Source: an uncultured Chloroflexia bacterium (lineage in GTDB: Bacteria; Chloroflexota; Anaerolineae; Anaerolineales; UBA4823). Taken from it: DNA of 64,000 nucleotides. Location of the stretch: the NCBI GenBank assembly GCA_963698715.1, contig CAVORW010000007.1:69190-133189 (forward strand), written 5' to 3'. Below, piece by piece: positions 1 through 64,000 of this stretch. The notes beneath the pieces were generated by a model. The model ran no database searches, was not told where the DNA came from, and was given only the letters and a program-made list of their open reading frames with translations. The first letter of the stretch is position 1. Each line of letters begins with the position of its first letter. A program made the position numbers and the translations under genes.

Positions 1-1609
1 TGGTGACAGAGACAGCGACCATTAAAGCCATCACGGCAATTGAGGTGCGGCTGAGCGAGCTGGTGACATCGCGAGGGGCCATTCGCCCCAAAGCGCCCCA
101 GATCCATCCGAGCAGTGGAGTGGCCCAGCGCATGAGGGTTCCAGTTGCAATTGGCACTAATAACGCGAACCCAACGATGGTGGCAAACGTCCCGCTGAAA
201 CTCACCAGCAGAGAACGGGTAGGTATAAGCAGCGCAAGTAAACCAGCGGCCAACAGGCCGATCCCCACCAGTGCAGCCACCCGGATCGCCCGACGCGCCT
301 TGGTTTCCAAACCAGAACGAGAAAGGGCTGCTCGCGGCGGTACGCTGGCAGCCTCCCAGGCAGGCGGGGCTGCCGTCAGTAACGTTGCCAATATCCCCAG
401 TAAGCTGCCTTTGACCAGGCTGGCAGGCAGTATTTGCACACCTTGAACGGATACCACGAAGAATAGGTCGTTGATGGTCTGGGTAACCATGCGAACAGCG
501 CCCTGCCCGAGGAAAATTCCCAGTCCCAGCCCAATTACAGATCCCAGCACGCCGACGACCAGGGCTTCGATGATCACCAGTCCAAATACTTCGCGGCGAG
601 TCACGCCCAGGCAGCGCAGCGTTCCAAATAGTGGCCGGCGCTGCACGACCGAAAATGTCATCGTGTTATAAATCAGGAACATGCCGACAACCAGCGCCAG
701 CAGGCTGAGGGCCGTCAGATTGATCCGAAAAGCAGAGGTCATCTGCTCAACCGTACCGGTGCGCGCCTCAACCGGCCTCAGGCGCGCATCTTGTGGCAGA
801 ATTGTTTCAATGGCCTGGATTGATAGATCGAGCTCGCTGCTGGCCAATCCCCCCAGCGGATCGTTCTCGGGCAGGATCAGGTCAATCCAATCCAGTTTGC
901 CAAGCTTGCCGGTCAATTCCTGCGCCGTTGAGATATCCGTCAGGAGAATGCTTTCAAGCGCTCTGCGGTTGATCCGATCCGTGTTGGGCGAGGTTTCCAA
1001 TAAACCGGCCACGAAAACGGTTTGCGTGAACCCGCCAATTTCCAGATCAAGATGGCAGCCCATTTCAGATGCCTCGGGGTTAACCCGCTGGGTGGGGCAG
1101 GGCCCAATTCCGTAGCGATTGGCAAGATCCGCTGGCAGTAAGATGGCATCTGGTTGAGTTAGAAAAGTGGTCAGTTCACCCACCGGGGTGCTGAAACTGC
1201 CTGCTGGCGGCCGGCTGGTATTTGTGCCGATGCCTCCGCCTAAGAAATCTCGGAAAGGCGCCTCTGCGAAAGGATCGACACCCAGCAGTTGCAGGGGCAC
1301 GTCTCCCAGCACCGGCGAGGATATATATTGACTGATGATCGGAGCAGCCGCCGAAATCAGTCCTGAGCGCCGCAAGCGGGTATAGACGGTTTCTTCCAGC
1401 CCTGAGGGACCGCCGGTAATTTGGTGGGTGGCTTTGCCTGCGACAGTGGCAGTGCTGAGGTCAAACGCCCGGCTGGCGCTGGCATTTGCCAGGTCTACGG
1501 CTACCACAACCGCCACACCAAGCGAGATGCCCAGCACCATCAAGATGCTTTGCCATGGATGGCGGATCAAGTAGCGCCAACCAATTCTTATTAGGGTTCT
1601 CTTAGCCAT
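1..1609 (-). CDS. FtsX/AttF-like ABC transporter permease (3' end outside window)
   Basis: Absent from the ORF track because there is no stop in the window. Read by hand from ATG 1609: MAKRTLIRIGWRYLIRHPWQSILMVLGISLGVAVVVAVDLAN; the same frame reads ...SRTSIAVMALMVAVSVT at the window edge, typical of double-FtsX permeases. Confidence 0.85.
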   Translation of the reverse strand, partial: MAKRTLIRIGWRYLIRHPWQSILMVLGISLGVAVVVAVDLANASASRAFDLSTATVAGKATHQITGGPSGLEETVYTRLRRSGLISAAAPIISQYISSPVLGDVPLQLLGVDPFAEAPFRDFLGGGIGTNTSRPPAGSFSTPVGELTTFLTQPDAILLPADLANRYGIGPCPTQRVNPEASEMGCHLDLEIGGFTQTVFVAGLLETSPNTDRINRRALESILLTDISTAQELTGKLGKLDWIDLILPENDPLGGLASSELDLSIQAIETILPQDARLRPVEARTGTVEQMTSAFRINLTALSLLALVVGMFLIYNTMTFSVVQRRPLFGTLRCLGVTRREVFGLVIIEALVVGVLGSVIGLGLGIFLGQGAVRMVTQTINDLFFVVSVQGVQILPASLVKGSLLGILATLLTAAPPAWEAASVPPRAALSRSGLETKARRAIRVAALVGIGLLAAGLLALLIPTRSLLVSFSGTFATIVGFALLVPIATGTLMRWATPLLGWIWGALGRMAPRDVTSSLSRTSIAVMALMVAVSVT

Positions 1610-1741
1610 TTTGTTTAATTACCGTTAAAAACCCAATATAACCAGGTTCTGATATCGCCAGAATATTGCAGGTGATCAGCTCTTTGAGTTTTTTAGATCG
1701 CCCATATGCCCAAAGTCATTCGCAAGCCCCGAGCAGCATCG

Positions 1742-2869
1742 CTAAAGTTCTTTACGAAACACTCTGTGATTCTTGTAAGCCGTGCCGCCCAAATTTATCA
1801 GGTCGCTGCGCATATTGCCTGCAGTTTCTGCAACCTGGGTCAGGTCAGCGTCGGTAAAGTTGAACTCGCGAATCGTATTTTCCATCTCTGCGTACATTAA
1901 AGCATTCCCGCCCCGCCCCTGATACTCCGGGAGGATGCCAGCACCATTCATGGCAACCCATTTGGTTCGCCTCAGCTCTAGCAGGAGATCGAGAATCCCA
2001 AAGGGGAGTAAGCGGCCCTGGTTGCGCTGGATGGCAGCCGAAACATCTGGAAATCCGAACAGAAATCCAACGGCTTCATTTTCATGGGCGATCACCTTGA
2101 TCAAGCGTGGATCGGCGATGGTAAGAATATTATCCACCACAAAATCGATCTCACGATCTGTCAGTGGGCAATACTCCCAATTATTGACAAAGGCTTTGTT
2201 ATAAGCCTCCCCGATGCGCTTGGCCCATGCTAAGAGTTCGCGTTTGTTATTAAATCTCAGAACTTGCAGGGACCCACGCTCCTGAACTCGCTTGGCAATG
2301 CTGTGGACCCGCTCAGGTAAGCGAAATTTCTCTGCATTTAAGTGGCACGACACGAAATCAACTTCTTTCCCAAAACCGAGGCTCTCGATCAGCTCCTGGT
2401 AGTATGGGTAGTTGTAGTTCATCATGGTCATCATCTGGCGATGTTCAAAACCATCTATTAGGATGCCATATCCGTCTAAAGGGCCAAAACCTTTGGGGCC
2501 AACAACAGCATTCAATCCGCGTTCGCGAACCCACTGGAAAACTCGCTCGAAGAGGGCGTTGGCAGCCTCCTGGTCATTCTCACATTCAAAAAAATAAAAT
2601 TGAGCCTGCTTTGTTCCATGATATTCATTGAAATGTCTGTTCTCCAACGCGGCTACCCGGCCGATATCCCGCCCATTGCGCTGAACAATAAAGAATTCAG
2701 CCTCCGAATGGTCATAAAATGGGTGTTTATCTGGGTTCAGTTGAGCTTTGATATCGACCAGGATCGGAGGCACCCACTGCTTCTGGCCCCGATAAAGACG
2801 AAAAGGAATCTCAATAAAGCGCCGAACCTGGCTTTTAGAACGGGTATTGATTTTTTCCACTGCAAGCAT
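1742..2869 (-). CDS. YghO-like GNAT-fold N-acyltransferase (bacterial ceramide synthase-like family)
   Basis: Motifs FIEIPFRLY..WVPP, GRVAA, FFECEND, GPKG..GILIDGF, YNYPYY, GILPEYQGRG. AGGAGG RBS before ATG 2869. Confidence 0.7.
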   Translation of the reverse strand: MLAVEKINTRSKSQVRRFIEIPFRLYRGQKQWVPPILVDIKAQLNPDKHPFYDHSEAEFFIVQRNGRDIGRVAALENRHFNEYHGTKQAQFYFFECENDQEAANALFERVFQWVRERGLNAVVGPKGFGPLDGYGILIDGFEHRQMMTMMNYNYPYYQELIESLGFGKEVDFVSCHLNAEKFRLPERVHSIAKRVQERGSLQVLRFNNKRELLAWAKRIGEAYNKAFVNNWEYCPLTDREIDFVVDNILTIADPRLIKVIAHENEAVGFLFGFPDVSAAIQRNQGRLLPFGILDLLLELRRTKWVAMNGAGILPEYQGRGGNALMYAEMENTIREFNFTDADLTQVAETAGNMRSDLINLGGTAYKNHRVFRKEL

Positions 2870-2950
2870 TGGTGCCTCCTGGCAGTTCAGCCGATAGTAA
2901 GAAAATGGGGTTATTGTCCTGATCAACAAGCTCTCATGCCATCTACGGTT

Positions 2951-3637
2951 TCAAGCCTGTGGCTCGCCGTCAAGTTTGCCCGCCCTTAGATACAAAATTC
3001 GATCGGCGTAGCTGGCTGCTTCCAGGCTGTGCGTAACCAATATCATGTTTTTTCCGGCTTGACGGGTGAGCCTGTCGAGCAGAGCCAGCACTTGTTTGCC
3101 GGTTTGCTCATCAAGGTTACCTGTGGGCTCGTCGGCTAACACCAGCAGTGGATCGTGGACCAGCGCTCTGGCAATGGCAACCCGCTGCTGTTCGCCGCCG
3201 GACAGCCGGTCTGGGAAGGTACTTGCCCGATCCAGCAAGCCTACGGCTTCTAACAGCGGTTCGGCTCTCTGGCGGGCAGCTTGGGATGAGACACCACCTA
3301 ATTCAAGCGGCAGCACAACATTCTCAAGTACGGTCAGGGTCGCAATCAAATTAAAAAATTGAAAGATAAAGCCGATATTATGGCGGCGAAAAAGCGTTCG
3401 CTGGCGTTCATCCAGGGCGGTCAGATTCTGCCCATTCAGCCAGATGCCTCCCTGGTCTACCAGATCAATGCCGCTGATGAGATTGAGCAGGGTGCTTTTT
3501 CCACTTCCACTTCTGCCAAGAATCGCGACGAACTCCCCCGGCTCAAAATGTGCGCAGGCGTCTTTAAGGATCTGGCGTGACCGACCACCTTCCTGGTAGC
3601 TTTTGGTGATATTGTCTAAGCGTAAAAAATCGTCCAT
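2951..3637 (-). CDS. ABC transporter ATP-binding protein (LolD/MacB/AttE-like)
   Basis: Walker [10 protein letters not shown], signature [25 protein letters not shown]. Confidence 0.93.
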
Positions 3638-3710
3638 TATTTTGGTATTCGGATAATTTCAGGCCGGTAGATCTGATCAGAGATTGATAGTCTGCGGCAA
3701 CCTCTTGTCT

Positions 3711-5117
3711 TCAACGCGCCTGCCCGTAGGCTGCCAGTGCTCGTTCTCGAGCCACGGCGTGATCGACCATCGGGGCGGGATAATCCTTGCCGATCCGACA
3801 CGCTGCCTGGCGCTGCAACTCATCCGGCATCAGCCAGGGTTCGTTGATGAACTTGTCTGGTACATTGGCGAGCTCTGGCAGCCAGCGACGAATAAACTTG
3901 CCACTGGGATCGTGACGCTTGCCCTGGGAGGTGGGATTGAAGATTCTGAAGTAGGGTGCCGCGTCTGTCCCCGTGCCGGCGGTCCACTGCCAGCCGCCGT
4001 TATTGGCAGCAGGATCCCCATCCAATAAGTGCTGCATAAACCAGCGCTCGCCCCATCGCCAGTCGATTAATAAATCTTTGGTCAGGAACGAGGCAGTTAT
4101 CATTCTGGCTCGATTGTGCATCCAGCCTGTTTGGAGAAGCTGGCGCATGGCGGCATCGACAACGGGATATCCGGTTTCCCCATTCTTCCAGGCATCGAAC
4201 TGCCGTGGGTCATTTAGCCAGGGAATCGCCTGCATCCTGAAGTTGTCTTGCCTGACCTGGGGAAAATGATACAGGATATGAATGTAAAAATCCCGCCAGA
4301 TGAGTTCATTGACCCAGGTTTCTGCTCCTTTACGATCTTCTGGATTGTCAGCAGACAGGAGAGTTTGTCTGGCAGCGGCAAGTGCCCGGCGGGCAGAGAT
4401 CATCCCGAAGCGCAAGTATGGTGAAAGGCGGGAAGTACCGTCTATATCCAGCTGGTTGCGACCTTCTGAATAGTCAAATATTGGAGAACCCAGTCCCTGG
4501 GTAAAGACATTCAGCAACCACTCGGCTTGCTGCTCACCGGCCTCAAATGGCACAGTTTCCCCAAGATTTGGTTTTTCCGGGACAGGCAAGCTGGCAATTC
4601 CATCGGGCGTATTGAGACTTCCATGCTGGAATTCAACCGGTTTTAATGGAGCAGGCAATGCCTTCCAGACCTTGCTGAATGGCGTGAAAACAGTATAGGG
4701 TTCGCCGTTCGCCTTTAAAACACTTCCCGGGGGTTGAATTGCTGGGCTGCCGACCCATTCCACCGGTACTTCAGCCGAGACCAGCTGATCGCGGCTGACG
4801 GCGAAGGGAGAGTGATCTTGTTCAGCATAAATCCGTCTGGCGCCGCTCAATTGCATTAAGCGCCGCAGAACAGTGTGCGGCTCGCCCTCATCAAGAATAA
4901 GCCGCCCGCCGTGGCGTTCAAGGTCGGCACCCAGAGAACGCAGCCCGTTGAAAAGAAAAGCGATCCGTTGCGGTGAGGCATACGTGGACTGAAGCAGCCG
5001 CTGATCCAGAATAAATACTGGGACAATGCGCTGATTCGAATCCAGAGCTGCGTTTAGGGCCTGGTTATCCTGAATGCGTAGATCGCGGCGGATCCACCAG
5101 ATCGCTGTTTGGGTCAC
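3711..5117 (-). CDS. phrB: Class I CPD DNA photolyase
   Basis: [61 protein letters not shown]. Confidence 0.93.
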
Positions 5118-5202
5118 AATTTACCTCGTTTCACTTGATGGATTAAAGGTAGCTTTTATATATACTGGATGTGGGGTCCCATTTTCCATGATTGATTGAG
5201 AA

Positions 5203-6189
5203 TCAACCTTGTAGATTTTGGCTGGCTTCATCCAGGATGGCAACCTCGGCCTCCGTCAGGCGCCAGTTAAGCGCGCCTGCATTTTCCAGCACCTGGCCCT
5301 CGTTCTTTGCTCCAGGTATCGGGATCGCGCCTTTACAGATCACCCAGTTTAAGGCTACCTGGGCTGGGGTTTTGCCATCATGGTCTCGGCCGATATCCCT
5401 GATGATCTTGAGCAGCGGTTGTACTGTAGCCAGGTAGCTGCGATTGTATCGACGCCCACGCACGCCGGGGGGCGGGTTATCGGGAGTATATTTTCCGGTT
5501 AATATACCTTGAGCCAGAGGGCTATAGGCGATCAAAGTTATACCGAGCTCGTGACACGCTCTCAAAAGGCCAGTTGTTTCGATCTTGCGATTTAACAGGT
5601 GGTATTCAACCTGGTTAGAGGCCAGTTCGAGACCGCGTTTCATTAAAATCAGATCCGTCTGGCGCATCTGCTGTTCGTTGTAGTTGGAGACCCCAACCGA
5701 TTTTGTTAATCCCAGTTCAAGCGCGTCTCCCAGTCCTTCGGCCCATTTTTCAACCGGAATAGGGAGAAATGGGAAATGGATTTGATAAAGATCGACGTAA
5801 GTGAGCCCCAGCCGTTTCAGGCTCTTCTTCAGCGCATTAATTAACGTTCCTTTCCACAGCCGCCATGGATAAGGTAAAAATTTTGTAGCGATGATAAGCG
5901 ATTCGCGCAGGGCTAGGTTTTCTCCGTCTGTGGACTGGCGCTCCCGTATGAATGTCCCTAACAATCGCTCCGAGTGACCAAATCCGTATATCTCGGCTGT
6001 GTCAAAGAAATTGATCTCGCTGTTCAGGCTGGCATGAAAAGCGCTGCGGACTTCATTTTCCGCATAATCTTGTCCAAACCCCCAGACTCTCCGATCTCCC
6101 CAGGCCCAGGCGCCGGTACCCACCAGTGGGATCTCCAGATCGGTTTTTCCCAGTCGAATTGTGCTGTTTTCAGAGATATCGATGCCCAT
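5203..6189 (-). CDS. Aldo/keto reductase
   Basis: FFDTAEIYG, IATK, DLYQIH, VGVSNY, AYSPLAQG, IPGAKN. Confidence 0.92.
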   Translation of the reverse strand: MGIDISENSTIRLGKTDLEIPLVGTGAWAWGDRRVWGFGQDYAENEVRSAFHASLNSEINFFDTAEIYGFGHSERLLGTFIRERQSTDGENLALRESLIIATKFLPYPWRLWKGTLINALKKSLKRLGLTYVDLYQIHFPFLPIPVEKWAEGLGDALELGLTKSVGVSNYNEQQMRQTDLILMKRGLELASNQVEYHLLNRKIETTGLLRACHELGITLIAYSPLAQGILTGKYTPDNPPPGVRGRRYNRSYLATVQPLLKIIRDIGRDHDGKTPAQVALNWVICKGAIPIPGAKNEGQVLENAGALNWRLTEAEVAILDEASQNLQG

Positions 6190-6273
6190 GCCGCTTAGCC
6201 TTCAGTAAGATGTCTTGTGATACGATCCTGACCAGGGTGCTGCTTCAATCGGTCCCATAGGGAGTAGTGATGG

Positions 6274-7212
6274 TCAAGGGATAGACCTGCACAAACCATC
6301 AATTAATTGGGCGCTCTCCCGGAGCTGGTCCATTTCCAGATCGCTTAATGGCGGATGAAGTGTGCTGAGAGACCCCTGTCCGCCAACCAGGTGGGGGAGT
6401 GAGATGGTTACATCACGGATACCAGCAATTTCCGGAGTAGGGGTACAGATGGTGAGTATGGCGCGCTGATCTTTTAATATGACTTCGACCAGCCGAGCGA
6501 TGGCGCTGCCAACGCCATAATAGGTAGACCCCTTACCTTCGATAATATGATATGCAGCCTTGCGAACCTGTTCGTCAATCTCTTCCTGGTCTTCGCTGCA
6601 CACATCGACGTTCTGGATCCGGCAGAATTCATCGAGGGGGATGCCGCCAATAGTTACCAGCGACCATGTCAGCACTTCAGAATCGCCATGTTCGCCAAGG
6701 ACATAAGCGTGGATATGTTGTGGATCAACCCCCAGCTTGCGACCTAAAAGCGCCCGGAATCGAGCTGTATCCAGCGTCGTGCCTGTACCCAGGACCCGTC
6801 CAGACGGCACACCAAATTTCCGGGCGTAGCGAGCAGCCAGGTGGGTCATCACGTCGACAGGATTAGTCGCCACCAACAAAACGGCATCTGGGGCATAGGT
6901 CAGAATGCTTGGAATGACCTGCTGGAATACCTTTGCGTTACGGCCGAGCAGCTCGAGCCGCGACTCGCCTGGACGCTGGCTGACGCCAGCCGTGATCACA
7001 ACAACCCGGGCACCTGTCAGAGAAGAATAATCCCCGGCGTGCACATGAACTGGATGAGCAAAGGGAACAGCATGGTAAATATCATCTGCTTCCGCCTGTG
7101 CCCGGGCTTGATTGAGATCGACTAATATAATTTCCCGACCAACTCCACGCATCACCATGGCAAAAGCCGCTGTTGATCCAACCAATCCGCTACCAATAAT
7201 CCCAATTTTCAT
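6274..7212 (-). CDS. ldh: L-lactate dehydrogenase
   Basis: GSGLVG Rossmann motif, substrate loop [14 protein letters not shown] (Gln, the LDH residue), NPVD, LDTARFR, GEHGDSE. Start overlaps the upstream stop (ATGA). Confidence 0.9.
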
Positions 7213-8729
7213 GGATTTAACCCTTCCTTCAGAATTAGTCGGGCGACCCGGAGACCACCCAATGCGACCGCTGCAGTTGATTGGCCTGGAAAAATGCTGT
7301 CGCCAACCATCCAGAGATCATCATCCAGCCGAGGCCCACGCTTGTTCAGCAGACTGGTTTGGGGGAAGCCGCCTACCCAGCCCCTGGCCCGGCGCGTAAA
7401 TCGTTGGAACGTGACCGGTGTGCCAGGCAAGACCAGACGGGCATACTCTCGTAAATCGGGGATGGCTACTTCTGCTGCAGCCAATACCTGTTCAGTATAA
7501 CGCGATTTTAATTCACTGTAGGCGGTTTTATCGTTCTTATATAGATCCCACCAGGGTGTCAGGTTGGTGTGAGTGCTGATTGTGAGGGCGCGCCGCCCTG
7601 CAGGAGCACGAACTTCATCCCAGGCGGGGCTGAGAGACAGAAATACCGAATTTCCTTCGCCGAGTGGTTCCTTGACGATCACCTGATGATGGAGAGGAAA
7701 ATCAGTTGGGATCGAGCTGCCATCCAGTCCGATGTAAAGCATAAACGCTCCCCAACTATTTTCGGGTTGGGACCGGAGGTGCTTTAAAGATAAGGGGAGT
7801 GGATCAGAAAGTAAATGTACAATGTTCCATGGAGGCAGGTTGGCGATTACCAGGTCGGCCACAAAACAGCCGCCCCGCTTAGTGTGCACCTCCGCTGGAC
7901 CACCCGGTCTTCGGATAATTGCGGTTACTTCCTGGCGGTAAAGAACCTTGCCGCCCTGCTGCTGGACAGCATCGGTCAGTTGTTTAGCTATCGTTCCAAT
8001 CCCCCCTACCATATGGACAACTCCACGGCGAGGCAGATCCAGTGCTGAAGCGGCGTAAAGCGCATTTGCATCTCGGCTGGTTGTTTGAGCTGAGATCAAC
8101 AGCTGCCCATCAATAAACTGCCTCAAACGTTTTGGGGCCTGCTGCAAATGATGCGCGGCTGGACGAAATGCATCTGCCACCAATCCTGGGCTCAGCCGCT
8201 GTAATGGAGCTTCCGCCACCCAGCGCAGCCCGGTTTCGATCAGCTGGCCCAATTGGGATGCGGTCTGAGGCGGCCAGGGCGGTAATTTTAGGGCCAGATC
8301 CCAGAGAGCATCTGCCCGTTTTTCTTGCCACTCAAAAAAAGAATCGCTGCCTGTCCCAAAAGCCAATCTCCGCTGCTGCCAACGTTCTTGATCATTCAAT
8401 AACTGGACCCTGGTCCCATCCGGCAAGTGTACAACCATTGCCAGGTTCTCCGGATGAGCCTGCCAGGATTGGATACCAGCTGATTTTGCCACCTGATCCA
8501 TTGGCCCGCCAGGGTAGAATCCGCCCGCCAGAGTGGCGCCGGCATCGAACCTGTAACCCTGATGGTAGAACGTTCCAGCGCAGCCTCCAGGGTATATATG
8601 GGCTTCGAGTACAGTTACATCTATGCCGGCTTTTGCCAGATGTGCCGCTGCGGTTAGTCCGCCAATCCCGGCGCCGATGATGATCGCTCGTTGTGCAGGT
8701 TTGGAATTAGTCTTGCCCGGGCGGTTCAT
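7209..8729 (-). CDS. Phytoene desaturase-family FAD oxidoreductase, CrtD (C-3',4' desaturase)-like
   Basis: [47 protein letters not shown]. Start at 8729 overlaps the SRPBCC stop (ATGA). Confidence 0.75.
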
Positions 8730-9166
8730 GATTCGAGTGAGCGGCGAGTTTTCCAACCTCGGTATGCGAATAACACCGGCATATTCAGCCACATAATGCG
8801 CCCAACAGCGCCCCAAAACCAATGATTTTTGGGCTCTGCTTGGATCTGATCGATGATTTGGGTCCGGTCTGCATCTACTGACTTAAAAATATGCCGGTGT
8901 TCCCATTTCTTAAATGGACCTTCAATTTGGGTATCTGTGAATCCGGACGCAGAGACATCATCAATTTGGGCCAGCCATCGAAGCGGCAGCGGGCCTAACC
9001 ACAGGGTAAACCGCATCCTGTCTCCCGCTGCGAGCATTGCGGGAGCCTCGTGAATGCTGACTATCACCGGTGGGGGGGTGATCGCTGCCATGCTGGCGGA
9101 TACGCGATGAAAATCCGTTACTTTTTCTATTGACGCACGAACAATAAAAGAATGAGTGTATTCCAT
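8726..9166 (-). CDS. SRPBCC (cyclase/dehydrase-like) family protein
   Basis: [29 protein letters not shown] pattern; usual neighbour of TIGR01777 in carotenoid and photolyase clusters. Confidence 0.8.
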
Positions 9167-9190
9167 GCTGTTCCTGATAAAATGAACGTA

Positions 9191-10108
9191 TTATTGTTTC
9201 AATACAGCTTGCAGTGCTGAAGCCGCATCCGGGTGTTCAAACTTGAAGCCAGCTTCGAGCAGGCGCTCCGGCAGCACCCGCTGGCCATTCAGCAGCACGG
9301 TCGACATTTCGCCGAATAATAACTGCATCATAAATGAGGGTACCGGAAAAATTGAGGGCCGACCGACGGTCTTTCCGATCGCCCGTTCGAAATCCTTGTT
9401 GCGAAGAGGGTTGGGTGTGGTCAGGTTATAGATCCCAGCAGCATTTGCGTTCTCGATCAAGAACCGGATCGCTCTGACTTCATCTGTTATGCTGATATAA
9501 GAAACCCACTGTTTTCCGCTTCCGATCGGGCCCCCAATAAAAAATTTAAACGGCAAGACCATACGCGGCAGAGCGCCCTGGCGTTTATCCAAAACGATAC
9601 CCGAACGGATAATCGCCCGCCTGACACCCAGGTCTTCAACAGCTGCAGTGGAATTCTCCCAGGCAATGCATACCTGGCTCTGAAATTCAGCCCCAGGCTT
9701 CGCGGTTTCGGTGATCTTCTCGTCGTCGCGGGACCCATAATACCCGATTGCAGAGCTTTGAATCAGCACTTTAGGTTTGATTTTGGCTTGTTTGACTGCC
9801 GCAACGATTGCCATCCCAGGTTCAACTCTGCTCTGGATAATTTTCTGCTTGCGCGCGTCTGTCCAGCGACCACCGGCAATGTTTGCCCCAGCCAGATTTA
9901 CGATGGCGTCAGCTCCATCAACCACGGAACCCCAGCCCGCAGCGGTTTTCCCATCCCAGCCAACAACCTGGATGTTCGCGCTATATCGGGCGCGGTTTTG
10001 CTCAGGAGAGCGGCTTAGAATAATTACTTCATGCCCTTCTCCTGCTAAATCTCTTGCCAGAGCGCTGCCGACTAAACCGCTTCCACCTGATATGATGACT
10101 TTCATCAT
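9191..10108 (-). CDS. TIGR01777 family NAD-dependent epimerase
   Basis: ISGGSGLVG, NLAGANIAGGRWT, SSAIGYYG, GPIGSGKQW, C-terminal GQRVLP..L..GFKF. AAGGAG RBS. Confidence 0.9.
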   Translation of the reverse strand: MMKVIISGGSGLVGSALARDLAGEGHEVIILSRSPEQNRARYSANIQVVGWDGKTAAGWGSVVDGADAIVNLAGANIAGGRWTDARKQKIIQSRVEPGMAIVAAVKQAKIKPKVLIQSSAIGYYGSRDDEKITETAKPGAEFQSQVCIAWENSTAAVEDLGVRRAIIRSGIVLDKRQGALPRMVLPFKFFIGGPIGSGKQWVSYISITDEVRAIRFLIENANAAGIYNLTTPNPLRNKDFERAIGKTVGRPSIFPVPSFMMQLLFGEMSTVLLNGQRVLPERLLEAGFKFEHPDAASALQAVLKQ

Positions 10109-10212
10109 GATTCTCCTTCCAGTCAACTATTCACCCATACTGAGGTTCTGTTTAAAAATTCCTGAGACACAGACAATTTTGGGTAATCTAATTTTAATTT
10201 TATATCTTACCA

Positions 10213-10241
10213 ATTATACTAAACCAAGACATGTTCGTCAA
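10213..10241 (-). promoter_or_regulatory. Sigma70 promoter for the photoprotection operon
   Basis: Minus strand TTGACG (10241-10236), 17-bp spacer, TATAAT (10218-10213). Confidence 0.85.
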
Positions 10242-10267
10242 GGTATTGTTTAATTAATGTTCAGATT
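10231..10267 (-). promoter_or_regulatory. Putative CarH operator: three TnnAC(A/G) repeats at 11-bp spacing
   Basis: Minus strand TGAACA-ttaat-TAAACA-atacc-TTGACG (plus-strand starts 10258, 10247, 10236). The third repeat is the -35 box. Fits the nnnnTnnACAn CarH consensus. Confidence 0.7.
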
Positions 10268-10269
10268 AC

Positions 10270-10298
10270 TTGACAGACAATCGATCCTATGCTAAACT
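10270..10298 (+). promoter_or_regulatory. Sigma70 promoter for carH
   Basis: TTGACA (10270-10275), 17-bp spacer, TAAACT (10293-10298) with an extended -10 TG. Confidence 0.8.
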
Positions 10299-10327
10299 AC
10301 TGTTGATATTAAATAGACGAATACCGA

Positions 10328-11299
10328 GTGAATATGAAAACATTACCTGATGTCCAAACTGGAAGCGAAGAGCCTTTATACAATATTGGAGTTGTGGCTC
10401 GCATGACCGGTGTATCAATGCCCACCTTGAGAGCCTGGGAGAGACGTTACGGTTTCCCAGAATCTGAGCGTACTACCGGTGGGCACCGTCTTTATTCAGA
10501 AAAAGATGTCCTGCGCTTGCGCTGGGTTAAGGCCCGGATCGATGATGGTTTGCAGACCTCCCAGGCCATCCTGGCGCTGCACCATCAAGAAGAAATAGGG
10601 CGATTGGTGCCGGTCGAACAGCCAGAGAGTTGGAAGGGGGATCGTCGTCCCGGAGGCGTCAACCAGTTAGATTCTTACCAGCAGCGCCTGATGGATACCT
10701 TGCTCAGGAGAGAGGTTGATACCGCCGATCGTTTATTGGGTGAGGCGCTCCCACTATCTTCTCCCGAGGATTTAATCCTGGATGTGATTGGCCCAACTTT
10801 TGCACAAATTGGCCAGGCATGGGAGAACGGGCATATCAGTATTGCCACTGAACACCTGGCAACGAACTACTTACGTCAAAAGCTGTTGATGTGGATGATG
10901 AGTGGTCCACCGCCCAGGCCTACAAAGCCGATTGTTTTGACTTGCGCCCCTAACGAATGGCATGAGGGCGGATTGCTGGCACTCGGTGCTCTATTGCGCC
11001 GGAGTCGCTGGCCGGTTGCATACCTGGGGCAATCCTTGCCATTACAAGATCTGGCCTCTTTCGTCCGTGATTTAAAGCCTAACCTGGTGATCGCGGTTGC
11101 AATGGCAGAGGAATCGGCCGGCGAGCTGGTCGATTGGCCTCAATATCTTCCTGAAGTGGCTCAAACTGGGAAACCAGTGATCGGATATGGCGGGCGCGTG
11201 TTCAGCCATCAGCCAGAATGGCGCTTGAGGATGCAGGGTGTTTATCTGGGTGACACCCTCAGAGATGGCATGCAAACGATTGAGCGATTGCTGACATAA
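10328..11299 (+). CDS. carH: AdoB12-dependent photoreceptor repressor, MerR family (CarH/LitR)
   Basis: MerR HTH with LRAWERRYG, W-x9-EH motif (WENGHISIATEH), B12-binding EWHEGG and YLG. Start may be ATG 10334. Confidence 0.88.
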   Translation: MNMKTLPDVQTGSEEPLYNIGVVARMTGVSMPTLRAWERRYGFPESERTTGGHRLYSEKDVLRLRWVKARIDDGLQTSQAILALHHQEEIGRLVPVEQPESWKGDRRPGGVNQLDSYQQRLMDTLLRREVDTADRLLGEALPLSSPEDLILDVIGPTFAQIGQAWENGHISIATEHLATNYLRQKLLMWMMSGPPPRPTKPIVLTCAPNEWHEGGLLALGALLRRSRWPVAYLGQSLPLQDLASFVRDLKPNLVIAVAMAEESAGELVDWPQYLPEVAQTGKPVIGYGGRVFSHQPEWRLRMQGVYLGDTLRDGMQTIERLLT

Positions 11300-11363
11300 G
11301 TAAACAATACGATTTTCTCAGGACATTATCATTCGTCCAAGTAAATCGCTAAATTAATTCCAT

Positions 11364-11411
11364 AACCAGGACGGTGTATGCAATCGAGCGGAGCCGCCCT
11401 GGTTTTTTTTC
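11364..11411 (+). terminator. Intrinsic terminator after carH
   Basis: AACCAGGaCGG...CCGcCCTGGTT stem followed by a T run. Confidence 0.6.
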
Positions 11412-11487
11412 TTAAGCCAAAGTTGAAGCATGCTCTCAGGGCTGGCTAAATCCCGGGAATATTCCCTGCTCCCTGAAAGGTGATATT

Positions 11488-11532
11488 GTGGTGTACAGTT
11501 TGGGCAGTGTAGCCGCCCAAACTGTACACCAT
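11488..11532. repeat. REP-like palindrome (18-bp stem)
   Basis: GTGGTGTACAGTTTGGGC-agtgtagcc-GCCCAAACTGTACACCAT. Confidence 0.7.
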
Positions 11533-11572
11533 ACAGCCTTCTTTTGTTTATAAAGGAATCGCGGGAGACCCA

Positions 11573-12436
11573 CTAAATATTTGGCGAAACAAGTGTAAAA
11601 ACTGTTATTTCGGGCCGGCAGTTTAGCCTGACCCGGAACCTGGCCATTCCCAGTCCGCGGTTGGTGTACAGCAGCATCTTACCAATGTGGTAGAGCCCGC
11701 GTGGATATTTGCGCCCGTGGGGCGGCAGAAAAGGCGGGCCAATCCACGGTAAATTGACCTGGCCTCCATGAGAATGTCCGGAAATCTGTAAGTCAAACCG
11801 CCCGCTGGCAGCACTGGTATCTGCATAATCCGGCTCGTGCGCCAGTAAGATGGCTGTACCATGCGGCTCGATATGCCTTAATACAAGGTCCAGGCGATCA
11901 TAGCCATCGTAGGTGGAGTCGACTCCCCCAACGTGCAATCGGGCTTTAGCCCGCTGGATTGTGATGGCTTGGTTCCGTAATTCAAGCACACCGGCTCGCT
12001 GAAGCGCCTGGCGAATAACTGTGGCATTGCTCCAATGATCATGGTTACCTAAGACAGCCAGGCTCCCATCCGGTGCAGAAAGCCTTTGCAATTCCGATGC
12101 CAGTACGTCCACATATTCCTGTGGATTGTGGCTGACAAAGTCGCCAGTTATCGCGATCAGGTCTGGGTTTAATCGGTTGACCGTCTCGACGATGCCGGCT
12201 AAACGCGCCCGGTTCATCCAGGAATTCATGTGAAGATCGCTAATTTGTACGATTTGGTAGTGGTTAAATTCTGGCTGTAATCGCGGCAGCTGTAATGATA
12301 TCCGGTTGATCTCGACCCATTCTGGCTCGATCCGGGCAGCGTATTGAAGACCACCCAGGCTTAGTAGACCGCCGCTCACCGCGATCAGCGCGCCGACTTT
12401 TAAGAAATCACGACGATTGTATTGTTTAATATCCAT
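11573..12436 (-). CDS. YkuE-like metallophosphoesterase with a Tat-type signal
   Basis: NRRDFLK, SDLH, TGDFV, GNHD, LAHEPD, SGHSHGGQ. Confidence 0.88.
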   Translation of the reverse strand: MDIKQYNRRDFLKVGALIAVSGGLLSLGGLQYAARIEPEWVEINRISLQLPRLQPEFNHYQIVQISDLHMNSWMNRARLAGIVETVNRLNPDLIAITGDFVSHNPQEYVDVLASELQRLSAPDGSLAVLGNHDHWSNATVIRQALQRAGVLELRNQAITIQRAKARLHVGGVDSTYDGYDRLDLVLRHIEPHGTAILLAHEPDYADTSAASGRFDLQISGHSHGGQVNLPWIGPPFLPPHGRKYPRGLYHIGKMLLYTNRGLGMARFRVRLNCRPEITVFTLVSPNI

Positions 12437-12444
12437 AGGCTCCA

Positions 12445-13830
12445 TTAGGGCAGCCAAAGCTGCAAACGGTTATCTGTCAATCCCACGCCAAGCGCCATCC
12501 CTTTATCCGCTAAGGCTACCAATGCCAAATTGCTGTTCAATTGGCCCTGGAGGTCCAACTGCCAGGCCACCTCAGCCCCAGCGGCTGCATGGCGAATACC
12601 GGCCAGCCCAGTCAACTGGCGGTTGGGTACCAGCACTTCAACCTGGCCATCGCCATCGAAATCCGCTGCGGCTGTCATATCCAGATTCCGGCGTCCGAGA
12701 ATGTGAGAAGTATATCCGGATATCTGAGCGACCAACTCAAGGGTTTGCCCATTCAACCTGAAAAATTCGACCACCCCATTCAAGTGGGGAGTTAATACAT
12801 CGACAACTTCAATCTCGCCATTCGGACCAAAGGGGGCAGCTGCGATCGCATGCCGCCAGCGGTAGCCTTGACCAATCGATGAGCTGCTGGCGATGATTGC
12901 TCCTTGGGCATTATAAATGATTAAGCGGGCGCCCTGGTTATGATCGCTGATTGTGGCTATCAGCTCGGGTTGGCCATCACCATCGAGATCGGTCCAAATT
13001 GGAAAGATACCTTCGAATACATTTGGGTCTTCCAGTTGGATGACTAACCCAATTTCTGGGTAGGGCAAGAAATCGATTCTTGTAATCTGGCTGGCTTCAA
13101 TTCCATCTCCCAAAACGCCATGATCATACCGGTCCGTCGCGCCGTTATACAGCAAGAGCGATTTGCTGTCATTTTGAAGCAGGCGCGAGTCCGGCAGTGC
13201 TTGTAATGGCAGGTGTCTGGACTCGCCGCCCGTTTGGACCTCGATCAGGTTGCCGGTTTGATCGATCAAAACCAGGCTCCCATCAGCCATCTCAACCGGG
13301 TGGCTGAAATTTGATTGGGGGTATGAGCTAGCCGCTACCAAGCTGGCCTGAGCCCCTGACACTCGAAGTAGCGGGGGAGAGTTCGGAACCAGCTGGGCCG
13401 GCTGGATAGCAAATGGTTCAATGCTCTGGTCGTGACTATAAAAAGCCTGCACCTGGCCGTCTTCAAGGACAGCCACCCACAAACTGCCGTCTTGATAAGG
13501 CGCGCCCACCACCCAGACGGGAGCACCATCGAGTGGGATATCCCTGGGCAAAAAATCGGGTGGTTGTCCCCGGCCCTGGATATAACGATTCCCATCCGGT
13601 CTCTGGTAAGTATATGCAAACTCTGGTTGGATATTCGGGGGTTGGCTGGCTTTCGGCGAGCTGGCGGGGGATGGCGTGACTCCCAATACCACAGCCGAGG
13701 GTGAAGGGATCAGCAGCGAATCTGGCGAAGTCTGGCAACCCCAGAGAAGCATGCTCGCAGCTGCAGCCCCCCAGGTTAGCAAGCGGTGGAACATTCTGTC
13801 CGCAGAGTGCTTTGTTAACAAAGAATCCAT
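12445..13830 (-). CDS. Putative lipoprotein with FG-GAP/DxDGDG repeats
   Basis: LLWGC lipobox-like motif, Pro/Ser linker, DLDGDGQPEL, DFDGDGQVEV, RYDHGVLGD. TAATG coupling to the upstream gene. Confidence 0.7.
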   Translation of the reverse strand: MDSLLTKHSADRMFHRLLTWGAAAASMLLWGCQTSPDSLLIPSPSAVVLGVTPSPASSPKASQPPNIQPEFAYTYQRPDGNRYIQGRGQPPDFLPRDIPLDGAPVWVVGAPYQDGSLWVAVLEDGQVQAFYSHDQSIEPFAIQPAQLVPNSPPLLRVSGAQASLVAASSYPQSNFSHPVEMADGSLVLIDQTGNLIEVQTGGESRHLPLQALPDSRLLQNDSKSLLLYNGATDRYDHGVLGDGIEASQITRIDFLPYPEIGLVIQLEDPNVFEGIFPIWTDLDGDGQPELIATISDHNQGARLIIYNAQGAIIASSSSIGQGYRWRHAIAAAPFGPNGEIEVVDVLTPHLNGVVEFFRLNGQTLELVAQISGYTSHILGRRNLDMTAAADFDGDGQVEVLVPNRQLTGLAGIRHAAAGAEVAWQLDLQGQLNSNLALVALADKGMALGVGLTDNRLQLWLP

Positions 13831-14219
13831 TAAGCTTGACTTGGCAGAATTTTGTAGATCACACGGATTTGATCGGGCGTGTGGTTCGTATATCTTGCCC
13901 GGCCCAAATATTTTTGAGCCATTTTATCCATATGTGCATCCGCACCATCTTCTGTGATTTCAACAACTCTTCCGCGTATCTGGATATAGCGATAAGGATC
14001 TTCCGGATCTCTGATTTCGAGTGCAACTCGCGGATCGGTTGTCATGTTTAAATCTTTTTGCCGGCCACGGGCTGTGTTCACCCAGATATACCTGCCATCG
14101 TAATCGATCCATACAGGCGTTACTTGCGGGCTGCCATCAGGCATGAGGGTTGCTAAACTGGCAAAAGCTCTTTTATTGAACAAATCCAAATACTGTGGAT
14201 CGATGGTTGTTTCGCTCAT
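13830..14219 (-). CDS. PPOX-class F420-dependent oxidoreductase
   Basis: LATLMPDGSPQVTPVW, NTARGRQK..N...DPRVAL, YIQIRG. Confidence 0.88.
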   Translation of the reverse strand: MSETTIDPQYLDLFNKRAFASLATLMPDGSPQVTPVWIDYDGRYIWVNTARGRQKDLNMTTDPRVALEIRDPEDPYRYIQIRGRVVEITEDGADAHMDKMAQKYLGRARYTNHTPDQIRVIYKILPSQA

Positions 14220-14310
14220 CGTTCAACTCCTGAATACTTTTTCTATTTGGGGAAATCACTCGATCCTGCCGCTGTGGTGGGCCACCATCGATATTTCTCG
14301 GAACTCAATC

Positions 14311-14337
14311 AAAAACACCTCGACTTAATGAGGTGTT
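14311..14337 (-). terminator. Terminator downstream of tRNA-His
   Basis: AACACCTC/GAGGTGTT 8-bp stem followed by T residues on the minus strand. Confidence 0.55.
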
Positions 14338-14387
14338 GGTTAGCGAAATTCGCTGGTTTTGATCTGCCCGTTTAGGCAATAATAAAG

Positions 14388-14460
14388 GGTGCCAGAAGGG
14401 TTTCGAACCCTCAACCCCCGCATCCACAGTGCGGTGCTCTGCCATTGAGCTACTGGCACC
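14388..14460 (-). tRNA. tRNA-His (GTG) with genomic G-1; CCA not encoded
   Basis: GGTGCCAGTAGCTCAATGGCAGAGCACCGCACTGTGGATGCGGGGGTTGAGGGTTCGAAACCCTTCTGGCACC folds as a cloverleaf with anticodon GTG and a G-1:C73 pair. Confidence 0.96.
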
Positions 14461-14472
14461 ATATCGGCTTGA

Positions 14473-14501
14473 ATTCTAACACGAAGATTAGCAGGTATCA
14501 A
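14473..14501 (-). promoter_or_regulatory. Promoter of tRNA-His
   Basis: TTGATA, 17-bp spacer, TAGAAT with an extended TG, 12 nt upstream of the tRNA. Confidence 0.7.
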
Positions 14502-14559
14502 GAGATAATCATGATGAAAAATCCTCAGTGCCCATCGATCGATCCCTGGCCGCATACTA

Positions 14560-15834
14560 TTATTGTGCTAACATAGCCGCGATCACCCTGGCTGCCTGGC
14601 CCTGAGGAACGGTGATCTGTTCCCCGGTTTTAAGGTTCTTGACGGCAACCTCGCCCCGCAATTGTTCCTCTGGACCCAGTACAAGTGCGACCTGCATGCC
14701 CATCCGGTCGGCGTATTTAAATTGCTTCCCCAATTTGTTCTCTTCGGGATAGCTGGCCACATTTATACCCTCTTTGCGCAGCTGGTTAGCCAGCCTAAAG
14801 GAGGGGATCAGGGAGTTTTGGTCAAATATTGTGATCAGCACGGGTGCAGTTGAGAGTCCGGCATTTTCGGGCAGGCAGCCAAATTTGTCTAACACCAGGC
14901 TGACGACCAGATCGCCCATGGCAAATCCTACTCCGGGCAGTGGATCGCCGCCGACATCGCCCACCAGATTGTCATAACGCCCACCACCTAATATTGCCCG
15001 GAACTCACCGTCCTGATCCCAGGCCTCAAACACCGTCCCGGTGTAGTATTCCAATCCTCGAATGATGAACGGAGCGAAGCGCACGTACTCGCCCACGCCC
15101 AATGCGTCAATTGCGTTGAAAAAACGTACCAGTTCAGGCGATTTTCGCCACAATTCATCATTGACGAGATTGGCTTTCAGGCCATCGAACTGAGGTTCGG
15201 ACAGACCGATCTCCTGGGCATATTTGGCCCAATCGGATGCCGGCATTTTGTCTCGGCGGTCAATCAGGCGCAACACTTCAGGCCTGCGTTCTGTAGGAAT
15301 CTGAAGTGCTTCAAACTCGCTGTCCATAAGACGGCGGTTGTTGACCAGAATACTGATTTGCTCGGGTTGCAGGCCAACTTCACGAAAGAAAGAAGCCGCC
15401 ACAGCCACCATTTCGGCGTCGGCCTCCGGCTGGGCGACACCGATGAGATCGATATTCCATTGGAAAAATTCGCGGCTGCGTCCCTTTTGCGGGCGCTCAT
15501 AGCGCCAGAATGGGCCCCACGACCACCAGCGCTGAGGATAGACCATCTGGCGCTGTCGTTGGGCAACCATACGGGCCAGGCTGGGGGTCAATTCTGGACG
15601 CAGAGTGATTAAGTCACCACTTCTATCGGGAAATACAAACGACTGCTCCTTGACCAGTTCTTCACCCGATTTAGCCGCGTAGAGCTCAATCGACTCGATG
15701 AAGGGCGCATCATATTCTTGATAACCATAGGTTTCAGACACTCTTCGGACAGTCTGATACAGCCAGGTGCGCACAGCCATCTCTTCCGGATAAAAATCTC
15801 GGGTTCCTTTGAGGGATTGTATGGTAGTTTTCAT
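14560..15834 (-). CDS. hisS: Histidine--tRNA ligase
   Basis: KGTRDF, LRPELTPS, RYERPQKGRSREFFQ, RGLEYYTG, GGGRYD, C-terminal anticodon-binding domain. Start taken at MKTTIQ. Confidence 0.96.
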   Translation of the reverse strand: MKTTIQSLKGTRDFYPEEMAVRTWLYQTVRRVSETYGYQEYDAPFIESIELYAAKSGEELVKEQSFVFPDRSGDLITLRPELTPSLARMVAQRQRQMVYPQRWWSWGPFWRYERPQKGRSREFFQWNIDLIGVAQPEADAEMVAVAASFFREVGLQPEQISILVNNRRLMDSEFEALQIPTERRPEVLRLIDRRDKMPASDWAKYAQEIGLSEPQFDGLKANLVNDELWRKSPELVRFFNAIDALGVGEYVRFAPFIIRGLEYYTGTVFEAWDQDGEFRAILGGGRYDNLVGDVGGDPLPGVGFAMGDLVVSLVLDKFGCLPENAGLSTAPVLITIFDQNSLIPSFRLANQLRKEGINVASYPEENKLGKQFKYADRMGMQVALVLGPEEQLRGEVAVKNLKTGEQITVPQGQAARVIAAMLAQ

Positions 15835-16037
15835 AGATTGGGTGCCAATCTTTGTCCGTAATGAGGGATGAGGGCACATTGTAGCATAAATTATGGGCCT
15901 GCTAGTAATGGAACAAATCGAACTTATTAAAGTTAACGGCCCACGAATGGTTTCACTCCGGTAAGCAATTTTTGGGAGCCTCATCCTAAAAATTGCTTAC
16001 CATAAAGTAAACCTTCGCCCGATCAGTTTCCAATGGT

Positions 16038-17222
16038 CTAGCGATAAATGATCTCGGTTTGCGGCTCGCTCAAAAAAATTGTCCCTGTTTCTGTTACCAG
16101 AACGTCTTCCTCCAGCCCAACATAGCCATAACCTGGAACTGCAACCCCGGGCTCAACCGTATAAACCTGACCGGCCTCCAGGGGATAATTGGGCGTATCG
16201 CCATAACGCTCCCAGGTGGGCCCCAGCAGACCGGCGCCATCATGAGCCAATCGCCCGATATGATGGCCTGTTCCATATTTGTACTCTGGATAACCGGCAT
16301 CTGTCACGATCTTGCGGGCGATCGCATCCACTTCTTTGCCCAAAATTCCAGGCTTCATGGCCTGCACCGCCGCCTGGATCGCCCGGACGACAGTGTCGAA
16401 CGCCCGGCGGACTTCAACCGGGGCCTGGTCTTCACCCGGTTTGCGATAATAAGCAACCCTTTGGATATCCGAGCAGTATTCCTGCTGCCGCACCCCAAAA
16501 TCGATGTGCAAGAGTTGACCTCGTTCGAGTTTGATATCGCTTGGTCCGACATGTCCGACTGGAGATTCCGGACCGGCGTTGACAGTCGGACAGCTGTCAT
16601 AATCCCAGGCAACTTCTACCCCATATTCCCTTATCTGTTGGTGCATGAACTGGCTGATTTGCTCTTCGGAGCTACCAGGCTGGGCGAAATCAAAGGTCCG
16701 GTCGAAAATCTTTTGGGTGGTGTCGATAGCGCCCCGAATCCGTTCCAGCTCGCCTGCGGTCTTACGCCCACGCAGCGCACTGAGGATATCTTCGGCGGAG
16801 GTCAAACGTTGCTCCCAGGGGGTATCATCAAAATACTTAACCAGCAGCTGGTACATGCCGTAGCTCAAGCCATCTGCGTGCACATCGTTGAGAGAGTAGT
16901 TGATGGCGATTTTTCCAGGGTAGATCCGTTCCAGGGTATGGAGCAGATTGCGCCGGATCGATTCATGGTACGGGATCACTGTGGTATAAGCGCCGGTGCG
17001 CCGGGCGGTTTCAGCTTCAAAGTGGCCAACAATAGCGTAGGTATCGCCTTTTTGTGTCAAAATCAAGGCACTTTGCCAGGTAAGCTCATGGCCGTAAATG
17101 AGCGGCAAGACCGGGTCGCCGCCGGCGGAGGTTTCACGCACGAAGGTCAACCAGGCATCAATATTTTTCTCTCGTAAGATCGCAATCGCTTGTTTAACTT
17201 TCTCTTGAACGATCGTGGACAT
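16038..17222 (-). CDS. Xaa-Pro peptidase (M24 family)
   Basis: IDFG, YCSDIQR, GHHIG..HD, TVEPG, GLEEDVLV. Confidence 0.9.
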   Translation of the reverse strand: MSTIVQEKVKQAIAILREKNIDAWLTFVRETSAGGDPVLPLIYGHELTWQSALILTQKGDTYAIVGHFEAETARRTGAYTTVIPYHESIRRNLLHTLERIYPGKIAINYSLNDVHADGLSYGMYQLLVKYFDDTPWEQRLTSAEDILSALRGRKTAGELERIRGAIDTTQKIFDRTFDFAQPGSSEEQISQFMHQQIREYGVEVAWDYDSCPTVNAGPESPVGHVGPSDIKLERGQLLHIDFGVRQQEYCSDIQRVAYYRKPGEDQAPVEVRRAFDTVVRAIQAAVQAMKPGILGKEVDAIARKIVTDAGYPEYKYGTGHHIGRLAHDGAGLLGPTWERYGDTPNYPLEAGQVYTVEPGVAVPGYGYVGLEEDVLVTETGTIFLSEPQTEIIYR

Positions 17223-17303
17223 TTCCTGACTCCTTTCTTTCCCAAAGCTCAACCAACTCCAATAATTTACTTCTTGAGAACCGTTCCAAAATGGTTGATA
17301 ATG

Positions 17304-17611
17304 GTCCCTGGCTGTGATATTGGTGCATATCAGCCCTAGTCACACCAAGGACGATTTAATCATCTGATGTTATTTACCGCAGTGCGTCGGACTGCGGGTA
17401 ATAACACCACAAATCTCATTTTTCTTAAGTGACTTGCCGAGAATACCACTATACCATGTACGCTTAAGACAGTAATAGGATTGTGGTTGTTCAGCCGGTG
17501 ATCATGTACATCAACCGCAGCGAAACCCTTAATTTTCGGATGAATGCTCAGGAAAGTATTTGGTGATGGCTGGGCATGATCCTAGCTTACATTAATGCTT
17601 GCAAATCACCA
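17304..17611. repeat. Cluster of four imperfect hairpins (REP-like)
   Basis: Stems at about 17304-17352, 17368-17406, 17481-17520 and 17561-17611 in a 470-bp spacer with no ORF. Confidence 0.55.
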
Positions 17612-17692
17612 CTCCAGATTCCCATACATCAAGGATACTCGAAGACCCATCCAAGCTGCCTTGCACGCCAGAGGATGATCTGGAAGAATTAC

Positions 17693-19366
17693 TTACTCAA
17701 GCTTTACCTGGCGATGTAGCGAGCCGGCGCGTTCACTTCGCACATGAAGTTCGAGTATGCTCCCCTGAGGGGCTTTGATCACCCATTCGCTGCGGGCACG
17801 GTTATCCGTGCCAGTTGTTCCCCATAAAGCAAAACTGTCGAGCTTGTTGCTGCGCCCTTCCAGATGGCTTAATTCTACCCGGCTTTTTCCTGTCAGTAGA
17901 GTGGCATCTTTTGGAAGATTCAATTCAATGCGGACCGGACGGGCTGCCTTGCGTTTTTTGGCTTGTTCACTGGTGTAGCTCGGCAAAAAACCGCTGTTTT
18001 CTAAGACGACAACCACTCGAAAGCGCTCGTCTCCCAGCCGGGTCACATCCAGAGACCGGATTTTTAAATGAGGCAGCAGGTCGCCAACAGTCAGTGCAAA
18101 GGGAATATTGCGGGCAACTTCAGCGGCCAGGAATGGCTCAGGGGGATTACGCCAGGTGTACATTTGATGCCATCCCCCCAACTCGATCATACCCAGTTGG
18201 GGATGTTCGTAGGGATACCAATCGATATATGCATGCGGCCCAACCTGGGCGTCTGCCCACTTCAAGATCTGATGATCCTCTTCATGGGGATGGTCCCGGA
18301 ACCATTCAATGAATTTTCTTTCTTTAATCCCTGCTTCGCTGGGTAAATCCCATAGTTCAATCGTGAACGCATACGTCCCAAAATGGTCGTATATCCAATC
18401 GTCGAACGCTCCGCTGGTGGTCTCTTTTGGGTGGTATTTGAAGTCGTGAAATGTAGATACGCACCGGTATCCGGTTAGCTCGCTGCCAATAGCCCCGATC
18501 TTTTTCAATATCCACAAGTCGTTGGTCTCAATCTCGTCATCCGGCCGGGTGCTGAAAGGGCGCAAGATCACGCGGGAAAAAGTGTGATAAGTGATTGCCA
18601 GATTGATGTTTGGATGGACTGCGATAAAATCGGCCAGGGCTTTGATTTCTGGCTCGGAGGCTGGATATGGGCCAGCTCCAGACTGTTCATTTTCTGGGCG
18701 CCATTCAAACGGAAAATTGCGGTTGAAATCCAGGCCTGAAGGATCAGGGGCGATCTCAATCAGCGCGCCATCGAAATTATTGATTTTTCCCTCGGGCAGC
18801 AGCCGATAATACTGGCCGCCATATTCAACCGGGCTGCGTTTTTCCATTAATCGCGGGTCTTGGCTGCTGATTTTCCAATCGCCGCTCAGGTCGGGAATAC
18901 GCATTTGCAGAATACGACCATCTCCATCAATATCCTCTTCGTGTAAGCCATCTGCCACCTCATCCCAGGGATACCGGCGCACGCCAGAGCGGATGAAGCG
19001 CGGCCGTTCTGCCATCGCCAGGGCCGCACCATCAGGATTTACACGCGGAACAATGTAGTAAGTGCAAGTGTCCAGCAAACGGGTTGGCTGTTCTTCGTGA
19101 CCATAACCGCTTAATAACGCTTCGGCGACTGCCAAAGCAGTTGTGGTTCCAGTTATTTCGGTGGCATGGATGTTGGCATCTAGCCAAACCGCCGGCTTTT
19201 CCAGATCCGGGCCAGTTTCCTGGTTGGTCAGGATCAGCACCCAGATCGGCCGTTTTTCATAACTCGCGCCCAGGCTTTGCAAGCTGATCAGTTTTGGATA
19301 GTTTTTTACCCACACCTGCAAAACAGTATCTAATTCTTCGTTGGTGAAGTAGTGATCAAAATTCAT
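17693..19366 (-). CDS. M14 zinc carboxypeptidase
   Basis: NIHATE, VNPDG, DFNRNF, YHTFS, TIELW. Confidence 0.9.
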   Translation of the reverse strand: MNFDHYFTNEELDTVLQVWVKNYPKLISLQSLGASYEKRPIWVLILTNQETGPDLEKPAVWLDANIHATEITGTTTALAVAEALLSGYGHEEQPTRLLDTCTYYIVPRVNPDGAALAMAERPRFIRSGVRRYPWDEVADGLHEEDIDGDGRILQMRIPDLSGDWKISSQDPRLMEKRSPVEYGGQYYRLLPEGKINNFDGALIEIAPDPSGLDFNRNFPFEWRPENEQSGAGPYPASEPEIKALADFIAVHPNINLAITYHTFSRVILRPFSTRPDDEIETNDLWILKKIGAIGSELTGYRCVSTFHDFKYHPKETTSGAFDDWIYDHFGTYAFTIELWDLPSEAGIKERKFIEWFRDHPHEEDHQILKWADAQVGPHAYIDWYPYEHPQLGMIELGGWHQMYTWRNPPEPFLAAEVARNIPFALTVGDLLPHLKIRSLDVTRLGDERFRVVVVLENSGFLPSYTSEQAKKRKAARPVRIELNLPKDATLLTGKSRVELSHLEGRSNKLDSFALWGTTGTDNRARSEWVIKAPQGSILELHVRSERAGSLHRQVKLE

Positions 19367-21792
19367 TGTCTGTCGTACTCCTGTAGCTCGAGTTGAATTT
19401 CTTGAAAAATGGGCACTTGAAGGCGAGTTCCATGGATAGGAAGTGGCTGTCCATCCAGCCAGACCTTCTTGGCACTTGCGCCATGCAATTGAATCACAAT
19501 GCGTTGATGCGGGAAAGGATAGCTGCCCTGGGACTCGCGCCTGATAATTGAGCGCGAGGCTGAACGCTCGAATATAAATTCATCCAGCCGCCAGTCCTTA
19601 TAACCGTCACCCACATCGCTGTAGAGCACCCCCAGCCCTTTTCCCCGGTAGGGGACATAAATGTGCAGATAAAGTTCGTCTTTAGATAGTGTCGGTAGGA
19701 TACTGCCCGCCTTCACGAGCACTGGAATGTGCTCGAGATTTACGGGCAGATCGATTGTGGCAGGGCCAAGCAAACGAGTGTCATCCCAAAAACTATACCA
19801 TTCACCGGCTGGAAGGGTGAGCCGGCGAGATTGCGCTCCTGGCTCAAGAACTGGGGCCACCAAAAGATCTGGGCCGCACAGGAAGGCATCATTCGTGTCC
19901 CAATAATTTGAATTGGCTGGGTTCTGCCACCACAAAGGCCGAATGAAGGGCTGACCGGTCTGACTTGCTTTCCAGGTCAGGGTATAAAAATATGGGAGCA
20001 ACTGGTAACGCAGGTGCAGAAATTTTCCAATGATTGCAGTAAATGGATCTCCATACACCCACGGTTCGCGGCGGGTGGATCCGATTGCCGAGTGGGTCCG
20101 GAAGAGGGGTAGAAAAGTTGCCATTTGGAACCAGCGCAGGTAAAGCTCAGCCGAAGGATCGCCAGAAAAACCGCCGATATCTGGTCCAGTCATCCCCAGC
20201 CCGCTTAAGCTGAGTCCCAAGATCGAAGGGATGCTCATGCGGAGCGCTTCCCAGGAACTTTGAATATCTCCCGTCCAATTCCAGGCATATCGTTGGATAC
20301 CTGCCCAGGCTGACCGGGTAAATATCCAAGGCCGGGAATCGGGCCGTATTTTTCGCAGCGCTTCGTAAGCGGATCGATTCATCAGTAATGCGTATAGATT
20401 ATGGCCAGCGCGATGGTCTCCCCCCGTTCCATCCATATCATGCCGGGTTGATAGCGGTAAAGTCATATCACCCCAGGCAGAAAATGAAGTCGGCTCATTC
20501 ATGTCATGCCAGAACCCCGCAATTCCCATGTTTACAAGGAAGGGATATTGATCTCCCCACCAGCGGCGGGTTGTTGGATTCGTAAAATCTGGAAAAACGG
20601 ACCAATCGGGCCAGACCAGCCCGGTCTGATTTTTCCCCTTTGGGTTTTTACAATAAACGTCATGTTTCAAGCCTTCCTGATAAATCGAATACCCAGCATC
20701 TTTCTTCACACCAGGATCAATGATGGTTACCAGGCGGACGGGATCTAATCCATCTTCCGGTTCAGACAGCGACTTCGATAGGCTGCTCAGATCCGGGAAT
20801 CTTTCTCGATCCACGGTAAAGACGCGGTACCCATCCATGTAATCAATGTCCAGATGGATGGCACTGATCGGCCAACCGCGTTGGCGGAATCCTGCTGCCA
20901 CAGCGCGGATGTCTGCTTCTGTCTTATATCCCCAACGGCATTGATGATAACCAAGCGCCCAGCGCGGCGGCAGCTCAGGACGCCCGGTCAGTTCTGTATA
21001 GCGGGTTAATGCCAGCTCCGGCGGACCAGGGATGAAATAAGTACGCAGCATTCCAGCTTCAAAACTGGCTTCAGATTTACCTTCTGTACCAGGGGGATCA
21101 AAAGAGATACTGCCAGGGTAATAATTTTCATAAAAGATCAGGTAGCTTCCGCGAGTATGCAGGCTGATGTAAACGGGAATGGGTTTATATATCGGTCCAT
21201 CCCCTGGACCATAACTGCCTCCTGGGTCAGTATTCCACAGCTGGTAATTTCTGCCCCGTAAATCCAGTTCGCCAGTTTGATGGCCCAGCCCAAACACGTG
21301 CTCGTCAATTGCCAGAGAGGCTTGATGCGACCAGGCCTCACCCTGCCTCTCAGGCGGGGATTCGCTCCGCAGCAGCGCCCCGCCTGGTGTGAAATAATCC
21401 AGGTTCCCTTGCGGCCCAACTCGAACGGACAGTTCCGCACTTGAGATCAGGTTGTTCTGACCCTGGTGTTCAAGCCGGATAGGGACTTCTGGCCAATCGA
21501 TTTTGGCCAGTGCGTATGGGAGAGGTGGCTGTGCCGGTCCCCAGGAAATTCGAGCCATATCTGAAGCCAGGAAGACAATCTCAAGTTCAGCATGTTTAAA
21601 TTGAATCGTTGCGCCGCTCGGAAATTTAGTGGATTTTAACCGCCGTCCAGGCTGGAGAACGGGCTGCGAGGCGGGCAAGACATGATATTTCCGATCAAGA
21701 CGGTCGCGGCCCAGGCTGTAGCGTACCGTTCGCAGGCTGGTTTTAATGCCGGTGAAGCGGATGGCGGCTGCAACTTTTTGGATGATATTCAT
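19363..21792 (-). CDS. GH31 alpha-glucosidase
   Basis: HLDIDYMDGYRVFT, IIDPG, catalytic WHDMNE, WTGD, GPDIGGF. Confidence 0.92.
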   Translation of the reverse strand: MNIIQKVAAAIRFTGIKTSLRTVRYSLGRDRLDRKYHVLPASQPVLQPGRRLKSTKFPSGATIQFKHAELEIVFLASDMARISWGPAQPPLPYALAKIDWPEVPIRLEHQGQNNLISSAELSVRVGPQGNLDYFTPGGALLRSESPPERQGEAWSHQASLAIDEHVFGLGHQTGELDLRGRNYQLWNTDPGGSYGPGDGPIYKPIPVYISLHTRGSYLIFYENYYPGSISFDPPGTEGKSEASFEAGMLRTYFIPGPPELALTRYTELTGRPELPPRWALGYHQCRWGYKTEADIRAVAAGFRQRGWPISAIHLDIDYMDGYRVFTVDRERFPDLSSLSKSLSEPEDGLDPVRLVTIIDPGVKKDAGYSIYQEGLKHDVYCKNPKGKNQTGLVWPDWSVFPDFTNPTTRRWWGDQYPFLVNMGIAGFWHDMNEPTSFSAWGDMTLPLSTRHDMDGTGGDHRAGHNLYALLMNRSAYEALRKIRPDSRPWIFTRSAWAGIQRYAWNWTGDIQSSWEALRMSIPSILGLSLSGLGMTGPDIGGFSGDPSAELYLRWFQMATFLPLFRTHSAIGSTRREPWVYGDPFTAIIGKFLHLRYQLLPYFYTLTWKASQTGQPFIRPLWWQNPANSNYWDTNDAFLCGPDLLVAPVLEPGAQSRRLTLPAGEWYSFWDDTRLLGPATIDLPVNLEHIPVLVKAGSILPTLSKDELYLHIYVPYRGKGLGVLYSDVGDGYKDWRLDEFIFERSASRSIIRRESQGSYPFPHQRIVIQLHGASAKKVWLDGQPLPIHGTRLQVPIFQEIQLELQEYDRQ

Positions 21793-21939
21793 AGAACAGT
21801 CCCACTCAATTTGATTGTCAGGCTGGAGATCAGTTTAGAAAATTATTCCAAAAATCCAGGTTTTACATTAGGATCTACAAAAAAAGCCGGCAGGCAGGTG
21901 GTTGTGGGTAGGCTCTTATTCTAACCCGATTTGCAGCCT

Positions 21940-22842
21940 TCAGGCGTCGTCCGCAGCGATTGCCCTGGCAGCAACCCGGTAGATCTCGTCCAGGCTGGCG
22001 CCGCGCGCTTTGTCAATCCGCTCGAATCGTTTGCTGAATTGATCCATTGCGTAATTAATGAACTCCGCCTCGACCAGACCAAATGGAACCGGGTCGTAAA
22101 GCGCAAATATGTCACTCACTACGCCAACTGCCGGCAGCAGGAGGCGATTCATTTGTTCTTCAAGGCCAGACCAGAGTTCTGGATTAGCAGCAATCAGGCG
22201 CGAAATCAAGAAAATTCCATAGGCGATGTGGCGGGATTCATCTTGTTTTACCAGGGTGATCCCTTTCCTGACACCCGGCATGAGTTTGTTCCGCTCCAGC
22301 ACAGTGAAATAAGCATGATAGCCGGTTTCTGCCAGCACTCCTTCAACAATCAAGTTATAGGTAACGGCTGCCCGAAGCTGGGCCGCGGGGGTTGGATCCT
22401 GCTTGAGAGCGGTAAGCGCAGCTGGCAGTTCTTGGTATACAACAGTCCGGTAACTGCCAGTGTTGTAATGGCTGAGGTCACCCGAAGACTGGGCCACTTC
22501 ATCCAAAAAACGGCGGAAGAAATCTGTGTGTTTGGCTTCTTCAAATAAAAAGGTTGTCAGGTACATCTGCTCTTCAATCCGCCCTTCATCGGCGATTACC
22601 TGAATTAATGGAAGCAAATCCAGGGTAACTGCCTCCTCGCCGGCTTGAAACATGGAGGTTAAACGCAGGATGAGATCCTTTTCCTGATCGCTGAAGTTAT
22701 TCCAGTCCTGCCGATCCTGGCTGAAGTCAATTTCGGTGGGGTTCCAAATGCCCAGTCGCTTGGCTTTTTCAAACAAGCGCATGGGCGGAGACTGGCGTTG
22801 CAACCCGCGAGTGATGGTTGTGAAACTCTGATGACTGCCCAT
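21940..22842 (-). CDS. R2-like ligand-binding oxidase (R2lox, Mn/Fe)
   Basis: AGEEAVTLDLLP, FEEAKH, TYNLIVEGVLAETGY, DESRHIAYG. No nrdA nearby. Confidence 0.9.
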   Translation of the reverse strand: MGSHQSFTTITRGLQRQSPPMRLFEKAKRLGIWNPTEIDFSQDRQDWNNFSDQEKDLILRLTSMFQAGEEAVTLDLLPLIQVIADEGRIEEQMYLTTFLFEEAKHTDFFRRFLDEVAQSSGDLSHYNTGSYRTVVYQELPAALTALKQDPTPAAQLRAAVTYNLIVEGVLAETGYHAYFTVLERNKLMPGVRKGITLVKQDESRHIAYGIFLISRLIAANPELWSGLEEQMNRLLLPAVGVVSDIFALYDPVPFGLVEAEFINYAMDQFSKRFERIDKARGASLDEIYRVAARAIAADDA

Positions 22843-22982
22843 CTCACCTCTTTGCCTGTATCACCGGAACGGAATGCTTGAAACCCTGCTCACCATTCCA
22901 CCTTTCTATTGGTTAGCCTATTTTAACGTGAGTCTGGTGATATTTCAGTCCAATTACACATCCTGGGCATTGTGGGAAGAAA

Positions 22983-23035
22983 AAAGTTGTGTTATCGCCC
23001 GCTGTCCGACAGACTGCGGGCGATAACACAACTTT
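22983..23035. repeat. REP-like palindrome, homologous to 17368-17412
   Basis: AAAGTTGTGTTATCGCCCGCtGTCcgacaGACtGCGGGCGATAACACAACTTT. Confidence 0.7.
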
Positions 23036-23100
23036 AAACGCTCACTCAGTGGGCGAAGGTCGTTCAGCTGTTTAATATTGGAGATAGTCCACGGCGAATT

Positions 23101-24399
23101 TTATTGGCGATGTTTTTCAACAAAATAGCACAAGCAGGCTTCGTCAATCAAATCTGGAGTCAGTCGGGGTTTCGATCCTTCGTAATCACAAAGAGATATC
23201 ACCGTCGTGATTAAGTCGCGAGGATGCACCGCTTGCATCTGGCGATCTGTCTGCCGATACCATTTCTGAAGCAAGTGTAAAAACGTGTCCTTATCGAAAG
23301 GGATCCCTAAATCTTTACAGGACTGGGAGAAGATCTGAAAAAACAGTTTTTCGTCTGGTGCTTCAACACTGACCTTGATTTGGATGCGACGCAGGAAGGC
23401 ATCATCGACCAGGTCATTGGGATCCAGATTCGTGCTGAATACAATCAGCATTTTAAAAGGGACAACGATGGTCTGGCCTGTATGCAAGCGCAAGAAATCC
23501 ACTTTACTTTCAAGCGGTACAATCCAGCGATTGAGTAAATTGGTCGGACTGACCTGCTGGCGCCCAAAGTCATCCAGCAAGAACATCCCCCCGTTGGCTT
23601 TCAGCTGGAGCGGTGCTTCATAGATCTTGCTGATTGGATCGTAGCGCAGATCGAGAGCTGCCATGTCGAGTTCCCCACCCACCATAACCGATGGGCGTTC
23701 GAATAAGCCCCAACGCCGGTCAATGCGTCCATAATCGTTTGTGCGGCCGCGATCGACAGGCAGCTCATGGTGAATCAGGCGATCGTGGATCTGAATAATT
23801 TGCCCGCCTGCCGTTAAGGCATATGGGATCCAAATTGGTTCAGTGCCCGCGATCAGCCGGCCGATCATTTGAGCAATTGAAGTCTTACCATTCCCTGGTG
23901 GTCCATACAGGAACAAGGATGTACCGGAATTGAGCGCCGGACCGATTCGCCGGTCGAACCCAGCCGGTAGAATTAAAAATTTTAATGCCTCAATGACCTG
24001 ATGGTTCTTGACTTTGCGCTTTTGGTTGGTTTGCAAGTCAATGCCCTGGTTATATACGTGTATCGGTATCGGTACTGGCCCGACATATTGGCTGCGTTCC
24101 AGTGAGTCTCGAGCGCGCAGTTCACCGGCTTGGGTCAGCGTATAGACGTAGGCCAGCCGGCCGAGCTCTCCATTGGCTTTTGAGACTTCTACCAGGTGTT
24201 CCTTTTGCAGCCACAATAACTGTTCGTCGATTATCCGGTTGGGTATTCGCAAAACCTCAACAAACCGACTGAGAGCGACATTCCCCTCGTTAAAGAGCAA
24301 GCGCAGGACTAAGTCGATGATGATACTTTGAGGAACGCAAAGGTCGTCAATTGTGTTCGGTTCTTTAAGTAGTTGTTTGAGCGAGTTCTGCTCTGCCAT
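23101..24399 (-). CDS. Uncharacterised AAA+ ATPase with an N-terminal wHTH-like region
   Basis: YGPPGNGKT, YEAPLQLKANGGMFLLDDFGRQ, FSTNL, AFLRRI. GGAG RBS before ATG 24399. Confidence 0.8.
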   Translation of the reverse strand: MAEQNSLKQLLKEPNTIDDLCVPQSIIIDLVLRLLFNEGNVALSRFVEVLRIPNRIIDEQLLWLQKEHLVEVSKANGELGRLAYVYTLTQAGELRARDSLERSQYVGPVPIPIHVYNQGIDLQTNQKRKVKNHQVIEALKFLILPAGFDRRIGPALNSGTSLFLYGPPGNGKTSIAQMIGRLIAGTEPIWIPYALTAGGQIIQIHDRLIHHELPVDRGRTNDYGRIDRRWGLFERPSVMVGGELDMAALDLRYDPISKIYEAPLQLKANGGMFLLDDFGRQQVSPTNLLNRWIVPLESKVDFLRLHTGQTIVVPFKMLIVFSTNLDPNDLVDDAFLRRIQIKVSVEAPDEKLFFQIFSQSCKDLGIPFDKDTFLHLLQKWYRQTDRQMQAVHPRDLITTVISLCDYEGSKPRLTPDLIDEACLCYFVEKHRQ

Positions 24400-24690
24400 A
24401 CCTGTCTCCAAATCGGATCGGCGCGCGAGACGTGAATGTAAGTCTGTATTCTGGACCGAGAATTGAGGTGTGCGATTGAGATGCGGACACAGCTCAAAAC
24501 GAATCTCACAACTTAATATTTATCTGTACCCCAGATCTAAATAATGCCTGATTGCAAGAACGATTCTAACATTGACTACCCCAGTAAACTGGTTTTTACG
24601 ACATTCAAATTTGAAAGGGGAGCTGTCAAAAATTGTAGCTGGCAAATGGCAGCTGAGCTTAAATCACGGGCACATTCTTCCAGGCTCACC

Positions 24691-25407
24691 TCATCCGGTG
24701 AGCGCCAGTTTTTGAATTTCCAGAAGTTCCCCGATACCTTGGTTAGCCATGTCGAGCAAACCATCTAGGAGCTGGCGTGAGAAGGGCTGCCCTTCTGCGG
24801 TACCCTGGACTTCAATATACTGGCCATCTCCGTTCATGACGACATTGAAATCGACTTCAGCGGCTGAATCTTCCTGGTAGCATAGATCCAGCAAAGGTTG
24901 GCCATCCACAATCCCAACACTCACTGCCGCGACCGGGGCCAGGAATATTTCTGGCGTGAGTGCGCCCCGATCAACCAAGTTCTGCAAGGCCAGAGCCAGT
25001 GCGACGTATCCACCGGTGATTGCAGCAGTCCGCGTACCGCCATCCGCCTGCAGAACGTCGCAATCAACAATGCAAGTCCAGGGTCCCATCTTTTGCAGAT
25101 CAATCGCAGAACGCAGGCTGCGGCCAATCAAACGGCGGATTTCCTGGGTACGACCACCCAGGCCTCGGGTTTCACGTGGTGTGCGCACTTGGGTTGCGCG
25201 CGGCAGCATGGCATATTCCCCTGTGATCCAGCCGGATTGATTATCCTGAGATTGCATCCAGCGTGGTACCCCGGGTTCAATGCTCACATTGCACAAAACC
25301 TGGGTATGCCCAATGCTGATTAAAACAGATCCTTCTGGATAGATAACAAACTGAGTCTTCAGGTTGACTGGGCGTAATTCGTCTGCTTTCCTGCCATCGG
25401 TGCGCAT
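24691..25407 (-). CDS. rph: Ribonuclease PH
   Basis: RTDGRKADELRP, EYAMLPRAT, RTQEIRRLIGRSLR, QADGGTRTA, EVQGTAE. Confidence 0.96.
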   Translation of the reverse strand: MRTDGRKADELRPVNLKTQFVIYPEGSVLISIGHTQVLCNVSIEPGVPRWMQSQDNQSGWITGEYAMLPRATQVRTPRETRGLGGRTQEIRRLIGRSLRSAIDLQKMGPWTCIVDCDVLQADGGTRTAAITGGYVALALALQNLVDRGALTPEIFLAPVAAVSVGIVDGQPLLDLCYQEDSAAEVDFNVVMNGDGQYIEVQGTAEGQPFSRQLLDGLLDMANQGIGELLEIQKLALTG

Positions 25408-25838
25408 TGTTTTACTTCTCCTTCTTGGCACGGTTGGTCACCGTCCTGAATTAGAACTTGGGCAAAAGTTTGAATTGGTGATAAATCTCATATCCATTTT
25501 AGCGCAGCTTATCACTTAGGCCACTGCAAACCCAAAATCCCCCCCAGATTATGGCAGCCTGGATTGTTGATCCCACCCCTGAAAACAGCCATGCCGCAAT
25601 CCTTGCTTGACTGCTAGGAGATTTTAATCTAGACTTTATTTGGGCCCGGGTATAATGAGGTTTCAGCAGGCTCTCAGAGAAATCTTGTGGGATGCCTCAA
25701 ATCCGGGACTTGAAACAGACATTCCTGATGAGCGATCATGGACATAGTCCACCCGCAGGAATAAAAATCTACCCTATTTTCAAGACTGCCGAACAGCAGG
25801 CTTTGGCAGTGAGGTAAACTAATATTAAGGGGATCTGA

Positions 25839-27335
25839 ATGTGGACTCTCACATTACGCACGCCAGATGGGGCCCCGCGAGTATTCACGATCAAGCGAGG
25901 CAAGACCTCTATTGGCCGGTTGGATGAAAATGACGTCGTTCTGTCTGATGTCTCGGCATCGCGTCGCCACGCCGAACTTGAGTATGACCCTTTAGGGGAG
26001 GTTTTAACGATTCGGGATCCTGGCAGCACGAATGGTACCTATGTAAACCGCGAGAGGCTGATAGGAACAAAGCGTTTATCCCATAACGATGTCATCCGAA
26101 TTGGCGAGGACGTGATTAACATCGCCTTTCACGATACTGCTGAACCGATTGGCTTGAAGAATTTCGGTACTCAGCCCTTGACTCGTGAAATTCTGCTTGA
26201 ATCAATCGACCAACATGCCGTCCTGCTCTATGAAGTCTCTCGCAGGCTGAACACGGTCCTGGATATTGAAACTGCCCTGCGAGAAGTTGCCAGTGGTATG
26301 CAGCGTGCCATGGGCGCGGACAAATGTGAAGTAATCATCAAAGATGATTTTGATCGTTTGAGCGACCTTGGATTCCCCACCTCAATTGCAAAAATGGCGA
26401 TCGACCAGCGTTCGACGATCATTATTCCCGATCTTTCTGCCCATGGAGATCTGGTTGGGAAAAGCGCGTATCTGCTCCGGATCCGGTCGGCATTATGTGT
26501 GCCGGTTATGACCGGGGAGGATCTCCTGGGCCTGATTTATATGTATAAAACTGATCCGGGAGCACACCCTTTTGAGCAGCGTGATATCCAACTCGCGGTG
26601 GCGATCAGCCATCAGGCAGCACTGACAATCCAACGGATGGAGCTCATTCAACAGGTTCAGGAGGAGCAGCAGGTGCGCCAGCTGCTGCAGCGTTTTGTTT
26701 CACCGCTGGAAGCTGATTTCATTATGCAGGAGTATATTCACACGGGTCAGCTTCCAGAGCTGGCTGAAAGAACGGTCACCATCCTGTTCGCCGATATTGC
26801 CGACTCAACTGGATTAGCAGAACGTCTGGGCCCAAAACGTTTTGGTGAGATCCTGCGGATCTACTACGAAGATATGACCAATATTGTTTTTGAAAACGGT
26901 GGCCTGGTCGATAAATATCTCGGTGACGGCTTAATGGCAGTTTTCGGTATGACCGAGAAAAAACCCGATCCGGAAGGCCGGGCGGTCGTGGCAGGCACCC
27001 GCATGCTGGAGCATGTCGAACGCCTGAATAAAGAGAATCAAGAAAAGATCGTCATCGGGGTTGGGATTAATACTGGCCCGGTTGTGGCTGGATATGTTGG
27101 GACGATGCAAAGAGTAGAATTGACAGTGCTGGGGGATACGGTGAACGTGGCCTCCGGTCTGCAAGGCAATGCCCGTCCAAACCGCCTGCTGGTTGGTCCG
27201 GCCACTGTAGCTGCGATTATTGGCAGGTTCAATATGATCCGGGTGGGTGCGATCACGGTGAAAGGCCGTTTGCGTGATATTCAAGCCTACGAGGTCATCC
27301 GAGACCACAGTCAGGGTGGTCTGACGAATGCTTGA
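25839..27335 (+). CDS. FHA-GAF-class III adenylate/guanylate cyclase
   Basis: FHA (IGR, SRRHA, STNGT), GAF (SALCVP..LGLIY), cyclase (FADIADST, KYLGDG, GINTG, GDTVNVASGL). Confidence 0.88.
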   Translation: MWTLTLRTPDGAPRVFTIKRGKTSIGRLDENDVVLSDVSASRRHAELEYDPLGEVLTIRDPGSTNGTYVNRERLIGTKRLSHNDVIRIGEDVINIAFHDTAEPIGLKNFGTQPLTREILLESIDQHAVLLYEVSRRLNTVLDIETALREVASGMQRAMGADKCEVIIKDDFDRLSDLGFPTSIAKMAIDQRSTIIIPDLSAHGDLVGKSAYLLRIRSALCVPVMTGEDLLGLIYMYKTDPGAHPFEQRDIQLAVAISHQAALTIQRMELIQQVQEEQQVRQLLQRFVSPLEADFIMQEYIHTGQLPELAERTVTILFADIADSTGLAERLGPKRFGEILRIYYEDMTNIVFENGGLVDKYLGDGLMAVFGMTEKKPDPEGRAVVAGTRMLEHVERLNKENQEKIVIGVGINTGPVVAGYVGTMQRVELTVLGDTVNVASGLQGNARPNRLLVGPATVAAIIGRFNMIRVGAITVKGRLRDIQAYEVIRDHSQGGLTNA

Positions 27336-27400
27336 TTAAGCCTTTAATCTAATCGGGGGATCAAACTAGGGACGGGGATTCACAGTAATTCCAAAAAACT

Positions 27401-28513
27401 TCAGTCCGAATCCTGGGATGTTTCCGTTTGCTCAAGGAACCGCCTGCGGTAATATATCAGGCTGAGCAAAATGGCGAATTGGATCGATGCGCTCAAGATC
27501 GTGGAGAACTGCTCGAAGTAAAACACCAGCAAATTTACGGTAGTCAGAGAGAGCAGCAGCCCCAGGTACCCAATTCCAATTGCCATAGGTTCGTGACCTG
27601 CCAGAAGCAATCCACCTGCAATGAGCAATAATAAACCGACAGAGGTTTCTAATGCCAACCGGGCAGAAAACCAGGCCAGGCTGCCGCTGCCAGTCAGTTG
27701 CCCGCTGGCGAGAAGCTCCTGGATTATTCTCTCCAGGGAGGTCGGTGATGGGCCGATGGGCAGGGCAAGGTACATTTTGTATAATGCAACCAGGCCTAAT
27801 GCGATCAATCCGCCGGAAATGATGGCTTTGATGCGCCAGCGATTCAACCAGCGCGATTCAACAATTCCCCAGCGGGTCATAATTTTCTGCCAGAGGGTAC
27901 TACCGGCAGGCACCAAATTCAACTGGCTATTCTGGATAAATTCCAGTAAATGATTTGCCAGGTTTGCCATATCGGGCGATTGTGTCTGTCCCTTAACATA
28001 ATGGAGTGTCTCAACCAGCTCTGCCCGTTCACTGGGATCAAGATCGTGCTCCAGGATCTCTTCAAACCCGTCCAAGGCATGATACAGGGCAGCGCGCGGC
28101 TCTCTGATTGGTGACTGGCGGACGCGCATATAAAGCATAACGGTTAATAAAAAGAAGGCGTAGATGATGGGCGCAGCGAGTGGGCTGAAGTAATCATTAT
28201 TGGCAGTGATGAACTTCCCGACTTCATCGATGAACAAGCCGACCCCTGCCCCGCTGGTCAGGGCGCTGGCAGTGTAAATCCAGCGGTTGGCAAGTACGAG
28301 TGGCCCAAGGGAGGCGATGAACAAAAGCAAACCACCCCACAGCACGTGGGCGATATGAAATCCGTTGCCGCCAATCTGCGGATAGCCTGTCAGATCGAGA
28401 AAGATCCTGGTCAGGGTAACCGAAGAAGCAAAACTGAGCAGAGTGAACATAAGGTACTGTTCAGCGCCCAACCTGGGCACGGGATTCCGGATTTGACTTC
28501 TAAATCGATACAT
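27401..28513 (-). CDS. Multi-pass membrane protein of unknown function
   Basis: Several hydrophobic segments; conserved-looking HIAHVLWGG and FIDEVGKFIT..NDYF motifs. Confidence 0.75.
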   Translation of the reverse strand: MYRFRSQIRNPVPRLGAEQYLMFTLLSFASSVTLTRIFLDLTGYPQIGGNGFHIAHVLWGGLLLFIASLGPLVLANRWIYTASALTSGAGVGLFIDEVGKFITANNDYFSPLAAPIIYAFFLLTVMLYMRVRQSPIREPRAALYHALDGFEEILEHDLDPSERAELVETLHYVKGQTQSPDMANLANHLLEFIQNSQLNLVPAGSTLWQKIMTRWGIVESRWLNRWRIKAIISGGLIALGLVALYKMYLALPIGPSPTSLERIIQELLASGQLTGSGSLAWFSARLALETSVGLLLLIAGGLLLAGHEPMAIGIGYLGLLLSLTTVNLLVFYFEQFSTILSASIQFAILLSLIYYRRRFLEQTETSQDSD

Positions 28514-28612
28514 AGATACCTCGATTGATTGGGTCCTTCAGGTATTACTGCGATAAGTTAGAAACTCCCAGGCATTTTCTGCGCCTCAATGGAATTTAAG
28601 GGTATCAGGAGC

Positions 28613-31600
28613 TTAACTGCCGTGATCGCTGTTTTTTTTGCGCTTGCGTTTTGCTGCCAACAGGTTTGCCGCAGTTGTGCGCTCGCGAGCTGCTGGTTCT
28701 TGCGTCTCTTCGTCCCCTTCAGAAGGTTGTTTGGCCTGTGACGCAGCGGAGCCTGGGCGTTCTGTAGGATAGTGAGTTGGCTCTTGCGCTTGCATTGACG
28801 CCGCATCCAGGCTGGCAGATTGTTCGTCCTGGCGTTCCGAATGCTGTCCGACCCGCTGTTTGGCACGCATAAATGCAGTCAGGCTGGCTGTTTGCTCTTG
28901 CTCTGCCCGGTTTCCTGCTCGAGCGGGCTCCCATATCTTCCAGTTTGCCAGGTTAATGAGAGCTCGCTTGAGATCTCCGGTTGTCAGCGCCAGGCGTCGG
29001 ATAGCGATATCAATGGGTAGTAAGAAAACCGCCAGCAGCAGAAACCACGACCAGGCTGGTGTTGCCGCTATCCCTGAAGGCAGATTGTGGGCGAAAATTT
29101 TACCAGAGACCTCGCCTGCGTCACTCCACCCGCCGGTCAGCTCTGCCAGACTCGCCAGTTCCTGGCTATCTTGCGTGTTCAGCTGCCGGTATTCGGTTGA
29201 ATAGGGGCGGACCCATCCGGCTGTTTCGGCAACTGTCAGGGGCTGATTTCCCTGTCCGGCTGTGGATCTGGCCTCCGTATTTTCTAAAGGCTGACCGGTA
29301 ATGCCAATTAAATAAGCGCCTTCCGTTTGGGCCGTGAACACACTTTCATACTGGCCGGGTGCAGTCTGGACCAGGTCTAGTCTCACGATTTGTCCATCGG
29401 GTGTGGCGACATTAGCTTGCAGCTGGTAACCATTTAAGAATATCCCGTCGTTCGTCCTGGCGTCGACGACCAGCCGGGTATCTCCAGCTTCTGGTTCAAC
29501 CCGTACAGTCAGCGCTGACCGGGTTGGGCTGGCTAAGATAAACTGAACGGTCTGGGTCCAGAAGCCGGGAAAACCCTGCCAGTTGATCCAATCACTGGCC
29601 CAACGGCCGCTGGCATCCGAGGTAAATGCGGCTGTCCGCCCGAGTCCGTACTGCCATACAGCCAGAATGGGGTCATTCAGATCGGAAACCAGCAGCGTTT
29701 GCGCCACAGGCCGGGGAGTTGTGCCAATATAACCCCTCAAAACCGGCAAAGCAGCCAATCCGGCAAGAATTGGGGAACTGCCTGTTTGAATAGGTGTAAA
29801 GGTTCTTTCTATAATATACGAGCGTACCGCCAGAGAAGTTTCTTCGGTGAAGATTCTGGGGATCGCGCCAGGATCTGCGGCAAAATGGTACCTTCCTCCG
29901 CCGAGCTCGGCCAGATTAGCCAGATAAGGAGCTGCATCACTGCCAATCCCGACCGTCGTCAGAGTAATCCCAAATGCCACGTTCATCCGTGTGACCAGCT
30001 CGGGGATGCCCGCTGGATTAGCGCCGCCGTCTGTCAGAAGGATAACATGTTTTACGGAAGCCGGATCAGCGGGGAGGGCGTCTGCCATGGCTTGTAAACC
30101 GGCCAGAATGTCCGTTCCGCCGCCATCACGCAGGCCGGCAATCCGGCTGATGACGCTCTCGGGATTGGATAAATCCGTGATCGGCACAACCCAGGAGGCA
30201 CTCTCGTCAAAGGCGATCACACCGGTCCGGTCGCTCGGGGTTAATAGCTCGATTGAACGGATGGCAGCTTCCTTGGCAAGCTCGAGTTTGGACACCCCGC
30301 CGCTGACCTCCCCCATACTCCCCGAATGATCGATCACGAATAATATCGTCAGGTTGGGTCGGCGCAGTTGGTCTTTCATTTGCATTTCAACCGGGAGTGC
30401 TTCTTCCAGTGGCGTTCGATAATAGCCGCCGACCCCAAAGCTGGTCGGGCCGCCAATCGCCAACAGACCCCCGCCCAGATCACGAACATAACTTTGAACA
30501 GCCTCCATCTGCCGCCCGGAAAGTTCACGGGCCGGGACATCAATCAGAATGACTCCATCGTAATTCGCCAGTTCTGCCAGATCATCTGGCAGCCCGGATG
30601 GGCGAGCGCTTGTGTACTGGTAGCCTGCCTCACTTAGGACCCGGATCAGCTGGGCGGCTTCATCCGGGCGGATGGTTGGGGAAGTACCACCTCGGAAAGG
30701 CAATCGTTCACCCGGTGTAGGGGCAATCACCAGCAAGCGTGGCGGTCCATCCACCAGTGAGTATGCTGAGCCCTGATTATTTTGGTAATAGCTGTCCCTC
30801 TGAGAATCGTATTCAATTCGATAACGAATAAATCGACCGCTGTTTGCCAGGGCTTGGTTGGCTTGTAGCGGTAGGCTGAAGGTCTGCTGGCCGCGTTCGA
30901 TCCGTTGGCTGCCTTGATGTATAAGCTGGCCATTGGCGAACACTCGCAACTGGCCTTCATCTGGCTGGCTGGCTTCCAGGGATACCTGCAGTTCGAATTG
31001 CTCGCCTTCCCTCAGTTGAGCTGGGGCTGAGATTTCCGTTAGCATGACTTCGGATTCATGCTCGTTGGTCAGTGGGATAGCTACAATTTGAACCCCGGCT
31101 GAAGCAGCTAATCGGGCCGCTGTGTCTGCATTTCCAACAGTTTGGACACCATCGGAAAGAAGGACGATTCTCCGGGCGGCATCTGGGGGCAGCAAAGCCA
31201 ATGCCAGGCGGATTGCACTTTCGAGGTTCGATTGATCGCGGTCAGGACTCGACCGGAGAACTCCCAGGTCTCGGCTGCTGGATAGCGGGCGCTCAACGAC
31301 GGGCTGCCTGCCGAAAACGATGATCCCAGCCTGGTCATCTGGACCCATTTCTAGCAGGGAAGCCTGAATGATAGCCTCAGCCCCAGATCTGGCCTGTGGG
31401 GGGATCGAATCTGATCCATCCAGCAAAAACCAGACCGCCAGTCGGTTGGATTGCCGCACAAGTTGAAAGCCTGCCAGGGCCAGGATCAGGCTGGCAGCAA
31501 TGATGAGGCGAAGACTGACGGAGAGAATCTCCCGGCGTCCAGCCGCCCCCCGCAACACCGGCCCCAGATAGACCAGGAGTGGGAGGGTAAAAAGCAGGAG

Positions 31601-31627
31601 CAGGGCAAGCGGATTACCGAAATGCAT
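28613..31627 (-). CDS. Membrane-anchored double-VWA protein with a GATase-like domain
   Basis: MIDAS motifs DGSDS and DHSGS, LLSDG and LLTDG, GGGLLAIGG, C-terminal TM helix. Start uncertain (31627 or 31645). Confidence 0.85.
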   Translation of the reverse strand: MHFGNPLALLLLFTLPLLVYLGPVLRGAAGRREILSVSLRLIIAASLILALAGFQLVRQSNRLAVWFLLDGSDSIPPQARSGAEAIIQASLLEMGPDDQAGIIVFGRQPVVERPLSSSRDLGVLRSSPDRDQSNLESAIRLALALLPPDAARRIVLLSDGVQTVGNADTAARLAASAGVQIVAIPLTNEHESEVMLTEISAPAQLREGEQFELQVSLEASQPDEGQLRVFANGQLIHQGSQRIERGQQTFSLPLQANQALANSGRFIRYRIEYDSQRDSYYQNNQGSAYSLVDGPPRLLVIAPTPGERLPFRGGTSPTIRPDEAAQLIRVLSEAGYQYTSARPSGLPDDLAELANYDGVILIDVPARELSGRQMEAVQSYVRDLGGGLLAIGGPTSFGVGGYYRTPLEEALPVEMQMKDQLRRPNLTILFVIDHSGSMGEVSGGVSKLELAKEAAIRSIELLTPSDRTGVIAFDESASWVVPITDLSNPESVISRIAGLRDGGGTDILAGLQAMADALPADPASVKHVILLTDGGANPAGIPELVTRMNVAFGITLTTVGIGSDAAPYLANLAELGGGRYHFAADPGAIPRIFTEETSLAVRSYIIERTFTPIQTGSSPILAGLAALPVLRGYIGTTPRPVAQTLLVSDLNDPILAVWQYGLGRTAAFTSDASGRWASDWINWQGFPGFWTQTVQFILASPTRSALTVRVEPEAGDTRLVVDARTNDGIFLNGYQLQANVATPDGQIVRLDLVQTAPGQYESVFTAQTEGAYLIGITGQPLENTEARSTAGQGNQPLTVAETAGWVRPYSTEYRQLNTQDSQELASLAELTGGWSDAGEVSGKIFAHNLPSGIAATPAWSWFLLLAVFLLPIDIAIRRLALTTGDLKRALINLANWKIWEPARAGNRAEQEQTASLTAFMRAKQRVGQHSERQDEQSASLDAASMQAQEPTHYPTERPGSAASQAKQPSEGDEETQEPAARERTTAANLLAAKRKRKKNSDHGS

Positions 31628-31718
31628 TATGCGCTGCCAAACCAATCACGAGTGGACCAACCCTTGGGTATCTTGCGATTTTCCGCGCACCACCTGCCAC
31701 AGAGCGTGTTGAAAAAGC

Positions 31719-32801
31719 TCATTTTCGCTTACGTCGGATGAGCCAGGCGGCAAACAGGGTCATTGCAATTGCCAGGGCGATGCCAGCTGTTCTGCGCCTA
31801 CGGGCTTGCTGGGGTGTGCTTGAAGCCATGCTGTATTCCAGCCATTCGAAAGTTTCCTGTAATCCCTCGGTGAGTGGACGTGGCTGCCAGCCTAATTCAG
31901 AACGGGCTTTGCTGCTTTCGGCTGTGTAGGTTGAGTCCAGCATAGCCATTGAGTCCCGATTGATCAGCCTGCGGAGAGGCAGCCAGCCAGCCAAACCGGT
32001 CAGTATCGGCCCAAATGGTTTCACAAAACGAGCGGGTAAGAAAAGAAGCGGGGCCGGACGCCCGGTCAACCCTGCCCAAAGATTGAGCGTTTCGCGCAAG
32101 TTTAAACTGGGGCCGGCCAGGATATATGATTCTCCTGGTCGTCCTTTTTCAGCCGCCAGCAGATGCCCGTCGGCAATATCTTCAACATGAGCCAGGGTGA
32201 TTGTGAATTCGGGCCCCGGTGCAACCAGCAGCAGTCCCTGATACCAGGCGGACATCATTACACGGACATAACCAGTGTCGCCTGGGCCAAACACAACCCC
32301 GGGCATGACGATGATTATCGGAGCGCCTTTGGCGATTAAGCGCTCTGCCTCTGTGTGCGCCATCCATTTGGTGAAATCATAAATGGTCTTGAAGTTTTCA
32401 CCGGCCGGCAAAGGCGTCTTTTCAGTCACCAGCACGCCTTTCGTATCCCCATAAACTGCAACACTGCTGGTGTAGACGATCTTTGGAATACCCAGTTCTA
32501 CTGCGATCTCGAGCACATTACGGGTTCCAGCAACATTAATGGCCTCGGCCTCAGCCAGATTGTCGCTCCCGAGCTTATACCAGCCAGCGATATGAAAGAC
32601 CACCTCGCAGTCTTGCATTCCGGTTCGCAGCGTTTCGCGCTCGGTGATATCGCCGAATACAATCTCAGCGCCAGCGGCTTGCAGCCGGGCAGCAGCCTGC
32701 TTTGAGCGCACAAGTGCGGTAACCTGGTCGCCACGCAGCAGCAGCTTACGGGCAACTCTCCCGCCGATAAAGCCGCTTGCGCCTGTGATAAATACTTTCA
32801 T
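31719..32801 (-). CDS. NAD-dependent epimerase/dehydratase (DFR/HpnA-like SDR) with a C-terminal TM tail
   Basis: ITGASGFIG, YTSS, YDFTK; C-terminal AGIALAIAMTLFAAWLIRRKRK. Confidence 0.85.
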   Translation of the reverse strand: MKVFITGASGFIGGRVARKLLLRGDQVTALVRSKQAAARLQAAGAEIVFGDITERETLRTGMQDCEVVFHIAGWYKLGSDNLAEAEAINVAGTRNVLEIAVELGIPKIVYTSSVAVYGDTKGVLVTEKTPLPAGENFKTIYDFTKWMAHTEAERLIAKGAPIIIVMPGVVFGPGDTGYVRVMMSAWYQGLLLVAPGPEFTITLAHVEDIADGHLLAAEKGRPGESYILAGPSLNLRETLNLWAGLTGRPAPLLFLPARFVKPFGPILTGLAGWLPLRRLINRDSMAMLDSTYTAESSKARSELGWQPRPLTEGLQETFEWLEYSMASSTPQQARRRRTAGIALAIAMTLFAAWLIRRKRK

Positions 32802-32920
32802 GGGTCTTTCTCCTTGTTCGCTGCTGCTTTGTTGCACGATGTAGATATTCGCACTCAGATTAAATCATGGAATTCCATGGATTGAGACAGCACTATCTGA
32901 GTTTTCCGTAGGCCAATCAC

Positions 32921-33685
32921 CTAGCCTTGTTGGCGCCAGTCTAGTTTTTTACCGACATACCAAATTACTAATCCACCCAGGATAGCCAAAATCAACAAGT
33001 CTATCCAGATCTTGGGGGTTACTGGGCCCAGCAGGCCTTGCTGCAAGGCTGAGGCTGCATAAGTTGCCGGGCTGAACCTGCCCATAGTGATCAAGATCTC
33101 TGGCAGCCGATCAGGCGGGATCAGCACTGGGCCCAACCCAAGCATCGTGAACGTCACCAGGGTGCTGATGGCACTGGCTTCTTCCAGATTGCGAGCGCTG
33201 GCCCCGATCAATGCGCCAATTCCGGCCAGAGGTAGGGCTGACAGCGGCACGACCAGGAAAAGAAACGGACTTGGATTTAAAGTGAGCCTCAAAAACCAGG
33301 AGCCAAATACCGCTGTCACAATCAGCGCCGGCAGGGAAAGCAGTAGAAATGCCAGGAGAGTGGCTGCAACCAGACTGTAACGGTGGATGGGAAGACTGGC
33401 AAAATAATTTATTGTACCCATGGCACGCATAAACGCGAAATTACCGCATACTTTCCCTTGATTTTCAAACATCAGGGCCAGCACGATATTGCCCACCAGG
33501 ATGTAGCGCAGACTCTCAGGGCCGCTATCCTTACCGAATGTGCCTAAGGCGATGATGCTTAATACTGGGGCAATCGTACCAATGATCACCATGCCGCGCC
33601 AGGTCCAGCGCCAGTTGGATAACTGCATTAGAACCAGATCCATGATCTGGATGGGAAATGGCTGTGGGTTAAGAGTCTTGTGCAT
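32921..33685 (-). CDS. ABC-2 exporter permease
   Basis: About six TM segments, P..LP..L...FSPATYA motif; overlaps the ATPase stop. Confidence 0.85.
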   Translation of the reverse strand: MHKTLNPQPFPIQIMDLVLMQLSNWRWTWRGMVIIGTIAPVLSIIALGTFGKDSGPESLRYILVGNIVLALMFENQGKVCGNFAFMRAMGTINYFASLPIHRYSLVAATLLAFLLLSLPALIVTAVFGSWFLRLTLNPSPFLFLVVPLSALPLAGIGALIGASARNLEEASAISTLVTFTMLGLGPVLIPPDRLPEILITMGRFSPATYAASALQQGLLGPVTPKIWIDLLILAILGGLVIWYVGKKLDWRQQG

Positions 33686-34601
33686 AATGCAGGTAAAGGT
33701 CTTCCAGAGTAGCTGAGTACAGGCGAAAATCGTCAATTTCATCCATATTCAATTTGTTCAGCACCATCCCGGAATCTTCCCGATCGATATATAACAGCCA
33801 CCGCCCGGGGTCTATGAGCTGGGGAGATAAGCCCCCAGGCAGACAGGGCTGCCGACCGGGCTGGAAAAAGAGTTCTAACCGCAGTTTCCGATCCAGCCTG
33901 GTTTTAAGTGCGCTTGGCCGTCCGAGTGCCACCAGCCGGCCTTGATGCATGATCCCCACTCGCTGAATGATCTTTTCAGCTTCAATTGCATCATGGGTGA
34001 TGAAAATGATCGTAACACCGGAATCGCGATTTAGCTGGCGTAAGTTCTCCCAGACCTGCCGCCGCCGCTGAGGATCAAGATCATTTGTGGGTTCGTCTAA
34101 AATGAGCACCGCTGGGTTGCCCGCCATGGCAACAGCCAGCTGCAGCAGTCGTTTTTGGCCCCCTGATAAAGTTTTGTTGGATTTTGAGGCCAGCTGTGTC
34201 AGCTGCCACGTTTCTAGCTGGTAATCTCGCTCTTGCCTGGCCTGTTTGGCATTGAGGCCGCGCAAGTGGGCGGTGAAATAGACGGCTTCCGCTACGGTCA
34301 GGTTGTTGAGAGCCAGCCCACCTTGCGGCATATAGCCGACATACCGGGTAACATACAGCGGATCAGCCTCTACTGGCTGACCGAAAAGTCGAATACTTCC
34401 TGATGTGCGGCGGATCAGGTTCGCCATTTGCAGAACCAGGGTGCTTTTTCCAGCCCCGTTATCACCCAGCAGACCAAAAATCTCGCCTGAATGGATTTGA
34501 AGATTGATATCTTGATTAGCCGGTTGGGTTTGGCCGGGGTAAATTTTAACCAGCTGCTCGATCTGATAGACGGGTGAGTTTTGCAATTGCATGTCAGTCA
34601 T
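33669..34601 (-). CDS. ABC-2 exporter ATP-binding protein
   Basis: GDNGAGKST, LSGGQKR, LDEPTNDLDP. Confidence 0.92.
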   Translation of the reverse strand: MTDMQLQNSPVYQIEQLVKIYPGQTQPANQDINLQIHSGEIFGLLGDNGAGKSTLVLQMANLIRRTSGSIRLFGQPVEADPLYVTRYVGYMPQGGLALNNLTVAEAVYFTAHLRGLNAKQARQERDYQLETWQLTQLASKSNKTLSGGQKRLLQLAVAMAGNPAVLILDEPTNDLDPQRRRQVWENLRQLNRDSGVTIIFITHDAIEAEKIIQRVGIMHQGRLVALGRPSALKTRLDRKLRLELFFQPGRQPCLPGGLSPQLIDPGRWLLYIDREDSGMVLNKLNMDEIDDFRLYSATLEDLYLHYAQDS

Positions 34602-36549
34602 GCGCACCTCTGGGTTTTAGTTTTAGACGCAGCGCTTGCAAAATGCGTACAAATCTTCCTCTCCAGTGAGCGGGTAATAACTGCCGGCGATGGTATACCC
34701 ACCATTCCAGCCACAAAACCAATAAGGCGATGGCAGCCAGCCAGGGCCAAAATTCGCGCTGCCCGGATTCCATTCCTTTATTTGCTGAAATCGGAGCCTG
34801 GGCGACAATAATATTTGTGGCTGGTGTCAGGTCCGATTCCTGGGGCGAGAACAGGTTGACAGCCAGAAACGCCTCCGTCTCAAGCTGCTTGGGATCTGCA
34901 AGTCTGTATAACCCGGTCTGGTCAGGTTGTAACAAAAATCGGCTGTCCTTGTCAGCCAGGAGTTCGATGGAACTTCCGGAAGGATCAGTTACCAAAAGTG
35001 TTCCAGATGAGGTTGAAGCCGGCAGGCTGACCTGCTGGCCCGGCTGCAAAGCGGGCAAATCCGCTAGATGAAAGCTGTCGCCAGGCTGCAAGTAATCGAT
35101 TAAGTTTGCCACCAGGATCGGAAAGGCGAGTTGAAGGGGTAAGTCCGAATCATGCAGGTCGAAAGTGATGGCTGCCAATCGCCGGCTCTGCTGTTCGCCA
35201 ATCACAACCAGCGGCCCTCCCGGTGCCTGGACCAAAACCTGGCCCCATGCAGGCAGTTGGATCTGGCGCGCCCTGAGAATATGCACATCTTGCCACTCAA
35301 TGAATTCCGTAAGTGCCGATTGTCGAATTTCGGCCGGAGCGGTGTCGGTAAATACTCCAGTTGAAGGCAGCAACGCGTTCGTCGGTGGATTCACCAGGAA
35401 CAAATTGCCCTCGGGGATTGGATCGGGCAGCCAGCCATCGAATACATACAGGTCGTAGGTCTCCGGCGGTAATTTAAAACTGCCATCTTCGGCGGGTGTG
35501 AGACGGAAAGCCTGAACTCCTTCGATCGAGGCCAGTACCTGTTCCAGGAAAAGATTGCCGGGTGAGACCAACAGGACTCGGCCCATGCTGAATGAATCGA
35601 TTACAGTAATGGCCTGGTTATCCAATGAAAGGTTGTCATTGAAGGCCTCTGCCAGGCTGCTGATGGGCTGCAGGCGTGCTTCATAGCGGCCGGCTCCCAG
35701 GGGCAAATTGCTTAAGATTAAACTTTGATCTTGTCCCCCTACCAGATCGATTTGCCGGGATTGGAGGATTTGGCTGTCTGCGTACAGAGTTAAAATAGCT
35801 TCCTGAGCTGAGGTGCCATAATTTTTCACTCGAGCGAAGAGCTGTACAGTCTCCTGATTTTGACGGGCAGCCAGGGCAGTGATCGCCAGGTTTTCCCCGC
35901 TCTGTCCAACCGGAAGAAAGAGGACTTCTCCTGGGAGAGCGGGCAGTCCTGTATCCGGCAGACCGCCATCGGAGACAATGACTGTAGCAACGGAGGCCTG
36001 CCCGGCTGAGCCAGCTGCGCCGGCTGCCAGAGTGAAGGCTGCCTGCCAATCGGCTGGCCCCTGCCCTGGGATAGCACGATTCAACACGGCTTGCAGCTCG
36101 CCGTGATCGCTCTGGGCGGCTGTTAAAGTGAAAGCCTCTGGTCCTGCAGATATGATGGTCATTTTGGCGTTTGCAGGCAGGTCCGTAATCAGTGATTGGA
36201 CGATCTGGCGGGCAGCTTCGAAGCGGGAAGGGGATACATCGTCTGCATACATCGAGGCAGATGCATCCAGTAAAACGATGACCGTATCAGCGGAAACTCC
36301 TGGCACGCTCTGGGCGGGACGAGCCAGGGCCAGGACAATGGCTGCCAGGATGATCAATTGTAGAATTAGAAGCAGGTTCCGCTGCAGTCGCTGCCAGGGA
36401 AGGTTTGCCTGGCGATCTTGCAGCAGTCTTTGCCACAGCATGGTCGAGGAGATTGTGACTGGTTTGCGGCGTACTTTTAACATATAAAGCAAAAGGATTG
36501 GTCCGGCCAGAAGCGCCAACCACAGGGCCGTGGGAGCCAGCAGGTTCAT
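34594..36549 (-). CDS. BatA/VWA domain membrane protein
   Basis: BatA N-terminus (LLYMLK.RR...SSTMLW...LALARP), DASASM, VSDG, C-terminal TM WLEWW. Confidence 0.87.
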   Translation of the reverse strand: MNLLAPTALWLALLAGPILLLYMLKVRRKPVTISSTMLWQRLLQDRQANLPWQRLQRNLLLILQLIILAAIVLALARPAQSVPGVSADTVIVLLDASASMYADDVSPSRFEAARQIVQSLITDLPANAKMTIISAGPEAFTLTAAQSDHGELQAVLNRAIPGQGPADWQAAFTLAAGAAGSAGQASVATVIVSDGGLPDTGLPALPGEVLFLPVGQSGENLAITALAARQNQETVQLFARVKNYGTSAQEAILTLYADSQILQSRQIDLVGGQDQSLILSNLPLGAGRYEARLQPISSLAEAFNDNLSLDNQAITVIDSFSMGRVLLVSPGNLFLEQVLASIEGVQAFRLTPAEDGSFKLPPETYDLYVFDGWLPDPIPEGNLFLVNPPTNALLPSTGVFTDTAPAEIRQSALTEFIEWQDVHILRARQIQLPAWGQVLVQAPGGPLVVIGEQQSRRLAAITFDLHDSDLPLQLAFPILVANLIDYLQPGDSFHLADLPALQPGQQVSLPASTSSGTLLVTDPSGSSIELLADKDSRFLLQPDQTGLYRLADPKQLETEAFLAVNLFSPQESDLTPATNIIVAQAPISANKGMESGQREFWPWLAAIALLVLWLEWWVYHRRQLLPAHWRGRFVRILQALRLKLKPRGAHD

Positions 36550-37427
36550 ATCACCAACCCTGCTTTCCAAAGTTCTGTCTGAAGCGCTTTATCCCAGGGT
36601 ATCTCAGTGGTAAGGTTTAGATAGCGGATGCCCCGCTGTGTGCTGTACGACCGGATCTCTGCCTGCCAGTCACGCACACGCCGCCGGTAAAGCTCCCGCA
36701 TACTGCCATCAATGGAGACCTCCTGGGTATGCCCGCTTTCCAGGTCCACCAGACGCAAATCGCCTGCCAACGGAGGATCGAGCTCTTCCGGCCCCAGCAA
36801 GTGCAGTATAGCGACTTCAAAGCCCCGGCTTTGTAAGTACGTGACGCCTTCCTGGTATCCGGATGGCGAAAATAAATCGGAGATCAAGATCGCCAGTCCC
36901 GGCCGCCGGGCGGTCATCAAATACTGCCGCAAGGAGCGGTTCAGATCCGTCTCTCCGCTTGTTTTTTGCCTTTCGATGAACTGAAACAGCGGCATGAGAC
37001 TGGCCTGGCCGCGTTTTGGGCCAAAAAAATTTCTCGCCTCCCCAATATGCATACCGGTCAGGTTCAATTGGTCACCGGACGATAAAGCAATCGCTCCCAG
37101 ACCTGCAGCCATTCTTTGGGCATACAGAAATTTATTCGCAGCTCCTGCCCCCCAATCCATGGACAAAGAACAATCCAACAGGATATGAACCGCCAGATCA
37201 TCCTCTTCTTCAAACAGCTTCAGGAAAGGCCGATCCAGGCGGGCATAGGCGTTCCAATCCAGGCGCCGCAGATCGTCACCGGGAGTATATTCCCGGTAAT
37301 CAGCAAACTCGATGCTGGTGCCGCGCCGGGATGACCGCCGGTCGCCCTTAAGTATGCCTGCCCGGACCTGGCTGGCAACCAGGGTCAGGCGGGTTAATTT
37401 GCGCAGCGTGACCTCGTCAAAAATCAT
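36546..37427 (-). CDS. DUF58 protein
   Basis: EFADYREYTPGDDLRRLDWN, LDCSLSM, ISDL. Confidence 0.92.
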   Translation of the reverse strand: MIFDEVTLRKLTRLTLVASQVRAGILKGDRRSSRRGTSIEFADYREYTPGDDLRRLDWNAYARLDRPFLKLFEEEDDLAVHILLDCSLSMDWGAGAANKFLYAQRMAAGLGAIALSSGDQLNLTGMHIGEARNFFGPKRGQASLMPLFQFIERQKTSGETDLNRSLRQYLMTARRPGLAILISDLFSPSGYQEGVTYLQSRGFEVAILHLLGPEELDPPLAGDLRLVDLESGHTQEVSIDGSMRELYRRRVRDWQAEIRSYSTQRGIRYLNLTTEIPWDKALQTELWKAGLVI

Positions 37428-37441
37428 GCCAGGGTCCTGTT

Positions 37442-38438
37442 TCAGGATAAGGATTTGGCCAATTCGGGCACCTGCTCGAGCAGGTTGGCCAGAATCTGGT
37501 CGGGTGAAATTTCATCCGCCAGTCCCTCAAAGTTCAGCAGCAGCCGATGCCGTAGAGCAGATGGAACAATGGCCCGCGCATCTTCGAATGCGACGTTGTA
37601 ACGCCCGTCCAGCAGCGCAGTGACCTTCGCCCCCAATATGATCGCCTGACCACCCCTCGGCGACGATCCATAACGCACATAGCGCTTCACCAGCTCTGGG
37701 GCAGACGGGTTGTTGGGATGGCTGGCGACTACCAGCCGGGCGACGTAGTCGCCAATATGGCTGGCAATTGGCACCAGGCGGGCCAGTTCGCGCATCTGGA
37801 TAATTTGGTCGCCAGATACTACTCGGTGTGCTTGCGCTCCTGGGGCCCCGGTAGTCCGTTCTAGAATTTGGGTGAGCTCGGAAGGAGATGGATAAGGAAC
37901 GTTGACCTTAAATATGAAATCGATCTAGCTGTGCCTCAGGCAGGGGATACGTACCTTCCATCTCTAATGGGTTTTGGGTGGCTAATACGAAGAAAGGTTC
38001 CTGCAGCTGGTAAGTGCGCTTGGCTACGGTGACAGAGTGCTCTTGCATGGCTTCGAGCATGGCAGACTGGGTTTTTGGTGTGGCCCGGTTGATTTCATCT
38101 GCCAGAACGAGATTCGCAAAAACGGGGCCGGGCTGAAAACGAAATTCCCGCTGCCCGTCCTGATCGATCAAAATTTCTGTCCCAACGATATCGGCCGGCA
38201 TCAAATCAGGTGTGAATTGAATCCGCGAAAACGTCAGATCAAGGACTTCGCCAAAGGTACGGATCAGTATGGTCTTACCCAGCCCCGGCACGCCTTCCAG
38301 TAAGGTATGCCCGCCGCAAAGAATACTGATCAAGACATGCCGGACGACATCCCGCTGGCCTACAATGACTTTAGCGACTTCTTGCTCAATCTGGCTGGCA
38401 AACTGTCGGAATACCTCTGGGTTGATTTCCTTGGTCAT
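37442..38438 (-). pseudogene. moxR: MoxR AAA+ ATPase with a +1 frameshift (probably a sequencing error)
   Basis: [46 protein letters not shown]. Removing one A from 37917-37919 restores ...[12 protein letters not shown]...GDQIIQMRELAR...LRHRL. Confidence 0.85.
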
Positions 38439-38546
38439 ATTTGCTCCTCAGTGGTTGGCAGATAATCGTAACGAAATTATGCTTTTTAAAAACCTTGATC
38501 TATGGAATGCAGGCTGAACTAGGTCTTTTGCTTTTGGATGGCACGC

Positions 38547-40205
38547 TCAGGGGGCTAGAGAACTAAAATAATCGCGAACTAGCGCCCGTAAATGCTGCGG
38601 CACTTGGCCACTTTCAATTGCCTGACGTATGATGTTTTCATATACGGGGAAAACTTCTGAATAAGGAATAAGGCTTTGCTCGGGGGAATTGCCGGGCGCA
38701 AGGCCTGCCTCGCCAATAATCTGTCCTGGCTGACCGCTGCCTGGAAGCTGGATATCCTGGCCCACTCCGCTGTTCAATCGTTGGGGAGCGTAGATGCTCT
38801 CGTACTCACGCTCACCACCATCCCCAGTTTGATTGCCAGTTCCGATCGGCTGGCTACCGGCTTGCGCACCACTGCCTTCCCCCTGACTCTCCCCTTGTCC
38901 TGCGCCAGCTACGCTGGCGCCACCCGAAGTGTTGCCGTTCACCTCGCCCGCCCCACTGCTGCCCTGGCTGCTTCCGGGACCTGAATCTGCAATTTGCCCC
39001 CCGTTGTTCTGTCCGCTGCCGGTTTGGCTGCCCGAAGTTGCCTGGGCGCTGGCAGCAGACCCGGCCAAAGCCAGGTTTTGCTGACTGGCGCTTAGCTGGT
39101 CAGCCGCCTGGTTGGCTGCGTTGGCGGATGCCAGGCTGCTGGCGTGACCTGCCAGTTGTTGGGAAGCCTGGGATAATGCCTGCCCGGCCCCTGCCGGATT
39201 GCCGGATTGGATCTCCTCAGCAGCATTCTGCAAATCTTGCGCCAGCTCCGGATTGCTGTTCGCCAGCGCGGAGGCGGCAGCTGGCAGGCTGGCCGCAAGA
39301 TCCGCCCGCTGCTCTGCGTTCATGGCAGTGGGATCGATTGTCCCAAGCGCCTGAGCGGCCTCGGAAAAATCACCCGCAGCCAATTGCTGGCCAAAGGCTT
39401 CCAGGGGGCTGCTGTCCTCGGAAGCGATGGACTCTCCAGCCTCAACCAGTCCAGCCGATTGATTTAGCAATTCGTCGGGCAGTACGGTCCGCAGCGCCTG
39501 CTCAGCCTGGTTTAATGCACCAAGCGCCTCCTCCAGGCTCTGAGATGTTTCGAGTCTGCGGGCCGCCTCTTCTAGCGGCTTATCCAAGACGCTCCGTTGT
39601 TCTGCACTTAAGTTATCTGCCGCTTGAATATTTGCCTGGATTTCTTCCAATGCGTTGGCCTGTTCCTGGATGAGTTTGGTCAGATCCTGCTTCTTGAGTG
39701 CGGCCAGAAAGTAGGGTTGGTTTCTGGCGGTCAGGCTCGCAAGTAGCAGGATGATTGCCAGCGCGGCACCCAGCTCTAACCAGGGCAGCCGCCATGGCTG
39801 GCTGCTCCCAAGATCGACTTTGCGGGCGTGTTCCAGAGCGTCTTGCTGTTGTTCTGAAAGCAGGTTTTCAACGGACGGTTTCAGGTGGGAAAATTCGACT
39901 GCTGTGCTGATTCGCTCGCGCAAATTGAAGCGGCGATCGAAATAGCGGATGGCATGTGCGCGGTTCACAGGCCACAGGTAGCCCGCCAGACCAGCAAGGC
40001 CAGGCCAGGTAATTGCCAGACCAATCGTTATTCGGGTGTATTCGGCGAGCAGCAAGTCGGTTCGTGGAACGATCCAAAGCGCCAGAATCGTCCCCAGGAT
40101 CAAACCCACCAGAAAGCCGCGTCCGGACCAGCGCAATGCCCGCTGCAGTCGGTAGCGGAGCAGCCAGCTTTGCACAATGTGATTGATTTCATCCAGTGCG
40201 TTCAC
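38547..40205 (-). CDS. Membrane-anchored coiled-coil protein with a G/S/Q-rich tail (MoxR-cluster partner)
   Basis: N-terminal TMs, D...L.ERISTA motif, helical A/Q/E region, G/S tail, C-terminal VP...R..VRDYF. Confidence 0.8.
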   Translation of the reverse strand: MNALDEINHIVQSWLLRYRLQRALRWSGRGFLVGLILGTILALWIVPRTDLLLAEYTRITIGLAITWPGLAGLAGYLWPVNRAHAIRYFDRRFNLRERISTAVEFSHLKPSVENLLSEQQQDALEHARKVDLGSSQPWRLPWLELGAALAIILLLASLTARNQPYFLAALKKQDLTKLIQEQANALEEIQANIQAADNLSAEQRSVLDKPLEEAARRLETSQSLEEALGALNQAEQALRTVLPDELLNQSAGLVEAGESIASEDSSPLEAFGQQLAAGDFSEAAQALGTIDPTAMNAEQRADLAASLPAAASALANSNPELAQDLQNAAEEIQSGNPAGAGQALSQASQQLAGHASSLASANAANQAADQLSASQQNLALAGSAASAQATSGSQTGSGQNNGGQIADSGPGSSQGSSGAGEVNGNTSGGASVAGAGQGESQGEGSGAQAGSQPIGTGNQTGDGGEREYESIYAPQRLNSGVGQDIQLPGSGQPGQIIGEAGLAPGNSPEQSLIPYSEVFPVYENIIRQAIESGQVPQHLRALVRDYFSSLAP

Positions 40206-40215
40206 CTGACAAACC

Positions 40216-41208
40216 TCATTTCTCAGGGCGCTGCACCATCCTGGTGCTGACCAGCAACAGCACGAAGCTCAGCAGTAAATATAGAACGATATAGGGAAGC
40301 CATGGAGAAGGCAGGGGCAAAGTGTAGCCATTATTGAGCGGAAGAACGTAGAGAAACGCGCTTTGCGCTTCAAGCAGAATTATTTCAGTTGCGATGGCGG
40401 TTGCGAGCGGATTGCTGGCAACAACGATCCAACCCAAGATTACCAGCATGGCCTGCTGAAATGTAGTGAGATTTGGGCCGCCAAAGCCGGGGTACAAAGC
40501 GGTGCCTGCGCCGAGAACTGCGATAATCATCATTGGCAGCCCAAACACCAGCAGGATCGCGAATCCGTAAGAGAGCACGGTCGAGACCAGTGTCCGCGAC
40601 ACAAAACTGGAGAAGAAAGTCCCTACCGCACAAAAAGTGATTGCGGTGACAATCAGAATCACAACCGCGATCAGGAACTCTTCCAGGGCAACGCCGCCGA
40701 ATAAAAATGCCAGGCTTTGCAGCGGCAGTGCGCATAACAGCAGCAGCAATAAAAACATCAGTCCCGATAGGAATTTCCCCATCACCAGAGCCCGCGGAGA
40801 GAGCAAAGTCGTCCTGAGGATGTCATAGGTCTGGTGTTCACGCTCGGACGAGATGCTCCCGGCGGTCAGCGCAGGCGCTATAAAACATACCGAGAGCAAT
40901 TCCAGCCAGACCACCCCGCCAAACAGGATTTTTCCGAACAATCGCTGTTCATCAACGCTGTTAACTGGCGAGCTTGATGAAAGAAAGGTAGCGTAAATCA
41001 AACCAACAGCCGCACTGATGATGGCCACATACCCGGTCAGGGTAATGAAAGCCTTCCGGCCGCGCATCCTGCTGCGCAGCTCTTTCAAAACCAGCGGGTT
41101 GCTGTTGAGCCAGCGCCGGATCGGAGAGGGCGTTTTCGTAATTCGCCCGGTGTCACCTATCGATTCATTCATGGTAGCGACTGGCTTTGCCAGTCGAATA
41201 CGGCCCAC
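40216..41208 (-). CDS. ABC-2 type permease
   Basis: NPLVLKELRSRMRG, PALTAGSISSERE..T.DIL..T, MGK. Start uncertain. Confidence 0.88.
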   Translation of the reverse strand: MGRIRLAKPVATMNESIGDTGRITKTPSPIRRWLNSNPLVLKELRSRMRGRKAFITLTGYVAIISAAVGLIYATFLSSSSPVNSVDEQRLFGKILFGGVVWLELLSVCFIAPALTAGSISSEREHQTYDILRTTLLSPRALVMGKFLSGLMFLLLLLLCALPLQSLAFLFGGVALEEFLIAVVILIVTAITFCAVGTFFSSFVSRTLVSTVLSYGFAILLVFGLPMMIIAVLGAGTALYPGFGGPNLTTFQQAMLVILGWIVVASNPLATAIATEIILLEAQSAFLYVLPLNNGYTLPLPSPWLPYIVLYLLLSFVLLLVSTRMVQRPEK

Positions 41209-41245
41209 ACCCCTGCGTCTTGAATGGATAGATGGACAGTAAAAT

Positions 41246-42211
41246 TCATGTCACCAACCCTTTGGTTGCTCTCATGAAGACTTCTTCCAGATCACGGCTA
41301 CCAGCGCTGAAGCTGATCACCGGAATTTGGGCTTCTACAAGCGAAGCCAGGATGCTGGACATCGCCGCTTCGTCGCCTGCAAACTCAACCATCAGCCTGA
41401 AGCGCGGGCTGGTACCAGGGCCTCGGGAACCGTTAGCGCCGTTAGAGAGGTCCACGCCGGCGACCCCTGGCAAACTTAATAGCAGCTGGCGCGCTTCTTC
41501 AAGTTTGCCCAACAAGGCAATTTCGATTTTCCGGCGTGGCATCAACTGTTGTTGGAGTTCTTCCAGTGCGCCCACGGCCACCAGCTCACCCGCCTCCAGG
41601 ATCGCGACTCGGCTGCAGATCTCAGCCACATCGGCCAGGATATGAGTTGAGAAGAAGATCGTTTTACCCATACTGGCCAGCTCTACCAGCAGTTCGCGAA
41701 TCTCAACCCTGGCTCGCGGGTCTAAACCGGAGGCAGGCTCGTCCAGAATCAAAACTTGAGGATCGTGCACCAGGGTGCGAGCAAGGCTCAGACGCTGTTT
41801 CATGCCGCGTGAGAGTTTATCAACCATATCATCTTGACGATGGTTGAGTTCAACCAGTTCCAATAAGTCCGTAATTAAAGCAGGACGATCGGTAGCAGAG
41901 ATTTGATAGCAGGCCCCAAAAAAATCCAGATATTCAGCCACGGTCATATCGTTATAAACCCCGAAGAAGTCTGGCATATAACCGATCGCTCGCCGGATTG
42001 CGTTGGGTTTTTCCCTGACGGATTGGCCGGCAATTTTCACATCGCCTTCAGTCGGCTGCAAAAGCCCGGTCATCATTCGGATTGTACTGGTTTTTCCAGC
42101 CCCGTTCGGGCCGACAAAACCAAACAACTCACCTGCTTCGATCTGTAAACTGAGGCGGTTTACAGCCAGCCGGGTACCATATCTTTTGCTGAGGTTGGAT
42201 ATTTCAATCAT
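41246..42211 (-). CDS. ABC transporter ATP-binding protein
   Basis: GPNGAGKT, GYMPDFFGVY, LSRGMKQR, LDEPASGLDP. Confidence 0.93.
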   Translation of the reverse strand: MIEISNLSKRYGTRLAVNRLSLQIEAGELFGFVGPNGAGKTSTIRMMTGLLQPTEGDVKIAGQSVREKPNAIRRAIGYMPDFFGVYNDMTVAEYLDFFGACYQISATDRPALITDLLELVELNHRQDDMVDKLSRGMKQRLSLARTLVHDPQVLILDEPASGLDPRARVEIRELLVELASMGKTIFFSTHILADVAEICSRVAILEAGELVAVGALEELQQQLMPRRKIEIALLGKLEEARQLLLSLPGVAGVDLSNGANGSRGPGTSPRFRLMVEFAGDEAAMSSILASLVEAQIPVISFSAGSRDLEEVFMRATKGLVT

Positions 42212-42329
42212 CACTGCTATCTATCCTAACATGGCTTGCTCGAGAATGATATTGGGAGGTTGAAAAGATATCCAGCCGCCCTTTCTTCCCGAAAGATCTT
42301 TTATCAAGGTGGAAAGGCCATGCCTATTT

Positions 42330-44759
42330 TCAGGGATTCACTGTTAGGGTGAAATCTGCGCGTTCGATTGGAAAATATGCTCCGCTGCTGGGCTGTTCCA
42401 ATCGCAGCCGGATTTCACCATTCACACCCACAAAACGCTGGGGATCAGTAATGACCGAATCTCCCCAGTTTACATCTGGTAAAAGCACCCAATTTGCGCG
42501 TTCATAGTCCCATAGATACTGGTTGAACCCGGTTGGGCCTTGGTTTTCGTAGCTTTTCAGGTGCAAAGTCAGCTGGCTGACTTCAGAATACGGGATCGGC
42601 TGAGCGAGCATGTACTGGATGCTGAAATCCCCGCCCTCCAGATAGCCATCGTAGGGGCTGGGATTGAAAACCCCGCTAGCTGCATCCAATACACTCCAGG
42701 TAAAAAGGCCTGGGGTCAGGGCAACAGGCCCATCCATTTTTTGGAGGGTCGGGTGCAAGGCAACGACATACAAAGTCGTATCGCTGCTCCGGAACAGTTG
42801 ATCGACGAATTGCAATGGCAGGGGGCTGGTATCGCTCCAGCCCACCAGGTAAATCCCACCCCCGCGGCTGTTTGGGTTGGAATAACCGGAAATCGCATTC
42901 AGTAAGCTGAAGCGCCGGTAGGTCTCCTGGTCGCGATAATAGTCGCCCGGACCGAGTAAATCAGAAGCAAGGCTGTCAATGCCTGCGTATGGTGGGTAGT
43001 ACGAGCTGGGCTGGCCGGAGTAGTTGCCGGTGTCGGGAACTGGTTGATAACTGGCCCGATCATTGTCGGATAAGCCAATTTTAAATTGCTGTTGGTCTCC
43101 CGGCGCGAAAGTTCCGATTTGCCAGGTCTCTCCTGGGGAAAGCAGGATCGCGCTCTGCAATGTCAGGTTGGATTGATTTTGGAGTTCGCCTTCCAGGGTG
43201 ATACCCTGGCTGGTCAGCTGGATGGTTAAGCTGCCCTGGATGGCCGGGGAGGGAATTTTTCCTTCCAACCCAAATGCATTGATACCCGCTACATCGATTC
43301 GCATGTCCACTACCCGAGTGTTTTCATCCGGGGTGGTTTCAAACAGCCATCCGCCTGCGGGCGCCAGATTGGGTTGGTTGGGGATAGGATGAAGTAGGAA
43401 GTTCCGATCTATTTCGAGGTTATAGCTCGCACGGTCAGGCGAATAAACCCCCATCAGACCATACACATCGGCTTGTTGAGCATCGGGCCAGACCTGGACA
43501 ACTGCCAGCCGGCTAACGACTGGATCTTTTCCTCGTCCCTGGCTGCCAATGATAAAAGCCAGCATGCTGAATACAACAACCAGGATGGGTATACTAATCC
43601 AGGCCAATTCTTTACGTTTTAACCGGCGTAAGATCAGGTAATTGACCGGGCCTAAGGCGATGAGGTATACGAGCAGAAAACCACACAGCAAATTAATCGG
43701 GGGTAAATCCAGCTCGGGAAGTGCAGCCACCGCGTTGCCTGCTGAATCCCAGGCTTGAAAACTCCCCGCCCAAACTGGAGAGCTGGCTCCTGCACTCACT
43801 ATCTGCTCATAGATGCGAAGCATCCCTCCCCAGCTCTTGAGGGGTTCGAGACTCGGGTCAGCAGTCAGATAAAAAACGGATCCTGCGCCGTGACGGCCCT
43901 GGATCAACACAGGCTTTTCAGCCATCTCGATCAATATTTCTGCAGATGGCTCCAGATCGCCAACCGCTAGAACGGTCTCACCGGGCAGGTCGAAAAGACC
44001 GGACACGATTTCGCTTTGCTTAGGATGAAATGGAAGAAGATCGTCGATTCCGGCAGCCGTTTTTTTCCAGTTTGGACCACCGGTGACGATCAATCCGCCG
44101 CCGCCAGTTATCCAGCCGTCCAGAGCCTCGATCTGGCGGATCGTCAGACTGCCCGCATCCAGATCTGAGAGCACCAGAAAATCCAATGCATGCCAGGCAG
44201 GAGACCGGTCGGGCAAATCGCCAGCCGTCAAGCGGGCGACGGCAGCCCGCCCATTGGATGGATCTAGCTCTGACAGCAGGTTGAAAATGGATGGGCTGCC
44301 AGACAGGATGCCAAACAACCGGTCGTTTTGCGTGATGCAATTGACAGAAGCCGTTGTTTGGGCAATGATCTGGCGATTCTCGACCAATTGGACTTCAATC
44401 TCGGTCTGGTAACTTTCTGGCCGGAAATAAATGTAGGTTACTTTATTAGAGTTCGACGGTAAACTGATCGGTTGGGTGTAGAGAGTAGGGGTGCTGTTGA
44501 AACTGTTGCTGCGGATCTGTAGACTGGCATCCAACCCTTCGCCCAGATTTTCAAGCGATACTTGAACCGGAATCCAATCTCCATCTTTACATAAGCCATC
44601 GAACCCGGCCTGGGCAGACATTCGAAGGTCTCTATTAGATTGAGCGAGTGCAATGGATTGAAAAACCGCTGGAAATGGTGACAATATCATCAGCGCTGAG
44701 AGGCAGCTGCCTAAGAACAAGGCCAACAGGGTTAACTTGTACCTGATCATTAGTTTCAT
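42330..44759 (-). CDS. Exported/membrane protein with a GATase-like domain
   Basis: Signal-like N-terminus, GGGLIVTGG, two central TMs (GPVNYLILRR..ELAW..IP). Confidence 0.78.
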   Translation of the reverse strand: MKLMIRYKLTLLALFLGSCLSALMILSPFPAVFQSIALAQSNRDLRMSAQAGFDGLCKDGDWIPVQVSLENLGEGLDASLQIRSNSFNSTPTLYTQPISLPSNSNKVTYIYFRPESYQTEIEVQLVENRQIIAQTTASVNCITQNDRLFGILSGSPSIFNLLSELDPSNGRAAVARLTAGDLPDRSPAWHALDFLVLSDLDAGSLTIRQIEALDGWITGGGGLIVTGGPNWKKTAAGIDDLLPFHPKQSEIVSGLFDLPGETVLAVGDLEPSAEILIEMAEKPVLIQGRHGAGSVFYLTADPSLEPLKSWGGMLRIYEQIVSAGASSPVWAGSFQAWDSAGNAVAALPELDLPPINLLCGFLLVYLIALGPVNYLILRRLKRKELAWISIPILVVVFSMLAFIIGSQGRGKDPVVSRLAVVQVWPDAQQADVYGLMGVYSPDRASYNLEIDRNFLLHPIPNQPNLAPAGGWLFETTPDENTRVVDMRIDVAGINAFGLEGKIPSPAIQGSLTIQLTSQGITLEGELQNQSNLTLQSAILLSPGETWQIGTFAPGDQQQFKIGLSDNDRASYQPVPDTGNYSGQPSSYYPPYAGIDSLASDLLGPGDYYRDQETYRRFSLLNAISGYSNPNSRGGGIYLVGWSDTSPLPLQFVDQLFRSSDTTLYVVALHPTLQKMDGPVALTPGLFTWSVLDAASGVFNPSPYDGYLEGGDFSIQYMLAQPIPYSEVSQLTLHLKSYENQGPTGFNQYLWDYERANWVLLPDVNWGDSVITDPQRFVGVNGEIRLRLEQPSSGAYFPIERADFTLTVNP

Positions 44760-44925
44760 AGGCCCGCGACCAGCCGCTCAGTATTAGAAGTCATAAGACC
44801 TTTATACTACATCCAATCGGATTACGTAAATACGAAATATATCACCAAAACTGGTAACTGCTCAGTAGTTTTCTCGGCAGATCTCTTCTATTGATCTGGG
44901 AAGCACACCATTTGTCGCGCTGATT

Positions 44926-44943
44926 TGCTATAATCCTGTTATG
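44926..44943 (+). promoter_or_regulatory. Extended -10 promoter, probably giving a leaderless mRNA
   Basis: TG-c-TATAAT (TATAAT at 44929-44934), six nt before ATG 44941; no Shine-Dalgarno. Confidence 0.65.
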
Positions 44944-45801
44944 CCAAATCGTACCCAACTTCCCTTAATTGTCGGTTTTGTCGCCGATTTAATGTTCTCT
45001 GCGAGGATCGAGTCCACTGCTCAGCGTTTGAAATTTGACGTCCACTGGATCGAAACGGCAGATCAGATCGCGCCAGGCGATCCTCAAAGGTTGGCGCGCG
45101 TTTCAGCCGAGCCTGTGTCTGGCTCAGCTGCTGAACTGATCGATCAACTTAGCCGCAGGCATCCAGCGCTGATCATGATTGACCTCGGTAATTCGGCGAT
45201 CCCCTGGCGGGATTGGCTACCGCTGATTAAATCAGTTCCGGCAACCCGCCGAATCCCGGTCATTTGTTTTGGGTCTCACGTAGATGTGGATACCATGAAA
45301 ATGGCACGCAGCTGTGGCGCAGACGCGGTTTTAGCTCGCTCTCGTTTTGTCAAGGATTTACCTGACCTGATCTTGCGTTATGCTCGCATTCCCGATTATG
45401 CTGCTGTCGAAGCCGCCTGCAAGCAGCCTTTGTCGAGCCTGGCCCTGCAAGGACTGGAAGAGTTTAATCGAGGCGAATATTTCGAGTCACACGAATCATT
45501 GGAAGACGCCTGGAATGAAGACCAATCTGCCGGGCGTGATCTTTACCGCGCGGTGTTACAGGTCGCGGTAGCTTATCTACAGATCAAGCGGGGCAATTAT
45601 CCCGGAGCAGTAAAAATGTTTTTCAGGGTGCGCCAGTGGATTGATCCTCTGCCGGATACCTGCCGGGGTATAAATATCGCCCAATTGAGAGCGGATGCCG
45701 AGCAAGTACGACTTTCGTTATTGGCACTCGGAGCAGATAAGATTTCCGACTTTGATCATAGCCATTTCAGGCCGGTGATTTATGAGGTCCAAAATGATTA
45801 G
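44941..45801 (+). CDS. Receiver-like domain fused to DUF309
   Basis: N-terminal DLMF..RI, IDL, FGSHVD..A...GAD; C-terminal FNRGEYFESHESLEDAW...LQVAVA. Confidence 0.78.
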   Translation: MPNRTQLPLIVGFVADLMFSARIESTAQRLKFDVHWIETADQIAPGDPQRLARVSAEPVSGSAAELIDQLSRRHPALIMIDLGNSAIPWRDWLPLIKSVPATRRIPVICFGSHVDVDTMKMARSCGADAVLARSRFVKDLPDLILRYARIPDYAAVEAACKQPLSSLALQGLEEFNRGEYFESHESLEDAWNEDQSAGRDLYRAVLQVAVAYLQIKRGNYPGAVKMFFRVRQWIDPLPDTCRGINIAQLRADAEQVRLSLLALGADKISDFDHSHFRPVIYEVQND

Positions 45802-46213
45802 CCTTGCCCTGGCTGCCGAATTGAAAGCTGCTGGTTTGCAATGGCAGCCAGCTTTGCACGATTTTTTTGCACTACCCGACCGCCTGATGGATGATAAGCT
45901 GTTTGTTATCAGCGATTTACTGGCCAACATCGAGCAATTGCAGGGAACCCAGATTGTCAGTTTTCAGGGTACCCCGGAATGGGCCTTGGATTATCTGGTC
46001 ACGTCCGACGTGGTTTGGGTACCGACTGAAACTCAGCTGCGCCAGCGCTTAGAATCGGGCTTGTTAGCGAGCGGCGGGTTGGATCTGACCCTGAACACCA
46101 CCATTGCGAGTGTTCGATTAAAGTTTGTGTACCGCGGTCAGGGATTGAGTTTCGAAGCCCGAGATGCCCAGGAGGTTTATGCCCGGGCACTACTTTACCT
46201 GTTGCAAAATTGA
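45794..46213 (+). CDS. Conserved hypothetical protein
   Basis: MISLALA..L..AGL.WQP..D.F, FQGTPEWALD, W.PTE.QLR; overlaps the DUF309 stop. Confidence 0.7.
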   Translation: MISLALAAELKAAGLQWQPALHDFFALPDRLMDDKLFVISDLLANIEQLQGTQIVSFQGTPEWALDYLVTSDVVWVPTETQLRQRLESGLLASGGLDLTLNTTIASVRLKFVYRGQGLSFEARDAQEVYARALLYLLQN

Positions 46214-46230
46214 CCTTTTTGCAGCCATTG

Positions 46231-48570
46231 TTAATCAGTCTGAATGCCATCCACCAAACGAATTGTCAGCCAGGTCTGATTAATCCCTTGAATCTGGATG
46301 TTTGCCGTCGGGAAAGGCAGCCAATGACCTGGGCGCTGTTCCCGGTTTGGATTTTCAGGCTGTCCAACTAACTCTAAAGAATCCAGTATGCTATCCAGCC
46401 TGAGCAGGGAGTTGCTCTCGACCTGGACAGCAGGCCCGTTTTTCAGGCCCCAGCGCCAGCTATCGCGGCCGGCAGTCGCCTGGTACATCAGGCTCCAATC
46501 TGGCGAAAATCGCAGCCATGGGTCAAAAGCCAGAGGGAGTTGGTAATTGGTTGGCTGGGCCTGCGCCAGGGTAACTTTCAGAGTGCCGGCAGATAGCTGG
46601 TAGAGCTTTTGCACTGCACCGTCGGTGGATCGAAAAGCGAGCCCGTTGGGACTTTCTTGGAGCAGGTACACTCGCTCTGGCTCTCCAGGTAGGATAGGAT
46701 CTTGAAATGCGCCTCCTGCTGAGGCAGGATCGCTTCTAAAACCAGCGCCGATCTCCCAGGTGCTGGGTTCACTCAAGCCACTGACAAACTGGTAATCAGG
46801 GCCAATCAATTGATGGGGTCCATCGCTGCCCATCGCGAAAACAAATGTCAACTCACCACTTTCCGGCTGAATGACGGCAAATAATTGTTCATCGCCCAAC
46901 ATGCATTCTGGTTGCCCATCCAGGTCGATGTCTTGAGAGCAGTCCCTGACAGGCGACGGTTGATCTGCCCAACGGGCAGCTAAGAATAGCACCTGAACAG
47001 TCCCCAAATATGATTCCCTTACTGCAGCCAGTTCGGGCGGATGAGGATAGACTGGATCATACAGACCGGCATAGGCCTGCCAGGCAGCCTGGTCCAGGTT
47101 ATTTCTCTGGCTTGCTTCCATTCCCTGCATAATACTGGCCGCACTGGTAAAGGTCGCAGGTGGTGCAGTTCTCGCGGATGCCTCTGGGAGAGGCAGTCCG
47201 ATCAAGTCATGGGCATTTAGCAGCCGGATCCATGGGTGGGCAACCAGATAATTAAATGTGGCTCGGGCAATTTCGGGGTTGCCCCATGGGCTGCCTGGAA
47301 GGTCGCCGCCTAACACAACCAACTTGGAGCTACTCTGATTGGCGAAACTGAGCGCAGCCTGGATAATTTCCCGACGCATGGGGATATCCGGCCCATTAAT
47401 AGTCGGCGCGGCTGCCGGTAATTCCAGGGGAAGTTCAATCACAAGCTGCCGCAACCAGCGGGTGAGTTCCGGCGAATTAATAGAGGGATTAAAGGTAAAA
47501 ATTACCCGTCCCGGTCCGATCAGCTTAGAGGATAACCCTGCTGGAGAATATGTGAATTGGCTGTCTGCTAGGCCGAAACCAGCCGCGATTTGGCTGTTTT
47601 GGATGGCGAATTCTGGCTGGTCCCAGCCGGCGCTTTCCAGCCAGGTGGGCTGGCGGCCAGATTGATCAGGAATAAAACCAGGCTGGACGTCGGGTAAAAT
47701 GAGCTGGCCCTGTTTGGCCATCTCGGTGATCATCCCTATTCCACCAATGTAATCTAAAGCAGCCAGGCTTGCGGGGGTTTTAAGATCCAGCAATGTCAAA
47801 GGAACCTGCCGGGCGCGGGCAGTCCGAAGCAGATTGTAGAGTCCATGCCGCCCGCCTATTGGACCTGTATGGGCGCCATCCCAGCGTCGCAGCCCCAGGG
47901 CAGGTGTAACGGCTGGTAAGCTATCCCAGAAAGCCAGCAGCACGGGAGCGGGCGCTGGTGGAAAAACATCCGTCAGGAATGTCCCCAACTCATCCTGGAT
48001 TGCTGTCGATCCGGGCTGGGTCGAGATCACCCGCATTCTGCCTGGCAAACCTCCACCAGGCAGGCTTTTCGCAATCAGGCTGATTGTCACGCTATCATGA
48101 ATGGGATCTCGGACAACTCGCAGACCGCTGCCATTGATTGCATGTAAGTCAGGCGACAATACCTGCATCTCGCCTGATGCCGGAATCACAAGCAGGGTAT
48201 CCCAGGCGAGATCCAACGGAACGTGCCAGGGAAGTTCGGACGCGCCGCCGGGAGTTGAGTCCAGGGCCAGATAAAGATCTGTGGCAGGTAACTCAGCTAA
48301 ATCTAAAAAGTCCAGCCGGATTTGAATCTCCGGACCGAGCACCCGCAGATAGCCTGCCAGGAAATCCAGCTCTGGCGCAGATGCATCAGCATGATCCAAG
48401 ATGCGCAGATCTGTGTAGGCCCAATTGGGTTCTGCTAATGGCTCTCCGCCCGGGGTCTGGCAGCTGCTCAGACATCCGGCTGTCAGGATGGTCAGGAACC
48501 AGATCAGGGTCGCAGATCTGGCCTTAATCTTGTGCCGATTGTCGATCTTTACAAGCACTATCCTAATCAC
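46231..48570 (-). CDS. Large putative lipoprotein, weakly GH57-like
   Basis: Lipobox-like LTAGC/LSSC; C-terminal DIDLDGQPECML...P.SG.L resembles the C-domain of GH57 glucanotransferases. Confidence 0.6.
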   Translation of the reverse strand: MIRIVLVKIDNRHKIKARSATLIWFLTILTAGCLSSCQTPGGEPLAEPNWAYTDLRILDHADASAPELDFLAGYLRVLGPEIQIRLDFLDLAELPATDLYLALDSTPGGASELPWHVPLDLAWDTLLVIPASGEMQVLSPDLHAINGSGLRVVRDPIHDSVTISLIAKSLPGGGLPGRMRVISTQPGSTAIQDELGTFLTDVFPPAPAPVLLAFWDSLPAVTPALGLRRWDGAHTGPIGGRHGLYNLLRTARARQVPLTLLDLKTPASLAALDYIGGIGMITEMAKQGQLILPDVQPGFIPDQSGRQPTWLESAGWDQPEFAIQNSQIAAGFGLADSQFTYSPAGLSSKLIGPGRVIFTFNPSINSPELTRWLRQLVIELPLELPAAAPTINGPDIPMRREIIQAALSFANQSSSKLVVLGGDLPGSPWGNPEIARATFNYLVAHPWIRLLNAHDLIGLPLPEASARTAPPATFTSAASIMQGMEASQRNNLDQAAWQAYAGLYDPVYPHPPELAAVRESYLGTVQVLFLAARWADQPSPVRDCSQDIDLDGQPECMLGDEQLFAVIQPESGELTFVFAMGSDGPHQLIGPDYQFVSGLSEPSTWEIGAGFRSDPASAGGAFQDPILPGEPERVYLLQESPNGLAFRSTDGAVQKLYQLSAGTLKVTLAQAQPTNYQLPLAFDPWLRFSPDWSLMYQATAGRDSWRWGLKNGPAVQVESNSLLRLDSILDSLELVGQPENPNREQRPGHWLPFPTANIQIQGINQTWLTIRLVDGIQTD

Positions 48571-48633
48571 ACATCTCGCCTGGATTTTATTGAGGACTGA
48601 GCAGTAATCTGAAGGACATGAACTATCCCAAGA

Positions 48634-49605
48634 TTACCTTGCGACCCGCGCTGAGCGTTGTTTGATCAGCGCTAACAGGGACAGGAACTCGAAAACAAGA
48701 TTGGCCGCCAGGATTGCAGTGATATCGCTGTGGTCGTAAGGAGGCGCGACTTCCACCAGATCGAATCCAACCAGATTCAAGCCATCCAACCCTCGTACCA
48801 GTTGAAGCATATCGTAGCTCGTAAAACCACCAACTTCCGGTGTGCCGGTACCTGGCGCGTAGGCTGGATCAAGCGAATCGATATCCAATGAGACGTAAAC
48901 CGGTCGTTCGCCCATGAGGGTATGGATCGATTCCACAGCTGCCGGAATACCCATTTCAAACACCTGCCCAATCGTCAGGATGTGAGCGCCCAATTGGCGC
49001 GTCTTTTTCAGGTCATCTGCTCCGCTGATTGGGCCGCGAATCCCGATCTGGATATAAGCTTGCCGATCAATTAAGTCAGTTTCAATCGCCCGGCGAAAGG
49101 GTGTCCCGTGGCTGTAAGCCTGACCGGGATACTCACTATCCCAGGTGTCGGGATGGGAATCGAAATGCACCACAGCCAGCGGGCCGTACTTCCCGGCATA
49201 AGCACGCAGCAGAGGATAAGAAATTGTATGGTCACCACCCAGGGTAATCGCAGTTGCACCCGCTTTCAAAATTGAGCCCACTTCGTCGGTGATCGCATCA
49301 AGCGTTTGCTCAATGCTCACCGGCACCACATCGACATCGCCGTAATCGATCAGGTTGAGCACTTCGGTAGGAGTAACTCCCATAACCGCATTATGCCCCC
49401 AGATCGCCAGGGAGGCCTCGCGAATCTTTCGGGGACCAAATCGAGCCCCGCTGCGGTAGCTGGTGCCGCTGTCGAAGGGTACGCCTACAATGGCTGCGTC
49501 TACGCCTTCGAATATACGGCTGGGTGCGGTGCGCATAAATGTTGCGATGCCGGCGAACGGCTGCTGGTGAGCGCCAATCGCCGGATTGCGGTCCACTTCA
49601 CTCAT
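48634..49605 (-). CDS. speB: Agmatinase/ureohydrolase
   Basis: GARFGP, GGDH, FDSHPD, SHGTPF, SLDIDSLDP..APGTGTPE. Confidence 0.88.
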   Translation of the reverse strand: MSEVDRNPAIGAHQQPFAGIATFMRTAPSRIFEGVDAAIVGVPFDSGTSYRSGARFGPRKIREASLAIWGHNAVMGVTPTEVLNLIDYGDVDVVPVSIEQTLDAITDEVGSILKAGATAITLGGDHTISYPLLRAYAGKYGPLAVVHFDSHPDTWDSEYPGQAYSHGTPFRRAIETDLIDRQAYIQIGIRGPISGADDLKKTRQLGAHILTIGQVFEMGIPAAVESIHTLMGERPVYVSLDIDSLDPAYAPGTGTPEVGGFTSYDMLQLVRGLDGLNLVGFDLVEVAPPYDHSDITAILAANLVFEFLSLLALIKQRSARVAR

Positions 49606-49641
49606 TCCACCTCCTGATGCAAGCCTTACAAGCGCCCTCAA

Positions 49642-50598
49642 CTAGGATATTTCTTCGTCTGGCCTGTCCTTAGGATTCGCTTTAACGCTCAAAGGAATGT
49701 CATCCCACGATGACGGATCATTTAACGACTCCAGATGGGTGAAAACAACCACATTTTGCAGAGACTCTGAAATATCTGCTTCAATCTTTTCAAGGAGCTG
49801 ATGCCCGCGGTGGACACTCCATTCTCCCGGAACCAGCACGTGCAAGGAGATGAATTTTATGGCACCAGACTGGCGGGTTCGTAAAGCATGATACTCAACT
49901 CCTGCCTGGCGATGGATATCCAGGACCTTCCGAATGATATCCTGCTCTTCAGCTGGCAGGGCAACATCCATCAATCCTGAGATTGAGCTGCGCAGGATGC
50001 CAAGGCCAGACCAGACAATATTGACAGCGACGAGCAAAGCGATCATCGGGTCCAGGAGCTGCCAGCCAGTCAGGGCTACCAGGCTGACCCCAACCAAAAC
50101 ACCGCCCGATGTCCACACATCGGTCATCAAATGCCGGGAGTTGGCCTGCAAACTGATCGAGTTATAGCGCTTGCCAGCTCGCATCAGGATCATTGCAACG
50201 CCCAGATTTGCCAGTGAGGCGATGATCGATACCCCCAGTCCGAGGCCGATCTGTTCGAGTGGTCTGGGGGTGATGATCCTATCGATCGCTGCAATCCCAA
50301 TGCTGAGAGCGGCAAGCAAGATCAAGGTGCCTTCGACTCCGCTGGCGAAATACTCGGCTTTGCTGTGGCCGTAGGCGTGACTCTCATCCGCCGGCCGGGC
50401 TGCAACGGTGAGCATCGCCAGCGCCATCAAAGCCCCAGCCAGATTGACGAACGACTCCAGGGCATCCGACAGCAGGCCAACTGAGTCGGTTAAAAGGTAC
50501 GCGCCCGTTTTAAGAGCAATTGTGAGCAGCGCTACCGATATCGAGAGCCAGGCATAGCGGGTCAGGAAAGAACGGTCAGTATGGGTTTGGTTTGACAA
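49642..50598 (-). CDS. Cation diffusion facilitator (FieF-like)
   Basis: SDALES, HAYGHSKAEY, HLMTD, C-terminal H.LRTR..H.E. Confidence 0.92.
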   Translation of the reverse strand: MSNQTHTDRSFLTRYAWLSISVALLTIALKTGAYLLTDSVGLLSDALESFVNLAGALMALAMLTVAARPADESHAYGHSKAEYFASGVEGTLILLAALSIGIAAIDRIITPRPLEQIGLGLGVSIIASLANLGVAMILMRAGKRYNSISLQANSRHLMTDVWTSGGVLVGVSLVALTGWQLLDPMIALLVAVNIVWSGLGILRSSISGLMDVALPAEEQDIIRKVLDIHRQAGVEYHALRTRQSGAIKFISLHVLVPGEWSVHRGHQLLEKIEADISESLQNVVVFTHLESLNDPSSWDDIPLSVKANPKDRPDEEIS

Positions 50599-50666
50599 AG
50601 GAAAACTCCTTAGATTTTCCAGAGTGCCTCAGAGAGTGAGCTGTTGTTGCCAGAATTATAGTTTAA

Positions 50667-50695
50667 AAAAAGACCAGTGATGTTCTGGTCTTTTT
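50667..50695. terminator. Bidirectional terminator-like hairpin at the islet edge
   Basis: AAAAAGACCAG-tgatgtt-CTGGTCTTTTT. Confidence 0.55.
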
Positions 50696-50872
50696 CCTCA
50701 GCTGGAATCATTGTGACCCACCCCATGATTCCTGAATTGAATGAATACCCCATAGCGCCACTTATCGAACGATCTCAACTGGAAATCGAGCTATATCTAG
50801 CTATGCTGCGGTTTGAGAATCGCAGTAAGTTGGAAGAATTGCCCGGTGTTCTGCAGTGAGGTCGACAAATCA

Positions 50873-51073
50873 AATTGTTTTAATAATTGCATATCTGTAA
50901 AAGGAGCTGCATTCCACAGGGGCTAAAACGTGCAATACCTGCGTCGCTTGCTTAGAGATGGCAGGTTGACTGGCATGAAACTGGGTCAAACCTGGCTGAT
51001 TGACAAAAGCACTTTCGAAGCTAACCTGGAGAAAGCAAAACATACCCAAAACAAGCGTTTTGGGCCCAAGTAG
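50873..51073 (+). pseudogene. Excisionase-like HTH_17 pseudogene
   Basis: Reads ISVKGAAFHRG*NVQYLRRLLRDGRLTGMKLGQTWLIDKSTFEANLEKAKHTQNKRFGPK with an in-frame TAA at 50924-50926 and no clear start. Confidence 0.65.
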
Positions 51074-51243
51074 TTTTTTGTCTGGAGATGTTTACGAATG
51101 TAAACACCCAAGATTACTTCAGAGAGAATGGCACCGCTGTTCTCCATTTATGAGTTGTGCTAGAATAATGAGGACAAATTTAGCTTTAATTATCCCAGTA
51201 CAATTACATTTTCTCAGAGTATCTATCAAATTATACGAAAATA

Positions 51244-52490
51244 GGTAGCACAACATCTAACCGTGATTACTGACACCACTGTTGGATCAACCGCAAGGTC
51301 GCTTGGGACCGGCGGCCCCGCTGGTTGGGGGGTTCCCAGGGCAGGGGTGGAACTTTGAAGGCGAACAGTTCCGCCAGGGTCCAGATATGATCGGTCAAAT
51401 CTGCCGCAATCGCCGGGGTACGCTGAACCCAACGATGACCGAAGCGGCCGACGGAGAGGCGCAAACGTAGGCTCTTATGAGGATCACAGAAGTTATACAG
51501 ACAGCCGACGATATACATTCCGGCGACCAGGGTCTCTGCTTTGCGGGCCAGAGTGCGTGTGCGGCGGGTCAGGCTGGCAAGCCGCTGGCGGAAGGTGGCG
51601 TTGAGGCGCTCGATAAAGGCGGTATTGATCCCGCCCGTTCCTTGGGAAACCTGGATCAGACGCCGGATCATTGCCTGACTGCCTTGAACGATGCGCCGAT
51701 CGATGTGCAAATGATTGGCACAGCGCTGCTTGAGCACCTGGACGATGGCGATGTTGGGCCAGGCGATGAGTTGCGGGCGTCCTTTTTTACCCCTGCGGCG
51801 GGGCACAGCCGTGCGAAAAGCCGCTTGGAAAGCGGTCACGTAACTCGCCAAACCATCGACGGCCAACAACAAGGGGCGGCACAAGGCGATCTGGCGCACC
51901 TGCTGCGCCAAGGATTGGATCAAGACCAGATCTCGCCTGGCGCTTACCGCACCGCCCAACCACAGCCGGGTGGAGACCATCAGCGCCAGGGCCATCCAGA
52001 AAGTTCCCTTTTGGGTCTTGACTTTGATCTCATCGGCCTGCACCTGCTGCAAATCCAGGTGGGCGCTGCCCACGGTGTGTTCATGCACGGCCTGACAGTG
52101 CTGACCGGCCCGCTGCCAGCAGTTCCGCACCGTGCGCTCATCAAAGCCAAACGCCTTGACTATCGCCTGAACGGGACAGCCGTAGGCCAAGAGCGCCATC
52201 ACCAGCAGCACCGTCTCGGCACTTGTCCGCAGCCGGTAAAATATCGTACCTTTGCTGGCGCTAAAGGTTTGTTCGCATACTTCACAGACGTAACGCTTTT
52301 CCTTCTGACTATGCACCTGAATGTTGCCTTTTCCGCTCTGACCTCTTGCCGGACACTCAATATTCGGGCAAAATATAGCTTGTGGGTTCACTGGGTTCTC
52401 TCCTGGTTGCTTGGTCGCTTCCAAGAGTGTGCCAGTGAACCCCGCTTTTATCAAGTCCTTTCTTCAATCACGCTTTAGTGGAGTGCTACC
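51244..52490 (-). mobile_element. IS1-family insertion sequence, 1247 bp
   Basis: 25-bp imperfect IRs (19/25): GGTAGCACAACATCTAACCGTGATT and GGTAGCACTCCACTAAAGCGTGATT. 8-bp TSD CGAAAATA at 51236-51243 and 52491-52498. Confidence 0.9.
51267..52391 (-). CDS. IS1-family DDE transposase (single ORF)
   Basis: Zn ribbon CPNIEC..CEVCEQTF, HTH, QADE, VDG...Y, NTAFIERLNATFR, YNF. Confidence 0.88.
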   Translation of the reverse strand: MNPQAIFCPNIECPARGQSGKGNIQVHSQKEKRYVCEVCEQTFSASKGTIFYRLRTSAETVLLVMALLAYGCPVQAIVKAFGFDERTVRNCWQRAGQHCQAVHEHTVGSAHLDLQQVQADEIKVKTQKGTFWMALALMVSTRLWLGGAVSARRDLVLIQSLAQQVRQIALCRPLLLAVDGLASYVTAFQAAFRTAVPRRRGKKGRPQLIAWPNIAIVQVLKQRCANHLHIDRRIVQGSQAMIRRLIQVSQGTGGINTAFIERLNATFRQRLASLTRRTRTLARKAETLVAGMYIVGCLYNFCDPHKSLRLRLSVGRFGHRWVQRTPAIAADLTDHIWTLAELFAFKVPPLPWEPPNQRGRRSQATLRLIQQWCQ

Positions 52491-52508
52491 CGAAAATAAG
52501 GTTTCTCA

Positions 52509-55166
52509 ATGGAAAGCGATATACTGCTAACGAAATTGTTTGTTCCCCCAATTCGACCGAACCTTGTCCCACGCCCTCAACTAGTTAAACAATTGAATCA
52601 GAAATTGAATCTCGGCAGCAAAATTACTCTACTCTCTGCCCCAGCGGGATTTGGAAAAACCTCTCTGGTTTCGATCTGGCTGCAAGATTCTGATTTTCAG
52701 ATTGCCTGGTTATCTCTGGATAAAGATGATAATGATCAGGCACGGTTTATAGCTTACCTCGTTGCTGCTCTGCAAAAAGCAGATGGAGAGATTGGTAAAT
52801 CAGTCCATCTGATGCTTGGCTCTTCACTAAAGCCGGGGATGGAGATGCTCATTAGTGCGCTGATAAATGATATTTCTAATCAGGGGGACCAATCACAAAT
52901 TGTACTTGTTCTTGACGATTATCATCTTATCGAAGACCAATCGATCCACAAAGCTCTCACTTTCTTAATCGAACACCAACCTCCCCAACTCCATATCATC
53001 CTTATCTCACGGGATGATCCACCATTGCATTTGTCGCTGCTGCGTGGAAGGGGAGAAATGACTGAGATACGGTTAGCAGACTTACGCTTTACAAAACAAG
53101 AAACATCTACATTACTGAACGACATTATGGGGTTAAATCTGGATGCTTCTCAAATTGAGATTCTCGAAACCAGAACTGAGGGGTGGATCTCGGGGCTGCA
53201 ATTGGCTGCCCTTTCCATGCAAGGACGATCCGACGTGGTTGGTTTTGTGAGATCATTTGCCGGTAGCAATCGCTACATTTTGGATTATTTGATCGAGGAA
53301 GTTTTTCAACAGCAGCCTGTGGAAATTCAAGAATTTCTGCTCAAAACATCCATTCTCGATCAACTAATAGCACCTCTTTGCGATGCCCTTTTCTTGAACG
53401 AGGGGCAATCAGCGCCAAATCTCAACTCACAGGATATCCTGGAGCAATTGGAACGAGCCAATCTTTTTATCATCCCGTTGGACGAATCGCGGCAATGGTT
53501 TCGTTATCACCACTTGTTTGCCGACTTACTTCGCCATCTCCTGCGATTGAAAAAATCAGATTTGTCTGAACTCCATCGCAAAGCTGGAGATTGGCTTGCG
53601 GAGCATGGTCTCATTAGCAAAGCAATTGAACATTATCTTATTGCCACTGATTGGGATCACGCAACGAAACTTATCTTTGAAGAAAGCGACATGCTTTTAA
53701 AACGGGGAGAAAACGCAACCCTGGTACGGTGGGTCAGCCTCTTGCCTGAAGGGTCCGTGCAGGCCAACCCAGCGCTGTGTTTAAACTGTGCCTGGGCACT
53801 AGCACTTAGTGGTCAAGAAGATGAGGCAGAGTCGTTTTTACAAATCATAGAAGCACCCGCAAAAGACAACCCGGCTTTGTACGGAAACTTGCTGACTGCA
53901 CAGATGCACATTGCGCGCGCTCGGCATGACCATGAGCGCACGATCGATCTATCCCGGCAGGCTCTTTCTATGATCCCGGACAGTGAGAACGAAGTGCGAG
54001 GTGTGCTCAATCTGAATTTGGGATTAGCTTACTGGCAAAGCGGTCAGACAATTGAAGCGCAGGAAGCCTTAGGAGAAGCTCGTTACAGAGCTAATCAGGC
54101 ACACAATCATCACGCTGAATTATTGGCTTCTGGGCTTCTAGGAACCATTCAAGTTGCGTTGGGAAACTTGTACAATGCTGCTGAACTATTGCAAAAAACT
54201 CTTATATCGGGTGCATCTTATCCGGCAAGTGCACTTGCACAAATGGAATTGGGAATGATCTATTATGAATGGAACCAGTTGGAGAAAGCCAGTCAATTTT
54301 TGCAAAAGGCCATCTTGCTTGCGGAACGCAGCGGAAACAACGAAGTTTATGGAAACGCGTATCGAAATTTGGCCATATTGATGCAGGCCAAAGGAGAGAA
54401 CAGCGAAGCACTGGCTGCGCTTGAAAAAGCTGTGAATATCGCTGGTGAAACGGCTCCGCCGCTGACCAAGGGTCGAAACGCAGCAGCTTATGTGAAGGTT
54501 TTTCTGGCTCAGGGGAATCTCGATGACGCACGGCGAGTTGCTCAGGAGATGTTTCCAGGTGCCGCTTCATTTTTCTATCCATTACTGCACCTCGCACCTG
54601 CTCGCATTTCCCTGGCAGAAGGTAACAAAGCCGCCGCTGCGGTTCATCTTGAAACGCAATACAAAAAAGCTGCTGAAGCAAGGTGGCGTTATGGGCAGAT
54701 CGAAGTCCTACTCTTACAGGCTTTGGCTGCCCCCACTTCCGATGAGGCGGTTACCCTTCTAGGCGATGCATTGGTCATGGCACAATCAGAAGGTTTTTTA
54801 CGGATATTTTTAGACAAGGGGGATGGACTGATTCCCTTATTGCATCTGGCTTCCAGTCGGAACATCGCATCGGACTACGCCCGAAAGTTGCTGACCGCTT
54901 TCGGAGCAGTAACCATGCCCGAGCAGAGTCGGAAACGGGCTAATGCTCAAGAACAAGACGAACTCGTCGAAGCATTGAGCGAGCGTGAGCTGAGTGTGTT
55001 GCGGTTGCTGTCCGAAGGAAAGACAAATCAGGAAATTGCCAAGGGAATATTCGTTTCTGTGAACACGATCAAAAGTCATCTAAAAAATATCTTCGGCAAG
55101 CTCGGTGTCAACAACCGCCGGGAAGCCGTCGTCCAGGCGCGCATCCGCAACCTGCTGCCCGACTAG
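52509..55166 (+). CDS. MalT-like LuxR/STAND transcriptional regulator
   Basis: TKL..P, APAGFGKT, LDDYH, TEGW, FRYHHLF, TPR region, LSERE..VL...SVNTIKSH. Confidence 0.92.
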   Translation: MESDILLTKLFVPPIRPNLVPRPQLVKQLNQKLNLGSKITLLSAPAGFGKTSLVSIWLQDSDFQIAWLSLDKDDNDQARFIAYLVAALQKADGEIGKSVHLMLGSSLKPGMEMLISALINDISNQGDQSQIVLVLDDYHLIEDQSIHKALTFLIEHQPPQLHIILISRDDPPLHLSLLRGRGEMTEIRLADLRFTKQETSTLLNDIMGLNLDASQIEILETRTEGWISGLQLAALSMQGRSDVVGFVRSFAGSNRYILDYLIEEVFQQQPVEIQEFLLKTSILDQLIAPLCDALFLNEGQSAPNLNSQDILEQLERANLFIIPLDESRQWFRYHHLFADLLRHLLRLKKSDLSELHRKAGDWLAEHGLISKAIEHYLIATDWDHATKLIFEESDMLLKRGENATLVRWVSLLPEGSVQANPALCLNCAWALALSGQEDEAESFLQIIEAPAKDNPALYGNLLTAQMHIARARHDHERTIDLSRQALSMIPDSENEVRGVLNLNLGLAYWQSGQTIEAQEALGEARYRANQAHNHHAELLASGLLGTIQVALGNLYNAAELLQKTLISGASYPASALAQMELGMIYYEWNQLEKASQFLQKAILLAERSGNNEVYGNAYRNLAILMQAKGENSEALAALEKAVNIAGETAPPLTKGRNAAAYVKVFLAQGNLDDARRVAQEMFPGAASFFYPLLHLAPARISLAEGNKAAAAVHLETQYKKAAEARWRYGQIEVLLLQALAAPTSDEAVTLLGDALVMAQSEGFLRIFLDKGDGLIPLLHLASSRNIASDYARKLLTAFGAVTMPEQSRKRANAQEQDELVEALSERELSVLRLLSEGKTNQEIAKGIFVSVNTIKSHLKNIFGKLGVNNRREAVVQARIRNLLPD

Positions 55167-55273
55167 TGTTCTGTCAATCATCTTTCGAGGACATGTAAAT
55201 AAGTGACAGAACACTTTAAGCAGTGTCAACTGGCATTCATCAACCTATCAAGGCAGGTTTGACACTGCACTAG
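55163..55273. repeat. Two tandem short inverted-repeat units (MITE-like)
   Basis: AGTGTTCTGTCA (55165-76) with TGACAGAACACT (55204-15); GCAGTGTCAA (55220-29) with TTGACACTGC (55259-68); CTAG at both outer ends. Confidence 0.5.
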
Positions 55274-55400
55274 GTAGTGTTGACATTTTAGAAATTTTCT
55301 TGACTGTGTTGCAAAAAGTGAACAATCCGTTTCTAGAGATAAATCACCAAACCTCAGCAGGGCATAATCCCCAATAGACCTTCAATCCAAATCACCCACC

Positions 55401-55421
55401 AACCACCCATCATGGGTGGTT
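55401..55421. promoter_or_regulatory. Perfect palindrome, candidate operator for the MalT-like regulator
   Basis: AACCACCCAT-C-ATGGGTGGTT, with an extra ATCACCCA half-site just upstream. Confidence 0.5.
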
Positions 55422-55503
55422 ACTTTACGTTGTCCCCCCAGTAAGATTAGAGCGTAAACAAAAGCAGGCAGTAATTGCTCAATAGAATTTGGAATTGAAA
55501 AAT

Positions 55504-55707
55504 ATGCAAAAAGTTGAAATTAGAGTAGAAGGATTGCTTGATCCCCATTGGTCTGAATGGCTGGAGAAGCTAGAAGTCTTCAATGAGGACAACGACCAGA
55601 CCCTGCTCACAGGTCAGATTATGGATCAGGCAACCTTATATGGGATTTTGAAAAAGTTAAGAGACTTGGGATTGAAGCTCATCCTAGTCAAGGTTGCTGA
55701 TATTTGA
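55504..55707 (+). CDS. Small conserved protein that often follows MalT-like regulators
   Basis: EIRVEG.LD..WS.W, T.LTG...DQA.L.G.L..LRDLGL.L pattern. Confidence 0.75.
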   Translation: MQKVEIRVEGLLDPHWSEWLEKLEVFNEDNDQTLLTGQIMDQATLYGILKKLRDLGLKLILVKVADI

Positions 55708-55838
55708 ATTTTATCAGCTGGTGCACAAATCAGCAGAAAAAGGAGAAGTCTTTGAGGTCATAAATACTTTTACAGGATACATAATTCAGTAAGATAAACT
55801 ATTAACTTTAATTATAAAGAAAGGATGAAATTAATATC

Positions 55839-56645
55839 ATGAAAACAAAAAATAATGTGCTCGTATTTGTACTTATAGCGTACGGTTTTTCCTGGTTGTT
55901 CTGGGTTCCCGAGGCATTAATTGCACAGAATATTTGGGCTCCACCTGAAGGGGTAAAAAATATTCTCGCGCTCAACCTGGGGGGATGGGGTCCGCTTGTT
56001 GGGGCGATTGTGACCACATTCATTTACCAGAAAGGTGTAGGGGTAAAAGAACTGCTTAAACGCGGCTTCATGGTGCGTCTTGGCAAATGGTGGTGGGTGG
56101 TTCTACTGGCCTTCCCTGTATTGATCGGCGGCGCACTGGCACTGTCCATCTTGCTTGGCAATCCTGCTCCTGAATTCGCAGCACTAGCTGAACCTATTGC
56201 ATTGCCGATTGCGTTGGTTGTTATTTTCTTCACTATGGGTCCCTTGCAGGAGGAATTCGGCTGGCGCGGGTACGCTTTTGAGCATCTGAGAAATAAATAT
56301 AGTGCCTTGAATGCAGCAATTCTTGCAGGATTAATGTGGGGTCTTTGGCATTTACCCTTATTCTTTGTCCCGCGATCAGAGCAATACTATAACCGTCCCT
56401 TGTGGGGACTTTTGCTCACAACAACGCTAGTTGGCATTATTCTGGCATGGTTCTACGCGAACACAAAAGGGAGTATTTTTGCCGCAATGGTAGGGCATAC
56501 CATGTTCAATTGGTCCAATTGGGTGTTTCCCGCCCTGGAATCAGATTCTGCTGCTTTGATTTTGTTTGGACTTTACTTCCTGGCTGTTGGGTATATTATC
56601 TGGCAGTATGGCAGAAAAACCTTAACTAAGGCGCAAGCCATCTAA
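55839..56645 (+). CDS. CPBP/Abi (CAAX-like) intramembrane metalloprotease
   Basis: EEFGWRGY, WGLWHLP, H..FN. Confidence 0.9.
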   Translation: MKTKNNVLVFVLIAYGFSWLFWVPEALIAQNIWAPPEGVKNILALNLGGWGPLVGAIVTTFIYQKGVGVKELLKRGFMVRLGKWWWVVLLAFPVLIGGALALSILLGNPAPEFAALAEPIALPIALVVIFFTMGPLQEEFGWRGYAFEHLRNKYSALNAAILAGLMWGLWHLPLFFVPRSEQYYNRPLWGLLLTTTLVGIILAWFYANTKGSIFAAMVGHTMFNWSNWVFPALESDSAALILFGLYFLAVGYIIWQYGRKTLTKAQAI

Positions 56646-56676
56646 CTTTGGTCTAATATTGAAGCGAATATAAACA

Positions 56677-56707
56677 AAAACCGCTCAAGGTTGACCTTGA
56701 GCGGCTT
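56677..56707. terminator. Terminator between the convergent CPBP gene and tRNA-Arg
   Basis: CCGCTCAAGG-ttga-CCTTGAGCGG with a flanking A run. Confidence 0.7.
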
Positions 56708-56710
56708 CAG

Positions 56711-56782
56711 TACCCCCACCGCGACTCGAACGCGGGCTTCTGCCTCCGGAGGGCAGCGCTCTATCCACTGAGCTATGGGGGC
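56711..56782 (-). tRNA. tRNA-Arg (CCG); CCA not encoded
   Basis: GCCCCCATAGCTCAGTGGATAGAGCGCTGCCCTCCGGAGGCAGAAGCCCGCGTTCGAGTCGCGGTGGGGGTA folds as a cloverleaf. Confidence 0.95.
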
Positions 56783-56847
56783 TTTAAGTGCGCCTGGATT
56801 TTACCACGACTGGGGCAGGTTGAAAAGCGCAATCCATCCGGCGTGTT

Positions 56848-57834
56848 TTAGCGAACATACGCCCCGAGTTGAGAGATCTCTCCCCGCAGACGTTCGATCA
56901 TGGCAGTGTTTCCGCCTTCTTCACCCAGTGTAGCTCGCTGCTGCTTCTTATGGGCAAGCTCAGCGCAAGCCTGGTAAAAACGATTGGTCTGGCGGTAATG
57001 CCCGCCGGTCAGGGCGCTGATCTTTGCGCTGTTCATCGCCAGCGCTGAACTGGCGGTTCGGTATTGAGTCTCAGTCAATACTCCCAGAGACACTTCTTCC
57101 TGTAAGTTCACAGCGATTGAACGCTGCTCCCGGTAGATCATCCAGACGATGAATAAGAACATCAAAAACCAACCACCCCAATCCAGGAATGTACCAAAGA
57201 CCAGCCCGCTAAACCCTTGCAGCACACCAGCCAGTGTATTGTGGAATGAATGAGCGATTACGGCTGCAGACCACCCAAGCACTGGTGAAAGTACACGCAC
57301 CCCCAGGCTGCGGCTCAAGCGTGAAGCAGCCAGGCCAAGGCCAATAAAGGCAGTGTAGAAGGGATGCTGCCAACCCACCAGTACTACTCGCACAAACACC
57401 AGCCAGAGCAGACCGCTGATACCATCCTCCAGATACCCAAACTGGTAAATATAATATGCATTTTCAGTCGCGGCAAATCCCAGCGCGACGATTGCTGCAT
57501 AAATCACCCCGTCCAGCCAGGAATCAAATTCACGGCGAAACAGGAAATATACGATCACAACAGCAAAGCCCTTTAGGCTTTCCTCAACAATGGGTGCAAT
57601 CAGGGAACCGGTAGTTAATTCAGTCGCGCCTTCTGATCCGGTAAACAGGAACACTCCTAAACCAAGCAGAGTGTTGATCAGAAACGCGCCTCCGGCAGCG
57701 ACAATAGCCCCCCAGAAAAACACCACTCCGAGTAATATCTTCGGTTCTTTTTCGTAACGGTCCAGCCAGTACACAAACCAGGCGAAAAAGAACATCGGCA
57801 CAAAGCCAAAAAATAGCGACAGAAACAGACCCAT
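56848..57834 (-). CDS. prsW: PrsW family intramembrane protease
   Basis: DRYEKEP, EESLK, GFAATEN, H..YT, HSFHN. Confidence 0.88.
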   Translation of the reverse strand: MGLFLSLFFGFVPMFFFAWFVYWLDRYEKEPKILLGVVFFWGAIVAAGGAFLINTLLGLGVFLFTGSEGATELTTGSLIAPIVEESLKGFAVVIVYFLFRREFDSWLDGVIYAAIVALGFAATENAYYIYQFGYLEDGISGLLWLVFVRVVLVGWQHPFYTAFIGLGLAASRLSRSLGVRVLSPVLGWSAAVIAHSFHNTLAGVLQGFSGLVFGTFLDWGGWFLMFLFIVWMIYREQRSIAVNLQEEVSLGVLTETQYRTASSALAMNSAKISALTGGHYRQTNRFYQACAELAHKKQQRATLGEEGGNTAMIERLRGEISQLGAYVR

Positions 57835-57863
57835 TTGCCCTCCTGATAAGTCTGTAGATAAGG

Positions 57864-57915
57864 GTTGTGGTTAGCGAGTTCTCGGATCTATGCCCAAGTA
57901 CATGCTAACCACAAC
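57864..57915. repeat. REP-like palindrome
   Basis: GTTGTGGTTAGC ... GCTAACCACAAC, 12-bp IR. Confidence 0.6.
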
Positions 57916-57964
57916 GACAACAATTCGGTGTCCCAGATTTCAATGGTTTATACAGCCCGGGTGG

Positions 57965-58627
57965 TCACAAGACATTCTCCGAGAAATTCAATCCCGTGCG
58001 ATGCACTCGACAATGGGTAGGAATAGCACCGAGCACTTCTAGCACTTCTTCAGGCCGCCCGGTCGCCCCTTCTAAAGCGGACAGGCGGAAATTCAGGCGG
58101 GCATGAGATTGATCATCGTCACTTATGCGCTCAGCAGCAAGAATTAATGGGCGCAGATCATAGGTTTTCCCGCGCCGCACTCGTTCCAGGTTCTCGGCTT
58201 TCAGCAGATCTGCCAACCGGTCGTTCAATTCTGGGAAATCATCCAGGATTGTGATGATGTAATCGGTGCTGACCAAAATCGTTTGGAGGGTTGGGGCGCG
58301 TAGCTCAACCTTACGCACAACCTGGAGTTTAACCCCGGGTGGGGCAGCTTTGTTTAGTGCCGTGGCAATATCGTCTAATGAACGATCTTCTTCCAGCCAA
58401 ATATCAACAATCTCGCAGTCGCTGGTGAAACCCAGGGGTAAGGCAGATGCCAGATTGATGCGCGGATGAGGGTTATAGCCCTGGCTGTACGCTAACGGAA
58501 GGTTCGCCCGGCGGATTGTCCTCTCCCAGGTGCGATGCAGGTCAAGATGGCTGGTGTAACGCATGGCATCGGTTTTTGAAAAAATGATCCGCAAACGGGT
58601 TAGTTCACTGGTGGTTTGATCGGTCAC
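57965..58627 (-). CDS. TIGR03936 radical SAM-linked protein (DUF2344)
   Basis: RYTSHLDL.R.WER..RRA.LP..YSQG.NPHP. Confidence 0.88.
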   Translation of the reverse strand: MTDQTTSELTRLRIIFSKTDAMRYTSHLDLHRTWERTIRRANLPLAYSQGYNPHPRINLASALPLGFTSDCEIVDIWLEEDRSLDDIATALNKAAPPGVKLQVVRKVELRAPTLQTILVSTDYIITILDDFPELNDRLADLLKAENLERVRRGKTYDLRPLILAAERISDDDQSHARLNFRLSALEGATGRPEEVLEVLGAIPTHCRVHRTGLNFSENVL

Positions 58628-58638
58628 GGCATTTTCGC

Positions 58639-60576
58639 TTAATCTGCGGCCCCAACTTTTTCGAGCGGAACGAATTGATCCTTAAGCCGTACCCGTTTGG
58701 ATTTGACCTCAGGGCACTGCCAGACATCGCCTGGATTGATCCGGCGCAGATCTGCGAATGTGGGCAGAATACCACAGGCAAAGCAGCGTTCCCGGCAGTC
58801 CACTCTGGTTCGGCCTTGCAGGCTCCACAAGTAATCTTCAGTTAGATACTTTTTGCGAACACTGGTGGATATATGCTCCCAGGGGAAGGTTTCATCGATT
58901 GGTCGTTCACGATGGGTGTAGAAATCCGGGTCCAGACCAGCGTGAGAGAAGGCTTGCATCCAGGCATCAAAGTTGAAGTGCTCCTTCCAGGCGTCGAATT
59001 TGGCGCCGTTTTTCCAGGCCTGATAGATCACTTCAGCCATTCGGCGGTCCCCCCGCGATAACCAGGCTTCCAGCATGGTGTCTTCGGGAGAATTCCAATT
59101 GAGTTTCAGGCCCTGGCCACGCAGCTGGCGTTTGAGCAAATCTTGTTTGGCGCGGATTTGATCGACAGAATCACATGGCACCCACTGGAAGGGGGTGTGA
59201 GGTTTTGGGACGAATGTGCTCACCCCGGCTGTGACCTGAGCGCGCTTGCCAATCAGTTTTCTGCCTTCTGCCAGCACCGCTTTGGATAGATCAACGATGG
59301 CCTGTACATCTTCCAGGGTTTCGGATGGATGTCCGATCATGAAGTAAAGCTTTATATTGGTCCAGCCTCGCGAGTAGATCGCTCGGGCTGTTTCTAAAAG
59401 TTGTTCGGTGCTGACCGGCTTGTTGATGATTTCACGCATTCGTTCCGTAGCCGCTTCCGGAGCCAATGTGAACCCGCTGCGGCGTGAGTCTTTGAGGGCG
59501 TCCATCAGCTCAACCGAAAAACTTTCAATCCGGAGCGAAGGCAATGAGATGGAAAGATGCCGGTCGCCATAGCGCTCGCTGACCGCTTTGACCAGTTCAA
59601 GAATATGCGTATAGTCGGATGATGATAAGGAGAGCAGGCCGACTTCTTCAAAGCCAGTGTATTCGAGTGCTTCATCCAGGGCGCCAATAATTTCTTCAAC
59701 CGTGCGTTCGCGCACCGGCCGATTGATCATGCCGGCATGGCAAAAACGACAGCCGCGGGTGCAGCCGCGCATGATTTCTATTGGCACCCGATTGTGGACG
59801 GTATCGATATAAGGCACAATAAAACGGGTGAGTGGAGGTGGGAGTTTGGGCGCAATCCGTTTCATCACCGGGAGTTGCGCTTCTTCTGCCAGGGAAGTGA
59901 TCCCGGTAAAGGTGCCATCCGGTTCATACGCTGTTTCATAGAGTGCAGGGACATACACGCCCCAAATCCGCGCCAGGGCTAACAGAAGTTTATCTCTTGA
60001 AGCCCCGCTCTTTTGCCATTCCTGGTGAGCATCGATAATCTCATGGATAACTTCTTCGCCCTCTCCAATGACGAAGGCATCGATGAAGGCGTGCATCGGT
60101 TCAGGGTTGAAGGCCGCGTGGCCTCCGGCGATGATCAATGGGTGTTCGTTCTGGCGTTCGGCTGAAAACAGCGGCACTTCAGCCAGATCGAGAGCGTTCA
60201 GGGCGTTGGTATACAGGGTTTCGTAGGGCAGCGAGAAGCCTATGATATCAAAATTTGCCAAGGCATGTTTAGTTTCAAGCGAGTACAATGGCAAGTTTGC
60301 CTGACGCAAGGCCTGCTCCATGTCTGACCAGGGATTATATGCTCGCTCTGCGAGTGCGTCCGGGCGTTGGTTGACCTGATCGTAAAGAATTGCAATACCA
60401 AGGTTGGACATACCCAGGTCGTAAATATCAGGGAAGACAAGAGCAACTTTCGTCTTGGTCGTCTCCCAATTCTTAACTACCTGGTTAAGTTCACCTCCAG
60501 TGTAGCGACCGGGTTTCTGCACTTGCGGCAGAATTACTTCAAGTTTAGATTGAATTTCTTGGGGAGTAAGCACCAT
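58639..60576 (-). CDS. TIGR03960 B12-binding radical SAM protein
   Basis: VQKPGRYTGGELN, FPDIYDLGMSN, RGCTRGCRFC, TLAPEA, FVPKPHTPFQW. Confidence 0.92.
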   Translation of the reverse strand: MVLTPQEIQSKLEVILPQVQKPGRYTGGELNQVVKNWETTKTKVALVFPDIYDLGMSNLGIAILYDQVNQRPDALAERAYNPWSDMEQALRQANLPLYSLETKHALANFDIIGFSLPYETLYTNALNALDLAEVPLFSAERQNEHPLIIAGGHAAFNPEPMHAFIDAFVIGEGEEVIHEIIDAHQEWQKSGASRDKLLLALARIWGVYVPALYETAYEPDGTFTGITSLAEEAQLPVMKRIAPKLPPPLTRFIVPYIDTVHNRVPIEIMRGCTRGCRFCHAGMINRPVRERTVEEIIGALDEALEYTGFEEVGLLSLSSSDYTHILELVKAVSERYGDRHLSISLPSLRIESFSVELMDALKDSRRSGFTLAPEAATERMREIINKPVSTEQLLETARAIYSRGWTNIKLYFMIGHPSETLEDVQAIVDLSKAVLAEGRKLIGKRAQVTAGVSTFVPKPHTPFQWVPCDSVDQIRAKQDLLKRQLRGQGLKLNWNSPEDTMLEAWLSRGDRRMAEVIYQAWKNGAKFDAWKEHFNFDAWMQAFSHAGLDPDFYTHRERPIDETFPWEHISTSVRKKYLTEDYLWSLQGRTRVDCRERCFACGILPTFADLRRINPGDVWQCPEVKSKRVRLKDQFVPLEKVGAAD

Positions 60577-60676
60577 TAAGATCCTTATAACAATTGGTTA
60601 TATATAATTTGGGAGATTATAACAGAGGCTTATACAATTAATATTTTGCATTCAGCGTGCTTGGGGTGGGGAATGT

Positions 60677-60717
60677 GCAGTGCTGATGTGCTCGCATAAC
60701 CAGCACATCAGCACTGC
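60677..60717. repeat. Perfect 16-bp stem palindrome after ndk
   Basis: GCAGTGCTGATGTGCT-cgcataacc-AGCACATCAGCACTGC; no U tract. Confidence 0.65.
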
Positions 60718-60730
60718 CTCCAAAAAAGTT

Positions 60731-61180
60731 TCACTCCAAAACCCAGGCGTCGATTGCCCGATCCCAGGCGACCAGTTCTTCCGGCTTGAACCACAGGCTG
60801 ACTTCTTTCTCGCCATTTTCAGGCAGGTCCGATGCATGAGTCAGGTTGCGGCCAACCTCTAAGGCGAAGTCGTGGCGCAGAGAACCCGGGGCTGCTTCGG
60901 TCGGCCGGGTTGAGCCCATTGTCTGGCGCACTGCAGCTACAGCATTAGGCCCCTCCCAGACCATAGCCATCACCGGGGAAGAGGTAATATACCGGATCAG
61001 TCCCTCGTAGAAGGGTTTGCCTTTATGGATCCCGTAATGCGTTTGGGCTAATTCCAGGCTGACATCCATGAATTTGGCGGCCGTAAGTTTAAGGCCACGC
61101 CGCTCCAAGCGGCTAATCACCTCACCAATCAAACCGCGCTGAACGCCATCAGGTTTAACAAGAACCAGGGTTTTTTCCAC
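60731..61180 (-). CDS. ndk: Nucleoside-diphosphate kinase
   Basis: KPDGVQRGLIGE, HYG.H.GKPF, NLTHASD. Confidence 0.96.
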   Translation of the reverse strand: MEKTLVLVKPDGVQRGLIGEVISRLERRGLKLTAAKFMDVSLELAQTHYGIHKGKPFYEGLIRYITSSPVMAMVWEGPNAVAAVRQTMGSTRPTEAAPGSLRHDFALEVGRNLTHASDLPENGEKEVSLWFKPEELVAWDRAIDAWVLE

Positions 61181-61412
61181 TCAATTGCCTCCAATGGTTT
61201 TTAGTTTCTCTATCTTCGAATCGAATGTGTAGATAGTCTTAGAACTTACCCAGTTTGGGCAGGGTTGGGTGCCCAAATTTTCTCGGAACTGCGTGACTGC
61301 TAAGTTTTATAACACCCGCTTCCAAGTAGGATATTCTCGATACACAGTTTGCGAATTGCAAGAGTTCTCTCGCAATTCGCAATATGTTTCTAACTTCGAA
61401 CCGTAGGTGATT

Positions 61413-64000
61413 CTACTGGAACAGCTGTTCAGCCCGTGTATAAGCTTCGAGAGCATCCTGAACATGATTGGCCCGCATCTGTGCATCTCCGAGGGTCTGC
61501 CAAACGTCTGCATCATCGCTATGACGAAGCAGTATCTGGTTTAGATCGTAGATGACTTCTTCCAGTGATTTCTTTTGGAAAACCAATTCATTATATTTTT
61601 CCAGGGCTTCTTCCAGTGAACCGCCCAGCATCACTCGGCGTGCTTCAATCAGCTCCGGTAATGTGCCTGCGTCCACCGGCAGATCCAGGGGTTCCTCAGC
61701 AACTGTTTCAATGATTATCAAGTCTTCAACCTCTTGCAGCATGGATGGGCTGAAACCAGGAATTTGCTGCAAGTCTAAGGGATTCGCGAAAGGTCCGTTT
61801 TGTTCGCGGTAGATTATGATTTTTTGGGCCATGATAAAGCCGATCCCTGGCAGGCGTTCTAATTCTGCCAAAGAAGCCTGGTTCAGATCAAGTTTCTGCA
61901 ATGCGGGTTCAGCAGGCACCCAGGCGGTTTCTTCTTTCTCATCTGTGTCTTCCAGCCATGAAGGCAGCTCAGGCACCTCTTCCTGCTCGATCATCGCAGC
62001 GGATTCGGCAATCGCATCGATTGCTTCTTCAGCCTCATCATGTTCGACTTCGGCTTCGATATCGCTTAGCCAGTCTGGCAAATCGGGGGTCTCTTCAACG
62101 CTTTCCGAGACTTCAATGGTTTCTTCGATCATCATTGGCTGCGTCTCAGGTGCTACTTCATCTGCCGATTCGATCTTCTCCTCATAGCTTTCCTGAACTT
62201 GATCAGCACCGAACTGCTTATCGAGTGCAGATTGGATCCACTCAGGAGGACCCTCGAGCCGTTCTTCAGGTTCGAGCAGCAGCGCTTCGTCAGCGCCTTG
62301 CTTCACAGCCAGACTTTCCAACCAAGCGAAATCCGCATCCGCGTCCGACATTGTTTCATCGCCTGCCAATGGTTCGCCCGCTAGTTCTGGCGCTATGCTA
62401 TCGGCGTCTGGCTCAACAGCCGGTGACTCCTCACCGACAGCGTCGCTGATTGAAGAGATCAAGGTTGGGCTGTCCCCAGGTAATCCAGCATCTGCTTCCT
62501 GAGGACCGAGTCCCAGCCGGGTCGGTTTGGTGTCACCTTCGATAATTGGTTCTTCCATACCAGCTAACACGTCCTCTTGGGGTTCAGCCAGCTGTTCCTG
62601 CTCCACAGCCTCTTCGGTTGGCTCCTGCAGCCAGTCCGGCAGTTCTTCCTCAATGTCCTGACCGGTTGCCCCTGCCTGTTCTTGTTCAAGTTGCATGGTT
62701 TTCAGCCATTCTGGCAGTTCTTCGGCAGGTTGAGCGGGCTCCTCGTCCTCCAACTGGGAGGCCTCAATGTCTTCTTCGAGCCAGTCTGGAAGTTCTTCTT
62801 CTATCTCATCACCCGTCTCGATAACTTCGCCGGCTTCTTGCAGCCAATCTGGCATCGTCTCGGGCTGGTCGAGACCTTCCTGGTCAGCCAGGATTTCTCC
62901 TGCTTCCATTTCCAATCCAGAGAGTTCTTCGATTGCTTCTTCCGGCAGAATTTCTGCTTGCTCAGATACTTCAACCTGTGATTCGAGCCCCTGCTCTGCA
63001 AGCATCGCTGCTATCTCGGGGGTCTCGTCAAGCTCTGGCTCTGAAATCAGATCAGCCTGCCCCGCTGCTTCCGTTTCAGAACTCGATAGCTGCCTGCACC
63101 CATTCCGGAGGGGTTTCGACCCTATCTTCCGGGCTAAGGAGCAGCGCTTCGTCCGCGCCCTGTTTCACAGCCAGACTCTCCAGCCAGGCAAAGGCAGAAT
63201 CGGCATCCATTGCATCTAATTCAGCGCTTTCTTCAAGGCCGGATACGGGAGCCGCCTCCTGCTCATCCAATACCGGTTCTTCGTCTTTCTCCAGCGTTTC
63301 GGGGACTGCTTCACCCAGCTCCGCTACGATTTTTTCCGTGGGGATGTCCACTGCTAACCCTTCATCGGGCAAGGCTTCTGCTTCGGCCTGAATTGCATCG
63401 GTGCCTGTTTCTGCCTGCATTTCAATCAGAGAATCAGGCGCTTCAACCGCTGGCTCGCCGGCCGGTTCTCCTTCATCTGCGATCATCCAGGGTTGGAGCT
63501 CCTCGGTCGGGATCGCTTCTTCATCGATCTCAATTTTGGCTGTTTCTAATTCCGTTTCTTCTACGGGAGCCATTTCCAGCCAATCGGGAGTCTCTTCGAT
63601 GCTGATCGTTTCGTCTGGTATGGCTTGATCGATTACAGCTTCGCCTGCTTCCGTCTCAGTTTCGTCGATCGAGTCGGGTACTTCAATAGATGCTTCTGGT
63701 TCAACTGCCTCTTCGCCTTCACCAGCCTTCTCCTGCAGCCAATCCGGTAAATCCTCCGCTGCTTCGAGCTCGCTTTCAATTTCTGGCTCGGAAATTACGG
63801 TTTCCTCCGCTCCCATTTCCTTCAACCAATCCGGGATTTCTTCCGCCAGTTCTGCTTCAGCTTCAGCGCTCTCAGCGATCAGTGCTTCACTTGTTGGTGC
63901 AGCGGCTTCTTCGGTTTCAACCTCTTGCAGCCAATCGGCCAATTCATCGGTTGCTGAAGCCTCTTCCGGAGTTTCAAGGGCTGTCGCTGTTGGCAACTCC
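61413..64000 (-). CDS. Very large acidic repeat protein with a ComEA-like HhH and C-terminal TPR (5' end outside window; +1 frameshift near 63080)
   Basis: ORFs 63076-63996 and 61413-63005 join if one A at 63080-63081 is removed (..AAIESETEAAGQADLISEPELDETPEIAAMLAEQ..). P[DE]WL repeats, LDLNQASLAELERLPGIG, WQTLGDA...ALEAY. Confidence 0.75.

Follow-up and report, generated by a model that had tools for sequence, protein, structure and literature searches.

In an uncultured Chloroflexota bacterium of the Anaerolineales, we consider it likely that a class I CarH occupies three 11-bp repeats in the dark, and that light would release a ten-gene transcript together with about seven other predicted promoters, including those of crtI-crtB, folE, a heliorhodopsin operon and a dps–sodium-pump rhodopsin pair. 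The established role of CarH is that of a switch guarding against light; the regulator is already known, and it is the predicted composition of the regulon that is new. The motifs, repeats, gene order and conservation given below are direct observations. The genome is represented by a 3.77-Mb assembly (80.5% complete; C1, C2, C4 and C7 are its contig labels) in which carH and the run of genes to its left lie on C7. Positions are those of the window (the whole stretch of 64,000 nucleotides that was analysed) unless a contig label is given:

10334..11299, plus strand: carH, encoding MerR HTH, B12-binding_2 and B12-binding domains, 321 aa from ATG (alternative start GTG at 10328)
10270..10298, plus strand: predicted carH promoter, TTGACA-17-TAAACT, back to back with the operator
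10235..10267, minus strand: CarH-type operator, three tandem 11-bp repeats AATCTGAACAT TAATTAAACAA TACCTTGACGA, 14/15 to nAnnTnnACAn
10213..10241, minus strand: predicted leftward sigma-70 promoter, TTGACG-17-TATAAT (11/12)
9191..10108, minus strand: TIGR01777/YfcH (ThyD-like) NAD-binding oxidoreductase, TIGR01777 score over the cut-off
8726..9166, minus strand: 146-aa conserved protein, no Pfam or NCBIfam match, adjoining yfcH in 13 loci
7209..8729, minus strand: CrtD/CrtH-like FAD carotenoid oxidoreductase, TIGR02733 298 bits, below the equivalog cut-off of 550
6274..7212, minus strand: L-lactate dehydrogenase (L-LDH), TIGR01771 351.5 bits against a cut-off of 303.6
5203..6189, minus strand: aldo-keto reductase (AKR), family profile match
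3711..5117, minus strand: class I CPD photolyase-like protein (phr), best PDB matches 1owl and 1dnp
2951..3637, minus strand: LolD/AttE-like ABC ATPase, family profile match
1742..2869, minus strand: GNAT-fold acyltransferase of the YghO (bacterial ceramide synthase-like) family, 375 aa, by homology
1..1609, minus strand: 5' part of an FtsX/MacB-type permease gene (889 aa; whole gene C7:68129-70798)
C7:66910-68121, outside the window, left of the permease: AttH-like double-lipocalin gene (PDB 2ich, E 1e-51)
C7:66178-66146, outside the window, left of the AttH-like and PHP-domain genes: second operator, over TTGACA-17-TATAGT

The product of 10334-11299 carries the hallmark motifs Wx9EH and ExHxxG from the sequence definition of a class I CarH (PMC8156234), as W163-x9-E173-H174 and as the cobalamin motif E208-x-H210-x-x-G213, and the protein matches PDB 5c8d with an E value of 7e-36. 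MerR_1 and B12-binding_2 score over their Pfam cut-offs, B12-binding (29.5 bits) falls just below its own (32.1), and 162 bits against the NCBIfam equivalog NF052513 (cut-off 400) place the protein outside that narrow equivalog by score. The motifs ExHx2G, GG, GxxW, EH and GxxxP are present, while SxV/T is substituted, as is the Gly of GxxH. The order of the domains and the motifs Wx9EH and ExHxxG are as in CarH/LitR of Thermus thermophilus (class I, PDB 5C8D/5C8E/3WHP) and CarH of Bacillus megaterium and Myxococcus xanthus; however, the His that follows the Trp in known CarH (bis-His ligand, light state) is Glu164 here, and GxxH is NEWH. The protein likely binds adenosylcobalamin (AdoCbl). 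A full-text literature search of main articles found no paper on CarH in Chloroflexi or Anaerolineae.

In a CarH operator, 11-bp repeats of the form nAnnTnnACAn occur three or four times in tandem over a promoter (PMC8156234), and in the operator at 10267-10235 the -35 of the leftward promoter falls within the third repeat; three tandem repeats over a sigma-A promoter, and carotenoid targets, are likewise features of the characterized CarH systems (PMC8156234). The preliminary description had named the regulator CarH, an assignment supported by the sequence motifs and by this operator over the promoter of the run. The layout of back-to-back -35 and three repeats is kept in 29/36 assessable orthologous intergenic regions, and from the back-to-back promoter and operator we infer that carH is autoregulated.

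As described previously, carH diverges from at least nine co-directional genes with gaps of at most 132 bp and two ATGA overlaps: gene coordinates place nine minus-strand genes in 1-10108, with gaps (carH-proximal to distal) of 24, -4 (ATGA), -4 (ATGA), 84, 85, 73, 81, and 132 bp. An AttH/CrtC-like gene, for which a search left of the window had been proposed, was found there as the tenth member of the run, starting 7 bp after the end of the permease gene; a broken PHP-domain gene lies beyond it. Minus-strand genes continue for about 11 kb further left of the window, so co-direction is weak operon evidence here, and we rejected it as proof of a single operon; a second promoter divides this longer stretch. 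The genes headed by the second operator encode two alpha/beta hydrolases, an AhpC/TSA-like ORF, an NAD(P)H-binding protein, and an SDR. Internal promoters or terminators, which would split the run, were sought: promoter-like matches (10 vs 10.3 expected) and terminator-like matches (11 vs 12.0 expected) are at chance level, and the spacers contain no terminator-like site. No CarH-type operator was found inside the run (best internal matrix score 4.5). Weak promoters could lie in the four gaps of 73-85 bp and in the 132-bp gap, and chance-level 9/12 promoter-like matches occur upstream of phr and the permease gene. The RNA-library contigs that fall within the run are scattered short pieces, none of which spans it, and they can neither show a single transcript nor rank the genes.

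Within the run, the 7209..8729 product is filed as CrtD/CrtH-like only, having missed the cut-off for the CrtD C-3',4' desaturase; the L-LDH is the sole LDH/MDH-family match in the assembly, and the photolyase-like protein the sole photolyase match. The 146-aa protein, presumably SRPBCC-like, gave a structure prediction of only pLDDT 35. The GNAT protein has full-length homology to E. coli YghO (24% identity, E 1e-39), which we take to be the bacterial ceramide synthase bCerS; in E. coli BL21, yghO and spt are four genes apart and an ACP gene lies between them. No PDB relative of the GNAT protein was found, and the structure Atlas gave only ‘GNAT’. Light-controlled ceramide synthesis was rejected, except as a lead: serine palmitoyltransferase (Spt) was not found in this assembly or in the same-genus genome, the one alpha-oxoamine synthase in the assembly is of the Kbl/BioF type, and the Spt-like class occurs in only 14/28 relatives that hold a GNAT ortholog. 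The ATPase, large permease, and double-lipocalin protein resemble the AttE/F/H ABC unit with its AttH-type lipocalin (PDB 2ICH), but here the ATPase and permease genes are separated by the GNAT gene, and the whole unit belongs to a predicted CarH operon. The Pfam CrtC domain is common to CrtC hydratase and AttH-type carriers, and the structure nearest to the gene here is AttH 2ICH.

Genome-wide, the published consensus alone gave five 14/15 sites in 3.77 Mb (0-1 in six shuffles), located at the run, the second operator, a fasciclin gene, DoxX/SDR genes, and dps together with a rhodopsin of the NDQ sodium-pump type; all five precede regulon-type genes. At 13/15 the consensus does not discriminate (10 observed vs 3-9 in shuffles). 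A second scan used a matrix trained on 27 other genomes (score threshold 15): 10/1673 intergenic regions score at least 15, compared with 1.1 in shuffles, and only 7/271 strong sigma-70-like sites reach this score. The matrix adds crtI-crtB, folE, and the heliorhodopsin operon to the predicted targets, and 8/11 top upstream matrix sites precede photoprotection-type genes, the other three preceding genes without a clear light role. Predicted operators away from C7 include:

C4:231216: at crtI
C1:404543: at folE
C2:85422: at the heliorhodopsin operon
C1:708387: at the dps-rhodopsin pair, over TTGACA-17-TAAGAT

The genes crtB and crtI, for which a search left of the window had likewise been proposed, are present on another contig than the run, with a predicted CarH-type site. 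Among relatives' genomes, the site lies upstream of close crtI orthologs in 7/8 (vs 0/16 distant crtI-like loci), before the six closest folE copies in 5/6 (vs 0/24 other folE), before fasciclin in 8/8 assessable loci, before heliorhodopsin in 8/17, and before DoxX in 4/13. The multi-locus regulon of Pseudomonas class II LitR (PplR/PmlR), with photolyase, folE, SDR, and FAD oxidoreductase genes, has similar cargo and also holds a furan fatty acid synthase, so folE and oxidoreductase cargo is already known; however, this LitR lacks full B12 binding and acts via a LOV protein, and no rhodopsin is among its genes in the part of the account drawn on (PMC9758184). The targets predicted here lie on four different contigs. 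Two rhodopsins, LDH, and a YghO-like acyltransferase are among them, and the portion of the source used (PMC8156234) names none of these for known CarH.

The rhodopsin behind dps, also encoded on another contig than the run, has the NDQ motif (N99-D103-Q110) and the helix-G retinal-binding lysine (K236), as in KR2-type NDQ sodium-pumping rhodopsins (PDB 3X3B, 8JH0; E ~1e-86), and is a predicted light-driven sodium pump; the preliminary description, in calling the lineage one usually treated as non-phototrophic, overlooked it. Unlike KR2-type systems, the gene is in Chloroflexota, downstream of dps and a CarH-type operator, and a retinal-forming enzyme was not found: neither Blh (searched with TIGR03753, which matched in 2/4 other genomes; the PF15461 control gave no match) nor a carotenoid oxygenase (RPE65 family) was detected in the 80.5% complete assembly. 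Heliorhodopsin neighborhoods elsewhere contain similar gene types, namely MerR regulators, photolyase, SDR, and alpha/beta hydrolases (PMC11109279) or carotenoid and photolyase genes (PMC8612252); in what was drawn from these sources neighbors are treated as possible protein partners or context, whereas the operator here suggests transcriptional control at a distance. In 24 Chloroflexota genomes with an NDQ pump, the CarH-type site precedes the pump in 7/10 with a CarH-family gene (3/10 are without the site) and in 0/14 without one; kin are not independent, however, and among the seven positives four seem to be related to one another. This separation is owed to the lineage-trained matrix and not to the published consensus, which alone separates rhodopsin promoters poorly in other genomes (six positives, within 400 bp, 10-13/15; the rest up to 11). 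A PF01036 profile over 56 relatives gave no match, but missed its positive control too.

On balance, we favor the reading that in several Chloroflexota lineages B12-dependent CarH directly switches on retinal phototrophy, and would repress the NDQ sodium-pump rhodopsin (and the heliorhodopsin operon) in the dark along with carotenoid, folate, photolyase, and lipid-remodeling genes. An unlikely alternative is that the dps-rhodopsin site reflects chance in an AT-rich promoter or serves another regulator, which would leave the rhodopsin outside the CarH regulon. The spacer is AT-rich with an imperfect third repeat, 18/25 Chloroflexota NDQ loci are without a site, and the rhodopsin was not found by protein query in four relatives (dps in five), the same-genus genome included; however, the site is among only five at 14/15 in the genome and is placed over a promoter, sites stand immediately upstream of the pump in genomes where its neighbors differ and only where a CarH-family gene exists, and of non-Chloroflexota loci 1/52 reaches 13 and none 15. 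A further alternative, possible but in our view doubtful, is that CarH governs only the start of the run together with the photoprotection promoters elsewhere in the genome, with LDH, AKR, GNAT, and ABC-AttH as housekeeping passengers that mostly use their own weak promoters and gain little from light. The extended module of LDH, AKR, acyltransferase, and ABC exporter proposed earlier survives in that the run's genes recur behind a CarH-type operator in relatives, in altered orders with GNAT, AKR, LDH, or ABC genes first or second; it does not hold as light-specific cargo everywhere, because in 11/14 loci away from carH the block persists without a site of at least 15, and also without a photolyase or CrtD-like gene. 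Passenger status is also favored by GNAT homologs in 32/36 family genomes, by LDH and the YghO-like gene being single-copy in the assembly, and by the promoter-like matches before phr and the permease gene. It is opposed by the gaps in relatives, which are at most 18 bp for AKR-phr in 9/9 and at most 47 bp for LDH-AKR in 6/6, with no 10/12 promoter-like site in a true spacer, and by rearranged loci (L060, L069, L037, L068) with GNAT, AKR, or the ABC pair first or second behind the operator.

The lineage had also been described as one usually treated as anaerobic, but we rejected strict anaerobiosis because the genome encodes heme-copper oxidase subunit I (cytochrome oxidase); respiration genes are reported to be widespread in Anaerolineae (PMC8446752). 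The cell appears to scavenge B12, and B12 shortage would then also open the regulon. It seems rather improbable, though, that the regulon, while real, responds in sediment mainly to B12 status or general stress, with apo-CarH leaving promoters open when AdoCbl is scarce and light being a minor input. Apo-CarH does bind DNA poorly (PMC8156234), CobS was not found while PduO and two mutases (methylmalonyl-CoA mutase) are present, and dps and the rhodopsin (without their flanks) are covered by RNA-library contigs from sediment samples whose light state is not given; yet photolyase, two rhodopsins, and carotenoid genes are light-specific targets, and the absence of CobS is weakened by the assembly being only 80.5% complete.

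For the preferred light-responsive CarH regulon, we infer AdoCbl binding, repression, co-transcription, and light release from the sequence. The RNA-library coverage of dps and the rhodopsin without their flanks also counts in favor of this regulon. In the dark, AdoCbl-loaded CarH would sit on the repeats at 10267-10235 and cover the -35 of the leftward promoter; light, or likewise a lack of B12, would release it and open the single predicted ten-gene transcript and the other predicted promoters. The photolyase, carotenoid, folate, Dps, AhpC, and fasciclin genes would serve photoprotection, the AKR likely removes reactive carbonyls, the LDH likely re-oxidizes NADH, and the GNAT protein and AttE/F/H exporter likely remodel or move membrane lipid; AKR, LDH, GNAT, and exporter probably keep a basal, light-independent level too. 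Light (or B12 lack) thus likely turns on photoprotection together with the predicted light-driven sodium pump.

To our knowledge, how bacteria make rhodopsin genes light-responsive is largely open, and by title and abstract a full-text search (most subscription papers outside its scope) found no paper on an ion-pump rhodopsin under CarH/LitR. If the reading presented here is correct, an ion-pump rhodopsin gene of bacteria would have its light sensor named and its operator mapped, and the operator would give a light-stress context to poorly known families (TIGR01777, YghO-like GNAT, AttE/F/H, DoxX, and SOUL). It would also mean that, in a sediment lineage that is abundant and largely without cultured members, a protection switch also turns on the use of light via a sodium pump.

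The gene calls confirm the co-directional run of the preliminary description: carH diverges from nine minus-strand genes, with successive gaps of 24, -4, -4, 84, 85, 73, 81, and 132 bp. The run and the CarH-type sites found in the source genome (contigs C1–C7) are as follows.

Window, minus strand, from carH leftward: TIGR01777; 146-aa protein without family match; CrtD/CrtH-like oxidoreductase; L-lactate dehydrogenase (LDH); aldo-keto reductase (AKR); photolyase (phr); ABC ATPase; YghO-like acyltransferase (GNAT); permease
Window 10267-10235: predicted CarH operator at the run head, three 11-bp repeats, 14/15 to nAnnTnnACAn; third repeat contains the -35 of TTGACG-17-TATAAT
C7:66178, 3 kb left of the window: second predicted operator, over TTGACA-17-TATAGT
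C2:95753: consensus site before a three-domain fasciclin lipoprotein
C1:654439: consensus site before DoxX/SDR
C1:708387: consensus site before dps, with a rhodopsin gene 45 bp beyond dps
C1:404543: matrix-added site, folE-folB-folK
C2:85422: matrix-added site, DUF2867-SOUL-heliorhodopsin-AKR-methyltransferase
C4:231216: matrix-added site, crtI-crtB-cyclase-P450

The AttH/CrtC-like gene expected left of the window is present as an AttH-like double lipocalin, 7 bp beyond the permease and followed by a broken PHP-domain gene; crtI-crtB, sought in the same place, lies elsewhere, at C4:231216. The PHP-domain gene (C7:66199-66909, minus strand, L002), which separates AttH from the second operator, is frameshift-broken in the source assembly and a 297-aa ORF in a same-genus genome; the frameshifts may reflect decay or assembly error. 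Several relatives have long antisense ORFs over the region of the 146-aa gene (L059:15727-16749, L033:6059-6733), which cluster by similarity, have no Pfam match, and are likely shadows of real genes. Right of carH (window 11573-15984) are a YaeI-like metallophosphoesterase, an FG-GAP repeat protein, an F420-dependent PPOX-class oxidoreductase, and a hisS-like gene on the minus strand. The assembly comprises 3.77 Mb (80.5% complete); homologs of the GNAT at ~70% identity are labeled Anaerolineales, which makes the source a probable member of the Anaerolineae, and sediment RNA libraries contain fragments of the source genome, most at ≥99% identity.

The -35 of carH's own promoter stands back to back with the operator-covered leftward promoter. 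Of 36 assessable orthologous intergenic regions, 29 share this arrangement with three repeats. Matrix scores peak at 4.5 within the run, vs. 23 at its head, and the rest of the window, right of carH, contains no operator (best score 11.0). In four of six relatives, the second operator comes immediately after the run's AttH end. In 40 loci around carH orthologs (our own and 39 others, many ending at contig ends), we counted TIGR01777 in 18, AKR in 15, CrtD/CrtI-like genes in 14, GNAT in 13, photolyase in 12, LDH in 11, permease in 9, and AttH in 7; AKR-phr spacers are ≤18 bp in 9/9 relatives, and L056 has crtI-crtB and lycopene cyclase inside the same run. The proposal that LDH, AKR, acyltransferase, and ABC exporter are CarH cargo held in part: in L060 and L069 the operator is immediately followed by the GNAT and the AKR, respectively, and in L037 the ABC pair comes next after carH, but 11 of the 14 GNAT loci that lie apart from carH have no head operator (two have one; one is cut). 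All of these 11 lack photolyase and the CrtD-like gene in the stretches fetched, and several keep parts of the gene order. These four functions have therefore probably long belonged to the operon and also work outside light control. Judged by sequence, the run would represent a real, conserved CarH operon that is modestly new.

The carH product contains MerR and B12 domains, matches Thermus CarH, and carries W163-x9-E173-H174 and E208-x-H210-x-x-G213, the motif pair that defines CarH in the available part of PMC8156234. It scores under the NCBIfam CarH equivalog cut-off and lacks exact GxxH and SxV/T; Glu replaces the light-state His, as also appears in photoactive CtMerR (excerpt of PMC11796333). 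Mechanism and operator would be those of class I CarH. Because PduO and two methylmalonyl-CoA mutases are encoded and CobS has no match in the 80.5% complete assembly, the cell would likely adenosylate scavenged B12. The class commonly encodes a longer CarH type of 430-500 aa, whose C-terminal extension has no Pfam match (L109, L208, L212-L215, L217-L221, L231, L232); its genes adjoin crtB, TIGR01777, fasciclin, or heliorhodopsin, with CarH-type repeats mostly close by.

Scanning the whole genome with the published consensus alone (≥14/15) gave five sites, vs. 0-1 in each of six shuffles. After training on 27 other genomes, a matrix gave scores ≥15 in 10/1673 intergenic regions, vs. 1.1 in 15 shuffles; the matrix does more than detect promoters, as only 7/271 strong sigma-70-like sites reach 15. 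Among the 11 highest-scoring upstream sites, three stand before genes without a clear light role. In relatives, sites stand upstream of close crtI orthologs in 7/8 genomes (distant crtI-like loci away from carH, 0/16), fasciclin in 8/8 assessable loci, DoxX in 4/13, heliorhodopsin in 8/17, and folE in 5/6 closest copies (0/24 others). Two relatives (G313 and G331; 84% and 74% complete) have such sites and no carH match at 1e-30. The folE loci form two classes, L079-L084 mostly with and L085-L108 without operator; the source copy examined belongs to the first. Ahead of heliorhodopsin operons (L109, L113, L118, L123, and C2:85422), the middle repeat contains a -10-like TATAAT on which the repeats are centered instead of the -35; this is an operator variant. 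A three-repeat site at C3:739361 (L077; 13/15, matrix 18.0), antisense to the downstream gene, lies within a gene cluster that we take to be for mevalonate synthesis (HMG-CoA reductase, synthase, thiolase, OB-fold gene) and may connect CarH with the supply of isoprenoids.

The GNAT is the sole homolog of E. coli YghO in the source assembly (24%, E 1e-39). We take YghO to be a bacterial ceramide synthase (bCerS); in E. coli BL21, yghO belongs to the spt cluster. The accessible portion of PMC11087976 describes bCerS as an acyltransferase and does not name yghO, and Anaerolineae have been proposed as sphingolipid producers (PMC11334938, excerpt). A serine palmitoyltransferase (Spt)-like class, below cut-off, occurs in 17/36 relatives and 14/28 GNAT holders; it was not found in the source assembly, so that ceramide synthesis there is unsupported. 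The GNAT is likely an N-acyltransferase for membrane lipid. In L305-L315, an SDR-like ORF lies directly upstream of the Spt-like gene, with a dinucleotide-binding motif visible in at least 7/11; the pair is a candidate sphingoid-base module in Anaerolineae.

The lineage had been taken as anaerobic, but a strictly anaerobic life is not supported here: subunit I of a heme-copper oxidase (cytochrome c oxidase), most similar to CtaD, is encoded in two overlapping ORFs (C6:91396-93334), and respiration genes are described as widespread in the class Anaerolineae (PMC8446752, excerpt). Thus, light and oxygen stress in surface sediment is plausible.

LitR-family regulons are known to include photolyase, folE, and oxidoreductases (PMC9758184), heliorhodopsins are known to have MerR genes as neighbors (PMC11109279), and CarH/LitR are presented mainly as controlling light-induced carotenoid production (PMC6739363), as far as the available parts of these sources go. 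Literature searches found nothing on CarH with Chloroflexi or Anaerolineae and, at the level of titles and abstracts, no work linking CarH/LitR to rhodopsin control.

The rhodopsin behind dps is of the NDQ sodium-pump type (N99, D103, Q110, K236; KR2 E ~1e-86); no retinal-forming enzyme was found in the 80.5% complete assembly. Titles assign 25 of the best 80 of 362 rhodopsin loci to Chloroflexota, and all 25 are NDQ; six of them have a sense-strand matrix site ≥13 at most 400 bp away, and a seventh has one within 1.1 kb. Of the 52 other loci with enough upstream DNA, one attains 13, and none attains 15. With the published consensus alone, Chloroflexota rhodopsin promoters separate poorly. Directly upstream of the L127 rhodopsin, two ORFs match a large source-genome ORF (C2:231254-234946) at 43-49%. 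CarH-family matches (33-38% identity) occur in 10 of 24 Chloroflexota rhodopsin genomes searched (one duplicate isolate omitted), including all seven site-positives, and none of the 14 genomes without such a match has the site (Fisher p 3.5e-4, an overstatement, since four of the positives appear to be kin). Five distant CarH proteins aligned from rhodopsin genomes retain W, EH, and ExH. Library contigs from the RNA runs found with the carH stretch cover dps and rhodopsin at near 100% identity, with zero cover on flanks of ~2.3 kb and ~2.1 kb; one contig bridges both genes, and in two studies cover ends 15 bases past the stop, which hints at expression, not light control. The predicted B12-photoreceptor switch on a sodium-pump rhodopsin would be the notable part of the finding.
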